A stretch of 64,000 nucleotides of DNA, from positions 124,001 to 188,000 of the forward strand of contig NW_015174329.1 in NCBI RefSeq assembly GCF_001447785.1, written 5' to 3'. Made by a program: the position numbers and the translations under genes. The notes under the pieces are model-generated. The model made no database searches. It was not told the DNA's origin and saw only the letters and a list, made by a program, of their open reading frames with translations. Shown here piece by piece: positions 1-64,000 of this stretch. This DNA is from Gekko japonicus. Lineage: Eukaryota. How positions within the stretch are numbered: the stretch's first letter is position 1; every line of letters begins with the position of its first letter.

Positions 1-100
1 CAAAGCAGCCATTTTCTCCAGGGGGGCTGATCTCTGTCAGCTGGAGATCAGTTGAAAAAGTGGGAGATCCCCAGGCCCCACCTGGAGGCTGGCAACCCTA
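1..100. mobile_element. hAT-type MITE, partial (right end TGGCAACCCTA)
   Basis: Nearly identical to the 3' half of the copy at 1333-1548. Confidence 0.85.
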
Positions 101-1332
101 TACAGTACTAACAGAGCTCACCTGGTAAGAATGCTACCTCAAACTGTGGCAACTGGGTAGTTTGATGGCTCCCTAGATCCTGGCCTGACTAGCCCCCCCA
201 AAAGGGACATCTGTGACAGTGTGAAGTCTGAAAGCACATCTACGATACTGGGATATTTCAACAGTCTGAGAAATTAAATAACGTTTACCCAAAGAAACTG
301 CCTTGAATCAGTATCAAAGAGGCCACAGAACCATGAAGTGTCAACTAAGGGTAAGGAAGGACTTCTCTTTAGCACTGTGGAAATGATTCTGGCATTTTAA
401 AAAGCCAAGCTGTGGGATGGCTTTAGAGGAAGTCATTTATGGAGCCACATGCATCCAGTTCCCTAATCTCAAATTAGCATTTATCTAGAATTTTAGCATT
501 AAGTCCTTTATTACTGTCAATTGATAAAAATAATTCTAAACTGAAGGAAAGGCTTCTGCACTTCATAAAACCTAGGTTAATGTCACCCAAAACATGGATA
601 TACATGGGGTGAAGATAAGTCCTTATAAAACAACCAGTTGGGTTTCATAACACTTACATCACAAAACAAAGCCTTTTACAGGTAGCATTTGGACCTGAAA
701 ATGCTTATATATATACAAAGTTTAATGCACATATACATATATTTTAACACAAAATAATGTTGCTTTCCTCTTTAAAAAGGGAAGGATGTACCATCCCTGC
801 AACTTCCTGTTGATGCTGGCTACCATATTAGATGTCTCAGTACCAAGCCAACCTCCCTCTTCAAAACCCCTGATCAGACAAAACAGCCTTAAAAGCCTCA
901 TCATCTTTTCAGTACCACAATGATGGTGGCTTTAAAAAAAACCTGGTTGACTTATGTATTGATCAGCAAAGTGCTCTTGAGAAGAGTGGAGCAATTTCTT
1001 GGTGATAGGAAAAGCATTCTGATGTATGAAGTAATGAGAGATATTACTATTAATCTGCATTAGTGCATGTGAGAAGAGAACCATAAAATGGCACAGATTC
1101 CCAGTTGATTCATTTTGGACATAACATATATATGCCTCCATATTAAATAAGTACAAACAGTAGTAGCAATATGTTGTTGTACCTCCAAGACATAAATGGA
1201 CATACAAGCCATAGATATCTTCTTACTGTATCTGCATACATCGTGTGAGAAAATTTAGGGGGGTTGTATATGATTGTGATGCTTCCTGGGTCAGAGATCA
1301 CCTCTCTACAATGGTATCCCATCTTCCTCCAG

Positions 1333-1548
1333 TAGGGTTGCGAAGTCTGGGTTGGAAAATACCTGGAGACTTTGGGGGTGGATCTAGGAGAGGGCAGGGT
1401 TTGGGGAGGGGAGGGGCCTCTGCACAGCACGCCACAGAGTTCACCCTTCAAAGCAGCCATTTTCTCCAGGGGAGCTGATCTCTGTCAGCTGGAGATCAGT
1501 TGTAGAAGCAGGAGATCCCCAGGCCCCACCTGGAGGCTGGCAACCCTA
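1333..1548. mobile_element. Non-autonomous hAT MITE
   Basis: TIRs TAGGGTTGC...GCAACCCTA; exact 8-bp TSD TCCTCCAG. Confidence 0.92.
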
Positions 1549-2040
1549 TCCTCCAGCCTCCACAAGAACTCCATAAGCAGATGAGTCTCTAATGGGATAA
1601 ATAACCTTCAACAAAAATTTCTGGAGGTAATGGCCACACTTAGGCAGGGAGATCTACTTGCCAAGCAACATTCAATTTCTTTGCTGCTTTCCTCAGGCGA
1701 AGTCTCCATATCTGTTCCTTGGGGAAGGAATCTCTTTAGCTACAGCCACACTGCTGCAGCATTAGGCCCTGACAGAGCTACAAACTCTACTATATCTGCA
1801 GAGCCTCCAGTTCTGTCCCCCACCTGGCCATGAATGCCTTCACCCTTGTTCCAGGAGGCCAGGTCACCTTAGCATATGGAGACTCCAGGCCCTGCTGGCT
1901 ACCTTTCTATCAAAGCCAGCAAACCTGTCCTTCCTCCCACCTCTGCCTTTTGGCCACTTCTTCCCTGCCTTGCCCACTCCCAGGCTCCCTTACTCTACTC
2001 CTGATGATGCATTTAGACCTGACTAGGCTAGTACTAGCAG

Positions 2041-2258
2041 TAGGGTTGGCAGTTCTGGATGGGGAAATATCTGGAGTTTTGGGGGTGGAGCCTGGGAAGG
2101 GAAGGGTTTGGGGAGGAGAGGAACCTCAGCAAGATACAGTGCCACTGAGTCTGTTCTCCAAAGTAGCTATTTTCTGCAGGGGAACTGATCTCTGTTGTTT
2201 GGAATTCCGTTGCAATAGCAGGGGATCTCCAGGCCCCACCTGGAGGTTGGTAACCCTA
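2041..2258. mobile_element. Non-autonomous hAT MITE, same family as 1333-1548
   Basis: TIRs TAGGGTT...AACCCTA; exact 8-bp TSD ACTAGCAG. Confidence 0.92.
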
Positions 2259-2687
2259 ACTAGCAGCCAGTTCCTCTTCCTGCTCCTGAGGGCCTGCCCT
2301 CCTTCATCAGGTGCACAGCCACTCTTAGGCCTGCTTCTTTGCCCCCTACCCCCAATTTAGGTGCGACAGTGTCATGGATTAAATATAGGTTATTCATCTT
2401 TGTGTCATGAAAAGCTTATTATTTCTCTTGTGATTCTATAGTTCTTTGGGGGATACATAAAGAAGGATTGAGGAATAAATAGTTTACAGATAGGTCCTAA
2501 GCATATTTACTTAATTGCAAGATAAATTTAATTCAATTGTGTTTATACCTTAAGTAGGTATGCTACAGATTATAAGCACAGAATTTATTTGGTGTCTGCC
2601 ATATGCTGCTAGACCAAATATTGCTTTGCTCTGAAGAAAATCAACATCACTCAAGATGTCTTATTGGGAATTTTAAAATGTCATATT

Positions 2688-2900
2688 CAATGCTCCCTGC
2701 TCCCTCTAAGCTGTGGAGTCTTGTGAGCAAAAATTCTACTTTGTGAGCGACTGGCATTAAAGTTGCGAGTGAGCGATTCAGCTACTGCATAAATTGGTTT
2801 GCTCTGGAGCCAGCCTTCCTGAGCTAAGACAAAAATGTGTGAGCCAGAGGCTAAAAAACTGTGAGCTAGCTCACACTAACTCAGCTTAGAGGAAACACTG
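2688..2900. mobile_element. Non-autonomous DNA transposon (hAT-like)
   Basis: TIR-like ends ..CCCTCTAAGCT / AGCTTAGAGGAAACACTG; second copy at 19538-19732. Confidence 0.8.
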
Positions 2901-4069
2901 CTCAATTTGGAAAGGTTTTCTCTGATGTGATAACTTTAGAGAGAACCCCTGTAGGGAATAGCATTAATGTCACACATCTTGATTGAGCACTAAAGTTGTC
3001 TATAATTATCTCTGTCTCAGAGTGCCTGTATGTGATCTTTACCACCATGGCAAATATGTGAAATAGTACCATTAGCAGTTTACCACTAATATCAGTCAGC
3101 CTGGCCATGCAAATGCCCTAGGAAGTTTATTAAAATTATGGTCATTATCACTGCTAAGTCAAAGCATCAGAGGAAATCACACAGAGCATTGTTTCCTCTA
3201 TAAGTGTTTTGTCATCTCAATCCCATGAGAGGTTTACAGTTATTTTAGATTCAGACTTTTTAAAAATAAAAAAGCAGTATTGTTATGAAAGCATCACAGA
3301 AATGCTCTGTTCTTTCTATAAAAATGCTGTAAAGGCCAACTGTATCCTTTAGTTAAGGATGGACAGCTGCGAGAAGGAGTGGCTTTGATTGGTGGAAAGG
3401 TACACCAAAGCTATACCCTACATAGCATGGCAGAACAGAGACTGAACTACACAGTCAGGAAGTCCTGGGTTGGACTCTTGCCTTTGCCATGAACTCACTG
3501 GGTGGTCTTACTCGGCCACACTTGCTCAGCCCACCCCCTTTCTATGATACAGGAATAGTAACACTGACCAACCATACAGAGGTGATGGAAGATTACAAGA
3601 TATTAATGAACATGAAGCAATTTAAACACTTGAAAACAACATACATACAGTAAGTTTTATTCTTATTACATTCTTAGGTACCCCCTAAGAAAAGAGCCTT
3701 TAACAACTGGAATAAAAAAGGCCAAAGAGTGTTCGGTCTAGTATGGATATCTAATTGAGTTATGGTGATTTTGCAGATCTGCAAGACCAGTGAAAGGGTG
3801 ACACCCACTAAACATCAGGATTCATTCCTTTTGAGTTATTTCATCTGATTTCCAAAAGGTCATTTCTAATCTATGGGTGTCTGTCATTGCTTCCAGTTAA
3901 TATAACATCTGCAGTCCACAAGCCATTGATTCCACTGCAGTCCCTTCAAATGCCTTCAGATGTTTATGGACTACAAGGCAGCTGAAATGTAGCTTCCCCA
4001 ACACCTACTTAACTATTTTAATTTTTAACATGTGCAGCCCAAACCCCCAAATTAGAAGCTCTACAAATG

Positions 4070-5870
4070 TTCAAAATATTATTTTTATTTTTAAAAGATC
4101 CTTTAAAAGAACAGTTCCAGCTATGCAAGTAAAGATTCTCAACTAACAGTTAAAGAAAGGCTCACATATGTTTTCCAAAGCTCCATCCTCCACAGGCAGT
4201 AATGGGTATGTGCACAGAGTTGTGAATGGTGGTGTAATCCTGTAAATAAGTTGCAGCTATTCCTCAGGACCACTTTAAATACTACATAGAGGCAGAGCAC
4301 TTGACTGAGATCTATCTTCAACCAATGATGTTTCCCAACAACCATATCATACACTACACGGGTTTGCAAACATGTTGTTTGTCGCAGTCACATTTTACAT
4401 TTTAGGTGTACACTTAAAACATCTTACGCAAACTATTTTTTAATGCAATATATAAAGTGGCCCTGAGAATGGAAAAGATTTCCTGATTTTGCAGTCCCTG
4501 GATAAACAACTTTGGCTATAACTCCAAAAAAAAAAAAGTACTCTAAAGTAATCCTGAAGTAGTCTCAAAATCTTCAGTGGTTCTTCCTTAAGACCATGTA
4601 AAATCAAATGGTTTGTGAACTGCAGCCTTGTGAAGACAAAGAAGTTGGACTGAGTGAACAGAACAACTGAGGTAAGGAAAATGACCCATTTAGAGTACAC
4701 TGGACAGAAAATCTATGATTAGTAGGCTATTGTACAACATAATACAAATCAGCTGTGAATTCATGCAACTTCTGTGAAGAGCACCTCATTTACACTGCTC
4801 TTGGAAGGTTCTCCTGAACAAGACTCAGCACTGTGGGCCATTTGCCAGTCTCTGACTGATAGCATCATCCATCAACAGAGAGGTGCTCTTTCACAACTCC
4901 CATTCATCTCCATGCTGTTTGTGTGGGAGAAGTTGAAACAGATTGTGTCTTGTGACTTTTATGCAAGTCAATCCAAAATAATCAAAGTGCATAGCTGAAA
5001 ATTGTTTGTATCAATTTTTCACACACACATAACCCTCACACACACATACACACATTTCAGTAAAAATAAAGCAGGGAGGCCCCAAGATAACAACTCTAAG
5101 GAAATGCCATTGCTCACCCATGTCAGAAGAAATCACCATTGTGATGAGGTGTCAGAAGCTGGGAATCCAATTCCCACTGATGTACCTTTTCAGTTCAGCA
5201 GATACTGCATATTGGAATTAAACAGAGAGAATTCCACATCATAAATACAAGACCTCAAACAATCCAAAACTGGGTTAGATTTATTTTTTAAAAAAGAACC
5301 AAACAAACCCACAACACAAAGTCTCAACTGTTCCTTCATGACAAGATTTCTTTTCTTTCTTAAAAGAAAGAAAATTTTTTGGGTGAAAATACTCTGCACA
5401 GACAAGTTTCATCAGTTCCCCCAATGTGGTCTGGGGGTGGGGGGGACCACACAGCATATTGCCACATAACACATATCATGGAAGATGCTTGGGTCTGAAC
5501 AGCTGAGAAAGAGAGGAGTGGTATAGTGCAGAAGAGTAGATATTCTGCATAAAACAGATTATCAGTCCAGTCATTTATGAACCTTCTTTGAATACAAGAT
5601 GTGCTGCCCACACATTTCACCCATTCTTTCAAAAACAACACAGATAGCAAAATGACTTCTCAGGCCTGAGCTTCATCTGCAGCATAGGCAACAAAAATAC
5701 ACTTGATTTGATCCAACAATTCATTAATCATCCTGTTGTCTTATTCCAGTTGAAAGAAAGAAAAGTTGGGAGGTCCCCATTTATTGGCTGAGCTAACAAT
5801 GGGGGAAGGGCATGCATAACTTCCAAATGCCAGGTTCTCAGGGGCTCGCCTGTGCCTCTTTGTCAGTTCA
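4070..5870 (-). other. TAL1: TAL1 3' UTR with candidate poly(A) signal AATAAA at 4089-4084
   Basis: Repeat-poor AT-rich sequence downstream of the TAL1 stop; the end point is inferred from the AATAAA. Confidence 0.6.
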
Positions 5871-6289
5871 TCATCGCTGTGCATTGCTTTCGATTGGAAG
5901 AATAGAATGGTGGATGCCTCTTGTGTGCTTAGAATCTAACATGTCGTGCTCCTCTGTGAAACTGTCTGGGCTTCCTGCTCCATCTAATGAACTTCCACAG
6001 CTTGAGTTTGGGGACAACATGTCCTGAAGGAGATCCTCTTGCACTATGCCAGTGTCTTTGCTGACTTTACCCCTTTGGTTTCCTTCTTCTTCCTGGTCGT
6101 TCAGCAGCTTAGCCAAGAAGTTGATGTATTTCATGGCCAGGCGTAAGATTTCATTCTTGCTGAGTTTTTTGTCAGGTGGGTGAGTTGGGATGAGCTTGCG
6201 AAGCTCAGCAAAGGCACCATTGACATTCTGCTGCCTCCACCTCTCCCGGCTATTGGTAAATATTCGACGGACCACTTTTGTATGAGGAC
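5871..6289 (-). CDS. TAL1: TAL1/SCL last coding exon (bHLH domain)
   Basis: [63 protein letters not shown]...[13 protein letters not shown]; acceptor tttttag; TGA at 5873-5871. Confidence 0.98.
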
Positions 6290-6734
6290 CTAAAAATGGC
6301 AAGAAATACAGGGTTAGCAGCAACAAAAAAATTTAAGTGTATACATCCGATCTATTCAATTTAAAGACTAAGGATGGCTTTCAAGCTACAGATATCTTAA
6401 TAAAGCTAATTTCACATTCAAAGTTAATTGACACATCTATATTACATGGTTACATTCACACAGAGGTTTTGCTATGGTTTGGCATCCAAACCAAAGCAAG
6501 GTTTTTGGGAGGAGATCCACATGGCATCATCCCCTAACCATCCACTTTGTGGATTTCTCCCATTTTGTCAGAATCTTTCCCAAACTTGGCATGGACAAGA
6601 AGGTGCATGGTTTTGAAGGTCCTGCTTACATCAGCACTATTTTTGTTTCCTCAGCCTCTACAGATGCCATTTTCCTTTCCTGCCACCAGAGGGCTTTCTT
6701 AGACTTTTTTTAATGGTAATTGCTCTATCATTAT

Positions 6735-6873
6735 ACCGTGTTTCCCTGAAAATAAGACACTGTCTTATATTTATTTTTTCTCAAGAAGACACACTAGGGC
6801 TTATACCACCAATGCATAGAAATCCTGCTAGGGCTTATTTTTGGGGGTAGGTCTTATTTTCGGGAAAACAGGG
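6735..6873. mobile_element. Tc1/mariner (pogo/Tigger-like) MITE
   Basis: Inverted ends CCGTGTTTCCCTGAAAATAAGAC / GTCTTATTTTCGGGAAAACAGGG flanked by TA. Confidence 0.75.
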
Positions 6874-7436
6874 TAGTATTTTCAATATGAACTAGTAGTT
6901 TTTCTGAATTCCCAACTTTTTTCCTCTCTAACCCTTTTTCTTGTGGAGTAATATAGGGGAAGCTTTTGTGGAGATATAAAGGGGAAATTAAATTAGTCTT
7001 AAAACATTATGACCTCTTAGCGAGTGCTCCACATACATAGATCTCTATGCATCTCCTAGAGGGAAATCATCAAGTTAATTGTGACCAATCAAAGATGAAA
7101 TGATCCTGGAAACTCAGTTGTTTTACCAGATGTCTCCCTAAACCAGCATCCTTGACCTGCAATTGACTTCACTGAATTAGGGTTCATTCTGTGGTTGTTT
7201 ATGCTCATGAGCTATATAGATATGCCCGCATGCGGGGAGGGCGGGGTATAAATGAAATAAAATAAATAAATATGCAGGCAGTTATCAGCAGGCTAATAGA
7301 ACAGAACAGAACCCAGCTAGGAAGACAAAGGATGGATGGAAGGAATGGTGGCCAGTAATTACTTTTCTGGAAGGGAAAAACCTAATATAAACCTTAACCT
7401 AAATATAACCTATATGCTTATATTTATATTACCACG

Positions 7437-7686
7437 CCCAGCATATTATTTCAACCTGTGTTAATGTGAAGAAGCAATACAATAGGAAGAAAGGGAAAGA
7501 CCCTCCATATACAGAGGTAGTAAACCCCTGTATACCAGTGCTGGGAGGCAGCATCAGGGGAAGGCATCCACCTCTGTCCCCTATTTATTGCCCTCCAGGG
7601 CAACTAGTCAGCTGCTATACAAAACAGGTTGCTGGAACAGATGGACTACTGCTCTGATCCAGCAAGCTCTACTTATTGTGTTCTTA
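7437..7686 (+). mobile_element. CR1-like LINE 3' tail fragment
   Basis: Degenerate CR1 terminus (gatggactact..ctgatccagca..cttattgtgttctta), similar to 53060-53125. Confidence 0.55.
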
Positions 7687-9149
7687 AGGGAACAGGGCAT
7701 TTTCAGTTATATTGTTTTATAAAATTAAACAAAGGCAACTCAAATATACCAGAAATCATTGTTGTAAATGTTCCCAGATTCATTCAAAATACTACCATGC
7801 AGAAGAGGCAGGACCTTTGTACATCTCAAGTAGGATGGAAACTCCTCTCTTCTGTAGTCACTAATTAATATTACATCATACTAGAATTAATTTGTCATTT
7901 TTATTTATGTTTGCTGTTAGTCCTGGATTCACCTAATTGGGGTAAAATATAAAGCATATAGAGCAGATACTGTGCTCCACTTTAGGAGGGCAACAATAAG
8001 AATAATCCATTAACTGGAAGAGCACAAAGAGATTAAGTATTAAAAGTTGTATAGCTAAGTTATGGTAACTAGCTAAATAGTTGAAATTAATGGAATTCAT
8101 TCAATGGAGAGATGGTTGTGTTAAGAAGCCTTACTTTGCAGACAGCTTGTAACCATTTTATTCATTTTGGTATTAAGAATTATATCTTTCTATAGATTTA
8201 TTTAATTGTGCATTTTTATGAATAAAGGTAGGTATATATATACATTTAAATTCAAATGATTATTGAAAACAAATATTTGAAGCATAAATAAATCAGCCTA
8301 ACTGATGATGAGCTTCCGATGATTGAAGCAAATTAGTTACATATAAATTAATATTATGCAGTAGCAGCAATTTGGAAAGGTACATAGTTTATTTACTATT
8401 CTGTATTATATATTTTATAGTCTGCTTATCTCACTGACTCAGTGATATATTTGTGTATTAAGAGTGTGTGTGTTTCACTGAATATATTACAGAAGGTACA
8501 ATCTTGTCTAATTTATGAAGCCCTGTAAATCATATGTAATAGAAAAAGATTTTAAGGGGGTGGGGGAGAATATTGCAATAACACAGATTGGATTGAATCC
8601 TGTGAACCACAAAAGGAAGGAGTTCCCAGGACAGATGTCTTCCTTCCTGTCTTGCCATTGTGTCCCACAAAAAGCTGCTCCCTGATTACCAATAGGCTAG
8701 AGATGGGGAGCCCTCAAAAACAGAATACAGTATGGTAGGCTGCAGCTTGAGGGGAAATCACAGATGTTATCTGCTCTCCCCCATTTTGTAAGATCTTCTG
8801 CAGAGAGAGCAACTGTTCATGCAAGGGTGGGAGGTGATTTCTACAGATTTCCTTTCTGAAGCCCCCTGCCCACAACCTGCTCTCCAAAGGTCACCAGCCG
8901 TCTAGAATGGCTTTTCAAGAAATGGAGGATCATGCAGGGAGTGGCAAGGGAAATTAAGACAGATCTGTGTTGTGAATTCTTTCTGTTCATGGTTCATAAG
9001 GTCCAACCCAGTATACTGAATCAATGTGTTATTTTACCCCACAGAATCTTTTGATACCTCTTTATCATGAGCCAGGGTTCATGAGCTGGAGTCTCCAGTT
9101 CAAACTGTGACTCTGCCTTGGTATACACAAATTACTGTTCTTTCAGACA

Positions 9150-9262
9150 CATAGAATCATAGAATCATAGTTGGAAGGGACCTCCTGGTCCAACCCCCTG
9201 CACAATACAGGAAGTTCACAAATACCTCCCCCTCCACACCTGCAGTGACCGCTGTTTCATGC
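9150..9262 (-). mobile_element. CR1 LINE 3' tail fragment
   Basis: (CATAGAAT)n repeat followed by agttggaagggacc...gtccaaccccctgc. Confidence 0.7.
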
Positions 9263-9652
9263 ATCTGTAATACAGGAACAATCATGCCAGCCTACCCTGG
9301 AAAGCTATTATAAAAATTATTGTAATGTATGTGAAATGCCTTAAGCACTGAAGGAAAGTAAAATCTACATACTATCATTTTTATGAATTTCAAAAAGGTT
9401 TCCTGTGGTTAAATTAAAGCAGAGATTACAACATTCTATGGCCTATTATGTATATTGTAGTATATTTGATCTTTATAAGATATATTTGATCTTCATAAGA
9501 TATATGGTCCATATACAGGTCTTTGATATAAAAATATTCTTGACAATTGAGACCAGGGTTGAAAAAGAAACAGGAATGTGTCTGTTTGCAGACCATGACT
9601 ATAATCCACAAATGTTTTCCAGCTATTTGCGCATGCCCAACTTCAGTAGGAC

Positions 9653-10121
9653 CAGGGGTCATTTCCTGCCGGAGCACACTGGAGCAGTGCTCCGGCACTA
9701 AGGAGCCCAGAGGCAGCCCCCCCCCCCGCCACCTGGGGGGATTTAAATGCTTTCTTCCCTGCCTGATCTACTCCAGGTGCCCCACAGCCATGGGGCACCT
9801 GGAGAAGATCAGGCAGGGAACCCAGGCATGTCTGCCTGCCCACCCTTGCCTTGCCTTCTTCAGCCAGCCCACCGCAGTGGCTTTCCCCCTGAGCCTCTCC
9901 ACTTTGGTGGAGAAACTCAGGGAAGTGGGGGGGGGATTTAAATGCCTTTCTTTCCCTTTCCCAGATGGGGAAGGGAAAGAAAGGCATTTTAAGGATCTTT
10001 GGAAGATCAGACGGGGAACCCAGGCATGCTTGCATGCCTGCCCTTTGTCAGGGGGTGTGGCATGTGCAAATGAGCTATGCAAATGAGCTCCTGCACCTCT
10101 TTTTCTATGAAATGACCCCTG
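9653..10121. mobile_element. Non-autonomous hAT element
   Basis: 12-bp TIRs CAGGGGTCATTT / AAATGACCCCTG; exact 8-bp TSD AGTAGGAC; internal direct repeats. Confidence 0.9.
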
Positions 10122-10136
10122 AGTAGGACTAATATA

Positions 10137-10138
<2 letters not shown>

Positions 10139-10184
<46 letters not shown>
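10139..10184. repeat. (TG)n microsatellite
   Basis: Directly visible. Confidence 0.98.
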
Positions 10185-10186
<2 letters not shown>

Positions 10187-10199
10187 GATAGTTCTATAG

Positions 10200-10535
10200 A
10201 TTGTAGTGTCTGGCTGCAGTCCCCACCCTCTGTGTAACACACAATGGCATTTAAAATCCTGATATCCACCAGTGTCCAACCAATTAACCCACCCTAAATC
10301 AAAGCAGGAAGTTGATCGTGTGGGATACGCCCACCTGATCCTAACAGATGATCCCTGCTCAATGCTCCATTGAGGAAAGCGAAAAAGCCTCGGTGTCTGC
10401 CAATGTGCCGTGGGGGAAATTTCCTTCCCGATGCCAACCCAGACGACCAGCTCAACCCTGTGCATAAGAGCAAGAACCACCACATGTTAAAGCAGAAGGC
10501 AATAGCAAGCTTCATGTCCTTTTTCCTTCTGCACA
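10200..10535 (-). mobile_element. Old CR1-like LINE 3' region fragment
   Basis: gaggaaagcgaaaaa...ggggaaatttccttcccga...aaccctgtgcat motif resembles reptile CR1 3' regions. Confidence 0.5.
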
Positions 10536-12168
10536 TAACATTGACCCATATTCCCTGTGAACTACATATTGTGTGAGTTAAGACATCTACATAATTGACT
10601 TAACTGGCATAATTCACAAATACCTTCCTGTGGAATTGTGGGATTGGCATCCTTTTTTCAGCACCTGGGCACTGAAGGGACAGTTGAAGTAAGAGGACAA
10701 AGGTTTACCTCATAGATCTGGGGATGCTGGGATGGAATGAGGAATCTGGGAGAAGCCATTGAAAAAGAAATGTTAAACCTACTGATTCTCAAAAATGGGC
10801 ATGTTTTGAACTTAGCCTTGGTTCTCTGTTTGCAAAATAAAAAGCTTACTGGATTTTTTGCCCTCTGTGCTTGAAGCCCTAGTCATTCAAGATACATGGG
10901 AACTGACTGAAGTTTTTCTCTATAGGAGTCATCTGGTGTACTCCCATAGGGAGATTGATCACATTTTTCCCTTTGCAGCTCAGAAGCAGTGGAAACAGAA
11001 ACATGAGTCTTGTTTCCTCAGGCATTAGTTCACAAAAAAGATGGGAACCCAAATCTCATAGATTCAAATCTAATACTGTAGTCCTTCTCAAAACAATTGA
11101 GGTAATATCTAGTCTACTGCATCAAAAAGACCATTATTGGCATTTGGCACAGAATCTGCCAGTCCTAATGCTCAGCATCCACCAGGGGTGAGCATTTATT
11201 TTGCCACATGAACATATGAATTGCAATGCCTCACAAACCCAGTATGGCTTTCATAATAGTACTTAGTAATAAAAGTGCTTTGCCTTTTTTCGCCTAATAG
11301 CTCTTACAAGGCCCCTGGAGAATCCATATTGTTATCTCTGTACTTGCAGGGTTGATGCTGAAAGACTGAAAATTGCCCAAAATCACCTAGCGAGTTCAAG
11401 CTCAGAAGAGGACTATTTAGTAGTTCATGTTCATTGCCACTACACTACACTAGCTCTCTTGGTCTTGCTGACCCATGAGGTCTGCAGGCCTGCTTCCTTG
11501 TCAAAAGGGAATACATTATTGTATTTCCATTCAATTGCCCCAAAGAACTTTATACTCATATTTTGTAATCCATTCCAAGTGCTTGCCATAAAATTGATTC
11601 AGAGAGGAAAATCAACAATTACAAAATTAATTTTTGGTGGCTTGAACGCGGAGGGGGGGTGTCCCTGTTCTGTAAAATGCATGACAAATCAGTACATTTG
11701 TATGGAGGAATGATCCTTATTTTTATGCAAATTCTGTTTAATTTAGCAGATTTCCCAACATTCCCCACTTTTTCCTATTGCCCAGATTCAAACGTCATAA
11801 AGATGTCCTACTGCTATCTATATGCTGTAATTAGCTACCATTCTATAAAAAGCTGCATTTGTGTAATAAACAGTTTTGTTAGTCGTATGTATCAATTGAC
11901 TAGATGATCCATAGAACAGGATTCAGCCATCAAAGTATGATTGACCAATCCTTCAAAGGCTTCTATTAAGATGGTAGTCTTTAAGCATCACACTCAAGAA
12001 TAGTCCCAGTAAAGCCCTGGCAGGCCCTTGGAAACCTGGAGCAAAACACTAGAGGATCATGCCTTGAGAGTCCAATCTATAAACCACTCTAGATGGCAGA
12101 CCCCAGTTTGGCATAAGCACTAAAGTGGCAATTCAGGAAGCAAATAATAGCTGGTACCTTAATACTAG

Positions 12169-12483
12169 GGCCGTGGTGGCTCAGAGGTTAAGATGCTGAG
12201 CTGCAGACCGGAAGGTCTGTAGTTCGGCAGTTCGAGACCCTAGTGCCGCGTGACTGAGTAAGCTCCCATCTCTGGCCACAGCTCCTGCCAACCTAGCAGT
12301 TCAAAAGCAAGAAATTGCAAGTAGATAAATAGGTACCACTTCGGTGGGAAGGCAACAGTGTTTCGTGTGCCTTGGCATTTAGTCATGCCAGCCACATGAC
12401 CACGGAAACATCCTCAGACAGTGCAGGCTCTTCAGCTTGGAAACGGAGATGAACACCACCACCTAGAGTCTTTACCTTACCTT
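12169..12483 (+). mobile_element. Sauria-type tRNA-derived SINE, full length
   Basis: tRNA-like head with A/B boxes, (ACCTTT)n-like tail, 14-bp TSD TACCTTAATACTAG. Confidence 0.88.
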
Positions 12484-13526
12484 TACCTTAATACTAGTGT
12501 TATTAAGACCGCATGAACAATCTCACAAAATTTCAGTGGGATTTAATTTCAGATAATTGCCTGATCTCATGGCTTCATTGGAGGAGCTATAATGCACTAG
12601 TGGAGCTCTCCTATCCACAAAGGCTCCCCTTTCGCATTGATTGAGGGGACTGCACACTCTCTATGTACAAAGGGGTGCACATGCCATGTTGCCCCCTTCA
12701 TTTAACTGAATGGGGAAAGTTATTTGCACAGGAGTTCTGTTGCACCATTAAAGTACACATGGAGCTCTGGAGTGAAGGCAAGGCATTTAAGGTCAAGTTA
12801 TGTGATACCTTATGACCTCTTCACCTTGTTTCTTTTGGAAGGCCTTTTAATTAGACTCTTACCTCTACTTTTAAATTATGGTTTTACGCCTAATGTGTTC
12901 AGTGTCATATGTATTATAATATATAATTTATGAGAGAGATGTATGCATCCACAAACACATGGATTATCATGGGCATGTTCTGAGGAGCCACAGCCAATTA
13001 CAGCAACCTACTGCCTGTACCCAAATGTCTTGAGATGGTATGCATCTCTCTTTCACACTTTATGTATTTATCCACCAAATGCTGGTTAAGAACCAAAGTT
13101 ACTGCACTGCTATGTAAAGTGTGAATCTGCTGTAAAACATATTTACAATTAAAAAATATTTTTCAGCTGGATTGGTCCATTAGGATGAGGTGATAGACCA
13201 TAATAAAAAGATGACACTACTGGTGTTTTTTAATGTATAATACTATCTTACTACCACAGGATAACACCCATGTTCAAGACACAGGTTTATTGCTAAGCTA
13301 TGTGGTATGATGAGGCAGGACTAATCTTAAATTGATGGTGACACTCTCAGTTTATGATTTGCCTTACATTGTTGTATTGAACAACTTAGCCTGTTTCTTT
13401 AAAACAAAATATACACTTGGTTTAAACTGAAATGCCTGATCTGTATATGAATTGTAAAATTAATGACCAATGAAATAGCCTTCCCACTCCTCCACAAACT
13501 CAAATATTTGATCAAAAGTTAACAAG

Positions 13527-13765
13527 TTAAGGTAAAGGTTCCCTTGCTCGAAAGCCAGTCAAATCCGACTCTAGGGTTGCGGTGCTCATCTCCGTTTCAA
13601 AGCCGAAGAGCCAGCGCTGTCTGAAGACATTTCCATGGTCATGTGGCCGGCATGACTAAACACCGAGGCGCATGGAAAGCTGTTACCTTCCCACTGAAGT
13701 GGTACCCTATTTATCTACTTGCAATTTCTTGCTTTCGAACTGCTAGGTTGGCAGGACCTGGGAAT
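13527..13765 (-). mobile_element. Sauria-type SINE, 5' truncated
   Basis: Reverse complement of the body and tail of 12169-12483. Confidence 0.85.
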
Positions 13766-15536
13766 AGTGCCATTAAATTAAAAAAGCATATGAAGCAAAT
13801 TTGAAACTTGGTTTTGAAAATATAAAAGGGGGAGGGTTAAAATTTTTTTTCATTTTTTGAGCTTGATCCCTAATTAAACATGAATGAGTACACATGGGGG
13901 GGGGGCACAGCAAGATTGTGAACAAATCACAAAATGTTCTGCTGCTCTGAGATACACTGCAAATCCTGACGATCCTCCTTAAGTGGTGATCTCATGCTGG
14001 AAAATGGCAATGACCTCAGTATGGCATTTAGCCATTTAATTATCCCTGGGTAATTAAGTTACCATGGTCACAATAACCTGATTTCTCCATGGCAGTTATT
14101 GACTAAATTGTTCTACACTTGAGCAAATGAGGCATAGATGGCAGCCAGTGTCCTGCGATACTTCCCAGGATCCTTAACAAAATTGCTAACTGGTGTTGTT
14201 CATACCATCTTCTTCTCACCTTGGCTTTGCTTGCCAAAGGCAGATATGCTCTGCACAGCTCTTGTTTTGCTGTTTGCCTGACACTGAAAAAATGGAAGGG
14301 TTATCAAGAGCACCTGGTGGGTTGGGTTCTGTGTGACCGGTCACCCTGTGCATGCCTGGCTTCAGATGCCAAAGGAATAACTGCCAGGGCCCTGTGTGGG
14401 ACATCAGATCAGTGCATATTTGTATGATACCATCAGGTAACCCAGCACAACCACACAAACAGGAGTCTTGCAGCACCTTAAAGTTTAACAGCTTTTAGCA
14501 TAACTTACTCAAGGCTCTTGCCTTCTAAGTGGCCTAATTCAAAGATACCCTTAATTTTATTAGCCCAAGACAGAGGTGAGGTTTATACATCAGATACTTT
14601 GTGCAAATCACTCACTCCAAGCAACCCTTCATTAATCCCATGGACTTCAGTGCCCATTTATTTCAAATGCACACCCGATCCCACCCTGAAAGAACAGCAA
14701 GAAATAAACCTGCAAAACAGGATGAGATTTCTTCAAATAAACTGATATCCCCCTACCATTAGCTGACTGAAGCCTAATCCCTACCCACACAGAAAGGCCT
14801 TACACATTTCTGAAAGATACGGAAGCTTGGGGTCTGTAGTTGGAGGGAGGGAGGGTCAGAGCTGAGGAGTAGCCACCCAGAATTTGAGGCTGGAAAACCC
14901 AGCAGATCCAGCTGCATGCGCACTTGACCAATCTGTTCTCTCCCCCACCCCTCCGCCTTTAAACTTGCCACTGAATAGAGAGATGATGACACAGCCACAG
15001 CTTTTCTAGCCCATCTTCTCCACACACACACACACACAAACACCACTTCTGCTCTGCAGTTCTTCTGGAGCCCTGCTCATTACAGCAGGCGGGAGAAAGT
15101 GGATGGATGACGGGACTAGATAAAACTGAGCTAGAGAGGAGACAGCTCCCTCGTCTAGCAGTTCAGCCACAGACTGAAACGGAAAGCAAAATCTCTGGGT
15201 CGGAATTTTTAAGCCCAGTGGGAGATCTGAAACCCCCCTCCCCCACCTACAGCCATTGTCATATAGATCAGTAAATTCTTTTAATCCCAAAATGACCATT
15301 TCTGCAGAGTGGAGATTGCATGCTGGCTGAACAGACAATTAGGACCAATATCAACCAGCCACAAAGCGAAACATTTGCATTGTTTTTCTTCCCAGCACCA
15401 TGGCCATCTTTAGACCAGAGGCCATAATGTGATCTAAGCAAGTTTCCCATCCACCACCACCCCAAAGTAAGCAACAGTGACAGTTCTTGGGGCTCCAATT
15501 GCCCCATCTAGGGAATCTAACAAAGGGTTTCCTCAC

Positions 15537-15628
15537 CATCAGAGAGCTCCACTTCATAAGGGGACGGTCTTCTTTTCACTCGGCTATTGTTGTACATTGA
15601 GAAGGTGTCTGGCTCCCCAAAAAATCCA
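15537..15628 (-). CDS. TAL1: TAL1 internal coding exon (92 nt)
   Basis: (S)GFFGEPDTFSMYNNSRVKRRPSPYEVELSD(G); ttgcag acceptor, gtgagg donor; phases join both neighbours. Confidence 0.96.
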
Positions 15629-16987
15629 CTGCAAGATAAGAGGCAGAGAACACAATGAGATAAGGAAAACCAACCACCATAGATCACCAGACTTCTGTTG
15701 AAGCCAAGGAGAAACGATTCAATATAATTCAGCTGAGGGTGTACATATATGTCTGTGTGCATACTGTGTGATGAGCATTTATAATATGTGCACATGCTAT
15801 AAATGCTCAGCAAGCACACACCCACACAGAGAGCTTCTTGGACCACAATTCCAAGTATATTTATTCTATGAAATCCATTTGGCCTCTAGCAGAGCCATCC
15901 TAAGCACAGTTACATCCTTCTAAGTCCATTTGAATGTTTCAGGAACTGAAATGTATTACATGCCTGCTTTAAGCACTTTTTGTGTGCATCTAATAGAGAA
16001 GCCAGATATAATTTGCAGCAGCACCTTTTTTTAGCCAACTTTAACCTGATTAAAGTATTGGTTCCAGTAAGTCATTGTCCAAACAGCTACCAACCTCTAA
16101 GAAGCCAGGGTGGACATAGTTTTGGCTTGCAATTGACACAAGAGTCAAGATTATATGGCACTGCATCTTCATATGAAATGATAAAATGATTGCCTGACTC
16201 ACTGTAGTAACTAACACCTGTGAACCCATCTATAAAACCAGCATCTTTCCATTCTGAAGGCACAGTGCCAATATTGCATTGGAACTATGATCAAAGCATA
16301 ATAATTGCTTTTGCTACATTTTATGTTGTTTCCTACTATTAGAGAAGTAAATCCTAACCACTCTTTTATTTTTAGTGTACAAGGACTTTACTATTTTTCT
16401 ATCTGATAAATTCCTCTTTGATAATAACTACAGTTTAAAGAACTCCTCTGAAAAGAATTCACAAATGCTACATTTTAGGAAATTATTTATACTGTCAATA
16501 CAATTCATCCTTCACTTAAACCAGTAATTTGGCACTTAATGGTAGCTACCTGCTGTTGCTTTCAGAAGAAAAGGAAAAGTCGACTACACAAAGGGTAGGT
16601 ACAAACCAGAGAAGAGTCTTTGCTTATTCTCTGCCCTGTGGCAATCTGGCTCATTTACTAAACTTGATCTTAGTCAACAAAGCAAAATTCACATCTGTCC
16701 GTTAAAACTAACCTCAGACAATGCAACACATCGAAAAATATCGAAGACACAGAAGGAAAAGGGAAGAAAGGCTATTTCGAGAAACGGAAGGGAAGGTGGC
16801 AGGGAGACGTTAGGAGGAAACTATGTTTTGGAAATCGATAAATCGGCAAGGCAAAGCTGCGGGAAAGGGAAGGCGCGAGCGGCGACGAGGAGCAGGGAGC
16901 TGCTCGCCAAAGGCACCAAGGCGCGGCGGGCGAAGGAGCGAGCGCTTCCGAGGGCAGACAGGCGGCCCAGGCTGACGAGCGACGGAC

Positions 16988-17538
16988 CTGCTGGCGGTGC
17001 TGAGCGGGGCTCCGAGGCCGTAGAGCATGGCTCTGGCGGGCGGCGGGAGCGGGAGGGCGGGCGCTGCCGCGGGGCTCAGCTGCACCATGCGGGCGTCGTG
17101 GCTGCTGCTGCTGCCGCCGCCACCACCGGGGGGCGTGCCGGGGCCCGTGGCGAGGGCGGTGGGCGCTCTGCTGCTGCTGCTGCTGCCGTTGCTGCCGCCG
17201 CCGCCGCTGTCTCCCGGCTGGCTCTGCATGGCCCCGGCCGGCGCCTCCCTGCCTTTTATAGGGCGGCCGCCGCGCACCAACTCGATCACGGGCACCGGCG
17301 CGGCAGGGGGCGGCGGGCCGGGGGAGGGGGGCGGCCGGCCGGTCTCCTTGGCAACCCCATTGAGCAAGGCCGGCTCCCCCGGGAGCGCCATCCCCCCGCC
17401 GCGCCGCCCAGCCTCCTCGCCGCCGCTGCTGCTGCCGGAGCCCAAGCCCAAGTCCGGCTCGCCGACGCCCTCTGCTCCGGCTCCGGCGCCGCGCGCTGCA
17501 TCCCGCGGCGGGTCACTGGGGGACCTCTCCGTCAGCAT
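16988..17538 (-). CDS. TAL1: TAL1 first coding exon
   Basis: MLTERSPS...LLNGVAKET..VPVIEL..DARMVQLSP..ARAMLY; acceptor cccag|gATG; donor AG|gtccgt; 551+92+419 nt = 353 aa plus stop. Confidence 0.93.
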
Positions 17539-17605
17539 CCTGGGGAGAGAAAAGCCGAGAGGAGACGGCGGCAGGAGGGGGGGGGGAGCGCGGGAGGGGG
17601 GGAGG

Positions 17606-18017
17606 NNNNNNNNNNNNNNNNNNNNNNNNNNNNNNNNNNNNNNNNNNNNNNNNNNNNNNNNNNNNNNNNNNNNNNNNNNNNNNNNNNNNNNNNNNNNNNN
17701 NNNNNNNNNNNNNNNNNNNNNNNNNNNNNNNNNNNNNNNNNNNNNNNNNNNNNNNNNNNNNNNNNNNNNNNNNNNNNNNNNNNNNNNNNNNNNNNNNNNN
17801 NNNNNNNNNNNNNNNNNNNNNNNNNNNNNNNNNNNNNNNNNNNNNNNNNNNNNNNNNNNNNNNNNNNNNNNNNNNNNNNNNNNNNNNNNNNNNNNNNNNN
17901 NNNNNNNNNNNNNNNNNNNNNNNNNNNNNNNNNNNNNNNNNNNNNNNNNNNNNNNNNNNNNNNNNNNNNNNNNNNNNNNNNNNNNNNNNNNNNNNNNNNN
18001 NNNNNNNNNNNNNNNNN
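17606..18017. other. Assembly gap
   Basis: Run of N. Confidence 1.
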
Positions 18018-19537
18018 GGGCGGGCGGGCGGGCGGGGGGGTAACAGAGCTGCCGTTGAGCCAGACTTTGCATTTCCCTAGAGCTCGTTCTCCCGGCACAC
18101 AAAAGAAGCGCGGCAAGGAGGCTGACTTTGGCGAAACCTGCCACCGCGTCCACGACCCCCTTCTAGCGCCGCCGTGCCAGGAGGGGCTGCCCTGGACCCG
18201 AGGCGGGCGGGAGCCTTCTGCGGGGTGGGCCTCCCCCGCTGCGCCGCCGATCTGGCCAGAGGGCCTCCTTCGCCTCCCCGCCTGCCTCGCCAGAGAGGGA
18301 CTCAGGGCCGTGGGCCGTTGATCGGTGTCGATGCACAACTAGGGCAACCGGACTGTCGGGCCAGGCTCAACTGTGCCGATCGAAAGCAACCGGTTAAATT
18401 CTCTGTCTTGCATTTCAGTCGGAGTCCCGCTGCCGGCGATATGAATGGGGCTTGTTCCAAAGAGATTGGAGCGTCTCATTGAAGCGGGTTTTAGTGCGGG
18501 GGCTGGGCCCCGGACTGGCGGCCCTTGCGCTTACCTAGAATGTGGGGCGCTGCTGGAAACGGGACTCCGAAGCGCGCAGCAGCCCCGCACGGTCGGGGAG
18601 CCAGGCGCATTCTGAGAGAGACACGACGGACTGCTTGACATGTTCCGTGGCTTTGTCGGAGAATGCCAGATCCCAGAAAGCGACCTGAGGAGGCCCAGGT
18701 CCTAATCCACATCTCATCTCTGATTTTGGCAAACCTTCCTGTACTTTCCCTGTCCATAATTAAGCCATGGGTTGAACTATTTGCAGGCGGTAATCCTAGG
18801 CTCGCTTACTCGAGAGTAAACGAATTCTGTGGTTTGCTTCCGAGTAAATAGCCACAAGACCGGGTGTACTGCCCAATCATGAGCATGTTTGCTCAGAAAC
18901 AAGTGCCACAAAGGGCGATATGATTTATTCAGTAGCAGTTCTCTTTAGGTCTATAGTCTTAACAACAACAACAACAACACCCCCCCCCCCATTTCAGTTT
19001 TGTACACTGAGATTCTCATTGTTTTCAAGCACAGAAGAACCACGGGCATCTGAAACAAATTTAAATTAGAGATGGCTGACGATGAGCTATAAGGGAATGG
19101 GTATTAGATTCTTTTTTAACGCTTAACTGCAACATAATTATTTCCAGTGAATTTTCTCTCCTGAATTGCGCCTTGTTAATTTCACGCCTCAGGTACAAAT
19201 CCAGTCCGCCCGCCTCGCTCCACCGTGCTGAGAAACAGCTGGCTGCCCGCGATCCGAAGGGGCGACTCTCAAATGAGCTGTTTCTGCGGGCATAATGGGG
19301 CTTGAACGTCTGATGTGTGTCCCCCCCCCAGGTCGCACTGAGGGTCAGAGTTTGGCACTGGGAAACCCGAGTTCGGATCCCCACTCGCTGTAGCGGCCTC
19401 CGAACTTCTCGGTTTCCGGGCTGCAATAGAAATGTCCTCAACAAAGAAACGAGGGACAGCCCTAAACATCTTCCTTTTAATTTCAAGCGAACCAAGTTAT
19501 GTTCAAGACGTTTGTTCGGGATAGGTTGCTTGCTAGC

Positions 19538-19732
19538 AATGCTCCCTCTAATCTGTGGAATCTTGTGAGCAAAAATTCGACTTTGTGAGCTACTGGCCTT
19601 AAAGTCATGAGCGAGCAATTTGCCTGCTGCATAAATTAGTTTTGTCTGGAGCCATCCTTCCTGAGCCAAGACAAAAATGTGTGAGCCAGAGGCTAAAAAA
19701 CTGAACTAGCTCACACTAACTCAGCTTAGAGG
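19538..19732. mobile_element. Non-autonomous DNA transposon, same family as 2688-2900
   Basis: High similarity to 2688-2900. Confidence 0.8.
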
Positions 19733-20315
19733 GTCCGAGTGGCTTGCAGAGTGATTTGTAAACAACACAAAGAAAGCCACACTGAGTCCGGAGTACTATC
19801 CCTGATCTCTTGTGGGACCCGCAGCCCCGGCGATGCCGAAGTAAGCAGTTCAGACGCTGCAGCAGCATGCACTCTGTAACCCCAGGGATTCATTCAATAG
19901 ACTTGAAATCGACGTCGATCCCGTTTAACCGACCACCTTGCCTTCCTCATACAATGGAAGTGTTCAATTGTTCCCCGAGAACCCTTGTATTCCACGCCAA
20001 ACAACCTACATATTCTTATCTTAACTCCAATGGGATTTGCCTTGTGGTAAATCGTCTTTGAGGGGACGGGGATTTCTCTCGTAGCCTCTGTGAGTGTGCA
20101 ATTGAGGTAGATCGTGGGGGGGGGGGGGGGCAGCCCGGAGAATGTCACCCTCAGAACAGCCTTACTCGCTCTTTGACGAGCCAAGATCTCCCTCCCCACT
20201 CTCGCTCCCTCTTATTGGGGTTTCTTCTAGGGGGAAATACAGCCCACATCTGTCAGATTTAGGTAGAAACGCCGGCACTCCTCCTTCTGCAACAAAACCC
20301 CTGCCGTTGTCCGGG

Positions 20316-20352
20316 TGTTGGACTGAGTGTTTTCAACTTGTAATACCCAACA
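20316..20352 (-). mobile_element. 37-bp internally deleted Copia solo-LTR remnant
   Basis: TGTTGG...CCAACA ends; 31 nt match the LTR termini at ~25355-25385 and ~39791-39820; flanks CCGGG/CCAGG. Confidence 0.75.
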
Positions 20353-23064
20353 CCAGGCCTCCTCCTCCTCCTCTCCTCCCACCCCGTCTACGATCCTAAA
20401 GCAGACTCCTATCGCAGCCGTGTAGCTTCAGTATGGTGTAAAACGTCTCCTTCACTAGCCTCTACAAAACCACGGAGCGCGAAAAATCCGCATCCAACCC
20501 GGCGGGGGGGGGGGAGGAGTTGGGCGACTTTAGACGAATCTCGCCCATCAGTTTGAATGTCAAAAGCAATTCAGTTTCTCTCGATACTTCGAATTTGCTT
20601 CAAAAAACCCCCCCCCCCCCGCCGCCATTCTGGAAACGGAGATATCTGCAGATATGCGACAGTTACTGTTCCCTTTGCAGTACAGACCATCGCCCCCTTC
20701 TAGTTAGGTTATGGTTTATTTTTCAATTTTGGGGGGCTATCGATGTCCTTTTATTTTCAGTTTCAGGGAGATGCCTGTGTAATTCCGAAGTCTTGCTTCT
20801 GTAGCCTGCTGTTGAAAACCAGCTTGGTCCAAAGACAATCCTTTTGCCAGTTCGATGCTTCCTTCCTGTCCTAATGAAGACAAAACAAGGCGGATCTTTA
20901 GTGAGGGAGCCGCGATCCTCAAGGCAGTTGGATTGTTCTTTCCAAACGCGCCACTGGCTCTAGAGGAAGCCGGAGTCAATCAACCAAGTAAGCGGTCTGC
21001 AAATGGCAGATAAGCTTGGCGTGCAAGTCAGGCGTCTTCTTAATGGGGATCTGGCGGACTAAATCGCATTTGGGAGTTTTGTCGCAAAGAGACTCTATCC
21101 AGGGCCGGCAGGAAACCTCCCCCCCCCCCCCCCACCTCTGCGGCGCACCCCCCCCCCATATCTCTCGGGCACTTTCAAATAATACTGCAGATACACAGAG
21201 CATCCTAGTGCTGAATTAACTGTTGTGGACTTAATTTATTCAGATGTGATGATGGCTTCAACACTAGAATAGACACATTTCATAGTCTATCAATGGCTAT
21301 TGGGCATCGAACCTCCATGTTTAGAGGCAGTATATCTTTGAATACTAGATGCTGGAAACACCCGACAGGCAAGGTCGAAGCTTTGGTGAAATTCTTATTT
21401 ATTTTATATTGATTTATTTTGACACCTATGGGCTTTTCTCCCCGTCCCCCCCCCCCCGCGCCTGGCTCACAAAATGTGTCTATTAAAAGATAATATCCAT
21501 AAGGCACCATTACGCAATTTAATCGCAGTACATTCCTAAATTAAAACGCCAAATAAAAACCAAAAGCATGAACAGCTATCTTTCTCTGCGCAGAGGGCGT
21601 CTGGCTGGCCATTGCTGGAGGAGTGCTCTGTTAGACGGGCCGCTGGTCTGACCCAGCAAACCGCGTGGTGACCTGAATAATCTCCACTATTGGAGTGGTC
21701 GATGCCGAGTACCAGGGTCGTCCGCATTGTCATGCGATGTGGAAATGAAGGTCAGGACGACGGGGGATCTTCTTTCTAAACTGCTTCCCCACCCCCCACC
21801 CCAGACTTGTGGCGGGTGCGAAGTATGCTTCCACACGCCCAACACCTGGGCCTAGTCACAGACAAACATCTAGTTGCATCACAGGCTACGAATTTCCACG
21901 TGAACTTGACGCGTGCAGACTGGAGAACCGAAACCAGAGATGCTGTCCCGTCGTCTCTCACCTGAAGCCTCCCCGACTCGCTTATAACAATAATCAGTAA
22001 AAAGAATTCAGCTAACGAATTGCGTGAATGGATGAGTCCGAGCTGGCTGGAAATCACTCAGCTTCCAACATGCCTCGTCTAAGAATAACAGAATGAGGGA
22101 CGCAGAGAAACCGTGTTTTTATTAGAGGGAAAACAGACCGCTCCGCCCGTTTGCGTGCAGCTGCAGGCCGTGTCTCAGAGCCGCCGGGCGAAGCCTTCGG
22201 GGCCCGTCCGTTTCCCAGCCCTTGAGGGTCAGGGCGGAGAGCCTCTCCGAAGGCGAATCCTCGGAGCTCCCCTAGTCCCCAGGCCCGGTCGTGTCCCCCC
22301 ACCCCCCACCCCGCTTCTCCCTCGGGCACCTTCAGGCACGCGGTGGGAAACCAGCCCTCATTTCCTGATCGGCCCGGGGACGGAGAGGGTGGCAGAAGAG
22401 AGTCGTGACTCCCCTCTTGAGCCGCCGCCGCCCCTTTGGCTTGGCCGCAGCCGTCGCGGCTTCTTTTGTGTTCTCGGTTGGCTGCCGTGTGGCTCGGTCA
22501 GGACACCGATGGGAGACTTAAGAGGACGGAACGGCGGCAGCGCCTTCCTTCCCTCGGTCTTGTTCGGCGGCTGCTTCTCTTCGGGTGGCTCCGCACCAGG
22601 CCTCGGCATGGCTGGGGAAGGACCCGGCCAGATGGAACCCAAACCGGGTCTAGGGTAGAAAGCGGGAGCTGCCCTTGCCGAAAACGGGTTCTTTTCTGGC
22701 CGTTGTCGCGAATTTGGCTGCGTGACTCACCTCGGTGCTTAGCGGCTGAAAAGCAAGCCCTCTGCAGAACCCCAGAAAAAGACCGGTCCTCCCGTTCCGC
22801 TCTCCCTTCCGGGAGATGTGTAGAGTCACAATATTATTTTAACCTTCCTTACAGACATAAACGCAATGAAGTGCAGAAGGGGAGATTTCATGTCAGGAAC
22901 GGTGCAGGTTTTGCTATTGTTTGTAATGCCGAGCCTCGTTTTCACGCGGTTCGCCTTTCGCCCCGCTCCCCCCCCCCCCCTTTCTTTTTTGGGCAATCTT
23001 TCCCACCCCGGTTCCCAGCCAGAGGCTGCAGGAGACCGGCGCAGCCGAGAAAACCTCTCTTTTT

Positions 23065-23115
23065 ACTCACCATTTGCTTTTCTTTGGTGACAATGACTGG
23101 AGCCATTTTGAGGCT
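23065..23115 (-). promoter_or_regulatory. TAL1: Probable TAL1 exon 1b 3' end: YY1-type motif (CAAAATGGCT) and splice donor ATG|GTGAGT
   Basis: Consensus donor at 23070-23065, ~250 bp downstream of promoter 1a. Confidence 0.55.
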
Positions 23116-23166
23116 GGATATATTTATTTATATAACTCTATTTCCCGCCTCCCTTTGCTGTAAAAA

Positions 23167-23215
23167 AGAGAGAGAGAGAGAGAGAGAGGAGAAGAAGAAG
23201 AAGAAAAAGAAGAAG
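23167..23215. repeat. (GA)n/(GAA)n polypurine tract
   Basis: Directly visible. Confidence 0.9.
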
Positions 23216-23314
23216 TAGGGCTGGGTGGCTTCACAGCGCCGGGATCTCATTCCCACCACATCACGTCCAGTTTCCTATTTAGTATGGAGAGCGGAACCCT
23301 GGAGCAATGTGGCC

Positions 23315-23415
23315 GAGAGAGATAAGGCGCCGGCAATGGCCCGCCTGCCCTGATAAGCCCCTAAACCCATTATTTATGAAATGATTCATTATTATTTGGC
23401 AATTTTATCGAAGGA
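23315..23415 (-). promoter_or_regulatory. TAL1: TAL1/SCL promoter 1a
   Basis: Three GATA motifs (23321, 23352, ~23405), GC box, and AATGAATCATTT element (23390-23379), matching the known SCL promoter 1a layout. Confidence 0.82.
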
Positions 23416-24714
23416 AAGCGGAAAATTATTGCTGGGATCTGCAGAGAGAGAGGGGGACTTTGGAATGCACGCCTTCCAGCTTTGTGTTTGTGTGTGAGTC
23501 TAGAGGGTGTGTGCTTTTAAAAGACGACTGACTAGGGAGAGAGAAGGAAGGAATAAACTATTCGCCAGGAGTCGGACGGCCCCCATTTGAATAACGAGCA
23601 TTTCTTTTGGCTCTCTTGGAGGTTATTATCCTCCCCTGTGTGCCCCCCCCCGCAATTAAATATGGAACACCAACTCGGCTCTTAATTAAATTTAATGAGC
23701 CAAAATAAAACGGATCGAGATATTGGAAAGGGGGAGGAAAGTCCGCCGCTGGAGAGTAGTAACTGGGGAAAGGGAGAGGCCTGCCTGGGTCCATGCAGTA
23801 AACAAAAGAAATGGAACATATTATTATACTACTCCACTCCCCCAAAACACAATTCTTCACGGGAGGCACAACGGTTGAGCACAAGATTTACTAACTGAGT
23901 TGAGGCTGGCAAAACCGGAGCAAGTCGGAGAGGCGAGGGGGAGGCTTATTTTAGTTTAAGGACGGCAATCGGTGTGAGGGCGTCCTATGCAACGCTTCTC
24001 CAGCTCAGCCACTGCGGTGTAGCTACCTTTCCCCTAGTTTAATGTAGGTTAGATCTATACGGAGGAATGGGAAATGTGGATTCCTGGTAGAACATCTCCC
24101 TCCAGTTAATATTCCCCTGAAATCCAAAGGACGCAGATACAGAGAAGAGGAGCAGGGGGAGCAGACAGACACGTCGATTGTCCTAGTAGCCCTTCGACCT
24201 GAGCTTTATCGCGTCGAGATGGAGGATGTCCCGCCCCCCCCCCATTTTAGATCCATTTTTTCACCAGTAGGCAGGGCCGGATTAAGACACGCTGAGACCC
24301 AAAACATTTTAAGCTTTTAAAAAAATGTATTTAAAGGTCCCTTGTGATGGGAGGACCTTAATTGTAGATTACTTATTTTGTGCATAAATCTAGAGCTGCC
24401 GACGAACCTCAAATCTTCCTAGACCTGTATCTTCCTCGATCGAAGTTCTCTCTCATTTCCTTGCACCCTAATATAGTTTCCTATCGAATACACTGTCCAA
24501 TAAGAAAAGTTATAAAATGCCTTTGCACTGATCTGCTTGTATTTCTGCTCTTTCCAACGGACAAATGGCCCATAATCACAGCACTTCAGTGTGTTCCGAA
24601 TTAACATCTGGGTGGCGTTTGATGAGAATCAGAATTCTCACTCCATCTATACCGAACGTCTTGAAAGAACAGGAGATGAGTCCCAGTACTCCAGACTGCA
24701 CATTTGAAACTGGC

Positions 24715-24757
24715 NNNNNNNNNNNNNNNNNNNNNNNNNNNNNNNNNNNNNNNNNNN
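24715..24757. other. Assembly gap
   Basis: Run of N. Confidence 1.
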
Positions 24758-24992
24758 AGTCTCAAACTGGCTATTTTATCTCTGAAATCCTAAAGCATAT
24801 CGCCAAAGCACATTCTGTGTCTGAAGAAGTGTGCATGCACACGAAAGCTCATACCCAGAATAAACCTTTGTTGGTCTTAAAGGAGCCACGGAAGCGAACT
24901 CTGTTTTGCTGCTTCAGACCAACACGGCTACTCACCTGAATCTATGTTAAAAATTCAGATACTGGGAACAGGCAGGAAAACGGTACTCTGCT

Positions 24993-26325
24993 TGACAGGT
25001 TCATCTATTCTTTTAAGTAAGTCAGCAGAGTATTAAGAGACTGAGTCCATGGTGTGTTTTAAAATATAAGAGTTTACTATAAACCTAACATGGGGAAAAG
25101 GTACACAGGATATGAAAATAACAGAGCTATTATGCCTACATCCTTGCAGCTAAAAGGTAAAACGGGAAGAGCCGAATGGCGTCTCCTTCTCTAGTCAGAA
25201 CAAAGAACGGGAAGAGAAGCCATAAAATGGCTTGACACTCTAGTCCCAATCAAATCCCTAGATCAGGGAGAAAATTCCCGGGCTTGCTACATCTAAAGAA
25301 CATTGGTTACACGAGAAACATGTGACTTAACAAACATCATTAACCCTGTAAATACTGAGGTGTTTTTAACTTGTAATACCCAACACCCCTTCTCAAGTTA
25401 TAACACGAAAGTCATGCAAATTCAAACATTCAGGAAGAGTCTCAAAACGTTGCTTGTCAAGCGGCTTGGTCAAGATGTCGCCAATCATCTGATCAGTAGG
25501 ACAGTATTGGAGTTCAATCAGTCCTTGATCTTGCAGGTCTTTCACATAGTTATGTTTGAGAGCGATGATCTTACTCTTGGATATGGTGCTCTCACCTTTG
25601 CAGATAGTGATGCAAGCTTGATTATCTTCAAACAGTATTATTGGCTTTGGTTCATCTATTCCAAAGTCTTTCAGTAGGTGAATAATCCAGTAAAGTTCAT
25701 AGCTGGCACTTTGCGCTGATTCAGCTTCCACGGTAGAAATAGCTACGACAGATTGCTTTTATAGTGATGCAAGCTTGATTATCTTCAAACAGTATTATTG
25801 GCTTTGGTTCATCTATTCCAAAGTCTTTCAGTAGGTGAATAATCCAGTAAAGTTCATAGCTGGCACTTTGCGCTGATTCAGCTTCCACGGTAGAAATAGC
25901 TACGACAGATTGCTTTTGACTAGTCCATTCAATCAAACTTGTATCCACTTGTAGATTTGCCATCAGGTGTGTCTTTGCCCCAGTTGGCATCCATTAATCC
26001 AGTCAGTCTTGGGTCATCACAGGCTAAGATTTTAAGTTTGTAGTCCAAAGTTCCTATTAGATATCTTGCCAGTCTCTTTATAGCTTTCCAGTCATGGATG
26101 GTTGGTGAGCTGGTCTTTCTGCATAACAGTCCAACAGCTGAAGTTATATCTGGTCTGCAGATTGTGCTCAAGTATAATAATTTTCCAATTGTGGATCTGT
26201 ATTCATGGTTGTCTTTAAGTAGTGGTCCATCTGTATTCTTGAGGTAATCCTTTTCAAGAGGAGTGCTCACTTGTTTGGAATGTTTCATTCCCACAGATTC
26301 AATAAAGTCCATGATCTTTTGCTTT
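24993..26325 (-). mobile_element. Truncated Copia LTR retrotransposon (element A): 3' LTR 24993-25385, PPT, RT/RNase H remnant
   Basis: TG..CA LTR; PPT TGAGAAGGGG; RT-RNaseH peptides closely similar to the C-terminus of the 27951 ORF; 157-bp internal tandem duplication. Confidence 0.92.
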
Positions 26326-26358
26326 TGTAACGATTTCATGTTTAACTCTGTGTGTGTG

Positions 26359-26798
26359 TGTTGGAAGTTACAAGTTAGAACACTTCTATTCAGTATTTAC
26401 TGAGTTAATGCTGTGTTCTGAATCACATGTTTGTTTGTATCCTATCTGCTTAGAGAGTTAGAAAGCCCGCCAGATACAGATCTAGTTTGTTGTTCTGATT
26501 GGGGAATGGAGTGTTACTATTTAGCATTTTATGGCTCTTTGTCCCTGAGCAAGAAGAAGCTCCACTCTCCATTAGACTTTAGCCATGTAAGGAAGTCTCC
26601 ATTACTCTTCGTTAAGTTTTCTAGATGAGAGGATGTAGAAATAAAGCTCTTTGTTATTTTACCTCCTGTTTACCCTACCCTTGATAGGTTGTTAGTAAAC
26701 TTTTATATTTTGAAACTACCATGGACTCAGACTCATTTTTACTCTGCTAACTCTGCTGAATTAAGAAATTAAGAAATTAAATACTAAACCATCTAACA
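26359..26798 (+). mobile_element. Copia 5' LTR (element C)
   Basis: TGTTGG...CTAACA; near-identical to 31321-31757; preceded by GTGTG TSD. Confidence 0.92.
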
Positions 26799-27097
26799 GG
26801 CATCTAACAAGCGGTCTGCCTGATTAGCCGGACTTCGGCGGATTTGCTTCCAAGGAACCCGATAAGAATCCGGGGCGTCGATGTGGGATTCTCCGCGGCT
26901 AGGAGGCAGGGCCTTCTCGACGGTGTCCCCGAGTCCCTGCCTTCTCGTTTTGCTTCACCTCTTCTGCGTTCTAGACACCAAATCAGAACCTTCCAGGAGC
27001 CTGAGGGAACCGTTTGAACAGCCTTGACCCGCGAAGAAACCCGGGGTATAAATCAATAATAAATTAATTACTTGATCAATAATAAAGAAATAATGTT

Positions 27098-27305
27098 GTG
27101 GGGTAGTGGTTAAGAGGGTCGGGACTAGTATCTGCAAGAGCCCGGTTCGAGTCCCCACTGGTGCCCTGGAACCTCGCTGGGCGGACTTGGACCAGTCAGC
27201 CTAGTCTACCTCACGGGGTTGTGGTTGGGAGGCCAAAACGGAGTAGAGGAGAACCAGACAAGCCGCTTTGGGGAGAAAGTTGGGGTATACATGAATTAAT
27301 CAAAT
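27098..27305 (+). mobile_element. tRNA-derived SINE (Squam3-like)
   Basis: gtagtggttaagag A box and ggttcgagtccc B box; body similar to 38494-38725. Confidence 0.7.
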
Positions 27306-27374
27306 AAACTTGAAACCGTTCTATTCATTTTTTTTTCCTCCCTGAGGTTTCTCTGACCTTGTGCTGTTGCTTAG

Positions 27375-27840
27375 NNNNNNNNNNNNNNNNNNNNNNNNNN
27401 NNNNNNNNNNNNNNNNNNNNNNNNNNNNNNNNNNNNNNNNNNNNNNNNNNNNNNNNNNNNNNNNNNNNNNNNNNNNNNNNNNNNNNNNNNNNNNNNNNNN
27501 NNNNNNNNNNNNNNNNNNNNNNNNNNNNNNNNNNNNNNNNNNNNNNNNNNNNNNNNNNNNNNNNNNNNNNNNNNNNNNNNNNNNNNNNNNNNNNNNNNNN
27601 NNNNNNNNNNNNNNNNNNNNNNNNNNNNNNNNNNNNNNNNNNNNNNNNNNNNNNNNNNNNNNNNNNNNNNNNNNNNNNNNNNNNNNNNNNNNNNNNNNNN
27701 NNNNNNNNNNNNNNNNNNNNNNNNNNNNNNNNNNNNNNNNNNNNNNNNNNNNNNNNNNNNNNNNNNNNNNNNNNNNNNNNNNNNNNNNNNNNNNNNNNNN
27801 NNNNNNNNNNNNNNNNNNNNNNNNNNNNNNNNNNNNNNNN
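27375..27840. other. Assembly gap
   Basis: Run of N. Confidence 1.
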
Positions 27841-27842
27841 AC

Positions 27843-30800
27843 AAAGGAAATGTAAAGAAGGCCGTTAAATGCTTTGTCTGTTCCCGAACGGGCCATCTTT
27901 CCAAAGACTGCTGGTTTAGACAATCACAGACAGATCAAAGAAATAAAGACATGCGCTCTCCCCCTATTTCTTCTGTAAGAGGAAACGCCAGAGGGCGTGG
28001 CAATGGGAAGCCAAACGGTCATCAGGGGCAGGAAAAATCCAAGCCTGTGTTTCTCCTGAGAGAGGCTGTGCCAGAAACTGCAGGAAAGCGAGCCGAATGT
28101 GCGAATGTGCTTGCTGTAAACATTAATCATAGCAGAGAATACAGTGATGAATCACTGTGGCTACTGGACACAGGGAGTGCCGTCCACATTTGCAACAGTG
28201 CTGAATATTTTGTTGATCTGAATAAAGATGAGATGCCCAAACTGATCAAAGTTGATAATGAACCATTGAGAGTTGCTGGAACAGGAAAGATTTTTCTTAA
28301 TGTGTTAAATTCTGCTGGCCAAATTCAGCAAATGACTTTAAATGATTGTGTATTTGTGCCTGAAGCTAGTACTTGTCTGATCTCCTCAAGGAGAATTATT
28401 GCTGCTGGTTTTAACATTAATCTTAAAAAGGGACAAGGAAAAATTTGGCACAAAGATGGAGTCGAGCTCATTATGGAAGAGCACGACAGTTACCATTATG
28501 TAAGAAATCTTGGCATAACTGAAAATGATGAACTGGACACAAGTGGACCTGTGTTTCACACAAAATCATCTGAATGTGAGCACAAAGACTGTTTATTTAA
28601 ATGGCATGTGATGTTTGCTCACAGAAATTTACAAAGTGTGAGAAAGCTTCTGAAGGGCTGTAATATTGATGCTGTTGAATGCAATACTATTAGTAATGGT
28701 TGTGATACCTGTTTTAAGGCAAAAGGCAAAGCGCCTTGTTACAGAGGCAAAAATCCAGAACAAGATAAAGGTTTTCTAGAGACTGTGTACTCAGATCTTG
28801 TTGGCCCTATCAAACAATCTACTGGTGGTAGTAAATACTTTGTGACTTTTATGGAAGCAAAATCCAGATATGTCTATACCTACCTACTTAAAAGTAAAGA
28901 CCAAGTACTTGACAAATTTAAGTGCTATGTTGCTGCTGTTAAAAATAAATTTGGCAAAGCGCCTGAAGTGTTATTCACTGACAATGGCACAGAGTATTGC
29001 AGCAGTGAGTTCCAAAGGTTCATGGAACAAGAAGGAATTGAACATCAAACAACTATTGTTTATTCTCCAGAACAAAATGGAACAGCGGAACGCTTAAACA
29101 GAACCATACTAGAAATGGCGCGTTCTATGCTAATACAATCTGGAATTTCAGAAGATATGTGGGGTGAAGCAGTCAATACAGCTACTTACCTGCACAATAG
29201 AGTTCCATCTAAAACTACAAATAAAATTCCTTTTCAATTATGGCATAACAGGATGCCTGGACTTAAACACATTAAAGCATTTGGATCTAAAGCCTATGCC
29301 CACATTCCAAAAGAGAAAAGGGGCAAATTAGAGCCAAGAGCAGAAATTGGTATCCTAGTGGGGTACGCTCAAGGAGGAAAAGGCTACCGAATTTTTGATT
29401 CTACAAACTGTGTAATTAGAGAATGCAATGTGGTACATGTTGATGAGAGTAACATCCTGCAAACTCCTAAGCCAGCTGAGTCCACAGCACAACCTGTCAA
29501 TCAGGAATCTACAGATGTCTCTTTCTTTGATGTGATCACTTGGCAATCTGCAGAGACCACCTGTGACCAGGCAGGTCCATCTCCACAAGAGGATTCCACC
29601 TCAGAAGGGGAACAAGGGAATTCCACCTCAGAAGGGGAACCAGGAGAGGCAACGCCAAGGGTAAGAGAGACAACTGCTGTGAGACAATCAGCAAGGAGTA
29701 CCAAAGGTGTTCCACCACCAATGTACGGAATTTGTGCAAGTGTGCAACAAATAAAGGAACCTACTAACTGGAAGGAAGTTAATCAACTACCTGCATCTGA
29801 AAGAAGCAAGTGGATTAATGCCATGGAAGAAGAATTTGCATCTTTGCAAGACAAACAAGTTTGGACTCTTACTGAGTTACCTTCAGAAAGAAAAGCCATC
29901 GGCTGTAAGTGGGTGTACAAAGTGAAGTATAACCCTGACGGCGAAGTGGACAAGTACAAAGCTCGTCTTGTCGCAAAAGGATTTTCTCAAAAATATGGAA
30001 TCGATTTCTCGGAAACTTTTGCACCTGTTGTAAGCTACACAACCTTCAGAACACTTTTGAGCATAGCAGCCTCAAGGGGCATGCACATTGAACATTTGGA
30101 CGTCAAAACTGCGTTTCTCAATGGAGAATTGAATGAAGAAATCTACATGGAACAACCAGAAGGATTTTCAACAAAAGGACAAGAAGGCCTAGTGTGCAAA
30201 CTCAACAAAAGCGTTTATGGACTAAAGCAAGCAGCAAAAGCGTGGAATGAGAAACTGACTGAACTGTTACAAAAACAGAACTTTCAACAAGGAATAGCAG
30301 AACCGTGTTTGTTCTCAAGAATCAAAAATGGACAATATCAGTACATACTCATTTATGTTGATGACTTGATTATTTGTTGTGAAAATCAAGGAGATGTACA
30401 GGAAATAGCAGATGAACTAAACAAGGAAGTGGAAGTGAAACAATTGGGACCTATAAAACACTATCTTGGAATACAAATTGAAAGAACTGATGATGGAAGT
30501 TTTCTTCTAAGCCAAAAGCAAAAGATCATGGACTTTATTGAATCTGTAGGAATGAAACATTCCAAGCCAGTGAGCACACCTCTTGAAAAGGATTACCTCA
30601 AGAATACAGAGGGACCACTACTTCCAAATAACCACGAATACAGATCAGCAATAGGAAAATTATTGTATCTTAGCAAAATTTGTCGACCAGACATAACTTC
30701 AGCTGTTGGACTATTATGCAGAAAGACCAGCTCACCGACTATCCATGACTGGAAAGCTGTAAAAAGACTGGCAAGATACCTAAAAGGAACTTTGGATTAC

Positions 30801-31313
30801 AAACTGAAAATCTCATCCTGTGATGAACCAAGACTGACTGGTTTCATGGATGCCAACTGGGGAAAAGACACAACTGATGGAAAATCTACAAGTGGATACT
30901 TATTCTACTATGGAAACAGTTTAATTGACTGGACTAGTCAAAAGCAATCTGTTGTAGCGATCTCTACTGCAGAAGCTGAATGTGTATCAGCGCAAAGTGC
31001 CAGCTATGAACTGTACTGGATCATTCATCTACTGAAAGACTTTGGAATAGATGAACCGAAACCAATAATAATGTATGAGGACAATCAAGCTTGCATCGTT
31101 CTCTGCAAAGGTGAGAGCACCAAATCCAAGAGTAAGACCATTGCTCTTCAATGCAAATATGTGAAAGACTTACAAGACAAAGGACTCATTGAACTTCGTT
31201 ACTGTCCTACTGACCAGATGACTGCCGACATCCTGACCAAGCCGCTTGACAAGCAACGTTTTGAGAATCTTCGTGAAAGTTTAAATTTGCATGATTTCAG
31301 TGTTATAACTTGA
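27843..31313 (+). CDS. Copia gag-pol polyprotein (5' end lost in gap): zinc knuckle, protease, integrase, RT, RNase H
   Basis: CFVCSRTGHLSKDC in frame upstream of the 1120-aa ORF; WLLDTGSA; TDNGTEY..EQNGTAER; YVDDL; ADILTKPL; Copia order PR-IN-RT-RH; no stops. Confidence 0.96.
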   Translation, partial: KGNVKKAVKCFVCSRTGHLSKDCWFRQSQTDQRNKDMRSPPISSVRGNARGRGNGKPNGHQGQEKSKPVFLLREAVPETAGKRAECANVLAVNINHSREYSDESLWLLDTGSAVHICNSAEYFVDLNKDEMPKLIKVDNEPLRVAGTGKIFLNVLNSAGQIQQMTLNDCVFVPEASTCLISSRRIIAAGFNINLKKGQGKIWHKDGVELIMEEHDSYHYVRNLGITENDELDTSGPVFHTKSSECEHKDCLFKWHVMFAHRNLQSVRKLLKGCNIDAVECNTISNGCDTCFKAKGKAPCYRGKNPEQDKGFLETVYSDLVGPIKQSTGGSKYFVTFMEAKSRYVYTYLLKSKDQVLDKFKCYVAAVKNKFGKAPEVLFTDNGTEYCSSEFQRFMEQEGIEHQTTIVYSPEQNGTAERLNRTILEMARSMLIQSGISEDMWGEAVNTATYLHNRVPSKTTNKIPFQLWHNRMPGLKHIKAFGSKAYAHIPKEKRGKLEPRAEIGILVGYAQGGKGYRIFDSTNCVIRECNVVHVDESNILQTPKPAESTAQPVNQESTDVSFFDVITWQSAETTCDQAGPSPQEDSTSEGEQGNSTSEGEPGEATPRVRETTAVRQSARSTKGVPPPMYGICASVQQIKEPTNWKEVNQLPASERSKWINAMEEEFASLQDKQVWTLTELPSERKAIGCKWVYKVKYNPDGEVDKYKARLVAKGFSQKYGIDFSETFAPVVSYTTFRTLLSIAASRGMHIEHLDVKTAFLNGELNEEIYMEQPEGFSTKGQEGLVCKLNKSVYGLKQAAKAWNEKLTELLQKQNFQQGIAEPCLFSRIKNGQYQYILIYVDDLIICCENQGDVQEIADELNKEVEVKQLGPIKHYLGIQIERTDDGSFLLSQKQKIMDFIESVGMKHSKPVSTPLEKDYLKNTEGPLLPNNHEYRSAIGKLLYLSKICRPDITSAVGLLCRKTSSPTIHDWKAVKRLARYLKGTLDYKLKISSCDEPRLTGFMDANWGKDTTDGKSTSGYLFYYGNSLIDWTSQKQSVVAISTAEAECVSAQSASYELYWIIHLLKDFGIDEPKPIIMYEDNQACIVLCKGESTKSKSKTIALQCKYVKDLQDKGLIELRYCPTDQMTADILTKPLDKQRFENLRESLNLHDFSVIT

Positions 31314-31320
31314 GAAGGGG

Positions 31321-31757
31321 TGTTGGAAGTTACAAGTTAGAACACTTCTATTCAGTATTTACTGAGTTAATGCTGTGTTCTGAATCACATGTTTGTTTGT
31401 ATCCTATCTGCTTAGAGAGTTAGAAAGCCCGCCAGATACAGATCTAGTTTGTTGTTCTGATTGGGGAATGGAGTGTTACTATTTAGCATTTTATGGCTCT
31501 TTGTCCCTGAGCAAGAAGAAGCAAGAAGAAGCTCCACTCTCCATTAGACTTTAGCCATGTAAGGAAGTCTCCATTACTCTTCGTTAAGTTTTCTAGATGA
31601 GAGGATGTAGAAATAAAGCTCTTTGTTATTTTACCTCCTGTTTACCCTACCCTTGATAGGTTGTTAGTAAAATTTTTATATTTTGAAACTACCATGGACT
31701 CAGACTCATTTTTACTCTGCTAAAAATTAAGAAATTAAATACTAAACTATCTAACAG
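31321..31757 (+). mobile_element. Copia 3' LTR (element C)
   Basis: Follows PPT TGAGAAGGGG; TG..CA; followed by GTGTG TSD and the resumed element B LTR. Confidence 0.95.
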
Positions 31758-32039
31758 TGTGTCTTTAAAAGTTTGGATGCATGGCTGTATGATAGTCTAG
31801 AGTAGTGGAAACAAGCAAGTGGTGCTTGGCGGTGGGATACGAACATCCTGAGGAAGAAAACACATTATAGAGAACATATATTGAGTGAAATAAAAAGTCT
31901 GGGAGAAGGAAAATTCAGCAATGGCAGTCTGAGGAGACAGACAGCTGAAGTGATATAGTGCTGTTGAGAGCTCTAGGACATCAACACAGTTCTGTAAAAT
32001 ACAGTAGAATTATAGAAAGAAATACAAAAAGACAGAAAA

Positions 32040-33650
32040 ATGGCAGAGTTTCTAGTATTAAAGAAAGAGGCTCTGATCCAAAAGTGTAAAGATTTAAATT
32101 TACCTCATGAAGGAAGAGGTACAGAACAGATGAAGGCTAGTCTGATTCAGAATGCGGTAGATGCTAGCAAACGTGAGAGGGAGAAAATATATAACCCCAG
32201 TCCAGAATATTTAAAGTATCTGAGAGAAAAACATAAAAAGGATCAAGAAAAGAGGAAAGCTGAAGCTGAACTTAAACTTAAAGAATTAGAGTTTAGGTCT
32301 AAAGAGATGGGTCGCATTTTTAAAGCAGAAAGATTACAAATAGAAAGAAGAAGACTTGAACTTGAAGAAAAAAGGAAAGAGAGAAACCCTGATTTCAAAC
32401 ATGAGTTTCCTCAGGTTGAACCAGCAGTCCCAGAAAACAAGCCTCTAGGTATATTGGCAACAAACAAATTTGATACATTTTCAGGGACACAGAGAGAAGA
32501 GGACTCACAGAGTCCTGTCAGGGTTAAAGAGAATTCCCAACTTACTGAAACAGAGAAAAACTTTAGAAGCCAGAGGTCTCAGAAAGAGATGTCAATTGAG
32601 CCTTTTGATGTCTGGATGAAAGACTATTTTGCTAAAGAAATTGCAGCAGAAAAAGCTAGCTATGAAGAATTCTTAAAATATCAATGGGAGAAGAAGGTAA
32701 AGGCCAGAGAGAAAACTGCTGAACTACTCCAGCATCCAGTTGTTGCTGTTATTTCCAGTAGCCCTATCCTAGAACTGAATACAGAAACTAAACCTGAGGT
32801 TATAGTAGAAGTTGAAAAGGAAAAGGAGGAGTCTGAAATTTCTTTGCAAGTACCTGCCAATAAGCAAGCCTCATCAGATCTCAGTATTGCTAGCTCAGAA
32901 GATAATAAACTGTCACAGAATACCTGTCTTCTAGAATCTGGTAGTGAAGAATTAGAAAATGTGTATGTTGAAGAGACTAGTACTGATACCCCTGTAGATA
33001 TAAAAGTGACAGTTGAAGTCAGTGGAGTTGGAACTGAGAATTCCAAGGTAAACCTATCTGATCCTGCTAAAGAGAATCCTGAGAAGCTGCAAAGTGAATC
33101 CATTTTACTGGGAGAAGATGTGGAAGCAAAGGGAAGTAGAGCTCAAATTACAGTGTTAAAGGAAGACATTGCATTGCAGAAGGAGCAAAAAGAAATTGAT
33201 GATGGAGTAACTGAAACAAATGTTAACACTAAAGAAAGAACAACATTATCTGAAGTTTTAATTCCTTGCCAGACTACTGAACCTCTTGTAGGAAAAAGGA
33301 AGGCAGTTTTGCAGAATTGGGAAGTGTTACCAGGAGCAACATACCTGGAACTATGGCAGCTGACAGAGGTCAACCAGCTTGGGAAGCAAGGAGAAGACAC
33401 TTTACATGAACTTTGTATTTTCTTAAGAAATGTTACTTAGAGACTTGCCATGGACAAACGTTTCAGAGTCTTTGCAAAACCAATTGATGTGCACAAAGTA
33501 CCAGACTATGTGACAGTTATCAAGCAGCCAATGGATCTTTCAGCAATTGTTTCTAAAATTGATCTGATTTGTAGCAGTGCTTTGGAGTATAATCCAGACA
33601 GAGACTCTGAACATTGTCTCATCAGAACTAGAAACACACAGATAGTGTAA
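32040..33650 (+). CDS. Gag-like coiled-coil protein fused in frame to a captured ATAD2 bromodomain fragment (one in-frame TAG at 33438-33440)
   Basis: 466-aa ORF continues in frame after TAG as RLAMDKRFRVFAKPIDVHKVPDYVTVIKQPMDLS..ALEYNPDRD. Confidence 0.85.
33231..33630 (+). pseudogene. ATAD2: Processed ATAD2 fragment (pre-bromodomain linker plus bromodomain)
   Basis: KRKAVLQNWEVLP...EDTLHELCIFLRNVT*RLAMDKRFRVF..PDYVTVIKQPMDLS..SKIDL aligns colinearly with recalled vertebrate ATAD2; no introns. Confidence 0.9.
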
Positions 33651-35280
33651 ATAGTAAAAACAAACAAAAACATAGCGGAGATGACCTCAGCCCAGCTGAT
33701 TTTGGACATCCCCAAGATGACCTCAGCCCAACTGTGGTACATCCCAGAAATGACATCAGCCTAAACAAGGGCATCACTTAGAGGAGAACAACACCCCAGC
33801 AGAGTTGGACTGTGAGTTAAGGAACCCACAAAAACATTTATGGCAACCAAGAAGAAGGAACTGAACTGAACTTGCAGTTAAAGACTATCAGAACTTTAAG
33901 AAGCCAGAAGAAGCTACACCCATCCCTTCGGACAAAGAGATGTGTTCCGCTTAAAGGACAAGGGGGGGATATGTAACAATTTCATGTTTAACTCTGTGTG
34001 TGTGTCTTTAAAAGTTTGGATGCATGACTGTATGATAGTCTAGAGTAGTGGAAACAAGCAAGTGGTTTGATTGGTGAGTGACAGAGAGGGGGAGGGGTTT
34101 TGGAAATGATTCTGTGTGGATGAGCAGATATGTCAGTCAAGAGTGTCAGTTAGAGATATGACAGTTGATGAAGACAGTTGATGTTCAGTTAAGCAGTTTT
34201 AGTTCTGATTTCTGTGAGAGAAGTTAAGTTCTGTGACAGGGAGAAGAGTGAAGCATCCCTGTGTGGGATGAGTTTAGTTCTGGGGTCTGAAGGAGAGACC
34301 TTCTTGTGTGTGATATGAGAGTTAAGTGCTGTGTCTGAAAGAAAGTGACAAGCAGTTCTGTGTTGAAACAGTTATAAGCTGAAGCTGAGTGTCTAGTAAA
34401 CAGTAAAGATTATATGGACTTAAAGAAAAAAGTGTTACAAAGTTACATACCCAGATCCCTGATAGTGGGAGAGAAAAGTGTGTGAAATATCAATAAATCT
34501 ACTTTTATTTAAGATACCAGTTCTGAAAGAAATTCTTCCCAGGAAACACATAGACCCTCATGAAAGCCTAAACCCTCGATATACCTACCCAGTGATGAAT
34601 ATTATATTATAAAGGTTTGGAAAGCCTTAAATTTCCTGGTGGCAGCCGGATACACATAATAAAATAAAACCTAAAGAACACTTTAAAGGGAAACCAGACC
34701 TCCCCAGTTAAGGGGTCGTCACAATCACCATCCTTGTTATCAGTCCTGTTGTGGATCAAGATACGATTTTACTTTTCTCTTGATCATCCTGGGTTCATCC
34801 ATCTTCTTTGTTATTTATTCCATGCTATTAATTTCCAGGCTCCCTTTTTCATTATTTGTTCTCACAACCGACCTTAGCGACAGTTGAGCGGGTGGGGTGG
34901 GTCTTTTACAGAAGAGGATCGGGCTGATGGTGGTGGGGGTTAAAATAAATCAAGGAGCAACTGGTTTGCACTGAATGGCGCTGAGGACACAACTGGTAAG
35001 GGACTGCCCTGTGCATACAGATCCTGCGAATGCAGACAGATTGCTGGAGTCTTTCCCCCCTTGGCAGACCTGTTGCTGCTGATATCTCACCATTTCAGAC
35101 GACTCCTAGGAAACGTATAACTTGCCTTTCAACACAAAGATTTTAAAGGAAGGCTGCAACAAAATACAAAGCAAACAAACTGGTATACTGCAGCTGGTCA
35201 GACTTAAAATTGTGAATAACTGAAACCTTATAAATTACCTGCCTACCATTTTCTTCTCACCTTGACACAGAGAGTACTCC

Positions 35281-35412
35281 ATCTTTCTGTGTCATACCTC
35301 TGAGGATGCCAGTCACAGTTACTGGCAAAACGCCAGGTCCTACAATGCCAAGACCATGGCCATACAACCCGGAAAATCTACAGCAACGAATGAACTCCGG
35401 CAGTGAAAGCCA
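35281..35412 (+). mobile_element. Penelope-like retroelement terminal fragment
   Basis: cctctgaggatgccag..gcaaaacg..caacccggaaaa motif typical of squamate Penelope ends. Confidence 0.5.
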
Positions 35413-36828
35413 TCTCCAGCTTTCTGCCTCAGGAGCCTTATAGCTAAACTAGGTTTCTTTATTCGACTCGTTCATGGGAGAAAGGCAGAGAAGGCTTTTT
35501 TTAAAGGGGAAGCTCGGAAGTTTGCAATTAGTTTCAATAAAAGTTATTTATGACGTTTGGCATCTATGACACTCGTTTTAGAATTTTTTGCTGTGGACCA
35601 ATGCAGCTACCGACCTGGGTTTTTTGTTTTTGTTTAGTTTTTTGGATACAATACTAAGAACGCTTGAATAAAATGCGACTGACGTCCAAGTAGGGTTGCT
35701 TACTTCGACTCCTGATTTGCACACATCCGGGCAGCATCTGACTCAACAAGGATCACTACAGTGAACGCCTCTTCTGCCGTGGCCGCCAGACTACAGGGCG
35801 ACGAAGCGTTTCTGTGCTAGATGGAGGTACTTCCAGGAGATCTGCCCTCCTACTACTAAGTAGCGGGGACTTGGCCACTGACCTCCGCTGTATTGGCTTG
35901 AGCCCTCTCATACCAATGCAAGTCCTCGTCGTTCCCTGTTAACTACACGGGGGGGGCTGACGGACCCCGCTTCCTTATTCGCGCTCATTCCCACATTCCC
36001 ATTCATGTTGACGCTCCTCCCCAGCCTCGATCTGCTTTGTTCTAGGTGAAGGCGCGCGGCCCACAGCACTGGACGCCCAGAAGAACCCGGGAAGGTACCG
36101 GTATTACTTTTTAAATTTACTACCCTCGACCCCGAAGCAGTCCGTGCGGCACAGAACTCCCCGGCAGCGTCGCTCTGAAGTGTAGCGCTCAATGATGCAC
36201 TCATGAGTTCTCTTCCTGTGTACTGAAGGCAACGTGCTTTTCTTTCCAGTATACCATGAGACTCGGGATGCCAATTGTACCCTCACAGATTTACTATAGA
36301 AGTTGAAATGAATGGGGCTGTTTCCAAATCTAATTAAAGAGGCTTCGGTGGGTGGTATGTGGTCCATGGGGTCGCGAAGAGTCGGACTCGAGTAACTCCC
36401 GAACAATTGCCGAAGCCACTCCAGCGATCCTTCCGAAACTGGACGGCTAGAGCTGAAGACGCTCCAGAGCCATTTCTCAAACGATTTTAGCAACCCCCTG
36501 GTTTCGAGCGCAAAGCAGAGAAGACCAAACAAGATGGTCTGGCCGGACGCAATGGGTAGATCAGGCCCAAGCCCTTGCTTTAGGCGACGCAGAGTTTAGG
36601 ACTTCCCTACTAAGGAATCATACATCCGTTCGTCGATGGCTTAACGTTTCCAAGCATATCCATTTCTCCCCCGCCCCGCCCGCCATCAAGATCTGAGGAA
36701 GGGGAGGGAGGCGTGCCAGGGACCGGGAATCCTTGATCTTTCCCGGAGACGACAAGAGACTCTCACGACGCATGGGTGAAACTGGAACCAACAGTCACGA
36801 CTGCTCACCAGGCCCACGCAGCCAAGTT

Positions 36829-36883
36829 ACATCCAGGAAACAGGAGCACAACTTCCTCTAGCCAGAGCCAGGAAATAGGAAAG
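36829..36883. promoter_or_regulatory. TAL1: Candidate SCL -3.8/-4 enhancer (five GGA[A/T] ETS cores)
   Basis: acATCC, caGGAAa, acTTCCt, caGGAAa, taGGAAa within 55 bp; position inferred by subtracting the LTR block. Confidence 0.5.
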
Positions 36884-37694
36884 ACAGAATTAAGCTGTGC
36901 GAAGGGGCTGCGGGGTGAGGTCAGAGGATCATGCTTGCAACTCCAGCTGGCTACATAAGCAATGAGAAAAGGCATTTCCCCAACCCATACACAAGTGTTT
37001 GGTTTTATGTGAACCAGTGGGTCCTGCTCAATAGCTGGTAGACAGAATCTGTCTAGTAAAATCCTTATCCCACTCTTCCTTAACAGAGAGCAGAGCCTTT
37101 TCCTTCTTCCATTTTATCCTCACAGACACCATGGAAGGTCAGTTACAGGGAAGCCGTAGGACTGGGCCAAGGTCACCCAACAAGCTGCATGGCATTGTGG
37201 GATTTGAACCTGTTTTTCCAAGATCCTAGGCCAACACTCTTAACGACTGCCGTAAAGCACCCATAGCCTAGCCATCCCACCCATACAGGAATGTGTTCAG
37301 CTGACTGGGCAGTAGCTGTGGCCTCACAGCTCCACTCGCATACAATGTTCACAGGCACCCTGAAAACAAAGCAACAACCTTACTCCACACAGTCACATTG
37401 GCTCGATTACATACACTAAATATACTCGCTGCCCATCATCACTTTTTGTAAGCAACATCCACCAAGTGTTTATGTCACGTTGGTGTCTAAGTTGCACACA
37501 ATACCGGTGATGGAGGTGGTGAGAAATTGATGGGATGTTTTAAAACAGGGGCAGACTAGATTGCTTTTTGTCACTTTCACCATTCTGAAAGGTCTGAGAT
37601 ACTTTACAGACCCACTTGTAATAAATACATTTCTACACAACACTCTTGTAAATTTAATCCAGCACCATATAGTTCCAGGATAAGAAAAGGCCAG

Positions 37695-38103
37695 ATTGGG
37701 AATCTCCAACCTTTTCAAGCCTGTGGGAACCTTTGGAATTCTGACACAGGGTGGCGGTGGGGCAATTAAAAAACAGTGGCTGCAGGAAACGGAGTCAGCT
37801 ACAAAATGTCAGGGAGTGAAGTCATGATGCTTAACTCTCCTTGTAACTCTTCAGCATTTCAGGCAGAAGATCTGTTAAACAGGATACCTTTTAAAATGAA
37901 CGTATTTTTAAAAACAACTCTTCCATACAGAGTAACACAGCGAAAACCCTTGTGCTGTGGTGGCAACAGGTGCTGATGCAACTTTAAAAAGCTGCACAGC
38001 CAATCAGATCTCCAGTGGCTCTCCTGGACAAAAAAAACCCCCACCCGGCCCAGCCCACTTTGTGGGCACCAGGGTGCCTGTGGGCACAACGTAAGGGACC
38101 CCC
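37695..38103. mobile_element. Non-autonomous hAT-like element
   Basis: Degenerate ends ..tctccaaccttt / gggacccc. Confidence 0.5.
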
Positions 38104-38493
38104 TAAAGCCAGATGAACAGCTTTCAAACATGCCTATGATACAGTGATTTCAGATCACATTCCTAGAACATTGGGTACTATTAGCATGTTATGAATTATC
38201 AACATTATTTCCTGTCAGAATGTTTATTTAAAATATTCTAAATCACTTTTCACCCATACTGCAAGACTCAATTTGAAAGTACTATTTGATGAATCTCAGC
38301 ATTGGTAACTTTAATGACCACAGAGGTTCATAGTATTTGAGTACAAATTCCTGTATGAATATGATTTTAAAATAAACGGCCCACTTTTAGCATAGAGGCC
38401 TAGATCCTTTTTTGGGGTACAATTTTGATTCCACTACTTTTCCTTAATGTATGTTCTTTGGTATTTCTTTCAAGCACAGATGTAACATTGTAA

Positions 38494-38725
38494 GAGAGCC
38501 AGTTTGGTGTAGTGGTTAGAAGCGCGGACTCTAATCTGGGAGAACCAGGTTTGATTCCCCACTCTTCCACATGCAGCTCCTGGTGTGACCTTGGGTCAGT
38601 CACAAATTCTTTCAGAGCTGTACTCTCATAAGCAGTCCTCAAAAGAGCATTCTCAGCCCCACCTATCTCACAGGGTGTCTGTTGTGGGGAGGGGAAGGGA
38701 AAGGCGATTGTAAACTACTGAGACT
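38494..38725 (+). mobile_element. Squam3-like tRNA-derived SINE
   Basis: Head gagagccagtttggtgtagtggtta..ggtttgattcccc. Confidence 0.75.
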
Positions 38726-39199
38726 CCTCCTTCTCTTCTGTAATGTTGGTGTAAATCATTACTCTACTTCATTACAATTATTTCAGCTTTAGCCCATAAT
38801 AAATAAAAACAGGTTGCTTACCTGTAATTGATGATTTTCGACTGGTCATCTGTGCATTCACGCCCTGGGATACAGTACACCTGCGCCGACCCCAATCGGT
38901 ATTGTAGAAAGCTAAAGGGATTTTTGCGCCCACTCCCCCGTCACGTGCCGGGCTCAGAGCACATGACTAGGGGAGGGGCACGACTATCCTGCCATTTCCT
39001 TCTGACTGCTGCCCTCAGTCACAAAGCAAAAGGAAAGGAACAAAAGCAGAGGGGAAGGAGGGCGGGTGGTGTGAATGCACAGATGACCACTCAAAGATAA
39101 TCAGTTACAGGTAAGCAACCTGTTTATCTTCTTTGTGGTCTCTGTGCATCACACCCTGGGAGACTAGAAAGCAATAACCACCTACCTGAAGGAGGGTGC

Positions 39200-40275
39200 T
39201 GAAGGTCCTAGACATGCACCGCCTGCAACACAGCCCGTCCCACCATCATACTCTGATGAAAACGAACGTCTAGGCTAGGGTGTAGTGCTTCACAAACATG
39301 TGAGGAGTAGCCTAGGTCGCCGCATTGCAGATGTCACCAAGTGACGCACCTTGCAGGAAGGCCATGGATGTCACAATTTGTTGGGTGATAGTGAGATATT
39401 GAAAAATTGGTATTTACCAGAGATCAGTTAGTCCAGGAGTGCCAGAGTAAAATAATTCAGACTGAGAGTCCATGTGTGATTAAAATATAAAGTTCTTACT
39501 AAATTCTAGCACGGGAAGGGTAACTGGGATGAAAATAACAACAGAGCATAATCGGCTACATCCTTACTCTACAAAGACAAAACTAGAAGAGAGAGATTAT
39601 GGCTACTCTTCTTCAGAACACCAAACAAAGATGGGAAGAGAAGCCATAAAATGGTAATACACCTTGACACTTTAGTCCCAATCAAATTTCTAGATCAGGG
39701 AGAAAATTCCAGGGCTTTCTACAGCTAAAGAACATTGGAAACATGTGACTTCCTGTAAGTAACATAAACAAACATTTAACCCCAGATATACTGAGTGTTT
39801 TCAACTTGTAAGACCTAACACAATTGCCTGGGTGGAATGTGCTCGTATCGGACCCGGGAGCGGCTTCTTAGCGAGCAGATAGCCAAGTTTGATCGTCTCC
39901 ATGATCCATTTGCAGAGACACTGATAGAATAACTTCTTCCCTTGTGAAGGTAATGCATGAGAGACGAACAGAGCTGGGGTCTTTCTGAAAGGCCGCGTTC
40001 CGTCCAGGTAGAAGAGCAAAGCCCTCTTGACATCTAGGGAGTGAAGACAACGTCCTTCTCTCCATGGCGTTGGAAAGAACACAGGGAGAACAATGTCCGC
40101 TTGGAGATGGAACTCCGAAACTACCTTGGGCAGAAAGGAGACATCTGGGGCCAAGGTAACACCATCATTATGAAACGTCAGGTACAGAGAGTCACACCTG
40201 AGCGCTAACAATTCACTCACACTCCTGGCTGAGGTAATTGCTACCAGGAAGGCAGTCTGCCAGGAGAGGGATCTA
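39200..40275 (-). pseudogene. DIRS tyrosine recombinase remnant, interrupted by a solo LTR
   Basis: SELLAL..FLPKVVSEFH..LHSLDVKRALLFYL..RAHSTQA; continues past the LTR as SMAF..DICNAAT*..FVKHY. Confidence 0.9.
39379..39820 (-). mobile_element. Copia solo LTR
   Basis: TG..CA; 5-bp TSD CAATT; homologous to LTR 24993-25385. Confidence 0.93.
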
Positions 40276-41489
40276 AAGAGTGTGATCAGACAGGAACATC
40301 TGGGAAGCGTCCTGCAGTCGTCGGCAACCCATGCTGCTCCACTATGGAAGCGGAGTTAAAAGATACCAGGGAAAGTCCAGTAGTAAATGGGTTCCGCCGA
40401 CAGGCCATGGACAGACTTTCCCCGTCTGATCATGCAAGCGCGCTCTCGTGCTGTCAGGGTGGTCTGATCAGGCCATTCCGGCTTGGTTCCATTCTCCCCT
40501 CCCTCCCTCAAAGTATGTGCATCATCGCATACTCCATAGGGGACCCTCAATGCTGAGGTGCGATTCCTCACTTATGTGCAAGGGAAACGGCCAAAACCCC
40601 ACAAACGACTTACCTGCAGTTGCATCTGATCACACAGTGACAGGCTGTGCCTGCAGCTACAAAGGGATGTGTGATCACGCAACTGTGTGTCAATTTCCTC
40701 CAGAGGAGACAGCCTCGCTTCCCCTCCGCTCCAACTGGCTCGTGTAACCGCAGCCAAACTGGAGGCCTGTGAAGAAGTGTGTTTGCGTGGGGAGGACAAT
40801 TTGGAAATCCCACCCCACAAATCTCTTCCTTCAGGATTCTATAAACTCACAGGAACACCAGCAAGCTAACGTCTGCTCTCTCATTTGCCTCACAACTGAT
40901 TCAACCGCACTATACGATCCATGCCTCTTGGAACATACCAGACTGCTTTTGCCACCTCCCCCTTTCCTCTGGTTACTTTTTTTTTTTTGCACGCTGGGGA
41001 AGTTCTGCCCCTGTAGAGCACCCTAGCTTGTTTAAAGGTGGCCTTGTTTTGTTGCTTTAGACACTATAAAAGGGGCTAGCCACTGTACTAGCGGTGTCTG
41101 AATGAAGAATGCCAAATCACACAAAGCTTACTTTTAGGTTTTGATTTAAGACTTACTTTATATTTGACCATGTACAAGGCATCTGTTAATCTGCTCATAC
41201 CAGGATGTTCTTTTCCAATCTAAAAATTTAAAATGACAAAAGAGATGTATTAAGAAAGTAGATTCTTGTAACCATGACAGTCACAGCAGATAGCTGGTCA
41301 GCTTGTGCACCCAGATGAACAGTAAAAGTACACAGCTACAGTTTACTTGAATATTTTGATGACATTGCTGGCTTGTGTAGTAGAGGTGCCAAGAGCCAGT
41401 GCTAGGATCCAAAAGGATGCTGGTTCAAATCTCATCTCAGCCAGTTTTGGTGCCAATTCACTAGGTGGTCTTAGACAGGCCATCCAGTA

Positions 41490-41655
41490 GAGTCTTCAAG
41501 GCAAGAGACGAACAGAGGTGGTTTGCCATTGCCTGCTTCTGCAGAGCAATCCCAGGCTTCTTTGGGGGTCTCCCATCCAAATCCTTACCAGGGCTGACTC
41601 TGCTTAGCTTCCAAGATATGATGAGATCAGACTAGCCTGTGCTGTCCAAGTCAGG
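41490..41655 (-). mobile_element. 5S rRNA-derived SINE
   Basis: Reverse complement of gatctc..ttggaagctaagcag..ttggatgggagacc. Confidence 0.7.
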
Positions 41656-41854
41656 ACAGTCCCCTCTGTAGTATATCACCAGCCTACCTTACAAGGATTG
41701 CTGTGATGATGTACCAAGTGCTATTTATATGCTTAGTCTTGTTAGGCATCTTATTTCCCCACAAGTCCCACTTCCTAAACCTGTCCTTGGGATCTTAAAC
41801 AGTGGAAAATGTAACACCTCTCTAAGCAGAAGTGACTACTCCTGCGACTCTTAC

Positions 41855-41950
41855 CTCTAAGAAAACACCGACCACTGCTAAGCCATCTGGAGCCTCCACC
41901 GCCTCTCCAAAAGTTCTATATTTCCTGGCGTTCCAGTGAACTAAGTGGAG
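41855..41950 (-). pseudogene. CA7: Orphan carbonic anhydrase exon (CA7-like, 96 nt) with intact splice sites
   Basis: [32 protein letters not shown]; tcttcaccag acceptor, gtaaga donor; no other CA exon recognised in the window. Confidence 0.85.
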
Positions 41951-42584
41951 CTGGTGAAGAGAGTTATACATCATTACTGTAAATGTTAGCTGACAAGGGC
42001 AAAGCTGATTACGTTCAGTAAGCAATAAAGGCGGCCAACGCTTGGCTTTGCTGAGAACCGTAAAGCTGCCAGACATTCTGGGAAGCTGATGAAGCTCAGG
42101 AAGCCTGCAAACAGCTGTTGCTTTGTTGAATCAATCAGCAAGGATGGTAAACACAAAAGAAAACTCCCGTTTCAGACCCAGGTTCATCAACCCATCATGC
42201 CAGAACTCACCAGGGTTTTAGAACCAAAGCCTTGGATCCATTCTGCAATACAGCAGAATAGCATACAGTACGACGCCACTTCCTATCAAATGGTTTCATT
42301 ATAGCATTCTTTACCTGATGTGCAATTTTTATTGTAAAAGAGCAAAAAAGTACATCTGTCTGTGCTGTTTTTTCGGCCAATGACAGCTGTATATTCTTAG
42401 CTAGCACAGAGGGCCAATCAGTGCTCTCCTACACCAGTTGAGTAACACCTTAGCTTATCCTCCTGGGAGTAGCTCCTCTAACTGTCTTCCACCACTGTCA
42501 TAAAGGAGCAATAACAACAATGCTCAGCTTTGCAGCAGGCTCTCACCTAATGTGCCTTTCACTCAGCTAAAATATCCAACATAA

Positions 42585-42613
42585 GGTTATGGGCCCAGCA
42601 CGCTTCTGCTGCG
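42585..42613 (-). other. Copy of initiator tRNA-Met 5' half (nt 11-39) following an LTR-like end (..TATCCAACA)
   Basis: GGTTATGGGCCCAGCACGCTTCTGCTGCG is 28/29 complementary to vertebrate tRNA-iMet. Confidence 0.85.
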
Positions 42614-42779
42614 TGTTTTATTTGTGAAAATAGAGTTCGGCTACAACTGCCTGCTGATACCTTTCCTGGCACCTGCCAAGTGCTTTTAGAAAGTGGGAGG
42701 GGCTAGGTGGGTATTTGCCCAGCAGGGCATCTGACTGGCTGGGCAGATTAAAAGGCATCCTGTTAACAGAACTTCTGCC

Positions 42780-44792
42780 TGGAACGCCAAAGAGTGAGGA
42801 TTTAAACGAAGGCTTGCGAGACCACGATTTATTCCAGGACTTTCCTCTAGATTGCTTGGAAGTCGCTGTGACTCCCAAATTGCGAGATGTTTTAAGACTT
42901 TTGGCGAGGTCCTGGAGGATGGAATCAGTCGTAGAGCTGAAGAGCCCATCACCCTCAAAGGGAAGATCTTCAGTGATTGACTTAGTGACCTGCTGCAAGG
43001 CTGTGGCACGTAGCCAGGCATGGCGTCATAAAGCAACAGCAGAAGTGAGGGTCTTAGATGCCACATCTAAACTGTGTTTGGCAGCATTAAGCTGATGTTT
43101 GGCCACTAGCATACCTTCCTTTTGTATGCATCTAGCTTGGCGGTTGTAATCCTCAGGGAATTCCTCTGCAAGGAATTCTGACATTTGCTCCCAAAGAGCA
43201 TACTGGTATCTGCCTATACAGGTCATGTAATTAGAAGCTTTGGTGCCCAGTGCTCCAGCAGAATAAAATTTCCTGCCAAACAAGTCCAGCTTCCTGCCTT
43301 CTTTTTCAGATGGGGTGGAGTGGCTGCGTTTCCCCTTTGAAGAGGAGGTGACAATCACCAAATTAGGCTTATGATGAATGAATAAAAATTCAGCTCCCAT
43401 TTATTGAACTTTATACATATGGTCCATCCTCCTGTTGGAGATGGGAACATAGGCGGGGTGTGCCCAGGGGGCTTTAGCGGTTTGTAAAAGGACAGACATC
43501 ATAGGTAGGGCGATCGCAGTTGAAGTGTCCATCTGGACGATGTCGAAGACGGAGTCGGTAATGACGGGTAAAGGTTGGGTAGTCGGAAGTGCCAGTGTGT
43601 TGGTCATTCGTTTAACAAAGTCCCCATAAGACTTAACGTCTTCCAATGGAGATATAGGAAGATCATCCTCCACCTGTTGGGGAAACTGTTCAAGCTGAAC
43701 GGGAACATCCTCATCACCAGAATGGGCGTCCTCAGAAGAGCCAGAGCGCTCTGAAGGATCAGAGAACAGCACCGGGCAAATCGGTGTCGATTGTATCGGT
43801 TCCGACTGGTCCTTGGACTGTGTAGGTATTGATGGCGTAGGTTTGCACGGCTTGTTCATCAGTACCGAGAGTTGTGGTTTTGCAAACTCCAGTGTCGAAG
43901 GAACTTCTCAATATCGAGACAGCCTGGATGAAGTCGACTGTCGATCCCAAACCATGGGTGGTTGTGGGGGAAGCCAGGGGATGCCCCCAGGGAACGGGTA
44001 CACCCCATACAAGTATTGCCACTGACATCAGTCCCAGGAGGGAGGTTGGAGCTCTCTGGGTGATCGATCCCGATCATCAGAGTCCTGCTGGGGTGGGTGA
44101 ACCCTATCCACTCCCTGGTCAGAGTGTAGACTATGAAGACTCGGAAAGTAGGAGATTTGTGTCAGGTCCATATCATGCTCAGAGTCCGTGAGCTGAATGG
44201 GATGTAAGGAGGGTGAAGAAGGTGCACCCAGTAGCTGCCCACGGCCTGAGGAGTCAAGCGAAGCAGCTGCATCTGCTTTCATCCGCGCCATCCGGCGTTT
44301 GGGGTGTCAGAGACTTGGCAGAGGAGCCCTTCTTATGCTTCTTGTGCTTGACAGGCTGATTGTCCTTGCCCACCCGGGTTTTCTTCGCGGGTATATGGGC
44401 TGAGGACTGCAAAGCTGGGATTGGGCGTTTCAGCACCGAGCGATCGGCATCGGGTGGGCTCGGCGTCGGAGACCATTCTGGCATCGACCCCGACACTGGG
44501 GCCAACATAGAGGCGTGTTCCGATGTCTCCTGTGATGACACCATAGGTGAAAGAGCCCGTTCGAGTAGTGCCACATGAAGTCTAGCCGCCCGATTATTCC
44601 TCGTTTGCCAGGAGAATTTGGCACAGTGGGCGCAGGAGTCAATTCAGTGCGATTCCCCAAGGCACAATAATCAAAGGGACTGTCCGTCTGGGGAGGCAAT
44701 CTTACTGCCGTACTTCCAGCACCGCCGAAAGAAACCCCATTTGACCACAGGCCGGAAAAAGGGGGGGTAGAAAAGTCTGCTGAAGCAGACAA
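42780..44792 (-). pseudogene. DIRS ORF1 (gag-like) remnant with stops and frameshifts
   Basis: KEGRKLDLFGRKFYS..., EDLPFEGDGLFS are typical of vertebrate DIRS ORF1. Confidence 0.85.
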
Positions 44793-45164
44793 CGAAGATA
44801 AACATTCTTATCTATCTAAACTACGACTAAAACTAGCTAACTACAAATTTTAGAAAGAGAAAGGAGGCTGAAGTCAAGTCCTTTTTTACCGACTGAGGTG
44901 TAGAAGGTCCTACCAGCGCGGCAGTCAGAAGAGAACTGGCGGGATAGTCGTGTCCCTCCCCTAGTCATGTGCTTTGAGCCTGGCACATGACAGGGGAGCG
45001 AGCGCGAAAATCCCTTTAGCTTTCTACAATACCAATTGGGGTCGGCACAGGCGCACTATATCCCAGGATGGGATGCACAGAGACCACGAGGAAGATAAAC
45101 ATGTTTTAAATGCACTAACATACTATTGCTAACCTTTTACAGAATCCTCATTTTCTGCATTTAT

Positions 45165-46192
45165 ACCTGACCTGGATCGCCCAGGCCAGCCCAGATTCAT
45201 CAGATCTTGGAAGCTAAAACGGGTCAGCTTAGTATTTGGATGGGAGACTCTAGCCCAGAGGTACTGCCTTGCTCACGGGTAGCCCCAACAGTGGAGCACC
45301 CCACTTCCGACCTGAACCAGAGACCCACAAAGTCAGGCCAAGAAGGACACTTCTGACCTGAGGCAGAGTTAGCCAAAGCTCTGCAAAAGGGTTTCCATTT
45401 CAGGGTGCAGAAGGCAGCCCTCGAAGCTATCTCCAGTCCCCCTCCACCCAGCAAAGATATGCATATGAAATAACAATGAGTTCCTCTAGGTGAAGTATCT
45501 GCATTTCCATAGGTATTCAGTAGCCACCTGAGGAATAGTTCTTGTCTCCAAACCTTCACATAGCCCTTTTATGTGATACCTATGTCTATGTAGAAATCCT
45601 TCTGTCTCCACACCTGTCCTTCCTGCCCCCTCCCACAGGATACTGAAATAAACCAAACATCAAAATTATTAACGATCCTTCCTGACGCCAATCAGGGACC
45701 CATTTCCCGCTTTCCTCTAAACCTAGGAACCTATTCAACCTACCCTGGTTGGACCATCAGTGGTAATAAAATCCATTCAGCTAGACCATTAACGGGTATT
45801 AATCCCATCAAGTTCTGGCTCCGGAGATCACACCCAGAATTCCTATAAAAATAGAGAGCATGATCTGCCTCAGTGTACACTCTGAGGGCACCTATACTTG
45901 AGTACACCCCCAAATCTCCTCTTTGGGCCTCCTTCTCATAGCGTGAAACATTGGCTGTTTGTGCTCTCTACTACAGACTTCTGCATGTCTGGACAGGTAA
46001 TATAATCGCTGTTAATTGCTGCCAAAAATTGCTATCACCTTTTTGTTTCTTAGTTCTGAATTGCATGCTCTTTCTTGACTGCTTAGTGAGATTGTAATTA
46101 GGGAAATTCTTTAGGAAGCTCAGGGTCACTACACAAAGGCAGGCAACGACAAACCAGTCTGGAGCATCTCTTGCCTTGAAAACCCTAAGGGA
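45165..46192 (+). mobile_element. 5S-derived SINE split by an ~850-bp LTR-like insertion (~45263-46117)
   Basis: 5S-like head at 45165-45255; SINE body resumes ~46118; the insert contains TATAAAA at 45844. Confidence 0.5.
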
Positions 46193-47149
46193 CCAAAATT
46201 CAACTACTTATTGAAAGTATTAGCGATTGGATCTTATACCTTCCTGCTTGCACTCCTCTTTGTTCACTGCTGGTCACCATCTGCCACGAAGCACATACCC
46301 CTCTCTGATGGTAGGTACTTTTGCTGAAGGGACACCAGTGTCTTTCACATAAAGCCCAAATATACCTAGCATGAGAGGAATGCATGACACAGCAAAGGAG
46401 CAGCTTTGCAATGGTCAAAGAAGAATGTGAGTGTAAAGAAGATACAGGATCTACGCCTAGAACTAGATACAGTATTACCTTTTCAGCACACCTGTTGCAC
46501 TCATGTTAGGGTTGCAAATTCTAATTTAAAATGTATACAATGGCATGTCAAAACCCCTGATGGATTCCAGATTTTTCTGTTATGTTAAGCCTTAATTCAT
46601 TACATCCAGTAAAATTTTATATAACTTCATTTATACCTTGCCTTTATCTCCATTAGAGTCCCAAAGCAGCTTACATCATTCTCTTCTCCTGTATTTTATT
46701 TTCATTTGTAAATGGTAGAAAGATACACACTTGCCTGGTTTCTCAAAGCCAAACAGAATGCTTAAGGGAAGTCAATTTCCTTTCAGCCATTTAAGTTGCT
46801 TTATAGTAACTCATTTTAAGCAACTATGAGCTGCGATACAAGATGTAAGCTATACCATAAAATCATGAACCCAATATTTAACAGTACAGTGTTCTAAGAA
46901 CAGATCAGTTTCAATATAGAAATAAGGTAAAAACTTAGGTTTAAGAGAAACCTTGCATTTCACATGTTTGTTACAAGGTAAGAACAGCCGGGCACATTTT
47001 ATTAATTTATACAACAAAGTGCTAAAGCATTTAAACACACAAAACAAAAAAGATACAGTGCAGCAGTTTATGGAATGTTTCCCTTTTATCATAATCAGAA
47101 ACAGAACAGGCAGAGTTCCTCAACTGTGCTTCATGATCAAATTTGTAAC

Positions 47150-47596
47150 AAGGAATTTTATTTGAAATGCATAAGGAGCAGAGCTGTAAACTGAAGCACA
47201 TTGTTCTAATGCTTGGTTAGATGCAAGTTTTTAAAAGTACATCTTAACCCCTCAGACGGGGCAAGCATGGACATTTCATCTCTCTCAAATAAATGCAAAA
47301 GTAAACACTAAAAAGCATGGACTGGCTTCATATTTTATGCCTATATTAAACTGACTGGCCACTTAAGAGTTTAAGAACACATAAAATGTGACACACAGGT
47401 ACAAAATAATGTGATAACCAAGCCATTGTACTAAGCAACTGGATCACCTGGACTGAAACTGAACTCTTTCCATATTTTACTGCCAAAACAGGGTTGTTGT
47501 TTTTTAAAAAATAGTCACTGGCTTCTCTTGATTTTACTGAACCATAAGAAAGTTTTAAGTTCTAGTATGAGCTAGTTGTCTCTAAAACAACAAAGG
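47150..47596 (-). other. STIL: STIL 3' UTR with candidate AATAAA at 47162-47157
   Basis: Downstream of the STIL stop; alternative signal near 47000. Confidence 0.5.
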
Positions 47597-48422
47597 TCAG
47601 AATAACTTTGGTAGCTGTCTGAGCTGCTGGACATCCAGAAATGTACCTACTGAATTCATATTGTCAGCATGGCTTAAATGATCAAGAATGGGAGTCTGTA
47701 GAGCTTCAGGTACAACTGAAACATCTAGGTTCTCCTTGTCAGGATGCTGTGTAAACTCTGTTTTGCCAGGAAGAAGTTTAGTTTTTGCCTTTAATTCTTT
47801 CAGAAATGGAACTGAACTTTCATTGGATTGCTGCAGGATTCTGAGTGGAAGGACTGCATTTGTAATATGTTTTAACACAAGGCCCTCTGAATTTGACAGA
47901 TGACTGCTAAGCAGCTCGCTTTCACACTGCACTGGATTAGGAGGAAGTTGTCTTTCACTAGCTCTTTCAGATGGATGTTTCCAGTGGGAAAAGTTCTCCA
48001 AGACAGGACTGATACCTAGCTGTAGAACGGGCCCTAAGGCGTCTCCTCTCCTATGGCAGTCAGTCTGCTGCTCCTCTTCATCATCACTACTATCAGTGCT
48101 TTGTAGGAGTCCATACCTCTTCATATACTTCTTGGTTGCAAAAGACATGTTAGTTGGTGATATTAAGTTAAAGCCAACTAAACTCTTGTCTGTATTATTA
48201 TGTAGGAGGGTCTGTAGTGACAAATCCATAGCATTCCTTTGGCTTGAACGACTCAGAGAAAGCTGGGACAGTTGACTTTCATTCAAGTACTTGAGGGCAA
48301 TAGCATTTGCCTCCATACTCAGATCTACTCCATTGGGAGTTAAGCCACTCATACCAACATTAGCAAAAGAGATGTAGTTGAGGCCAGGGACTACTGCTTC
48401 AGGGTTAATGCAGGCCAATATA
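47597..48422 (-). CDS. STIL: STIL last coding exon (STAN domain, C-terminus)
   Basis: DLSMEANAIALKYLNESQLSQLS..NMSFATKKYMKRYGL..LRQLPKLF*; acceptor cttacag. Confidence 0.97.
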
Positions 48423-49935
48423 CTGTAAGAGAACAAAAAAATTATTTAACTTTTTGTATATACCATCTCAGGTGTAATTATTCTGCCTAATCAATCATCA
48501 AGACAAAAAAATTCTGCATACTCTGCATAGTACAGGCTGCTGCTGGCAGCTTTGATCTTCATGAACCACTTCGTAAGTCTTTCCTGGTATAGGATCACAG
48601 GAAGAAATGTAGAGGATGATGTACTGCTACAGGATACACATTATGCTGTGCAAAAGCAGAACAGCCAAAGCAAAGTCATTGCGGCTGTGTTTTTTGGTGC
48701 TGCCACAATCACAGACATGGCAACAGACTGCATGGTTAGTTTGTTGCAAGTTCAAACATTACATTCTTCTCTGTGACCCCACAGAAGAGATGGCATGTAG
48801 AACAGTAGCGCTGACTTACATTTTCCTCCTGATGCTCAGGAGAAAGCAGACATTAGGGGTGTGCATTTGGTTTATCCGAGCCAGAAAAATACCCTGTATT
48901 TTTTAAGTCAAATGCAGATCCAAGATCTGTATTTGGCTACTGGCATAGCTGACCCGTTAAGAAGCCAATTTTTTTGCAGCCTTTATTCAGGTGCATTCAG
49001 CTATCCTGAGAAGGCATGTAAAGATATGTCTTTAAATTTAAAGGGTGTCTTTAAATGCTTTCTCCTCCAAGCTTCACCGCCTTCCGAGTTCACTTGCTGA
49101 ATAGCACCCCCGTGCTTGGAGAAGGCAGTAGGCATCTAAAGAGACTTCTCCTCCAAGCCCTGTGGTGGCAGTGTGACTCAGTGAGTGATTGATTCTCCAT
49201 TATACCCTATGGGGACTGATAGTTCCCATAGGGCATAATAGAACCAAAAATGTTAGGATTTTCTGAAAAAATGCTCAAATCTCAATGCCCTACCATTATT
49301 GGGATTTGGGAATATCAGAAAATACCATTTTTTCAGGTTCAATATACCTTAAACCGAAAAATACCGGGTTTTTCCCCACACCCCTAGCAGACATATGAAT
49401 ATTTTAAATAAACAGTTCTCATCTAAAGTTGAAGCTGGCTGCTAAGTCTGGTCTAATAATATATTACTGAGCTGGATGTGTGTACAGATGTGTGTGTTTA
49501 ATAAATGTACTAGTTATCTGAAAAGTTCTGTAAAATACTACCAATAATTTTATATGCCTTCTGTTCTTTCCTTCTCCTTAACTGTTTTGTAAATTTATCT
49601 TCTTCTCGGCCTTTCTCCACATGGAAGTTGCTCCAACTTTTAATTGCTCTTTTCAGAAATCTTCTCTAGTACTAAAACAACCTTAAGTGGGGGAGGCGGG
49701 AGAACCAGACCTGTACAGAGCTCTGAATGAGGCTAGCAACCACACCTCAGCCTTTTGGACTCTTGAGAACAAACCAAACAGCCTATCAGCCTCTAAATTT
49801 TGCTCGTTTAGTCTAACTACCAAAGCCAACACTATTCATTACGTTTTATCATATTTTACTTTGTAAGCCACTTCAAGGAGGTTGTCTAGAGAGGCAGCGT
49901 AGCAATTTTCTATCAATCAATCCTTTTTCAGTTAC

Positions 49936-50192
49936 CTGGCATTCTCTACTTCATGAGCATTTTTCATAATCTTGTCAGAAGAGTCAAAATTCACTCCAAG
50001 GTTCCTTAACTGCTTCAAGGTGGCACTCAGAACACTACTGTTGTCTCTCAGGTCTGGGTCAAATGCTGAGCTCCTTCTCTTTGTCTTACTTGTTTTTGTG
50101 GGTGCAGTACTTTCATTGTTAATTTGATCTTCCTTTATAACACAGGAAGTAATTTCTTCAGAAGATTCCTTCAAGAAGTGTTTTACTTGACC
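49936..50192 (-). CDS. STIL: STIL coding exon
   Basis: GQVKHFL..VLSATLKQLRNLGV..EVENA; AG/GT sites with consistent phases. Confidence 0.93.
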
Positions 50193-50891
50193 CTAACAAA
50201 TTGCAAGGGAAAAATCCAGGAAAAAAAATCTTCAAATGTACTTTCTACAGAGTTGACCACTAAAGTCTTATTTATAACTAGGACAGACTGAAAGGACTCT
50301 TATGAGCTATCTATTTATGTTTACTACAAGTCACTTCAAGATCAGGCATTCTAATTTTTTTAACAACTGGCATAACATAATTAGGCTGTGGAACGTCTAA
50401 GAATGGCAAGCAATTTTCACAATCAAGTGCTGCATCTGCCATATGTATTTGCCTTCTTAGAAGCAAAAGTTTGTGCAGGTATCTAACTTGAACAGAAGAA
50501 TCAGAATCAAGTTCCTGGGATACAATGCTAGTGTAACTGTCATAAGGCAAGCCTCTACCAACACCACAGTAACTCTGGTGATATCTGCTTTAAATGAGCT
50601 ACTGAGTTATCTAGTCTACAGATCAGGCTGAGAAAAGTCAAAGTATCACCCATGCCTCAACAAGTTTGCTTCTGAAATGAAGTGGGCTCATTAGCACAGT
50701 TATTTTTACACAGGCTTTGTTAAAATAAATGAGGTCTATTTAAACCTGTGTAATTGTAATTTTTTAACAATCTGGTCATTTCAAGATTTAGAGATCAATG
50801 GAATCCTAGATTATTGCTATGGCACAGATCACTAAAAAGGATGCATCATGGAAGATGTGAAAAGCTATTATGGAATTATAAATGTAAGCAG

Positions 50892-51031
50892 GGCTGCAGT
50901 CACACACACTAAATAATCTACTTTCAATCCACTTTCCAACTGGATTTTACTGAGTGAACTGGCAAAATCCAGTTGAAAAGTAGATTGAAAATGGATTAAA
51001 AGTGGATTATTTCATGTGTGTGACTGCAGAC
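50892..51031. mobile_element. Palindromic MITE (PIF/Harbinger-like)
   Basis: CTGCAGTCACACACA / TGTGTGTGACTGCAG ends, largely self-complementary, CAG flanks. Confidence 0.7.
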
Positions 51032-51197
51032 CAGGAAACAACTCAGGAATTTTAAGGAAAATATAGGACTCAAGAATCTGCTGTGCAATAGGACAGAGTG
51101 GTCACTGAACAAGGCATTGTTTTTGACAGAAAAAACTCATTTTCCATAAAAATGCCATAAGAGCAGTGTGAAATAAGATTATGCTATGAAAGCTTAC

Positions 51198-51390
51198 CAA
51201 TATGTTCCGGTAAAACTTCTGATCATCCGGAGGGACACTTGGTGGGGGTGAGATGGCATGCTCAAAATTTTGTTCATTAATTGCTACTGAATGGTCATCA
51301 GTTCCCTCCAACGACTTTGTTTGTAAACACTTGGCAACATTCTCACTATGTACAGAGGATGGGGCCACTCCTGTGGCAACAGGCACACTG
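51198..51390 (-). CDS. STIL: STIL coding exon
   Basis: ..PPDDQKFYRNIL; ttctag acceptor, gtaagc donor; phases fit both neighbours. Confidence 0.85.
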
Positions 51391-51649
51391 CTAGAAGCAC
51401 AAGAGAAAATAACACAGAATGAGTAAAGACAGGATTGATATTTTATCTGTTTATATCAATGACATTTTTATTATCTTTGTGCCAAAAGAAAATTTTTTAA
51501 AGTTAGGTACGTCTTAATTTTGAGTTCATTTTTAAATGCAAGGAATGTTTTTGTTAAATGGTTCGTCTTCTAGGAATGTGCTTTAATATACATTAAGCAT
51601 ATTGCTTTAATAATTTTAATTGACAGGAATTCTTAAAGTCAAACAGGAC

Positions 51650-53125
51650 AGTCGATACCGGGTAAATTGGTAGAAACTGTTATTAAGGAAAGAATTAGTA
51701 AGCACGTTGATGAACAAAAACTATTGAGGCAGACTCAGCATGTGTTCAGTAAGGGAAGATCTTGTCTCACTAACCTGTTAAGTGTTCTTTGAGGAAGTGA
51801 ACAAACATGTGGACAAGGGGGACCCAATAGATATTGTTTACCTTGACTTCCAGAAAGCTTTCGATAAAGTTCCTCGTCAAAGGCTCCTAAGTAAGCTCAA
51901 AAATCATGAGATAAAAGGGCAAGTCCTTTTGTGGATCAAAAACGGGCTAATTAATAGGAAACAGAGAATGAGTATAAATGGGAAATTTTCTCAGTGGAGG
52001 GTGGTAAGCAGTGGGGTACCGCAGGGATCAGTACTCGGTTCGATGCTTTTTAACTTGTTCATTAATTATTTGGAGTTGGGAATAAGCAGTGAAGTGGCTA
52101 AATTTGTGGATGATACAAAGTTGTTCAGAGTGGTGAAAAGCAGGGAGGATTGTGAGGCACTCCAAAGGGATGTCGAGGATGGGCGAGTGGGCGTCAACGT
52201 GGCAAATGGGATTCAATGTGGCCAAGTGCAAAGTGATGCACATTGGAGCCAAAAATCCTAACTATAAATACATGTTGAAGGGGTTCGAACTGGCAGAGAC
52301 TGACCAAGAGAGAGAACTTGGAGTCGTAGTAGATAACTCACTGAAATTGTTGAGACAGTGTGCGATTGCAGTAAAAAAGGCCAATGCTATGCTTGGGATT
52401 ATTAAGAAGGGAACTGAAAACAGATCACCCAATATCATAATGCCCCTATATAAAGCAATGGTGCAACCTCAATTGGAATACTGTGTACAGTTCTGGTCAC
52501 CACACCTTAAAAAGGATATTATAGCTTTGGAAAAAGTGCAGAAAAGGGCAACTAGAATTATAAAAGGGTTAGAACACTTTCCCTATGAAAAAAGGTTAAA
52601 ACGCTTAGGGCTCTTTTGCTTGGAGAAATGACGGCTGAGGGGTGACATGATCGAGGTTTACGAGATTATGCATGGGATAAAGCAGGTAGAGAAAGAAGTA
52701 CTTTTCTCCCTTTCTCACAGTACAAGAACTCATGGGCACTCAATGAAATTGCTGAGCAGTCGGGTTAGAACAGCTAAAAAGAAGTACTAGTTCTTCACCC
52801 AAAGAGTGATTAACACATGGAATTCACTGCCACAGGAGGTGGTGATGGCTACAAGCATGGCCGGTTTCAAGAGGAAATTAGATAAACATATGGAGCAGAG
52901 GTCCACCAGTGGCTATTAGCCACAAGGTATAGACAGGAACTCTCAGTCTGGGGCAAGTGATGCATTGTTTGGGGGGCGGGGCAAAAGTGAGAGGGCTTCT
53001 AGTGTCCTGGCCCCACTGCTGGACCTCCTGATGGCACCTGGTATTTTTGGCCACTGTGTGACAGAGTGTTGGACTAGGTGGGCCTTTGGCCTGATCCAAC
53101 ATTGGCGTCTCTTATGTTCTTATGT
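51650..53125 (+). mobile_element. CR1 LINE, 5'-truncated ORF2 (RT) and 3' tail
   Basis: YLDFQKAFDKV..SGVPQGSVLG..KFVDDTKL..LEYCVQFWSP; frameshifted; (TTATGTTC) tail. Confidence 0.95.
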
Positions 53126-53285
53126 AAACCCAATCTTGTCAGATCTTGGAAGCTAAGCAGGGTCAACCCTGGCAAGTACTTGGAAGGGCGACCTCCAAGG
53201 AATACCAGGGCTGGGATACAGAGGCAGGCAATAGTAAGCAACCTGTATGAAATGTCCAAGCCCCACTAGGGGTCACCGGAGAGAT
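53126..53285 (+). mobile_element. 5S rRNA-derived SINE fragment
   Basis: gatcttggaagctaagcagggtc..agtacttggaaggg. Confidence 0.65.
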
Positions 53286-55749
53286 TAATGACTAGTCTCA
53301 GGAAAAGCCTGAAGAAGCCTCTTGTTAACTTCCCTTCCTGTCTTAAGACAGGCTATCAAGGTTGAAGCTAGTTGTAAATGATGGTCTTCAGCTTTTCATA
53401 GCTGGGACTCAACTTGAATCTCCAGGCAGCAGCATGGGATCCACTAAGCTATGAGCATGTACAGACTCATGACAGTGTTGCATGATTGGAAGACGGAGCA
53501 AGAGCCTGCCCAAGGGAAAAGGAATCCTCTCCACCAACTTGATGTTTTGCTGCTCCTCTCAGCATAGGTGGTAAAGTAGGTATAAAGGTGGTGGCCCTTA
53601 CTTTCTATCCATGCATAGTTAACAGTAAGTCCTTCCAAAAAGCAAAAGAAAAGGGCAGCTCCATAGGGGCTAGCAGATTAACAAACGGGACTCCATCACA
53701 TACCTGTGTGTTCTGGCTTATGGGCCAAACACTGTTCCAAACCATGTACTTGCTGAATGTTTAGTTTCAGCTCCCAGCAGCTCTCTCTCTGTAGGCTGAG
53801 GGCTGGTGTTAAGACTTAAATAATGACATGGGCAATAATGACATGGGCATCTGCAGAACAGCAGTGCAACTGGCACTGTGTAATAGATACTCATGATTTC
53901 ACTCAACTGCAGTGACTCCACTAGTTGGGGAAAAGAGCAATAATATATTACTGGAGAAATCATCATTCTCCCAAATCCAAATGCTTTCTTGAGGGAAGAA
54001 GTCTGGAACTATGCAATCAAGTGAGCAACAACTTTGCATTTATTCTGCATTAAACTATGACCAGCCTGCTCAGAAATGAAGCTTAAGGCATATCTGAAAC
54101 ACACACACAAACTTCTAAGGCTAGAGAATTAGGTAATAAATGCTGAGATGCCAGACAGGTCATAGAATGACCCCTAAAACAATGTAGGCTACAAAATGCT
54201 GGTGCTCAAGGCAATCAATTGTGTATGCTTAAAGAGATAAGATTTAAATCATGTACTGTGCCAGTTAGTCAATACAGGTTATCAATTGCTGCTGAAGAGT
54301 TGATTTTTCATCATTCTCAGCAAAAAATATGTAAGCTAAACTTTCCTAAAGTCACTTTGACAACTGGTACTCAAGTAGTATCCAAAGACCACCTGTTCAA
54401 AAGAAACAATTTACACATAACCCATGAATCCTGTTTTCTATATAGTTAGAGATCTCAAATACTACCCCAGTTGCAACATCAGGCTGATTGTCAGTCCCAT
54501 AGGATGAACAACCAAATTACACATGGAGAAATGAAGACTGGTTTGTATGCTGCTTTCACTTCAGCACAAGGACTACACATTGCATACAGAGTTGGTTATC
54601 ACATGTGGTCGCAAGGTAAGGGAAATTTTACTATTCCTTCTGTATACTCAGAGCTTGGCCATATTATTATTATTATTTCCAAGCCATTCGCCCTGGGTTC
54701 AATGTTGTCGCGAAGTGTCCCCCTTCCCACTTTCCCAAAGTATTGTGGCACATCCGTGCACCTCCCAGAGGAGGCTGGCTTTTCACTGATCTTTCCCAAA
54801 CCCACTTTGCTGTGAAGTTTCAGAAAAGAGCACAGCAAAGACTGCTGCATTCAGGTTTTCCTGTCCCACCTATCCAACCTTCATTTCCCCTGTTCTCATG
54901 GTGTCCATTTCCTCGCCCTCCAATTGGGAGGGAGGTGTTGTTTTAAATATGCAATGGAATATCATTATGACAATCAGTATCAAGTTCTCTGAATTCCTAA
55001 TTGCTTTTTTAAAACAGTGAGTCTCTGGGCCCCCTTTTTGCAGAGCCCTAAGGGGCAGGGAGGGGCACGAACCAGAAAAATATGTTTCATGTAGGTTCAT
55101 GGCCCCACAAACTGCATTGGAAAGGACCCCATTCCTTTTCAATGGGATTTGCAGAAAGCCTGAAAAACAGCTGAGTGGCAGGGAGCAGCCTGCTCCCTAC
55201 CACTCAGCTGTTTCACGCTGTTGTGCAGTCCTTTTACAGTTTAAACAGTCCAAAACTGCTGAGCTGCATGGAGCAGGCTTCTCCCTGCCGCTCAGCTGTT
55301 TTTGTGGCTTTCGGGGAAAATTGAAAGCAGGGGGTTTAAAGGCACTCCTGCTTTCTGCTCTGTTTATGAACCACCATGAACTACTTTAAAAGTTTGTGAT
55401 GTAAAAGACCCATCACAAGCTTCAGTTCACAAACCATTTGAGGGTGAAATTCATGACAAATTTTGCTTTATGGTTCCGTTTGTTCCCCTCCCTAATAAGG
55501 GGAAAGGCATGCAAATGTAACAAAAAGAATTCAAGACTAAAAAAATAAATAAATCAAAACTGGAGTTTCAGAGAACCTGATAAAGATTGTTGACATTCAA
55601 TTGCCTACTTTTACGAAAACTGAAAAGGCCTTGGTGGCATGGGGAGGGATTCGACTCAGACAGGGAAACCTGCCATGTGGAAGCCCTGTTGTTGCTGTAC
55701 TGTATTGGCAGCTGTTTCAGCAATGGGGAAACCAATGACATCTGTCACT

Positions 55750-55820
55750 GGGAGAGCTGTGGCTCAGTAGTAGAGCATCTGCTTGGCATGAAGATGGTCC
55801 CAGGATCAATTCCTGGAATC
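55750..55820 (+). mobile_element. tRNA-derived SINE head
   Basis: gctgtggctcagtagtagagcat..ggatcaattcctgg. Confidence 0.6.
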
Positions 55821-56273
55821 CCCTGGAGACGGAGGAAAGCTGCAAAATCCCCACTTCTTCTCCATAAAGGAGTGAAGTGGAGGGAACGGTTGGAGGGGGG
55901 TTAGCCCGAAGGCCTCAGGTAAATTCCCCTCAGTAGAAAATAAGGGTTTTTTTGGTTTTTTAAAAGTTTTTTAAAGAACAAATCACTAAAAAAGATAAAA
56001 TAAAGAATGGAAATAATTCCTAAGAGCTGTGAGGCAAAAGCGAACAGCGAACCGATCAGACCGACGAAGAAAGAGGTCTTTCCAATGCGGCGGTAAGAAA
56101 GGAACTGGTGGGATGTCCGCGCCCACCCCTCTGGGCATGCACGGTGAGGTTCCTGCGCATGCCCGAGGGACTGTGCGCGAAAATCCGTTAAAAGAGCTTG
56201 CTACAGCACCGATCGATCCAGCGTGTGCGCACTAGATCCTATTGGTGTGAAGCACAGAGACCATGTCGAAGAT
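55821..56273 (-). mobile_element. 5' terminal fragment of a second DIRS family
   Basis: gcggcggtaagaaaggaactgg...gcacagagaccatgtcgaagat parallels the DIRS end at 44918-45099. Confidence 0.7.
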
Positions 56274-56407
56274 CAGTGCTGTCCAAATAATATACTTTGT
56301 GTTTTCTATTTCCTCTTTCCCCCACCTACCTCTCAAAGGGCAACAACTAAGGTTCCCATGTTAAAGCTGGATAAGGTGTACTAGTTCGTTGCTTTGGTAT
56401 TGTGTAT

Positions 56408-58696
56408 CTGGGTAAAAATCAATGATTTTAAAAAACCCGATTTTTTAAAAATAAAATGCTTTTTGAGGAAAAATCTATTTAAATATAGTTTCTATTAAGA
56501 TACCTTATAGCCCAAAGGTTATTTATCATGAAATAAGGATTAGTTTTTAATTCTGTAGCATAAGGCTGTATATTCAATGCAATGTTTAAATTAGAAGTGT
56601 CAGACATATGGCCCATGGGCCAAATCCAGCCCCTGCAGGGCTGCAATAAACCTATGGTCCAAAAATTTCCTTCTTTGATTGTGTTCCCACAGTATTCACA
56701 AGTAAAAAGCAGTGTCAGTATTCACAAGTAAAAAGCAGTGGGAACACAATCAAAGAAGGACATTTTTGGACCATAGGTTTATTTTATAATCACTGGGCTA
56801 GTGATTGCACTATAAAGGTCTTATGTGCATATTTATCCTGTGCCTGGTTATTTTACTTCTGAACAATTTACTTTATGGTCCTATATATATATATGTTGTA
56901 ATTGGGCCCCTATATATGTTTTAAATTTGTTATTATCAATAAATACATGTACCTCTTTTTATAGAAAGGTTTTAATATTGGTCCTCCTTTTCACTAACCT
57001 TTTTTTTTTTGGTTTTGGAGTTCTTTGTTAGGTTCAGTTTTTTCCCTTTCTTGTTTCTGCTGGGTGGCAGATTTGACACCCCCTGCTCTGGAGGGTCAAA
57101 TGGGTGGAGTAACTACAATGATCCTGGTGTATGTGCTTGAATAACAGCAGAAGACAATGTCTTCCTTGCAGAAACAATTGATATGTCAGGAAATGTACAC
57201 AAAGCAGAATACTTACAAGAAGTGGCAGCAAAAGCTATAATAGCTTGTGAAGAAAAATTTAAATGTCTAGTATGCTGTTTGGTCACAGACAATGCTGCAA
57301 ATGTATCCAAGATGAGAAGACATTTAGAAGAGCAGGAATAGAATACAAAGCTAGTAACATATGGTTGCAGAGCTCATTTGCTGCACCTCCTAGCCAAAGA
57401 CTTTAGTGTTCCAGAAATAAAGACTAATGTTGAAATTGCTAAATATCTCTATAATTTTGCAGTAGCAGCTTTGAAAAGAATGAGTGGAACCAAGCTAATG
57501 CTCCCACAAGATGTTAGATGGAACTCTGTAGTGGACTGTTTTGAGCAGTATATCAAGAACTGGCCTATTCTGATGACAGTTTGTGAACAAAACAGAGAAA
57601 ATAGATGGCACTGTGATGGCCAAAATCCTCAACATTGGGCTTAAGAGAAATGTTGAACATATGCTGAGCATCCTGAAACTCATTTCTGACACTTTAAACA
57701 AAATACAGAAAAATAGCTGTTTCTTTGCTGATGCTACTGAAATTTGGAAAGAACTGAGTGAGCACTTAAAAACAGAACTACACAGTGACAGAATTAAATT
57801 ACAAGCATTAAAAAAGAATGTGACACCGTCTCCAGCTCATTTTCTCGCAAATATTGTCAATATATCTGGTACCAGGGTCAAAACATAAGTGCTGAGGAAG
57901 AGGAGTTAGCTATGACATGGGTATCCAACAATCATCCATATGTAATGCCAACTATAATAAAATTGAGAGCTAATGGGGGAACTATTCAAGCAATATAAGT
58001 TTGCTGATGACGTTTTAAAGAAAGTCACACCAGTGAACTGGTGTAAGTCACTTAAACACTTGGATTTAGAGACTGTTGAAGTAATGATTTCACTTTTAAC
58101 AGCAGTGGCTTCTTCTGCTGGTGTAGAAAAAATATTCTCTTCCTTTGGAGTAATTCAATCTAAACAGAGAAATTGTTTGGGACCCAATAAAGCAGGAAAG
58201 CTTTTCTTTTCCAAATTATGAACAAACAAGAAGATGAAGATGAGTGAGATAAGGAGGACAGTATTTTAAGTTACATGTGGACTGGGCTGATAGTCTGTTT
58301 AACCATATCATTCAATGGATTTTAAGAAATACAAGAATGCATATGCTATAATGTTATTGTTTTAGTTAAATAAAACTACTTAAATTGTTATTATTAAGGT
58401 AATGATTTATTTTTCTCCTTCTGATAAAGTACAGCAGAAAAGTTGTCCAAATATGAATAATTAACCTATTAAACTGGAGATAGATAATTACGAAATTATT
58501 GTGAGGTGATCGATGATGTGTTTCTAATAGTATAACCAAATCAGTAATTTTTGATATAACTGTAAAACCAGTTTGAAAAGTTGTTATTCTAAAAATTAAA
58601 CCTTCATCTGGTTGTAAATATTCAGATTATACCAGCAAGAATGAGTCTTACTGACTAGTGATTTAAATCAATTTGATTTAAATAAAATCCACCCTG
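56408..58696 (+). mobile_element. Degraded hAT DNA transposon with transposase remnants
   Basis: VTDNAAN, GCRAHLLHLLAKD, QDVRWNS, ASSAGVEKIFSSF motifs in broken frames at 57170-58220; terminus ..ATCCACCCTG. Confidence 0.88.
56645..56783. repeat. 46-bp inverted repeat enclosing two 25-bp direct repeats
   Basis: Arms 56645-56690 / 56738-56783 with one mismatch. Confidence 0.9.
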
Positions 58697-59103
58697 GTTA
58701 CAATTTTACTTCTCGAAAACTAAAGCATTTATACTTCTAAGTTCAATAAAATACACCAAATACAATTTTGTAAACCAATTAAATTATTAATTTTGCATTT
58801 TATGTTGTTCAAATAGTAAAGTAAGTTTAGGTGAGAAAAAGTAAAGCACATATTTCAATTTTCCATTCCTATCCCACTCCTCTCCCACACTGATAGATAT
58901 ATTTGGAACACCCTGCTCCAGGTTGCCAATGGCAGTTACCTTTCACAACACAAATATACTGTTGAAAATACGGTGAGGAAGATGAAGCAAACCAAAATGG
59001 AGTTATAAATGATCGGTCAAGTAAAAATTCAATTTTGACATGATAGAACAAGAAATATAAAATTTTTTAAAAATGAAGAACATCCTCCAATCTAAAAATT
59101 TAC

Positions 59104-59326
59104 CCGACTCCACCAGTGGATTCACCAGATCCTTCTTCAACAACATGAATGCTGTCTACAAAGCTGGGTATGTCAACAGCTTTTAATGATGAAGCAATAC
59201 TTGCTTGACTCCTATCTTTCTCAGTATTCATAGAAATATTAATGTCTTCGTTAGAAATTTCACCATCATCCTGTTTTGTATACTCTCTGTTTCCTTCCAA
59301 GGGGGCATTCAAGAACAAACTAGCAC
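59104..59326 (-). CDS. STIL: STIL coding exon
   Basis: (G)ASLFLN..SIASSLKAVDIPSF; AG/GT sites. Confidence 0.93.
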
Positions 59327-60098
59327 CTAAAAAGGAAGTTAAACAGAAGGCAAATGTATTTTTACTTCTACAAGGTACTTAACCACTAGACTTGTTTTTA
59401 CGCACCCTTCCTTTGAAGTTCAAAGACTGTAACTAACCAATGGTACAGACTTTTGTAATTTGAAGCCAATTATTATTGTTACTTTTAAACACATGAAAGT
59501 GACAGTACTAGCATGGCATTCTCTTGGACATTTGCACAGCATGATTGGGCAATGCATTATGCACAGGTCATCTCTTGCAACACCAACTTTGACCCTTAAC
59601 TAGAGATACTGGAATGTACAATAAACCCTTTATGTTGAAATGTGGTTTTCGCCTGCTGCTATATAGGCTTCACAACAGCAAGGTAAGAGCTATTGCACAG
59701 GTGGGATAAGTACAGACAATGCAGCTGTAAGAAGAAATCCACTTTGTTTTTGAAAATCTGTTTTTTGCTTTCCAATGAACAAAGCAACTCAACACATTAA
59801 TTTCTCTACTGACTTGCAGCATTCAAAAAATTAATATTCTGTCCTCTTCCACAGAATTAATTTTTTAAAAAAATCTTGAGACAGAGAACTATCAAGGGTT
59901 TTGAGGATGTTACCAGTGACTATAGACCAGGCATAGGAGCTAAGACTAATAGCAGAGCCTTCAGCTGGGCCACAGCCCAAGTTGGAAACAGTATAGCAGA
60001 CTGCAAAAACAGCTAAACCAAAATGCCTGGCTCTGCTGCCTGGCGTTTTTCCACTGCCAAGTTCTGTCAATCACAGAAGGTGTACAATAAACCATTAC

Positions 60099-60261
60099 CT
60101 GTGCTCACTGCAATACTGACACTTTTCTTCATGTGTAAACCTGGGGAAGACCGAGTTTCCATGGTAACGAATTCTAGCTGCTTCTCAGACTGTATGCTGT
60201 TATTGGCTATAGTCTTAATGGAACAGGGCTGAAGAGTTTGTGCTTCTAAAAGCCGCTGGAT
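60099..60261 (-). CDS. STIL: STIL coding exon
   Basis: [25 protein letters not shown]; AG/GT sites. Confidence 0.95.
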
Positions 60262-60815
60262 CTGTAACCATGTAAGATCAGTGTTAATTATACTGCAGAG
60301 ATAATAAATGTGGAAGAAGCAATTAGTGCAATAAATATCACCTGTCAACAATTTGTCTTATGAATGCAGGACCATTCTTTCCTTGAAATGTGTAAAAAAG
60401 CTTTTTTAAGCCCCCTTTAAGAAAGAATGTAATACAGGAAATTGCAGAACATCGAACAGCACATAGATATTGCTATTACTGCTGTAAGTCTAATTAATTA
60501 AAATTTAACAGGCTTTCACTCAGCACTGATGTTCATTCCAAGCAAGTTAATGGCTCATTAAATTGACCGATAAACATGCCAAGCTTTAGCAATTCGAAAG
60601 CATAGCTATTTGCCATGTAAACGTATTTGGAAAGACAGCTTTAATCACTACATATTTCTACTTGTCTTCACAGACTGAACATTAGCAAAAGTTCATACAA
60701 CCACCAAGTTCTAGTTCAACAGTATCATACATTTAGTAAAAAGGTTATATTCTATTTAACCACACTCAATAAACCCTAAAATAATTTGCGACAGAAATCA
60801 AAATAGTAAACAAAC

Positions 60816-61856
60816 CTGAGCTTGCAAGAGTTTGAGCTGCCGATCTTGTTCAGTAAGCATTCTGTAAACATCGGGAGATAATCCCATCATTCCGTTATCT
60901 GATCCTATTCTGGGTGAAGGAGTGTGCATACAAGTGGAATACACTGCATAGTCTGCAGGAGGGGAAATCCTTGCTGTATCCCCATCAAGAAGAGAACAAC
61001 TTCCCATTATTCCACAATGGCCAAGGTTTATAGGACTACTTGTGGCACATGTTGAATTGCAACTCCCATTTACACATTCTACATTTTGATGGAACATCAG
61101 TTGTGCACTTTCCTGGGCAACACTTGTCTGGATGTTAGATGTCTGACTGGGGCCAACTTTAGATATCCCTTGCAATATATCTGTTGGACTATACTGCACA
61201 TGGCCATGTAACTGACAGTTGCAGACACAGGAAGAGCCGCCTGGTGGACCTTGAACTGGGATCCGAAACTCTACTGGCCTTAGGTTTGGAGGTGACCAAG
61301 CACAATTATGCCAAGGAGGTTGGGAAGATATAGCAGACTGCTTAGAATTAGGTACCAAAGGTCCATTTAAAGAAAGGTCCTCCTTCCTTTGGATAGCATC
61401 ATGTTTTGCATACAGTTTTTCAGAAGGTGTTCCAAGTTGATGTTCAGATGTGATGGAAGATGATTCACTACAAGGTGTTGAAGGAGAAGAGGAGGATGAA
61501 GAAGACCCAAAATTCTTTCTTGCTTGATATCCACCTGTACTACAGCTGGGTTGTTTTTGTAATGGAACATGTACTCTATTACAAGATTTTAGCTCTGGAA
61601 TTCTCTGCTTTAATTGGCCTGGTAACTGCCTTGGAGAAGACTCTCTGGCACATGAGCTGAAGATCTGCTTCCTGCAATCAGAGCTCTGAATTTGGTGGCA
61701 TGGATGACCTAAAGGACATACTTTCTTAGCTGGCTGATATACATGTAGATTTGTTTTATCCACAGTTGAGACATGTTTGGATGTTGGTACAGCTTCCGTG
61801 AAGTTGCCATCAAATACAACAGACAGTTCAGGAACTGAAGGCTGGATCTCTGTAAC
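60816..61856 (-). CDS. STIL: STIL large coding exon (1041 nt)
   Basis: VTEIQPSVPELSVVFDGNF...DNGMMGLSPDVYRMLTEQDRQLKLLQAQ. Confidence 0.95.
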
Positions 61857-62691
61857 CTAGAAAACAAGGACACCTTGCAATAAAAGCATTTTTATGTATT
61901 TTTATCTCTCCCATTCTCCGAGAAGCTCAGTACAGTACACATTATTCTTTTCCCCACTATATCTTAACAACCACTTCAGGATGTAGGTCAGACAGAGTAC
62001 TGGTCCAAGGTCATTCAATGAGCTGGATGGTGAAATGGAGAGGTGAATCCAAGTCTTCCGGATCATAATCTGGCAGCCAAACCACCATAACAATCTCAGT
62101 GCCAAGAGTTTAGGATTGCAATACAGATCTTTGCCTCAGAATAAGGCAAACAGGATGGAAAATCTACAGCAGGAAACACTGCACTAGGGTCCTTATGAAT
62201 AAAAATACAACCAACATAGCTATTAACTCCAACTAGAACTAGTCACTGGTTTTATATTTATGAGAAATGGGGAAAACCAGAATTAATCTCAGCATGGTCT
62301 CACTGAGCAATAGCTTTTTAAAAAAGCTTTACAACAGGCATGACTGCACAAGCTCACCTGCTATTTCTGCTACCTCCTGTGTTCTAATAATGCTCTGCTA
62401 AAACTAATAGTTGAGTTCTGGTTCAGCTGACTGAACTGTTCTGCTTGTGTTTCCATGGCAGACTTTGCAACCTTCTAAAACACTTGTTTTTAAAAGCTGA
62501 GCTACAAAAATATGGTTGTGGTGATAAAGGGTTAATATGACTGTGGTACAACCTAGTGGTAAGACTGTGAAATAACACTAGCCTTGTATCAGTGCTGAAC
62601 ATGGGCGTTTTAAGATTTCTACCTGCCAAAAATATGGCAGCGCAAAATGCATTTTCTCTGAAAAATTGAAATAGGAGGCATAGAAGTTCAC

Positions 62692-62803
62692 CTGTTGACA
62701 TGTTGGGTGAGGACGGGGAAATGGTCTTGGAGATGCATCATCTTCCACGCCAGAGTCATGATCACTGACAGACAGCTTGTTTGGTGAGGAACCCTGAGAG
62801 GGG
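62692..62803 (-). CDS. STIL: STIL coding exon (CR2/CPAP-binding region)
   Basis: [20 protein letters not shown]; ttttag acceptor, gtgaac donor; translated by hand, not in the ORF track. Confidence 0.92.
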
Positions 62804-63746
62804 CTAAAAATACAATTTTTATTGCACGTAAAATCTACAATTCATCAGGATACGCTTTCACAAGAGCATTTAACAGGAAACTTGTGGATTTATTCAATTT
62901 GCCATACCTATTCTGGTATTTCCTGCCACATTCAGAGGTAGACATATTAGCTCTTATCCCATTATCTGTTTTTGACTACAAACATGCACTTCTTTATTTA
63001 TTTACATTTATAAGCCAGCCACCTTTCTCACTGAAACTCAAGGCAGATTACACAACAGGATCAATCAACAGGACAGGACATCCAATAAACAAAGAAATAA
63101 GGTTTGGATTGCAGAAATCAGAAAACAATCAGAAATCTGAAAACAGAGCTGAAACAAAGCATAGGTTTTAACATGACACATTAAGCAATGCAAAACTTAC
63201 ATAGTACCATAATACTTACTTCAACAGACAATGACTTCTGTCATTGGAGGTGCAGTTTTCCAAATCCCCACCTGCACACCTTCCCCTATGCTGTTCATGA
63301 GGGGCATTTGACTTCCAGAAATACAATTTAAGGGGAAAGCCCCATAGGATACAAACCACAGCAACTATACAAAATATTCAATTTAATAAATGTTGTATTC
63401 TACAATATATTTCCAATTTAATAATAAAACAAAGGCTTCAGTTGATGTTTTATGGTAAGATGTATTATTTCTAAATAAGTTTTCCAATGCAGCTAGACAA
63501 GGCACTTTAATCTCGCACCTTACCAAAAGATTGAACTTTGGGACAGCATATTACATATTGTTGTTTCATTCTGCATATCAGAAGGAAAACTTGTCCCCTT
63601 TATGTTCTTTGTCAACTGATATGGTAAATAAACATGATTCTGTGGTTTGTTTCTTTCGAAATGACTAAACATTTTTCCATGCATTTAATGAAATCACCTG
63701 AGAGTTCCTGCCTTGATGTATTGAAGAATCTAAAAAGTTATCTTTG

Positions 63747-64000
63747 GTCCCGGTCACACGGGCAGGAAACTGCGGGGGGGAAGTGTGGCAGTTTGCCCCG
63801 GGGCAAACTAAGGCGCGGTTACCTGATCAGACCTCCCGTGGAGGTACTGTGGAGGTTCCGTGGGAAAGGAGAGGTGCCGATCGCAGAACAATCCCGCGCG
63901 CAAAAACGAAGTGCGCGGTGCGGCAAACTGGAAGGGTTTTTTTTTGTTTCCACCATGATTGCGCATGCTCCGTTGTGTGCTTTTGCGCATCCACAAAGAC
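63747..64000. mobile_element. Probable young non-autonomous DNA transposon running off the window
   Basis: Abrupt switch to CpG-rich sequence starting ggtcccggtcacacg inside an AT-rich intron. Confidence 0.45.

What the first reader, a model, noticed from the sequence alone, without database searches (positions are those of the whole stretch)
32040..33650. Pol-less Gypsy-like LTR element whose Gag-like ORF is fused to a captured ATAD2 bromodomain
Seen: a single long frame lies between a PBS-like site and the PPT/3' LTR. It runs from a helical/coiled-coil N-terminus through an acidic linker, then from 33231 reads KERTTLSEVLI..KRKAVLQNWEVLP..EDTLHELCIFLRNVT*RLAMDKRFRVFAKPIDVHKVPDYVTVIKQPMDLSAIVSKIDLICSSALEYNPDRD. 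Known: this tracks the recalled ATAD2 linker and bromodomain, an acetyl-histone H4 reader. The RVF shelf, the PDY tyrosine and the acetyl-lysine-binding Asn of ALEYN are retained. No introns interrupt ~400 bp, which points to mRNA capture by RT template switching. In this copy there is one in-frame TAG, ~15 aa between the two IDL motifs are deleted (microhomology pattern), and the last helix is absent. Inference: a retroelement family carrying a host chromatin-reader module on Gag, conceptually like chromovirus chromodomains. It could act as a targeting or decoy module, or be neutral cargo.
Basis: partly seen in the sequence, partly recalled or inferred. Interest (0 to 1): 0.88.

Follow-up and report, generated by a model that had tools for sequence, protein, structure and literature searches.

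The report
Gecko LTR element carrying SLK–ATAD2 fragments
This is a dead copy of a pol-less LTR retrotransposon family of geckos whose single reading frame is stitched from pieces of two host genes, the kinase SLK and the chromatin reader ATAD2; the bromodomain piece is incomplete in every copy seen, so it is most likely passive cargo.

Summary
A 466-codon frame (32040-33440) runs on after one TAG to 33650. Its end is an ATAD2 linker plus a partial bromodomain (PDB ATAD2, E=4e-24), with a 15-residue gap and no last helix.

Residues 206-405, read as Gag and an acidic linker, are a fragment of the host kinase SLK (E=6e-31 against a lizard SLK; PDB SLK, E=5e-9). The first 205 residues have no detectable relative and no capsid or zinc-knuckle feature. 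So this is a two-gene mosaic, not Gag plus a bromodomain.

The element is a real LTR element. Its 753-nt 3' LTR (33972-34723) follows a polypurine tract. Its 5' LTR is cut down to 95 nt at an 8-nt microhomology and is split by a young Copia (26359-31756). Reads from other copies show the normal LTR-end/PBS junction.

The family has roughly ten to a few tens of copies in this genome. In Gekko kuhli, 53 gene models on 19 scaffolds contain it, and 14 of them carry the ATAD2 part; the 10 that reach the gap have the same gap. The TAG is private to this copy.

This fits the known process of LTR-mediated chimeric retroposition. Interest is modest. This scan had not noted it on other DNA.

The parts
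26326..26358 (+). 5' LTR, first 33 nt (starts TGTAAC)
   Evidence: Matches 33972-34004 of the 3' LTR.
26359..31756 (+). Young Copia element nested in the 5' LTR. It interrupts the element and is not part of the family.
   Evidence: LTRs at 26359-26798 and 31321-31756; 5-bp target duplication GTGTG at 26354-26358 and 31757-31761; 1120-aa pol ORF with RVT_2 and rve domains.
31762..31823 (+). 5' LTR continued (LTR positions 34-95). It ends in the 8-nt CAAGTGGT microhomology, where about 660 nt of LTR are missing.
   Evidence: The two 5' pieces joined (95 nt) match 33972-34066 with 2 mismatches. In other copies the LTR end at 34721 joins 31816 directly: 4 DNA reads, 3 RNA reads and 2 contigs, with 3 nt ambiguous.
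31820..31844 (+). PBS-like site (starts TGGTG)
   Evidence: It directly follows the LTR end in the canonical junction recovered from reads. Its resemblance to the complement of a tRNA-Leu 3' end is from memory only and was not tested.
31845..32039 (+). Untranslated leader
   Evidence: Stops in all three frames. Some copies have a 149-nt length variant here.
32040..32654 (+). ORF residues 1-205, origin unknown: helices, a long coiled coil and a disordered stretch
   Evidence: No Pfam hit. No relative, and the Atlas gave no usable hit. The AF2 model shows helices 2-18, 26-51 and 55-115, with disorder at 116-169. Residues 121-205 recur at 27-40% identity in six G. kuhli models.
32655..33230 (+). 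Captured SLK fragment: end of the kinase domain plus the acidic region, equivalent to SLK residues about 263-465
   Evidence: BLASTP against the Phrynocephalus SLK-type kinase P0045: 46% identity over 213 aa, E=6e-31; P0045 has Pkinase at 35-292. PDB SLK 4usf/2j51 at E=5e-9, against STK10 at 3e-3.
33231..33626 (+). Captured ATAD2 fragment: linker after AAA2, then helix Z, the ZA loop, part of helix A, the second half of helix B and the start of the BC loop
   Evidence: The 3' breakpoint at 33626 comes from RNA loose ends that continue as ATAD2 helix C.
33438..33440 (+). In-frame TAG, private to this copy
   Evidence: All 18 DNA reads of run X18 and all 9 contigs of run X1 differ at the third letter and give a sense codon.
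33558..33565 (+). Site of the 45-nt deletion (one remaining copy of the 8-nt repeat ATTGATCT)
   Evidence: RNA run X19 has loose ends on both sides (56 and 40 reads, agreement 0.98-0.99) that carry the missing coding sequence. The same gap is present in all 10 G. kuhli models that reach it.
33627..33650 (+). Non-ATAD2 tail of the frame, with the TAA stop
33670..33767 (+). Three tandem 33-36-nt repeats in the 3' untranslated part
33953..33969 (+). Polypurine tract
   Evidence: Purine run 2 nt upstream of the LTR start.
33972..34723 (+). 3' LTR, full length (about 752 nt, TGT...ACA)
   Evidence: DNA read depth is 150-470 from 33928 to 34847 and 0 from 34848. The joint from 34721 back to 31816 marks its end.

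Best explanation
This is a dead copy of a non-autonomous LTR retrotransposon family of geckos. In the family's founder, the internal coding region was replaced by pieces of host mRNAs.

Proposed mechanism (inferred, not shown): reverse transcriptase switched templates inside the particle, from the element's RNA to co-packaged SLK mRNA, then to ATAD2 mRNA, and back to the element. This produced one open frame made of three segments: an orphan N-terminal segment, SLK residues about 263-465, and the ATAD2 linker with a partial bromodomain.

The chimera kept its LTRs, PBS and polypurine tract. It was therefore copied in trans by an autonomous relative that shares the abundant 753-nt LTR, and it spread to tens of sites. 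Further switches between family RNAs produced structural variants.

The ATAD2 piece lost 45 nt between two 8-nt repeats early in the family's history and never included helix C. It therefore cannot form the four-helix bundle and is passive cargo.

This particular copy is inactive for three reasons. Its 5' LTR is reduced to 95 nt. A young Copia sits inside that stump. It carries a private stop plus other private non-synonymous changes.
For: Shown:
- ATAD2 identity.
- SLK identity.
- LTR, PBS and PPT anatomy, and the canonical junction in other copies.
- No pol.
- Family copy number. DNA depth is 5-20 over the internal region and 150-470 over the LTR, against about 0.4 on the unique flank.
- Presence in G. 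kuhli: 53 gene models on 19 scaffolds of different length contain the SLK part, and 14 of them also carry the ATAD2 part.
- The same 15-residue gap in all 10 G. kuhli ATAD2-bearing models that reach it.
- Three structural variants. G. kuhli type A has SLK 284-462 followed by an unrelated tail. Type B has a shorter SLK part plus ATAD2 that starts about 8 residues earlier and ends at NPD. The window copy has the long SLK part plus ATAD2 that runs on to LIR.
- Parent mRNAs of the same species lie on the fragments and diverge exactly at the deletion and at 33626.
- No sign of protein-level constraint. Among the 25 best-supported variant sites, codon positions are 7/8/10, and 7 of 25 are synonymous against 24% expected. 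This copy's 8 private differences in 33292-33606 are all non-synonymous.
- G. kuhli copies have replaced RVF, PDY and YN.

Inferred: template switching as the capture route. The model and close precedents, including multi-gene chimeras and secondary retroposition, are in PMC5131818.
Against: - Spliced (mRNA) origin is not proven. No ATAD2 or SLK gene structure could be fetched, so the absence of introns rests on general knowledge that these coding stretches span several exons in vertebrates.
- Nucleotide-level microsimilarity at the junctions could not be checked without the parent sequences.
- There is no target-site duplication, and the left and right flanks do not fit one insertion.
- The autonomous partner was not found.
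- The frame is open across three unrelated segments, and all five length variants seen inside it are multiples of three. This hints at some pressure to keep it translatable.
- The shared 45-nt deletion could in principle have recurred, because it lies between direct repeats.
Confidence: 0.8

Rival explanations
1. The chimeric ORF is kept open by selection in the lineage that still transposes. Possible reasons: the element's RNA must be translated to escape decay or to be packaged; or the fusion protein (N-terminal coiled coil, acidic SLK region, half bromodomain) acts as a Gag surrogate, a decoy or a chromatin-tethering factor.
For: The frame has 536 codons and is broken only by a stop that no other read shares, while the other two forward frames have 34 and 65 stops. 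It stays in frame across two junctions. All five length variants inside the ORF are multiples of three. The family is transcribed at a low level in RNA run X17. With 5% divergence, about 3.8 new stops would be expected in this sequence.
Against: The variant sites show no third-position or synonymous excess. The bromodomain remnant lacks helix C and half of helix B in all copies. G. kuhli copies have lost the pocket residues. The few changes since insertion suggested by the LTR stump (2 of 95) are enough to explain a nearly open frame. Some of the in-frame variants may be reads of the parent genes.
Confidence: 0.1
2. It is an ordinary LINE-made processed pseudogene of ATAD2 that happened to land inside an unrelated LTR element or SLK pseudogene.
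For: Intronless host coding sequence inside repeat-rich DNA.
Against: There is no poly(A) tail. The fragment is truncated at both ends within the coding sequence. It is joined in frame to SLK. The same SLK-ATAD2 combination with the same deletion is found at many dispersed sites in two species.
Confidence: 0.04
3. ATAD2 was captured independently in the two gecko lineages, with the 45-nt deletion recurring between the 8-nt repeats.
For: The window copy is closer to ATAD2 than the G. kuhli copies are: 32 against 26 of 41 residues identical to human (counted by eye). The 5' and 3' ATAD2 breakpoints differ between the window type and G. kuhli type B. A deletion flanked by direct repeats can recur.
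Against: It would require the same gene, the same SLK-bearing family and the same deletion to arise twice. The differing breakpoints are explained more simply by later recombination between family members.
Confidence: 0.06

Closest known systems
LTR-mediated chimeric retrocopies (Tan et al. 2016, Genome Res, PMC5131818)
   Same: Host mRNA fragments replace part of the internal region between two LTRs. Parent genes are only partly copied. Chimeras of two or more parent genes occur. The chimeras act as non-autonomous elements that are retroposed again.
   Different: That study covered Drosophila, mosquito, zebrafish, chicken and mammals, mostly as single or few copies. Here the chimera has amplified to tens of copies, is present in at least two gecko species, and has diversified into structural variants. 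Junction microsimilarity was not verified here.
Maize Bs1 retrotransposon (cited in PMC5131818)
   Same: A pol-deficient LTR element whose ORF combines fragments of several host genes.
   Different: It is a plant element. Bs1 is reported to be expressed as a hybrid protein, whereas no evidence for a protein exists here.
Acutely transforming retroviruses with gag-onc fusions (established knowledge)
   Same: Spliced host coding sequence taken up by template switching, fused in frame behind an N-terminal element-derived segment, with pol lost and mobilisation by a helper.
   Different: The captured pieces here are truncated, non-catalytic and non-folding parts: the tail of a kinase domain and half a bromodomain. 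No phenotype or selection is evident.
Chromoviruses (Ty3/Gypsy elements with a chromodomain on integrase)
   Different: The chromodomain is intact, conserved, sits at the integrase C-terminus of autonomous elements and directs integration. Here the module is an incomplete bromodomain in a pol-less element with no integrase.
LARD/TRIM non-autonomous LTR elements
   Same: LTRs, PBS and PPT without pol, mobilised in trans.
   Different: Those usually carry non-coding internal regions, not an open frame built from host genes.

Membership tests
LTR retrotransposon (order LTR) | Two direct long terminal repeats with TG...CA ends | tested here: met
   The 3' LTR is 33972-34723 (TGT...ACA). The 5' LTR keeps 95 nt with 2 mismatches. 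Reads from other copies show the full LTR end joined to the PBS.
LTR retrotransposon (order LTR) | PBS after the 5' LTR and a polypurine tract before the 3' LTR | tested here: met
   A TGG-initiated site lies 2 nt after the canonical LTR end (31820-31844), and the purine run 33953-33969 lies 2 nt before the LTR. Which tRNA it pairs with was not tested.
LTR retrotransposon (order LTR) | Target-site duplication flanking the element | tested here: not met
   The flanks at 26321-26325 and 34724-34728 differ. The old Copia pol interrupted at 26325 does not resume after 34724.
Ty3/Gypsy superfamily | Pol domain order and RT/integrase phylogeny | not testable with these tools
   There is no pol in the element, and the autonomous partner is absent from the window.
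Retroelement Gag | Capsid-like domain and/or CCHC zinc knuckle | tested here: not met
   No Pfam family at E<=0.1 on the 466-aa ORF. No CCHC motif in the translation. The AF2 model of residues 1-205 shows only helices and disorder. No relatives were found.
Bromodomain (PF00439) | Sequence match above the Pfam gathering score | tested here: met
   30.5 bits against a 21.7-bit cut-off, but only profile positions 14-46 of 84 are matched.
Bromodomain (PF00439) | Complete four-helix bundle (Z, A, B, C) | tested here: not met
   Against ATAD2 chain 3dai only residues 22-62 and 72-99 of 130 are matched, so 15 residues spanning the A-B turn are missing and helix C is absent. Parent RNA reads show what is missing.
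ATAD2-derived sequence | Best match to ATAD2 rather than ATAD2B or another bromodomain protein | tested here: met
   ATAD2 at E=4e-24, ATAD2B at 7e-20, next-best proteins at 2e-7. The linker matches full-length ATAD2 chain 8h3h.
SLK-derived sequence | Best match to SLK across the end of the kinase domain and the following region | tested here: met
   E=6e-31 against P0045. PDB SLK at 5e-9 against STK10 at 3e-3.
LTR-mediated retrocopy (Tan et al. 2016) | Host fragment is intronless and colinear with the spliced mRNA | tested here: inconclusive
   mRNA reads of the species are colinear with the ATAD2 and SLK parts, but the parent gene structures could not be obtained.
LTR-mediated retrocopy (Tan et al. 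2016) | Microsimilarity at the switch points | tested here: inconclusive
   At protein level the SLK and ATAD2 alignments overlap by about 10 residues around 33216-33254, and type B ends ATAD2 at a PD shared with the type A tail. No nucleotide test was possible.
LTR-mediated retrocopy (Tan et al. 2016) | Secondary retroposition as a non-autonomous element | tested here: met
   Multi-copy DNA depth in this genome, and G. kuhli models on 19 scaffolds.

The most novel reading that the evidence does not exclude
The three-part frame is kept open by selection in the transposing lineage of this gecko family. The reason could be that a translatable RNA is needed for stability or packaging, or that the orphan N-terminus, acidic SLK region and half bromodomain form a working Gag surrogate or chromatin-directed factor. 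Combined with the other unchecked first-stage notes of in-frame host captures in this genome (PCM1, KHDRBS1), this would point to a gecko LTR lineage that habitually builds and maintains host-gene fusion ORFs.
Probability: 0.1. Interest if true: 0.65.

Novelty: new member of a known kind. Interest (0 to 1): 0.35.

Why it matters
It is a clean vertebrate example of an LTR element that joined pieces of two host genes (a kinase and a chromatin reader) into one frame and then multiplied as a non-autonomous element in at least two gecko species.

It adds squamates to the range of LTR-mediated exon shuffling. It also shows how such chimeras continue to recombine with each other.

There is a practical consequence for annotation. 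In the G. kuhli annotation, 53 models, several fused to neighbouring real genes (for example WDR33, a CD36-family gene and CDK11B), include pieces of this element.

It does not provide evidence for a new chromatin-targeting strategy, because the reader domain is incomplete in every copy seen.

Tried and rejected
- Origin of the first 205 residues. I ran Pfam, a word-indexed search restricted to residues 1-215, full HMMER against 1.84 billion representatives, a separate search with the 205-aa piece, two Atlas searches and an AF2 model. None gave a relative or a Gag-like fold.
- G. kuhli loci. No nucleotide comparison between species and no dN/dS was possible.
- Short-LTR hypothesis. I first considered an 89-95-nt LTR (TRIM-like). 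I rejected it because read depth stays high up to 34724 and because of the 34721-to-31816 joint.
- Old Copia continuation. I tested whether the old minus-strand Copia resumes after the 3' LTR; a short look-alike at 34725 suggested it might. It does not resume.
- Other negative searches. There is no other copy of the element or its LTR in the window, no tRNA gene in the window and no Rfam match in 31300-36300.
- Literature. A search for bromodomain capture by LTR elements and for a G. kuhli genome paper found nothing.
- Scan notes. Searches of this scan's notes by sequence and by the words ATAD2, bromodomain and SLK found nothing.
- Caveat on read depth. Dips in depth over the conserved bromodomain part were not interpreted, because human-like reads are filtered out silently.

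Full report
**What is there**

Between 31757 and 34723 lies an LTR-bounded unit with one long frame. The ORF 32040-33440 (466 aa) ends in TAG (33438-33440), and the same frame runs on to a TAA ending at 33650.

The piece after the TAG matches Pfam Bromodomain above the curated cut-off, but only over profile positions 14-46 of 84. It matches human ATAD2 bromodomain chains at E=4e-24 in two stretches (chain residues 22-62 and 72-99 of 130). ATAD2B and all other bromodomains score lower. The 70 residues before the TAG align to the ATAD2 linker in the full-length chain 8h3h. That hit is weak alone (E=0.012), but it is contiguous with the bromodomain hit.

**The 'Gag-like' part is mostly another host gene**

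A full HMMER search of the 466-aa ORF returned two kinds of hit: gecko gene models, and two STE20-like kinases. BLASTP against one of these, a Phrynocephalus protein with Pkinase at 35-292, gives 46% identity over 213 residues, E=6e-31. ORF residues 206-405 align to kinase residues 263-474. PDB SLK chains match at E=5e-9, against 3e-3 for STK10.

So the 'acidic linker' is the tail of the SLK kinase domain plus SLK's acidic region.

The first 205 residues have no Pfam hit and no relative in three protein searches. They have no zinc knuckle. They fold in silico as two short helices, one long helix and a disordered stretch. 'Gag-like' is therefore not supported.

**LTR anatomy**

- The 3' LTR starts at 33972, two bases after a polypurine tract (33953-33969).
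- The 5' LTR begins at 26326. After 33 nt it is split by a young Copia element (26359-31756), which has a 5-bp target duplication and a 1120-aa pol ORF.
- The 5' LTR resumes at 31762. Joined, the 5' pieces match the 3' LTR for only 95 nt, with 2 mismatches.
- Read laying settled the true LTR length. In a DNA run of the same species, depth is 150-470 from 33928 to about 34724-34847, and zero beyond.
- Four DNA reads, three RNA reads and two contigs join 34721 directly to 31816. This is the normal LTR-end/PBS junction in other copies.
- The LTR is therefore about 752 nt. This copy's 5' LTR lost about 660 nt between two copies of an 8-nt motif. The loss happened either by deletion after insertion or by a premature plus-strand transfer (inference).
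- No target-site duplication is present, and the flanks do not fit a single insertion.

**Family**

All significant protein relatives other than the two kinases are Gekko kuhli gene models. There are 53, lying on 19 scaffolds of different length, and several are fused by the annotator to neighbouring real genes. Fourteen of them also carry the ATAD2 part. All ten that reach the gap show the same 15-residue gap.

Three structural variants exist:
- G. kuhli type A: SLK 284-462 followed by an unrelated tail.
- G. kuhli type B: a shorter SLK part, with ATAD2 starting about 8 residues earlier and ending at NPD.
- The window type: the long SLK part, with ATAD2 running on to LIR.

Neither ATAD2-bearing type can be derived from the other by simple deletion. 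This suggests repeated recombination among family RNAs (inference).

In this genome the internal region has DNA depth 5-20, against about 0.4 on the unique flank. That corresponds to roughly ten to a few tens of copies at 85% likeness or more. The LTR is ten to forty times more abundant than the internal region.

**Parent genes and the breaks**

One RNA run (X19) gives reads that lie on the ATAD2 part. They carry, as loose ends at 33558/33565, the 45 nt that the element lacks; these translate to 12 residues, 9 of them identical to human ATAD2. They continue past 33626 into helix-C-like sequence. I read these as the species' own ATAD2 mRNA.

This fixes the 3' breakpoint of the capture at 33626. 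It also shows that the deletion lies between two 8-nt direct repeats. Reads of the same run on 32824-33007 differ from the element at sites where the DNA copies agree with the window, so I read them as SLK mRNA.

The TAG is private to this copy. All 18 DNA reads and all 9 contigs covering it have a sense codon there.

**Selection**

- Among the 25 best-supported variant sites in the frame, codon positions are 7/8/10, and 7 are synonymous against 24% expected by chance.
- This copy's eight private differences in 33292-33606 are all non-synonymous.
- G. kuhli copies have replaced the RVF, PDY and YN states.
- About 4.7% of random substitutions in this frame would create a stop. One stop is what 1-2% divergence predicts, in line with 2 mismatches in the 95-nt LTR stump.

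Against a purely neutral picture, the frame is open across three unrelated segments, and all five length variants seen inside it are multiples of three. I keep this as an unexplained hint.

**Comparison and verdict**

The structure fits LTR-mediated retroposition by template switching. That process is known to give partial copies, multi-gene chimeras and secondary retroposition (PMC5131818). Maize Bs1 and gag-onc retroviruses are further analogues.

This is a new member of that kind, in squamates, with unusual amplification. The chromovirus analogy fails, because the reader module is incomplete and there is no integrase.

**Limits**

- Spliced origin and nucleotide microsimilarity at the junctions remain untested.
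- The tRNA-Leu reading of the PBS is from memory only.

Noticed in passing
window 26359-31756: Young Copia element. Its LTRs are near-identical apart from one ~10-nt indel, it has a 5-bp target duplication (GTGTG), and it has an intact 1120-aa pol ORF (27951-31313; RVT_2, rve). An assembly gap (27375-27840) lies in its gag region. The family is abundant: DNA depth is about 250-340.
   Followed up: partly
window 25020-26325 (minus strand) and 39459-39821: Older Copia fragment covering pol residues 855-1120 at 84-89% identity, with an exact 157-nt tandem duplication at 25604-25917. A 75%-alike LTR-like stretch lies 14 kb downstream. The rest of its pol is missing.
   Followed up: partly
window 35229-35411: Very high-copy short repeat, SINE-like. 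DNA depth is about 5800, against about 0.4 on unique flanks, and read ends are sharp on both sides.
   Followed up: no
window 34062-34123: RNA run X17 piles about 1100-fold on this 60-nt piece of the LTR alone, with hundreds of loose ends on both sides. An abundant transcript of unknown origin shares only this piece.
   Followed up: no
window 33670-33767: Three tandem 33-36-nt repeats in the element's 3' untranslated part.
   Followed up: no
Gekko kuhli protein models P0001-P0055: Many annotated G. kuhli proteins are chimeras of this element's ORF with neighbouring real genes (WDR33, a CD36-family gene, CDK11B, a P4-ATPase). These look like annotation artefacts of an unmasked repeat.
   Followed up: partly
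window 40990-42613 and other pieces of this genome: First-stage notes report further host-gene captures by retroelements in this genome: a CA7-type exon in a DIRS element, and PCM1 and KHDRBS1 in LTR elements. They are unchecked. If the same LTR family is involved, the pattern would be worth a joint look.
   Followed up: no

What the first reader, a model, noticed from the sequence alone, without database searches (positions are those of the whole stretch)
42380..42613. LTR-like end plus 29-nt tRNA-iMet half copy: probable fossil Copia plus-strand strong-stop cDNA
Seen: ..AATATCCAACA-taa-GGTTATGGGCCCAGCACGCTTCTGCTGCG, complementary to tRNA-iMet nt 39 to 11 with one CpG-type mismatch. No Copia gag follows. 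Known: copia-type elements prime from a cleaved 39-nt 5' half of tRNA-iMet using a PBS of only ~15 nt; the tRNA is methylated at G9/G10 and m1G blocks RT; Ty1 cDNA is captured at double-strand breaks in yeast. Inference: RT copied the primer up to the modified base and the intermediate was patched into the junction between the CA7 piece and DIRS ORF1. That would record both the priming mechanism and how the chimera formed.
Basis: partly seen in the sequence, partly recalled or inferred. Interest (0 to 1): 0.7.

Follow-up and report, generated by a model that had tools for sequence, protein, structure and literature searches.

The report
Copia LTR with copied tRNA tail
This stretch is a second-hand 92-base copy of a jumping-gene end that sits in an intron of a carbonic anhydrase gene with 29 bases of tRNA sequence attached, likely copied from the element's tRNA primer by its own reverse transcriptase, and about twenty similar tRNA-tailed ends elsewhere in the genome would record how these elements start and mis-finish DNA copying.

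Summary
The 29-nt complement of tRNA-iMet nt 39-11 is real, but only 27 nt of LTR precede it (42555-42581), and it lies 180 bp inside the duplicated carbonic anhydrase (CA7) piece, not at the DIRS junction. Window 42555-42646 is an inverted 92-bp copy of the right end of a source element in CA7 intron 2 (contig C14624): a whole Copia LTR + TAA + the tRNA copy, flanked by a 5-bp duplication (TGTTT), the family's duplication length. 42614-42646 is host flank, not leader. The window's CA7 piece may itself be an assembly chimera. Genome-wide, 22 of 40 loci with a 29-nt copy lack internal sequence; 17 restart in their own LTR end, some as 4-6 tandem units; 7 of 15 scored have exact 5-bp duplications (control 0 of 210). 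Best reading: plus-strand strong-stop ends of half-tRNA-primed Copia cDNA, stopped near m2G10/m1G9 and inserted by integrase; not a break patch. Against: full-length members of this family carry a degenerate ~30-nt primer site, and the tail does not end in CA. The scan's earlier notes concern primer sites only, not tailed LTRs.

The parts
42555..42646 (+). 92-bp inverted templated copy of the right junction of the source element (C14624:93715-93624, minus strand, 2.2 kb away in the native locus)
   Evidence: 85 of 92 identical to the source; four of the seven differences are CpG decay in the source
42555..42581 (+). last 27 nt of a Copia LTR (U5 end, ...ATATCCAACA)
   Evidence: matches the end of the family LTR, E 9e-5; family members end at the same CA
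42582..42584 (+). TAA spacer between LTR end and primer site
   Evidence: same 2-3 nt spacer in full-length family members
42585..42613 (+). 29-nt complement of tRNA-iMet nt 39 to 11
   Evidence: 28 of 29 to the genome's tRNA-iMet gene
42614..42618 (+). right copy of the source element's 5-bp target-site duplication, TGTTT
   Evidence: TGTTT also stands directly before the source LTR's TGTTGG start at C14624:94256
42614..42646 (+). host flank from CA7 intron 2, carried along in the 92-bp copy; not a retrotransposon leader
   Evidence: no match to two family leaders (best E 0.16); a relative's contig matches this flank and stops exactly at the tail boundary
42647..42795 (+). fragment of a high-copy MITE-like repeat whose left end (about 35 bp or more) is missing where the 92-bp copy sits; the hAT-like label is recalled, not tested
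   Evidence: 3083 first-look candidates in the genome; other copies extend further left
   Evidence: single-copy apart from the duplicate; no LTR match
   Evidence: Pfam Carb_anhydrase E 3e-8; other exons of the gene lie in order on C14624
40266..42795 (+). 2.53-kb duplicate of C14624:89091-91617 standing in place of about 2.37 kb of a DIRS-like element; real recent copy or assembly chimera
   Evidence: 98.8% overall, 26 mismatches in the first ~440 bp and 1 in the last 2153 bp; gap in four intact relatives measured in three at 2353-2374 bp
42796..45096 (-). DIRS-like retrotransposon, ORF1 side; true right junction of the CA7 piece is 42795/42796
   Evidence: 84-91% to other copies starting at exactly 42796; relatives continue into an RVT_1 domain; inverted terminal arms

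Best explanation
The window holds a later 92-bp copy of the right end of a Copia LTR in CA7 intron 2 that carries a 29-nt tRNA-iMet copy and a 5-bp target duplication, likely a plus-strand strong-stop end that reverse transcriptase likely extended into the half-tRNA primer and that integrase likely inserted. Steps: (1) minus strand primed from the 39-nt 5' half of tRNA-iMet (primer site shown; cleavage known for copia/Ty5, inferred here); (2) plus strand copied the LTR and ran 29 nt into the primer, stopping before m2G10/m1G9 (length shown, cause inferred); (3) the tailed end was inserted with a 5-bp duplication, either as an LTR-only duplex (slightly preferred) or as the right end of a full-length cDNA later reduced to a solo LTR (not separable here); (4) a repair-type template switch copied 92 bp of that junction, inverted, into intron 3 (shown as structure, mechanism inferred); (5) 2.5 kb of the gene was duplicated into a DIRS-like element, in the cell or in the assembly.
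For: Whole LTR from TGTTGG (C14624:94256) to ATCCAACG, then TAA, tRNA copy, TGTTT; TGTTT also precedes the LTR; chance of that 5-mer at one of three boundary positions about 0.35%; family solo LTRs show 5-bp duplications (7 exact, 12 at >=4/5 of 15 rows, two rows being one locus). The tail is the tRNA sequence itself, whereas 9 of the 10 full-length family junctions aligned carry insertions, substitutions or deletion in the first 14 nt. A relative's contigs (one sample, two runs) match the flank and stop exactly at the tail boundary. The class is recurrent: 22 of 40 loci lack internal sequence; 17 of these restart in their own LTR; 7 of 15 scored have exact 5-bp duplications against 0 of 210 cross-pairs; in the largest such family the three leader-bearing members among 30 loci have only a ~15-nt primer site, so the 29-39-nt copies there cannot come from a genomic primer site. 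13 of 25 long copies end at 29-30 nt; human tRNA-iMet carries m1G9 and m2G10 and N1-methylation aborts RT (PMC7293042, passages). tRNA-tailed dead-end plus-strand products are known in Ty1/Ty3 (PMC5371799 section 2.2; PMC2939329 passages).
Against: Full-length members of this very family have a ~30-nt tRNA-like primer site, one of them (L189) 26 of 30 identical, so a 29-nt match is not by itself diagnostic. The tail ends in CG, not CA, and Ty1 integrase in vivo lost activity when the terminal CA was altered (PMC2939329 abstract and passages). Of the five tailed loci that join host DNA directly, only this one shows a 5-bp duplication; two show none and two could not be scored. The empty site was only half seen: no joint to the left flank was reported. 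An m1G9 block predicts 30 nt, not 29, and in many loci the end point falls in microhomology. No tailed LTR has pol upstream (0 of 22) but the background is low (2 of 29 and 3 of 30 LTR loci), so LTR-only versus full-length origin stays open.
Confidence: 0.7

Rival explanations
1. An ordinary full-length element with a regenerated 29-30-nt primer site (like L189) lost its interior and 3' LTR by deletion; the TGTTT match is either the surviving duplication or chance.
For: Full-length members of the family carry a ~30-nt site; 15 of 40 loci with a 29-nt copy have gag or pol downstream.
Against: The deletion would have to start exactly at tRNA nt 11 and end exactly at the 3' LTR's last base with no shared homology; not one base of leader remains; in another family with a ~15-nt site the same tailed class is common.
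Confidence: 0.15
2. The strong-stop DNA was captured by break repair, without integrase, at the intron 2 site; TGTTT on both sides is chance or a fill-in of a staggered break.
For: The tail lacks the CA end integrase prefers (PMC2939329); other tailed loci join without a 5-bp duplication, two of them (L056, L059) with ~100-bp duplications and microhomology; a local template switch lies 2.2 kb away.
Against: The U3 end is precise (TGTTGG) and the duplication has exactly the family's length; PMC2939329 reports that non-integrase insertions in yeast gave 1-3 bp and never 5 bp duplications in 104 events (passage).
Confidence: 0.12
3. One reading: the intermediate was patched into the junction between the CA7 piece and DIRS ORF1 and records how that chimera formed.
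For: Proximity: the tail is 182 bp from the junction.
Against: The junction is at 42795/42796; the tail is present at the native CA7 locus and in two related organisms, so it predates the nearly identical duplicate.
Confidence: 0.02

Closest known systems
Half-tRNA-iMet priming of Drosophila copia and yeast Ty5
   Same: Primer site starts at tRNA nt 39 right after the LTR; 701 exact 14-mers genome-wide against 1 for the reversed control; known for copia and Ty5 (PMC10886601, PMC5371799, passages).
   Different: Here the primer copy is fixed in the genome at an LTR's right end without internal sequence, and runs 29-39 nt.
Dead-end plus-strand strong-stop DNA of Ty1/Ty3 (12-nt tRNA tail)
   Same: LTR plus a tRNA copy longer than the primer site; one such Ty1 end was seen joined into an insertion (PMC2939329, clone MK44; PMC5371799 section 2.2).
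   Different: Those copy the 3' acceptor end of a whole tRNA and were seen in particles or selected clones; here the 5' half is copied, in a vertebrate germ line, with target duplications and with self-restart in U5.
Ty1 cDNA capture at double-strand breaks (recalled; primary papers not read)
   Same: A reverse-transcription intermediate fixed in a chromosome.
   Different: The source has a precise U3 end and a 5-bp duplication, and is not at the junction proposed.
One-ended aberrant retroviral integration with large host duplications (recalled; one search found no paper)
   Same: L056 and L059: precise U3 end, tailed end joined by microhomology with ~100-bp duplication.
   Different: The CA7 element has a normal 5-bp duplication.
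Helenus TRIMs (tRNA-like sequence inside LTRs; PMC10886601, passages)
   Same: tRNA-derived sequence associated with an LTR.
   Different: Helenus has two LTRs, a primer site and a polypurine tract, and its tRNA-like part is not complementary to its primer site; here a single LTR is followed by the antisense 5' half of the primer.

Membership tests
Ty1/copia LTR retrotransposon (source LTR family) | LTR bounded by TGTTG...CAACA | tested here: met
   source TGTTGG...ATCCAACG (window copy keeps CAACA); family members alike
Ty1/copia LTR retrotransposon (source LTR family) | 5-bp target-site duplication | tested here: met
   7 exact and 12 at >=4/5 of 15 solo rows
Ty1/copia LTR retrotransposon (source LTR family) | copia-type pol, integrase before RT (RVT_2) | tested here: met
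   family members L120, L124 have RVT_2; L126 has zinc knuckle, Pol_BBD, then SH3_retrovirus upstream of the RT region; ORFs are broken
Half-tRNA-iMet primed copia (copia/Ty5 type) | primer site complementary to tRNA-iMet from nt 39, adjacent to the LTR | tested here: met
Half-tRNA-iMet primed copia (copia/Ty5 type) | a cleaved 39-nt tRNA covalently joined to minus-strand DNA | not testable with these tools
   needs particles or primer sequencing
Integrated plus-strand strong-stop end | whole LTR from the U3 start, then primer copy, no leader | tested here: met
   (for the source element; the window holds only its last 27 nt)
Integrated plus-strand strong-stop end | tail longer than, or different from, the family's genomic primer site | tested here: inconclusive
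   family site is also ~30 nt but mostly degenerate; one member is 26 of 30. Met in another family with a ~15-nt site
Integrated plus-strand strong-stop end | stop at an RT-blocking modified base | tested here: inconclusive
   13 of 25 end at 29-30 nt; modification known for human tRNA-iMet only (PMC7293042); many ends lie in microhomology
cDNA patch at the CA7/DIRS junction | insert lies at the junction and is absent from the donor locus | tested here: not met
Ordinary truncated full-length element | family leader follows the primer site | tested here: not met
   42614-42795 has no significant match to two family leaders
TRIM / Helenus | two LTRs with primer site and polypurine tract between them | tested here: not met
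   single LTR; only a 92-bp inverted partial copy nearby

The most novel reading that the evidence does not exclude
Vertebrate half-tRNA-primed Copia elements leave a genome-wide fossil class of failed plus-strand transfers: the strong-stop strand copies the primer to G10/G9, jumps back into its own U5 at tRNA-like boxes (a U5 motif complementary to tRNA nt 1-7 sits in 9 of 25 LTR groups), sometimes iterates 4-6 times, and is integrated as an LTR-[tRNA-U5]n unit with a normal 5-bp duplication; the CA7 element is a directly joined member. The U5 box would act as a surrogate acceptor-stem strand for the half tRNA.
Probability: 0.4. Interest if true: 0.7.

Novelty: new variant of a known kind. 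Interest (0 to 1): 0.5.

Why it matters
How copia/Ty5-type elements finish plus-strand transfer with a half-tRNA primer has been studied mainly in fly and yeast particles. Fixed, target-duplicated, tRNA-tailed LTR ends in a vertebrate genome would give a countable in vivo record of where RT stops on the primer, which U5 and leader boxes it re-anneals to, and how long primer sites get regenerated in full-length elements. For the window itself the result is sobering: the feature is a copy of a copy and says nothing about the CA7-DIRS chimera, which may be an assembly error.

Tried and rejected
Inversion between the two inverted 92-bp copies: rejected, CA7 exon 3 lies between them in the gene's orientation. 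DIRS homology at the left junction of the CA7 piece: rejected, C14624:88000-90500 does not match four DIRS copies; the piece begins in an unrelated high-copy repeat. The young Copia in the window (26.3-31.8 kb) as donor: rejected, different LTR and no such primer site. First automatic TSD count misplaced LTR ends and was redone with explicit spacers; only one search is used. Empty-site test: organism D gave no cover of the flank, organism E covered one side only; lack of cover is not used as evidence. Tailed 3' LTRs of full-length elements: none among 22, background too low to conclude. The primary papers on Ty5 priming (PMC1369817) and Ty plus-strand transfer (PMC1170264) are not held and were not read. 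Ten literature searches returned no description of tRNA-tailed solo LTRs or LTR-[tRNA-U5]n arrays in genomes; the library lacks most subscription journals, and Repbase notes were not searchable. No supplements were read. Two look-ups of earlier scan notes gave only primer-site notes from other genomes.

Full report
Observation. Window 42585-42613 is the reverse complement of nt 39-11 of the genome's own tRNA-iMet gene (L069, called by ARAGORN) with one CpG-type mismatch; the chance expectation in the window is about 4e-11. It follows ATATCCAACA and a TAA spacer. No gag or pol follows. Only 42555-42581 is LTR: it matches the end of the family LTR (E 9e-5), while 42130-42554 does not (best E 0.29).

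Where it really comes from. Window 40266-42795 is a 98.8% duplicate of C14624:89091-91617. C14624 holds the carbonic anhydrase exons in order on the minus strand (Pfam Carb_anhydrase for the window exon; the name CA7 and the exon numbers are recalled), so it is the native locus. DIRS-like homology stops at 40269 and resumes at exactly 42796. The tRNA copy therefore lies 182 bp inside the duplicated piece and not at the junction. At the native locus a second, inverted copy of 42555-42646 lies 2.2 kb away (C14624:93624-93715, 85 of 92 identical). That copy continues into a whole LTR, from TGTTGG at 94256, with a SINE-like insert inside. Its layout is TGTTT | LTR | TAA | 29-nt tRNA copy | TGTTT. 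Exon 3 lies between the two copies in normal orientation, so this is a templated insertion and not an inversion. The 92-bp copy stands where the left end of a high-copy MITE-like repeat is missing.

The family. The LTR belongs to a Copia family (47 matches among 40 scored of 204 candidates; RVT_2, Pol_BBD and SH3_retrovirus in members). Solo LTRs have 5-bp duplications: 7 exact and 12 at 4 of 5 or better among 15 rows, two rows being the same locus. Full-length members carry a degenerate ~30-nt primer site, most with insertions or substitutions in the first 14 nt, one (L189) 26 of 30 identical to the tRNA, each followed by the family leader. 42614-42795 does not match that leader.

Relatives. 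Contigs of organisms B and C carry both the LTR insertion and the 92-bp copy (X5 pieces 1161-1498 and 3577-3872; X3 pieces 1123-1454 and 4166-4466 of L079), so both are old. Contigs of organism E (one sample, two runs) match the flank at L079:3578-3656 and stop exactly where the tail begins, running on for 1086 and 547 unlike letters; no joint to the left flank was reported. This shows that 42614-42646 is host DNA and fixes the boundary at tRNA nt 11, but only half shows the empty site.

A recurrent class. The 14-nt core site occurs 701 times (reversed control 1); in 39 sampled sites the tRNA match is 14-16 nt in 27 and 24 nt or more in 8. A CpG-tolerant 29-mer gives 54 hits (control 0): 8 in tRNA genes or their copies and 46 in 40 other loci. 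Of the 40, 15 have gag or pol downstream, 1 has a family leader only, 2 are the 92-bp copies and 22 have no internal sequence. In 17 of the 22, read by eye, the tRNA copy is followed by a repeat of the element's own LTR end; L039 and L147 have 4 units and L137 has 6, each unit with its own CpG decay pattern. Of 15 such loci whose LTR start could be placed (three from outside the 54-hit set), 7 have an exact 5-bp duplication and 10 match at 4 of 5 or better; cross-pair controls give 0 and 4 of 210. In the largest of these families the three leader-bearing members among 30 loci have only a ~15-nt primer site, so the long copies there come from the tRNA and not from a genomic site. Two further loci (L056, L059) join host DNA through microhomology with ~100-bp duplications. 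In gag-bearing families, single members have the short site replaced by a 30-nt tRNA copy that rejoins the leader at a TGCGC box (L075 against L161, L175, L179; L066 against L181). Among 25 non-tRNA loci of the 30 fetched for the 21-mer, 13 end at 29-30 nt, 6 are shorter and 6 longer.

Mechanism. Half-tRNA-iMet priming is known for copia and Ty5 (PMC10886601 and PMC5371799, passages). In Ty1 and Ty3 the first plus strand copies 12 nt of primer and accumulates as a dead-end product (PMC5371799 section 2.2; PMC2939329 passages). Human tRNA-iMet carries m1G9 and m2G10, and N1-methylation aborts RT (PMC7293042 passages); the modification is assumed for this organism. I infer that plus-strand synthesis ran 29-30 nt into the half tRNA and that the tailed end was inserted by integrase, mostly after re-annealing in U5 had restored a CA end, and at CA7 directly. 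The chance of TGTTT at one of three boundary positions is about 0.35%. Against this: the CA7 tail ends in CG, Ty1 integrase needed the terminal CA in vivo (PMC2939329), only 1 of the 3 scorable directly joined loci in the 54-hit set has a 5-bp duplication, and the family's own primer site is long. Whether the inserted molecule was LTR-only or full-length and later collapsed is open: 0 of 22 tailed LTRs have pol upstream, against 2 of 29 and 3 of 30 LTR loci in two family samples; by hand that is p about 0.13.

The window copy may be an artefact. The CA7 piece replaces 2353-2374 bp of DIRS interior with about 2526 bp; it begins in a high-copy repeat (6854 candidates), has 26 mismatches in its first ~440 bp and 1 in the last 2153 bp, and the adjoining 485 bp are 100% identical to another DIRS copy while the rest is about 88%. 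This mosaic fits a gap-filling chimera at least as well as a real recent copy; I did not lay reads on these junctions. The native copies are real.

Novelty. The ingredients are known; ten searches found no account of fixed tRNA-tailed LTRs or LTR-[tRNA-U5]n arrays, in a library that lacks most subscription journals; PMC4139406 (passages) only confirms long internal-tRNA primer sites in Candida. A U5 motif complementary to tRNA nt 1-7 is present in 40 of 82 LTR ends against 7 and 0 in control windows, or 9 of 25 sequence groups against 1 and 0; its role is untested.

Noticed in passing
L039 (C8496), L137 (C9614), L147 (C16761): Copia LTR followed by 4, 6 and 4 tandem units of [29-nt tRNA-iMet copy + U5 end]; L039 and L137 are flanked by exact 5-bp duplications, and units decayed independently at CpG.
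   Followed up: partly
last 70 nt of LTRs: U5 motif complementary to tRNA-iMet nt 1-7 in 40 of 82 LTR ends (9 of 25 groups), identical to the tRNA's own 3' acceptor strand; could replace it when pairing with the half tRNA.
   Followed up: partly
L075, L066, L189, L048: Full-length or leader-bearing elements whose primer site was overwritten by a ~30-nt tRNA copy rejoining the leader at a short box; suggests primer sequence is sometimes inherited in these families.
   Followed up: partly
L056, L059: tRNA-tailed LTRs with a precise U3 end and ~100-bp host duplication joined by microhomology (93% and 78% between copies).
   Followed up: partly
L188 (C2265:498378-498487): Four tandem 32-bp units of LTR end plus 16-nt primer site in a gag-bearing element.
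   Followed up: no
window 26.3-31.8 kb: Young Copia with near-identical LTRs and an open pol (RVT_2, rve); its 5' LTR is followed by a repeat of its own last 9 nt and no recognisable primer site.
   Followed up: no
window 39785-40700: 485 bp identical to another DIRS copy next to a 94%-identical repeat copy that converges on the CA7 sequence: signs of an assembly gap-fill chimera.
   Followed up: partly
window 47597-48445 (-): Long open frame that looks like the last exon of STIL (recalled, not searched).
   Followed up: no
window 32016-33440 (+), between repeats at 31757 and 34000: 474-aa open frame resembling a degenerate gag of another LTR element, into whose left repeat the Copia appears to have inserted.
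   Followed up: no
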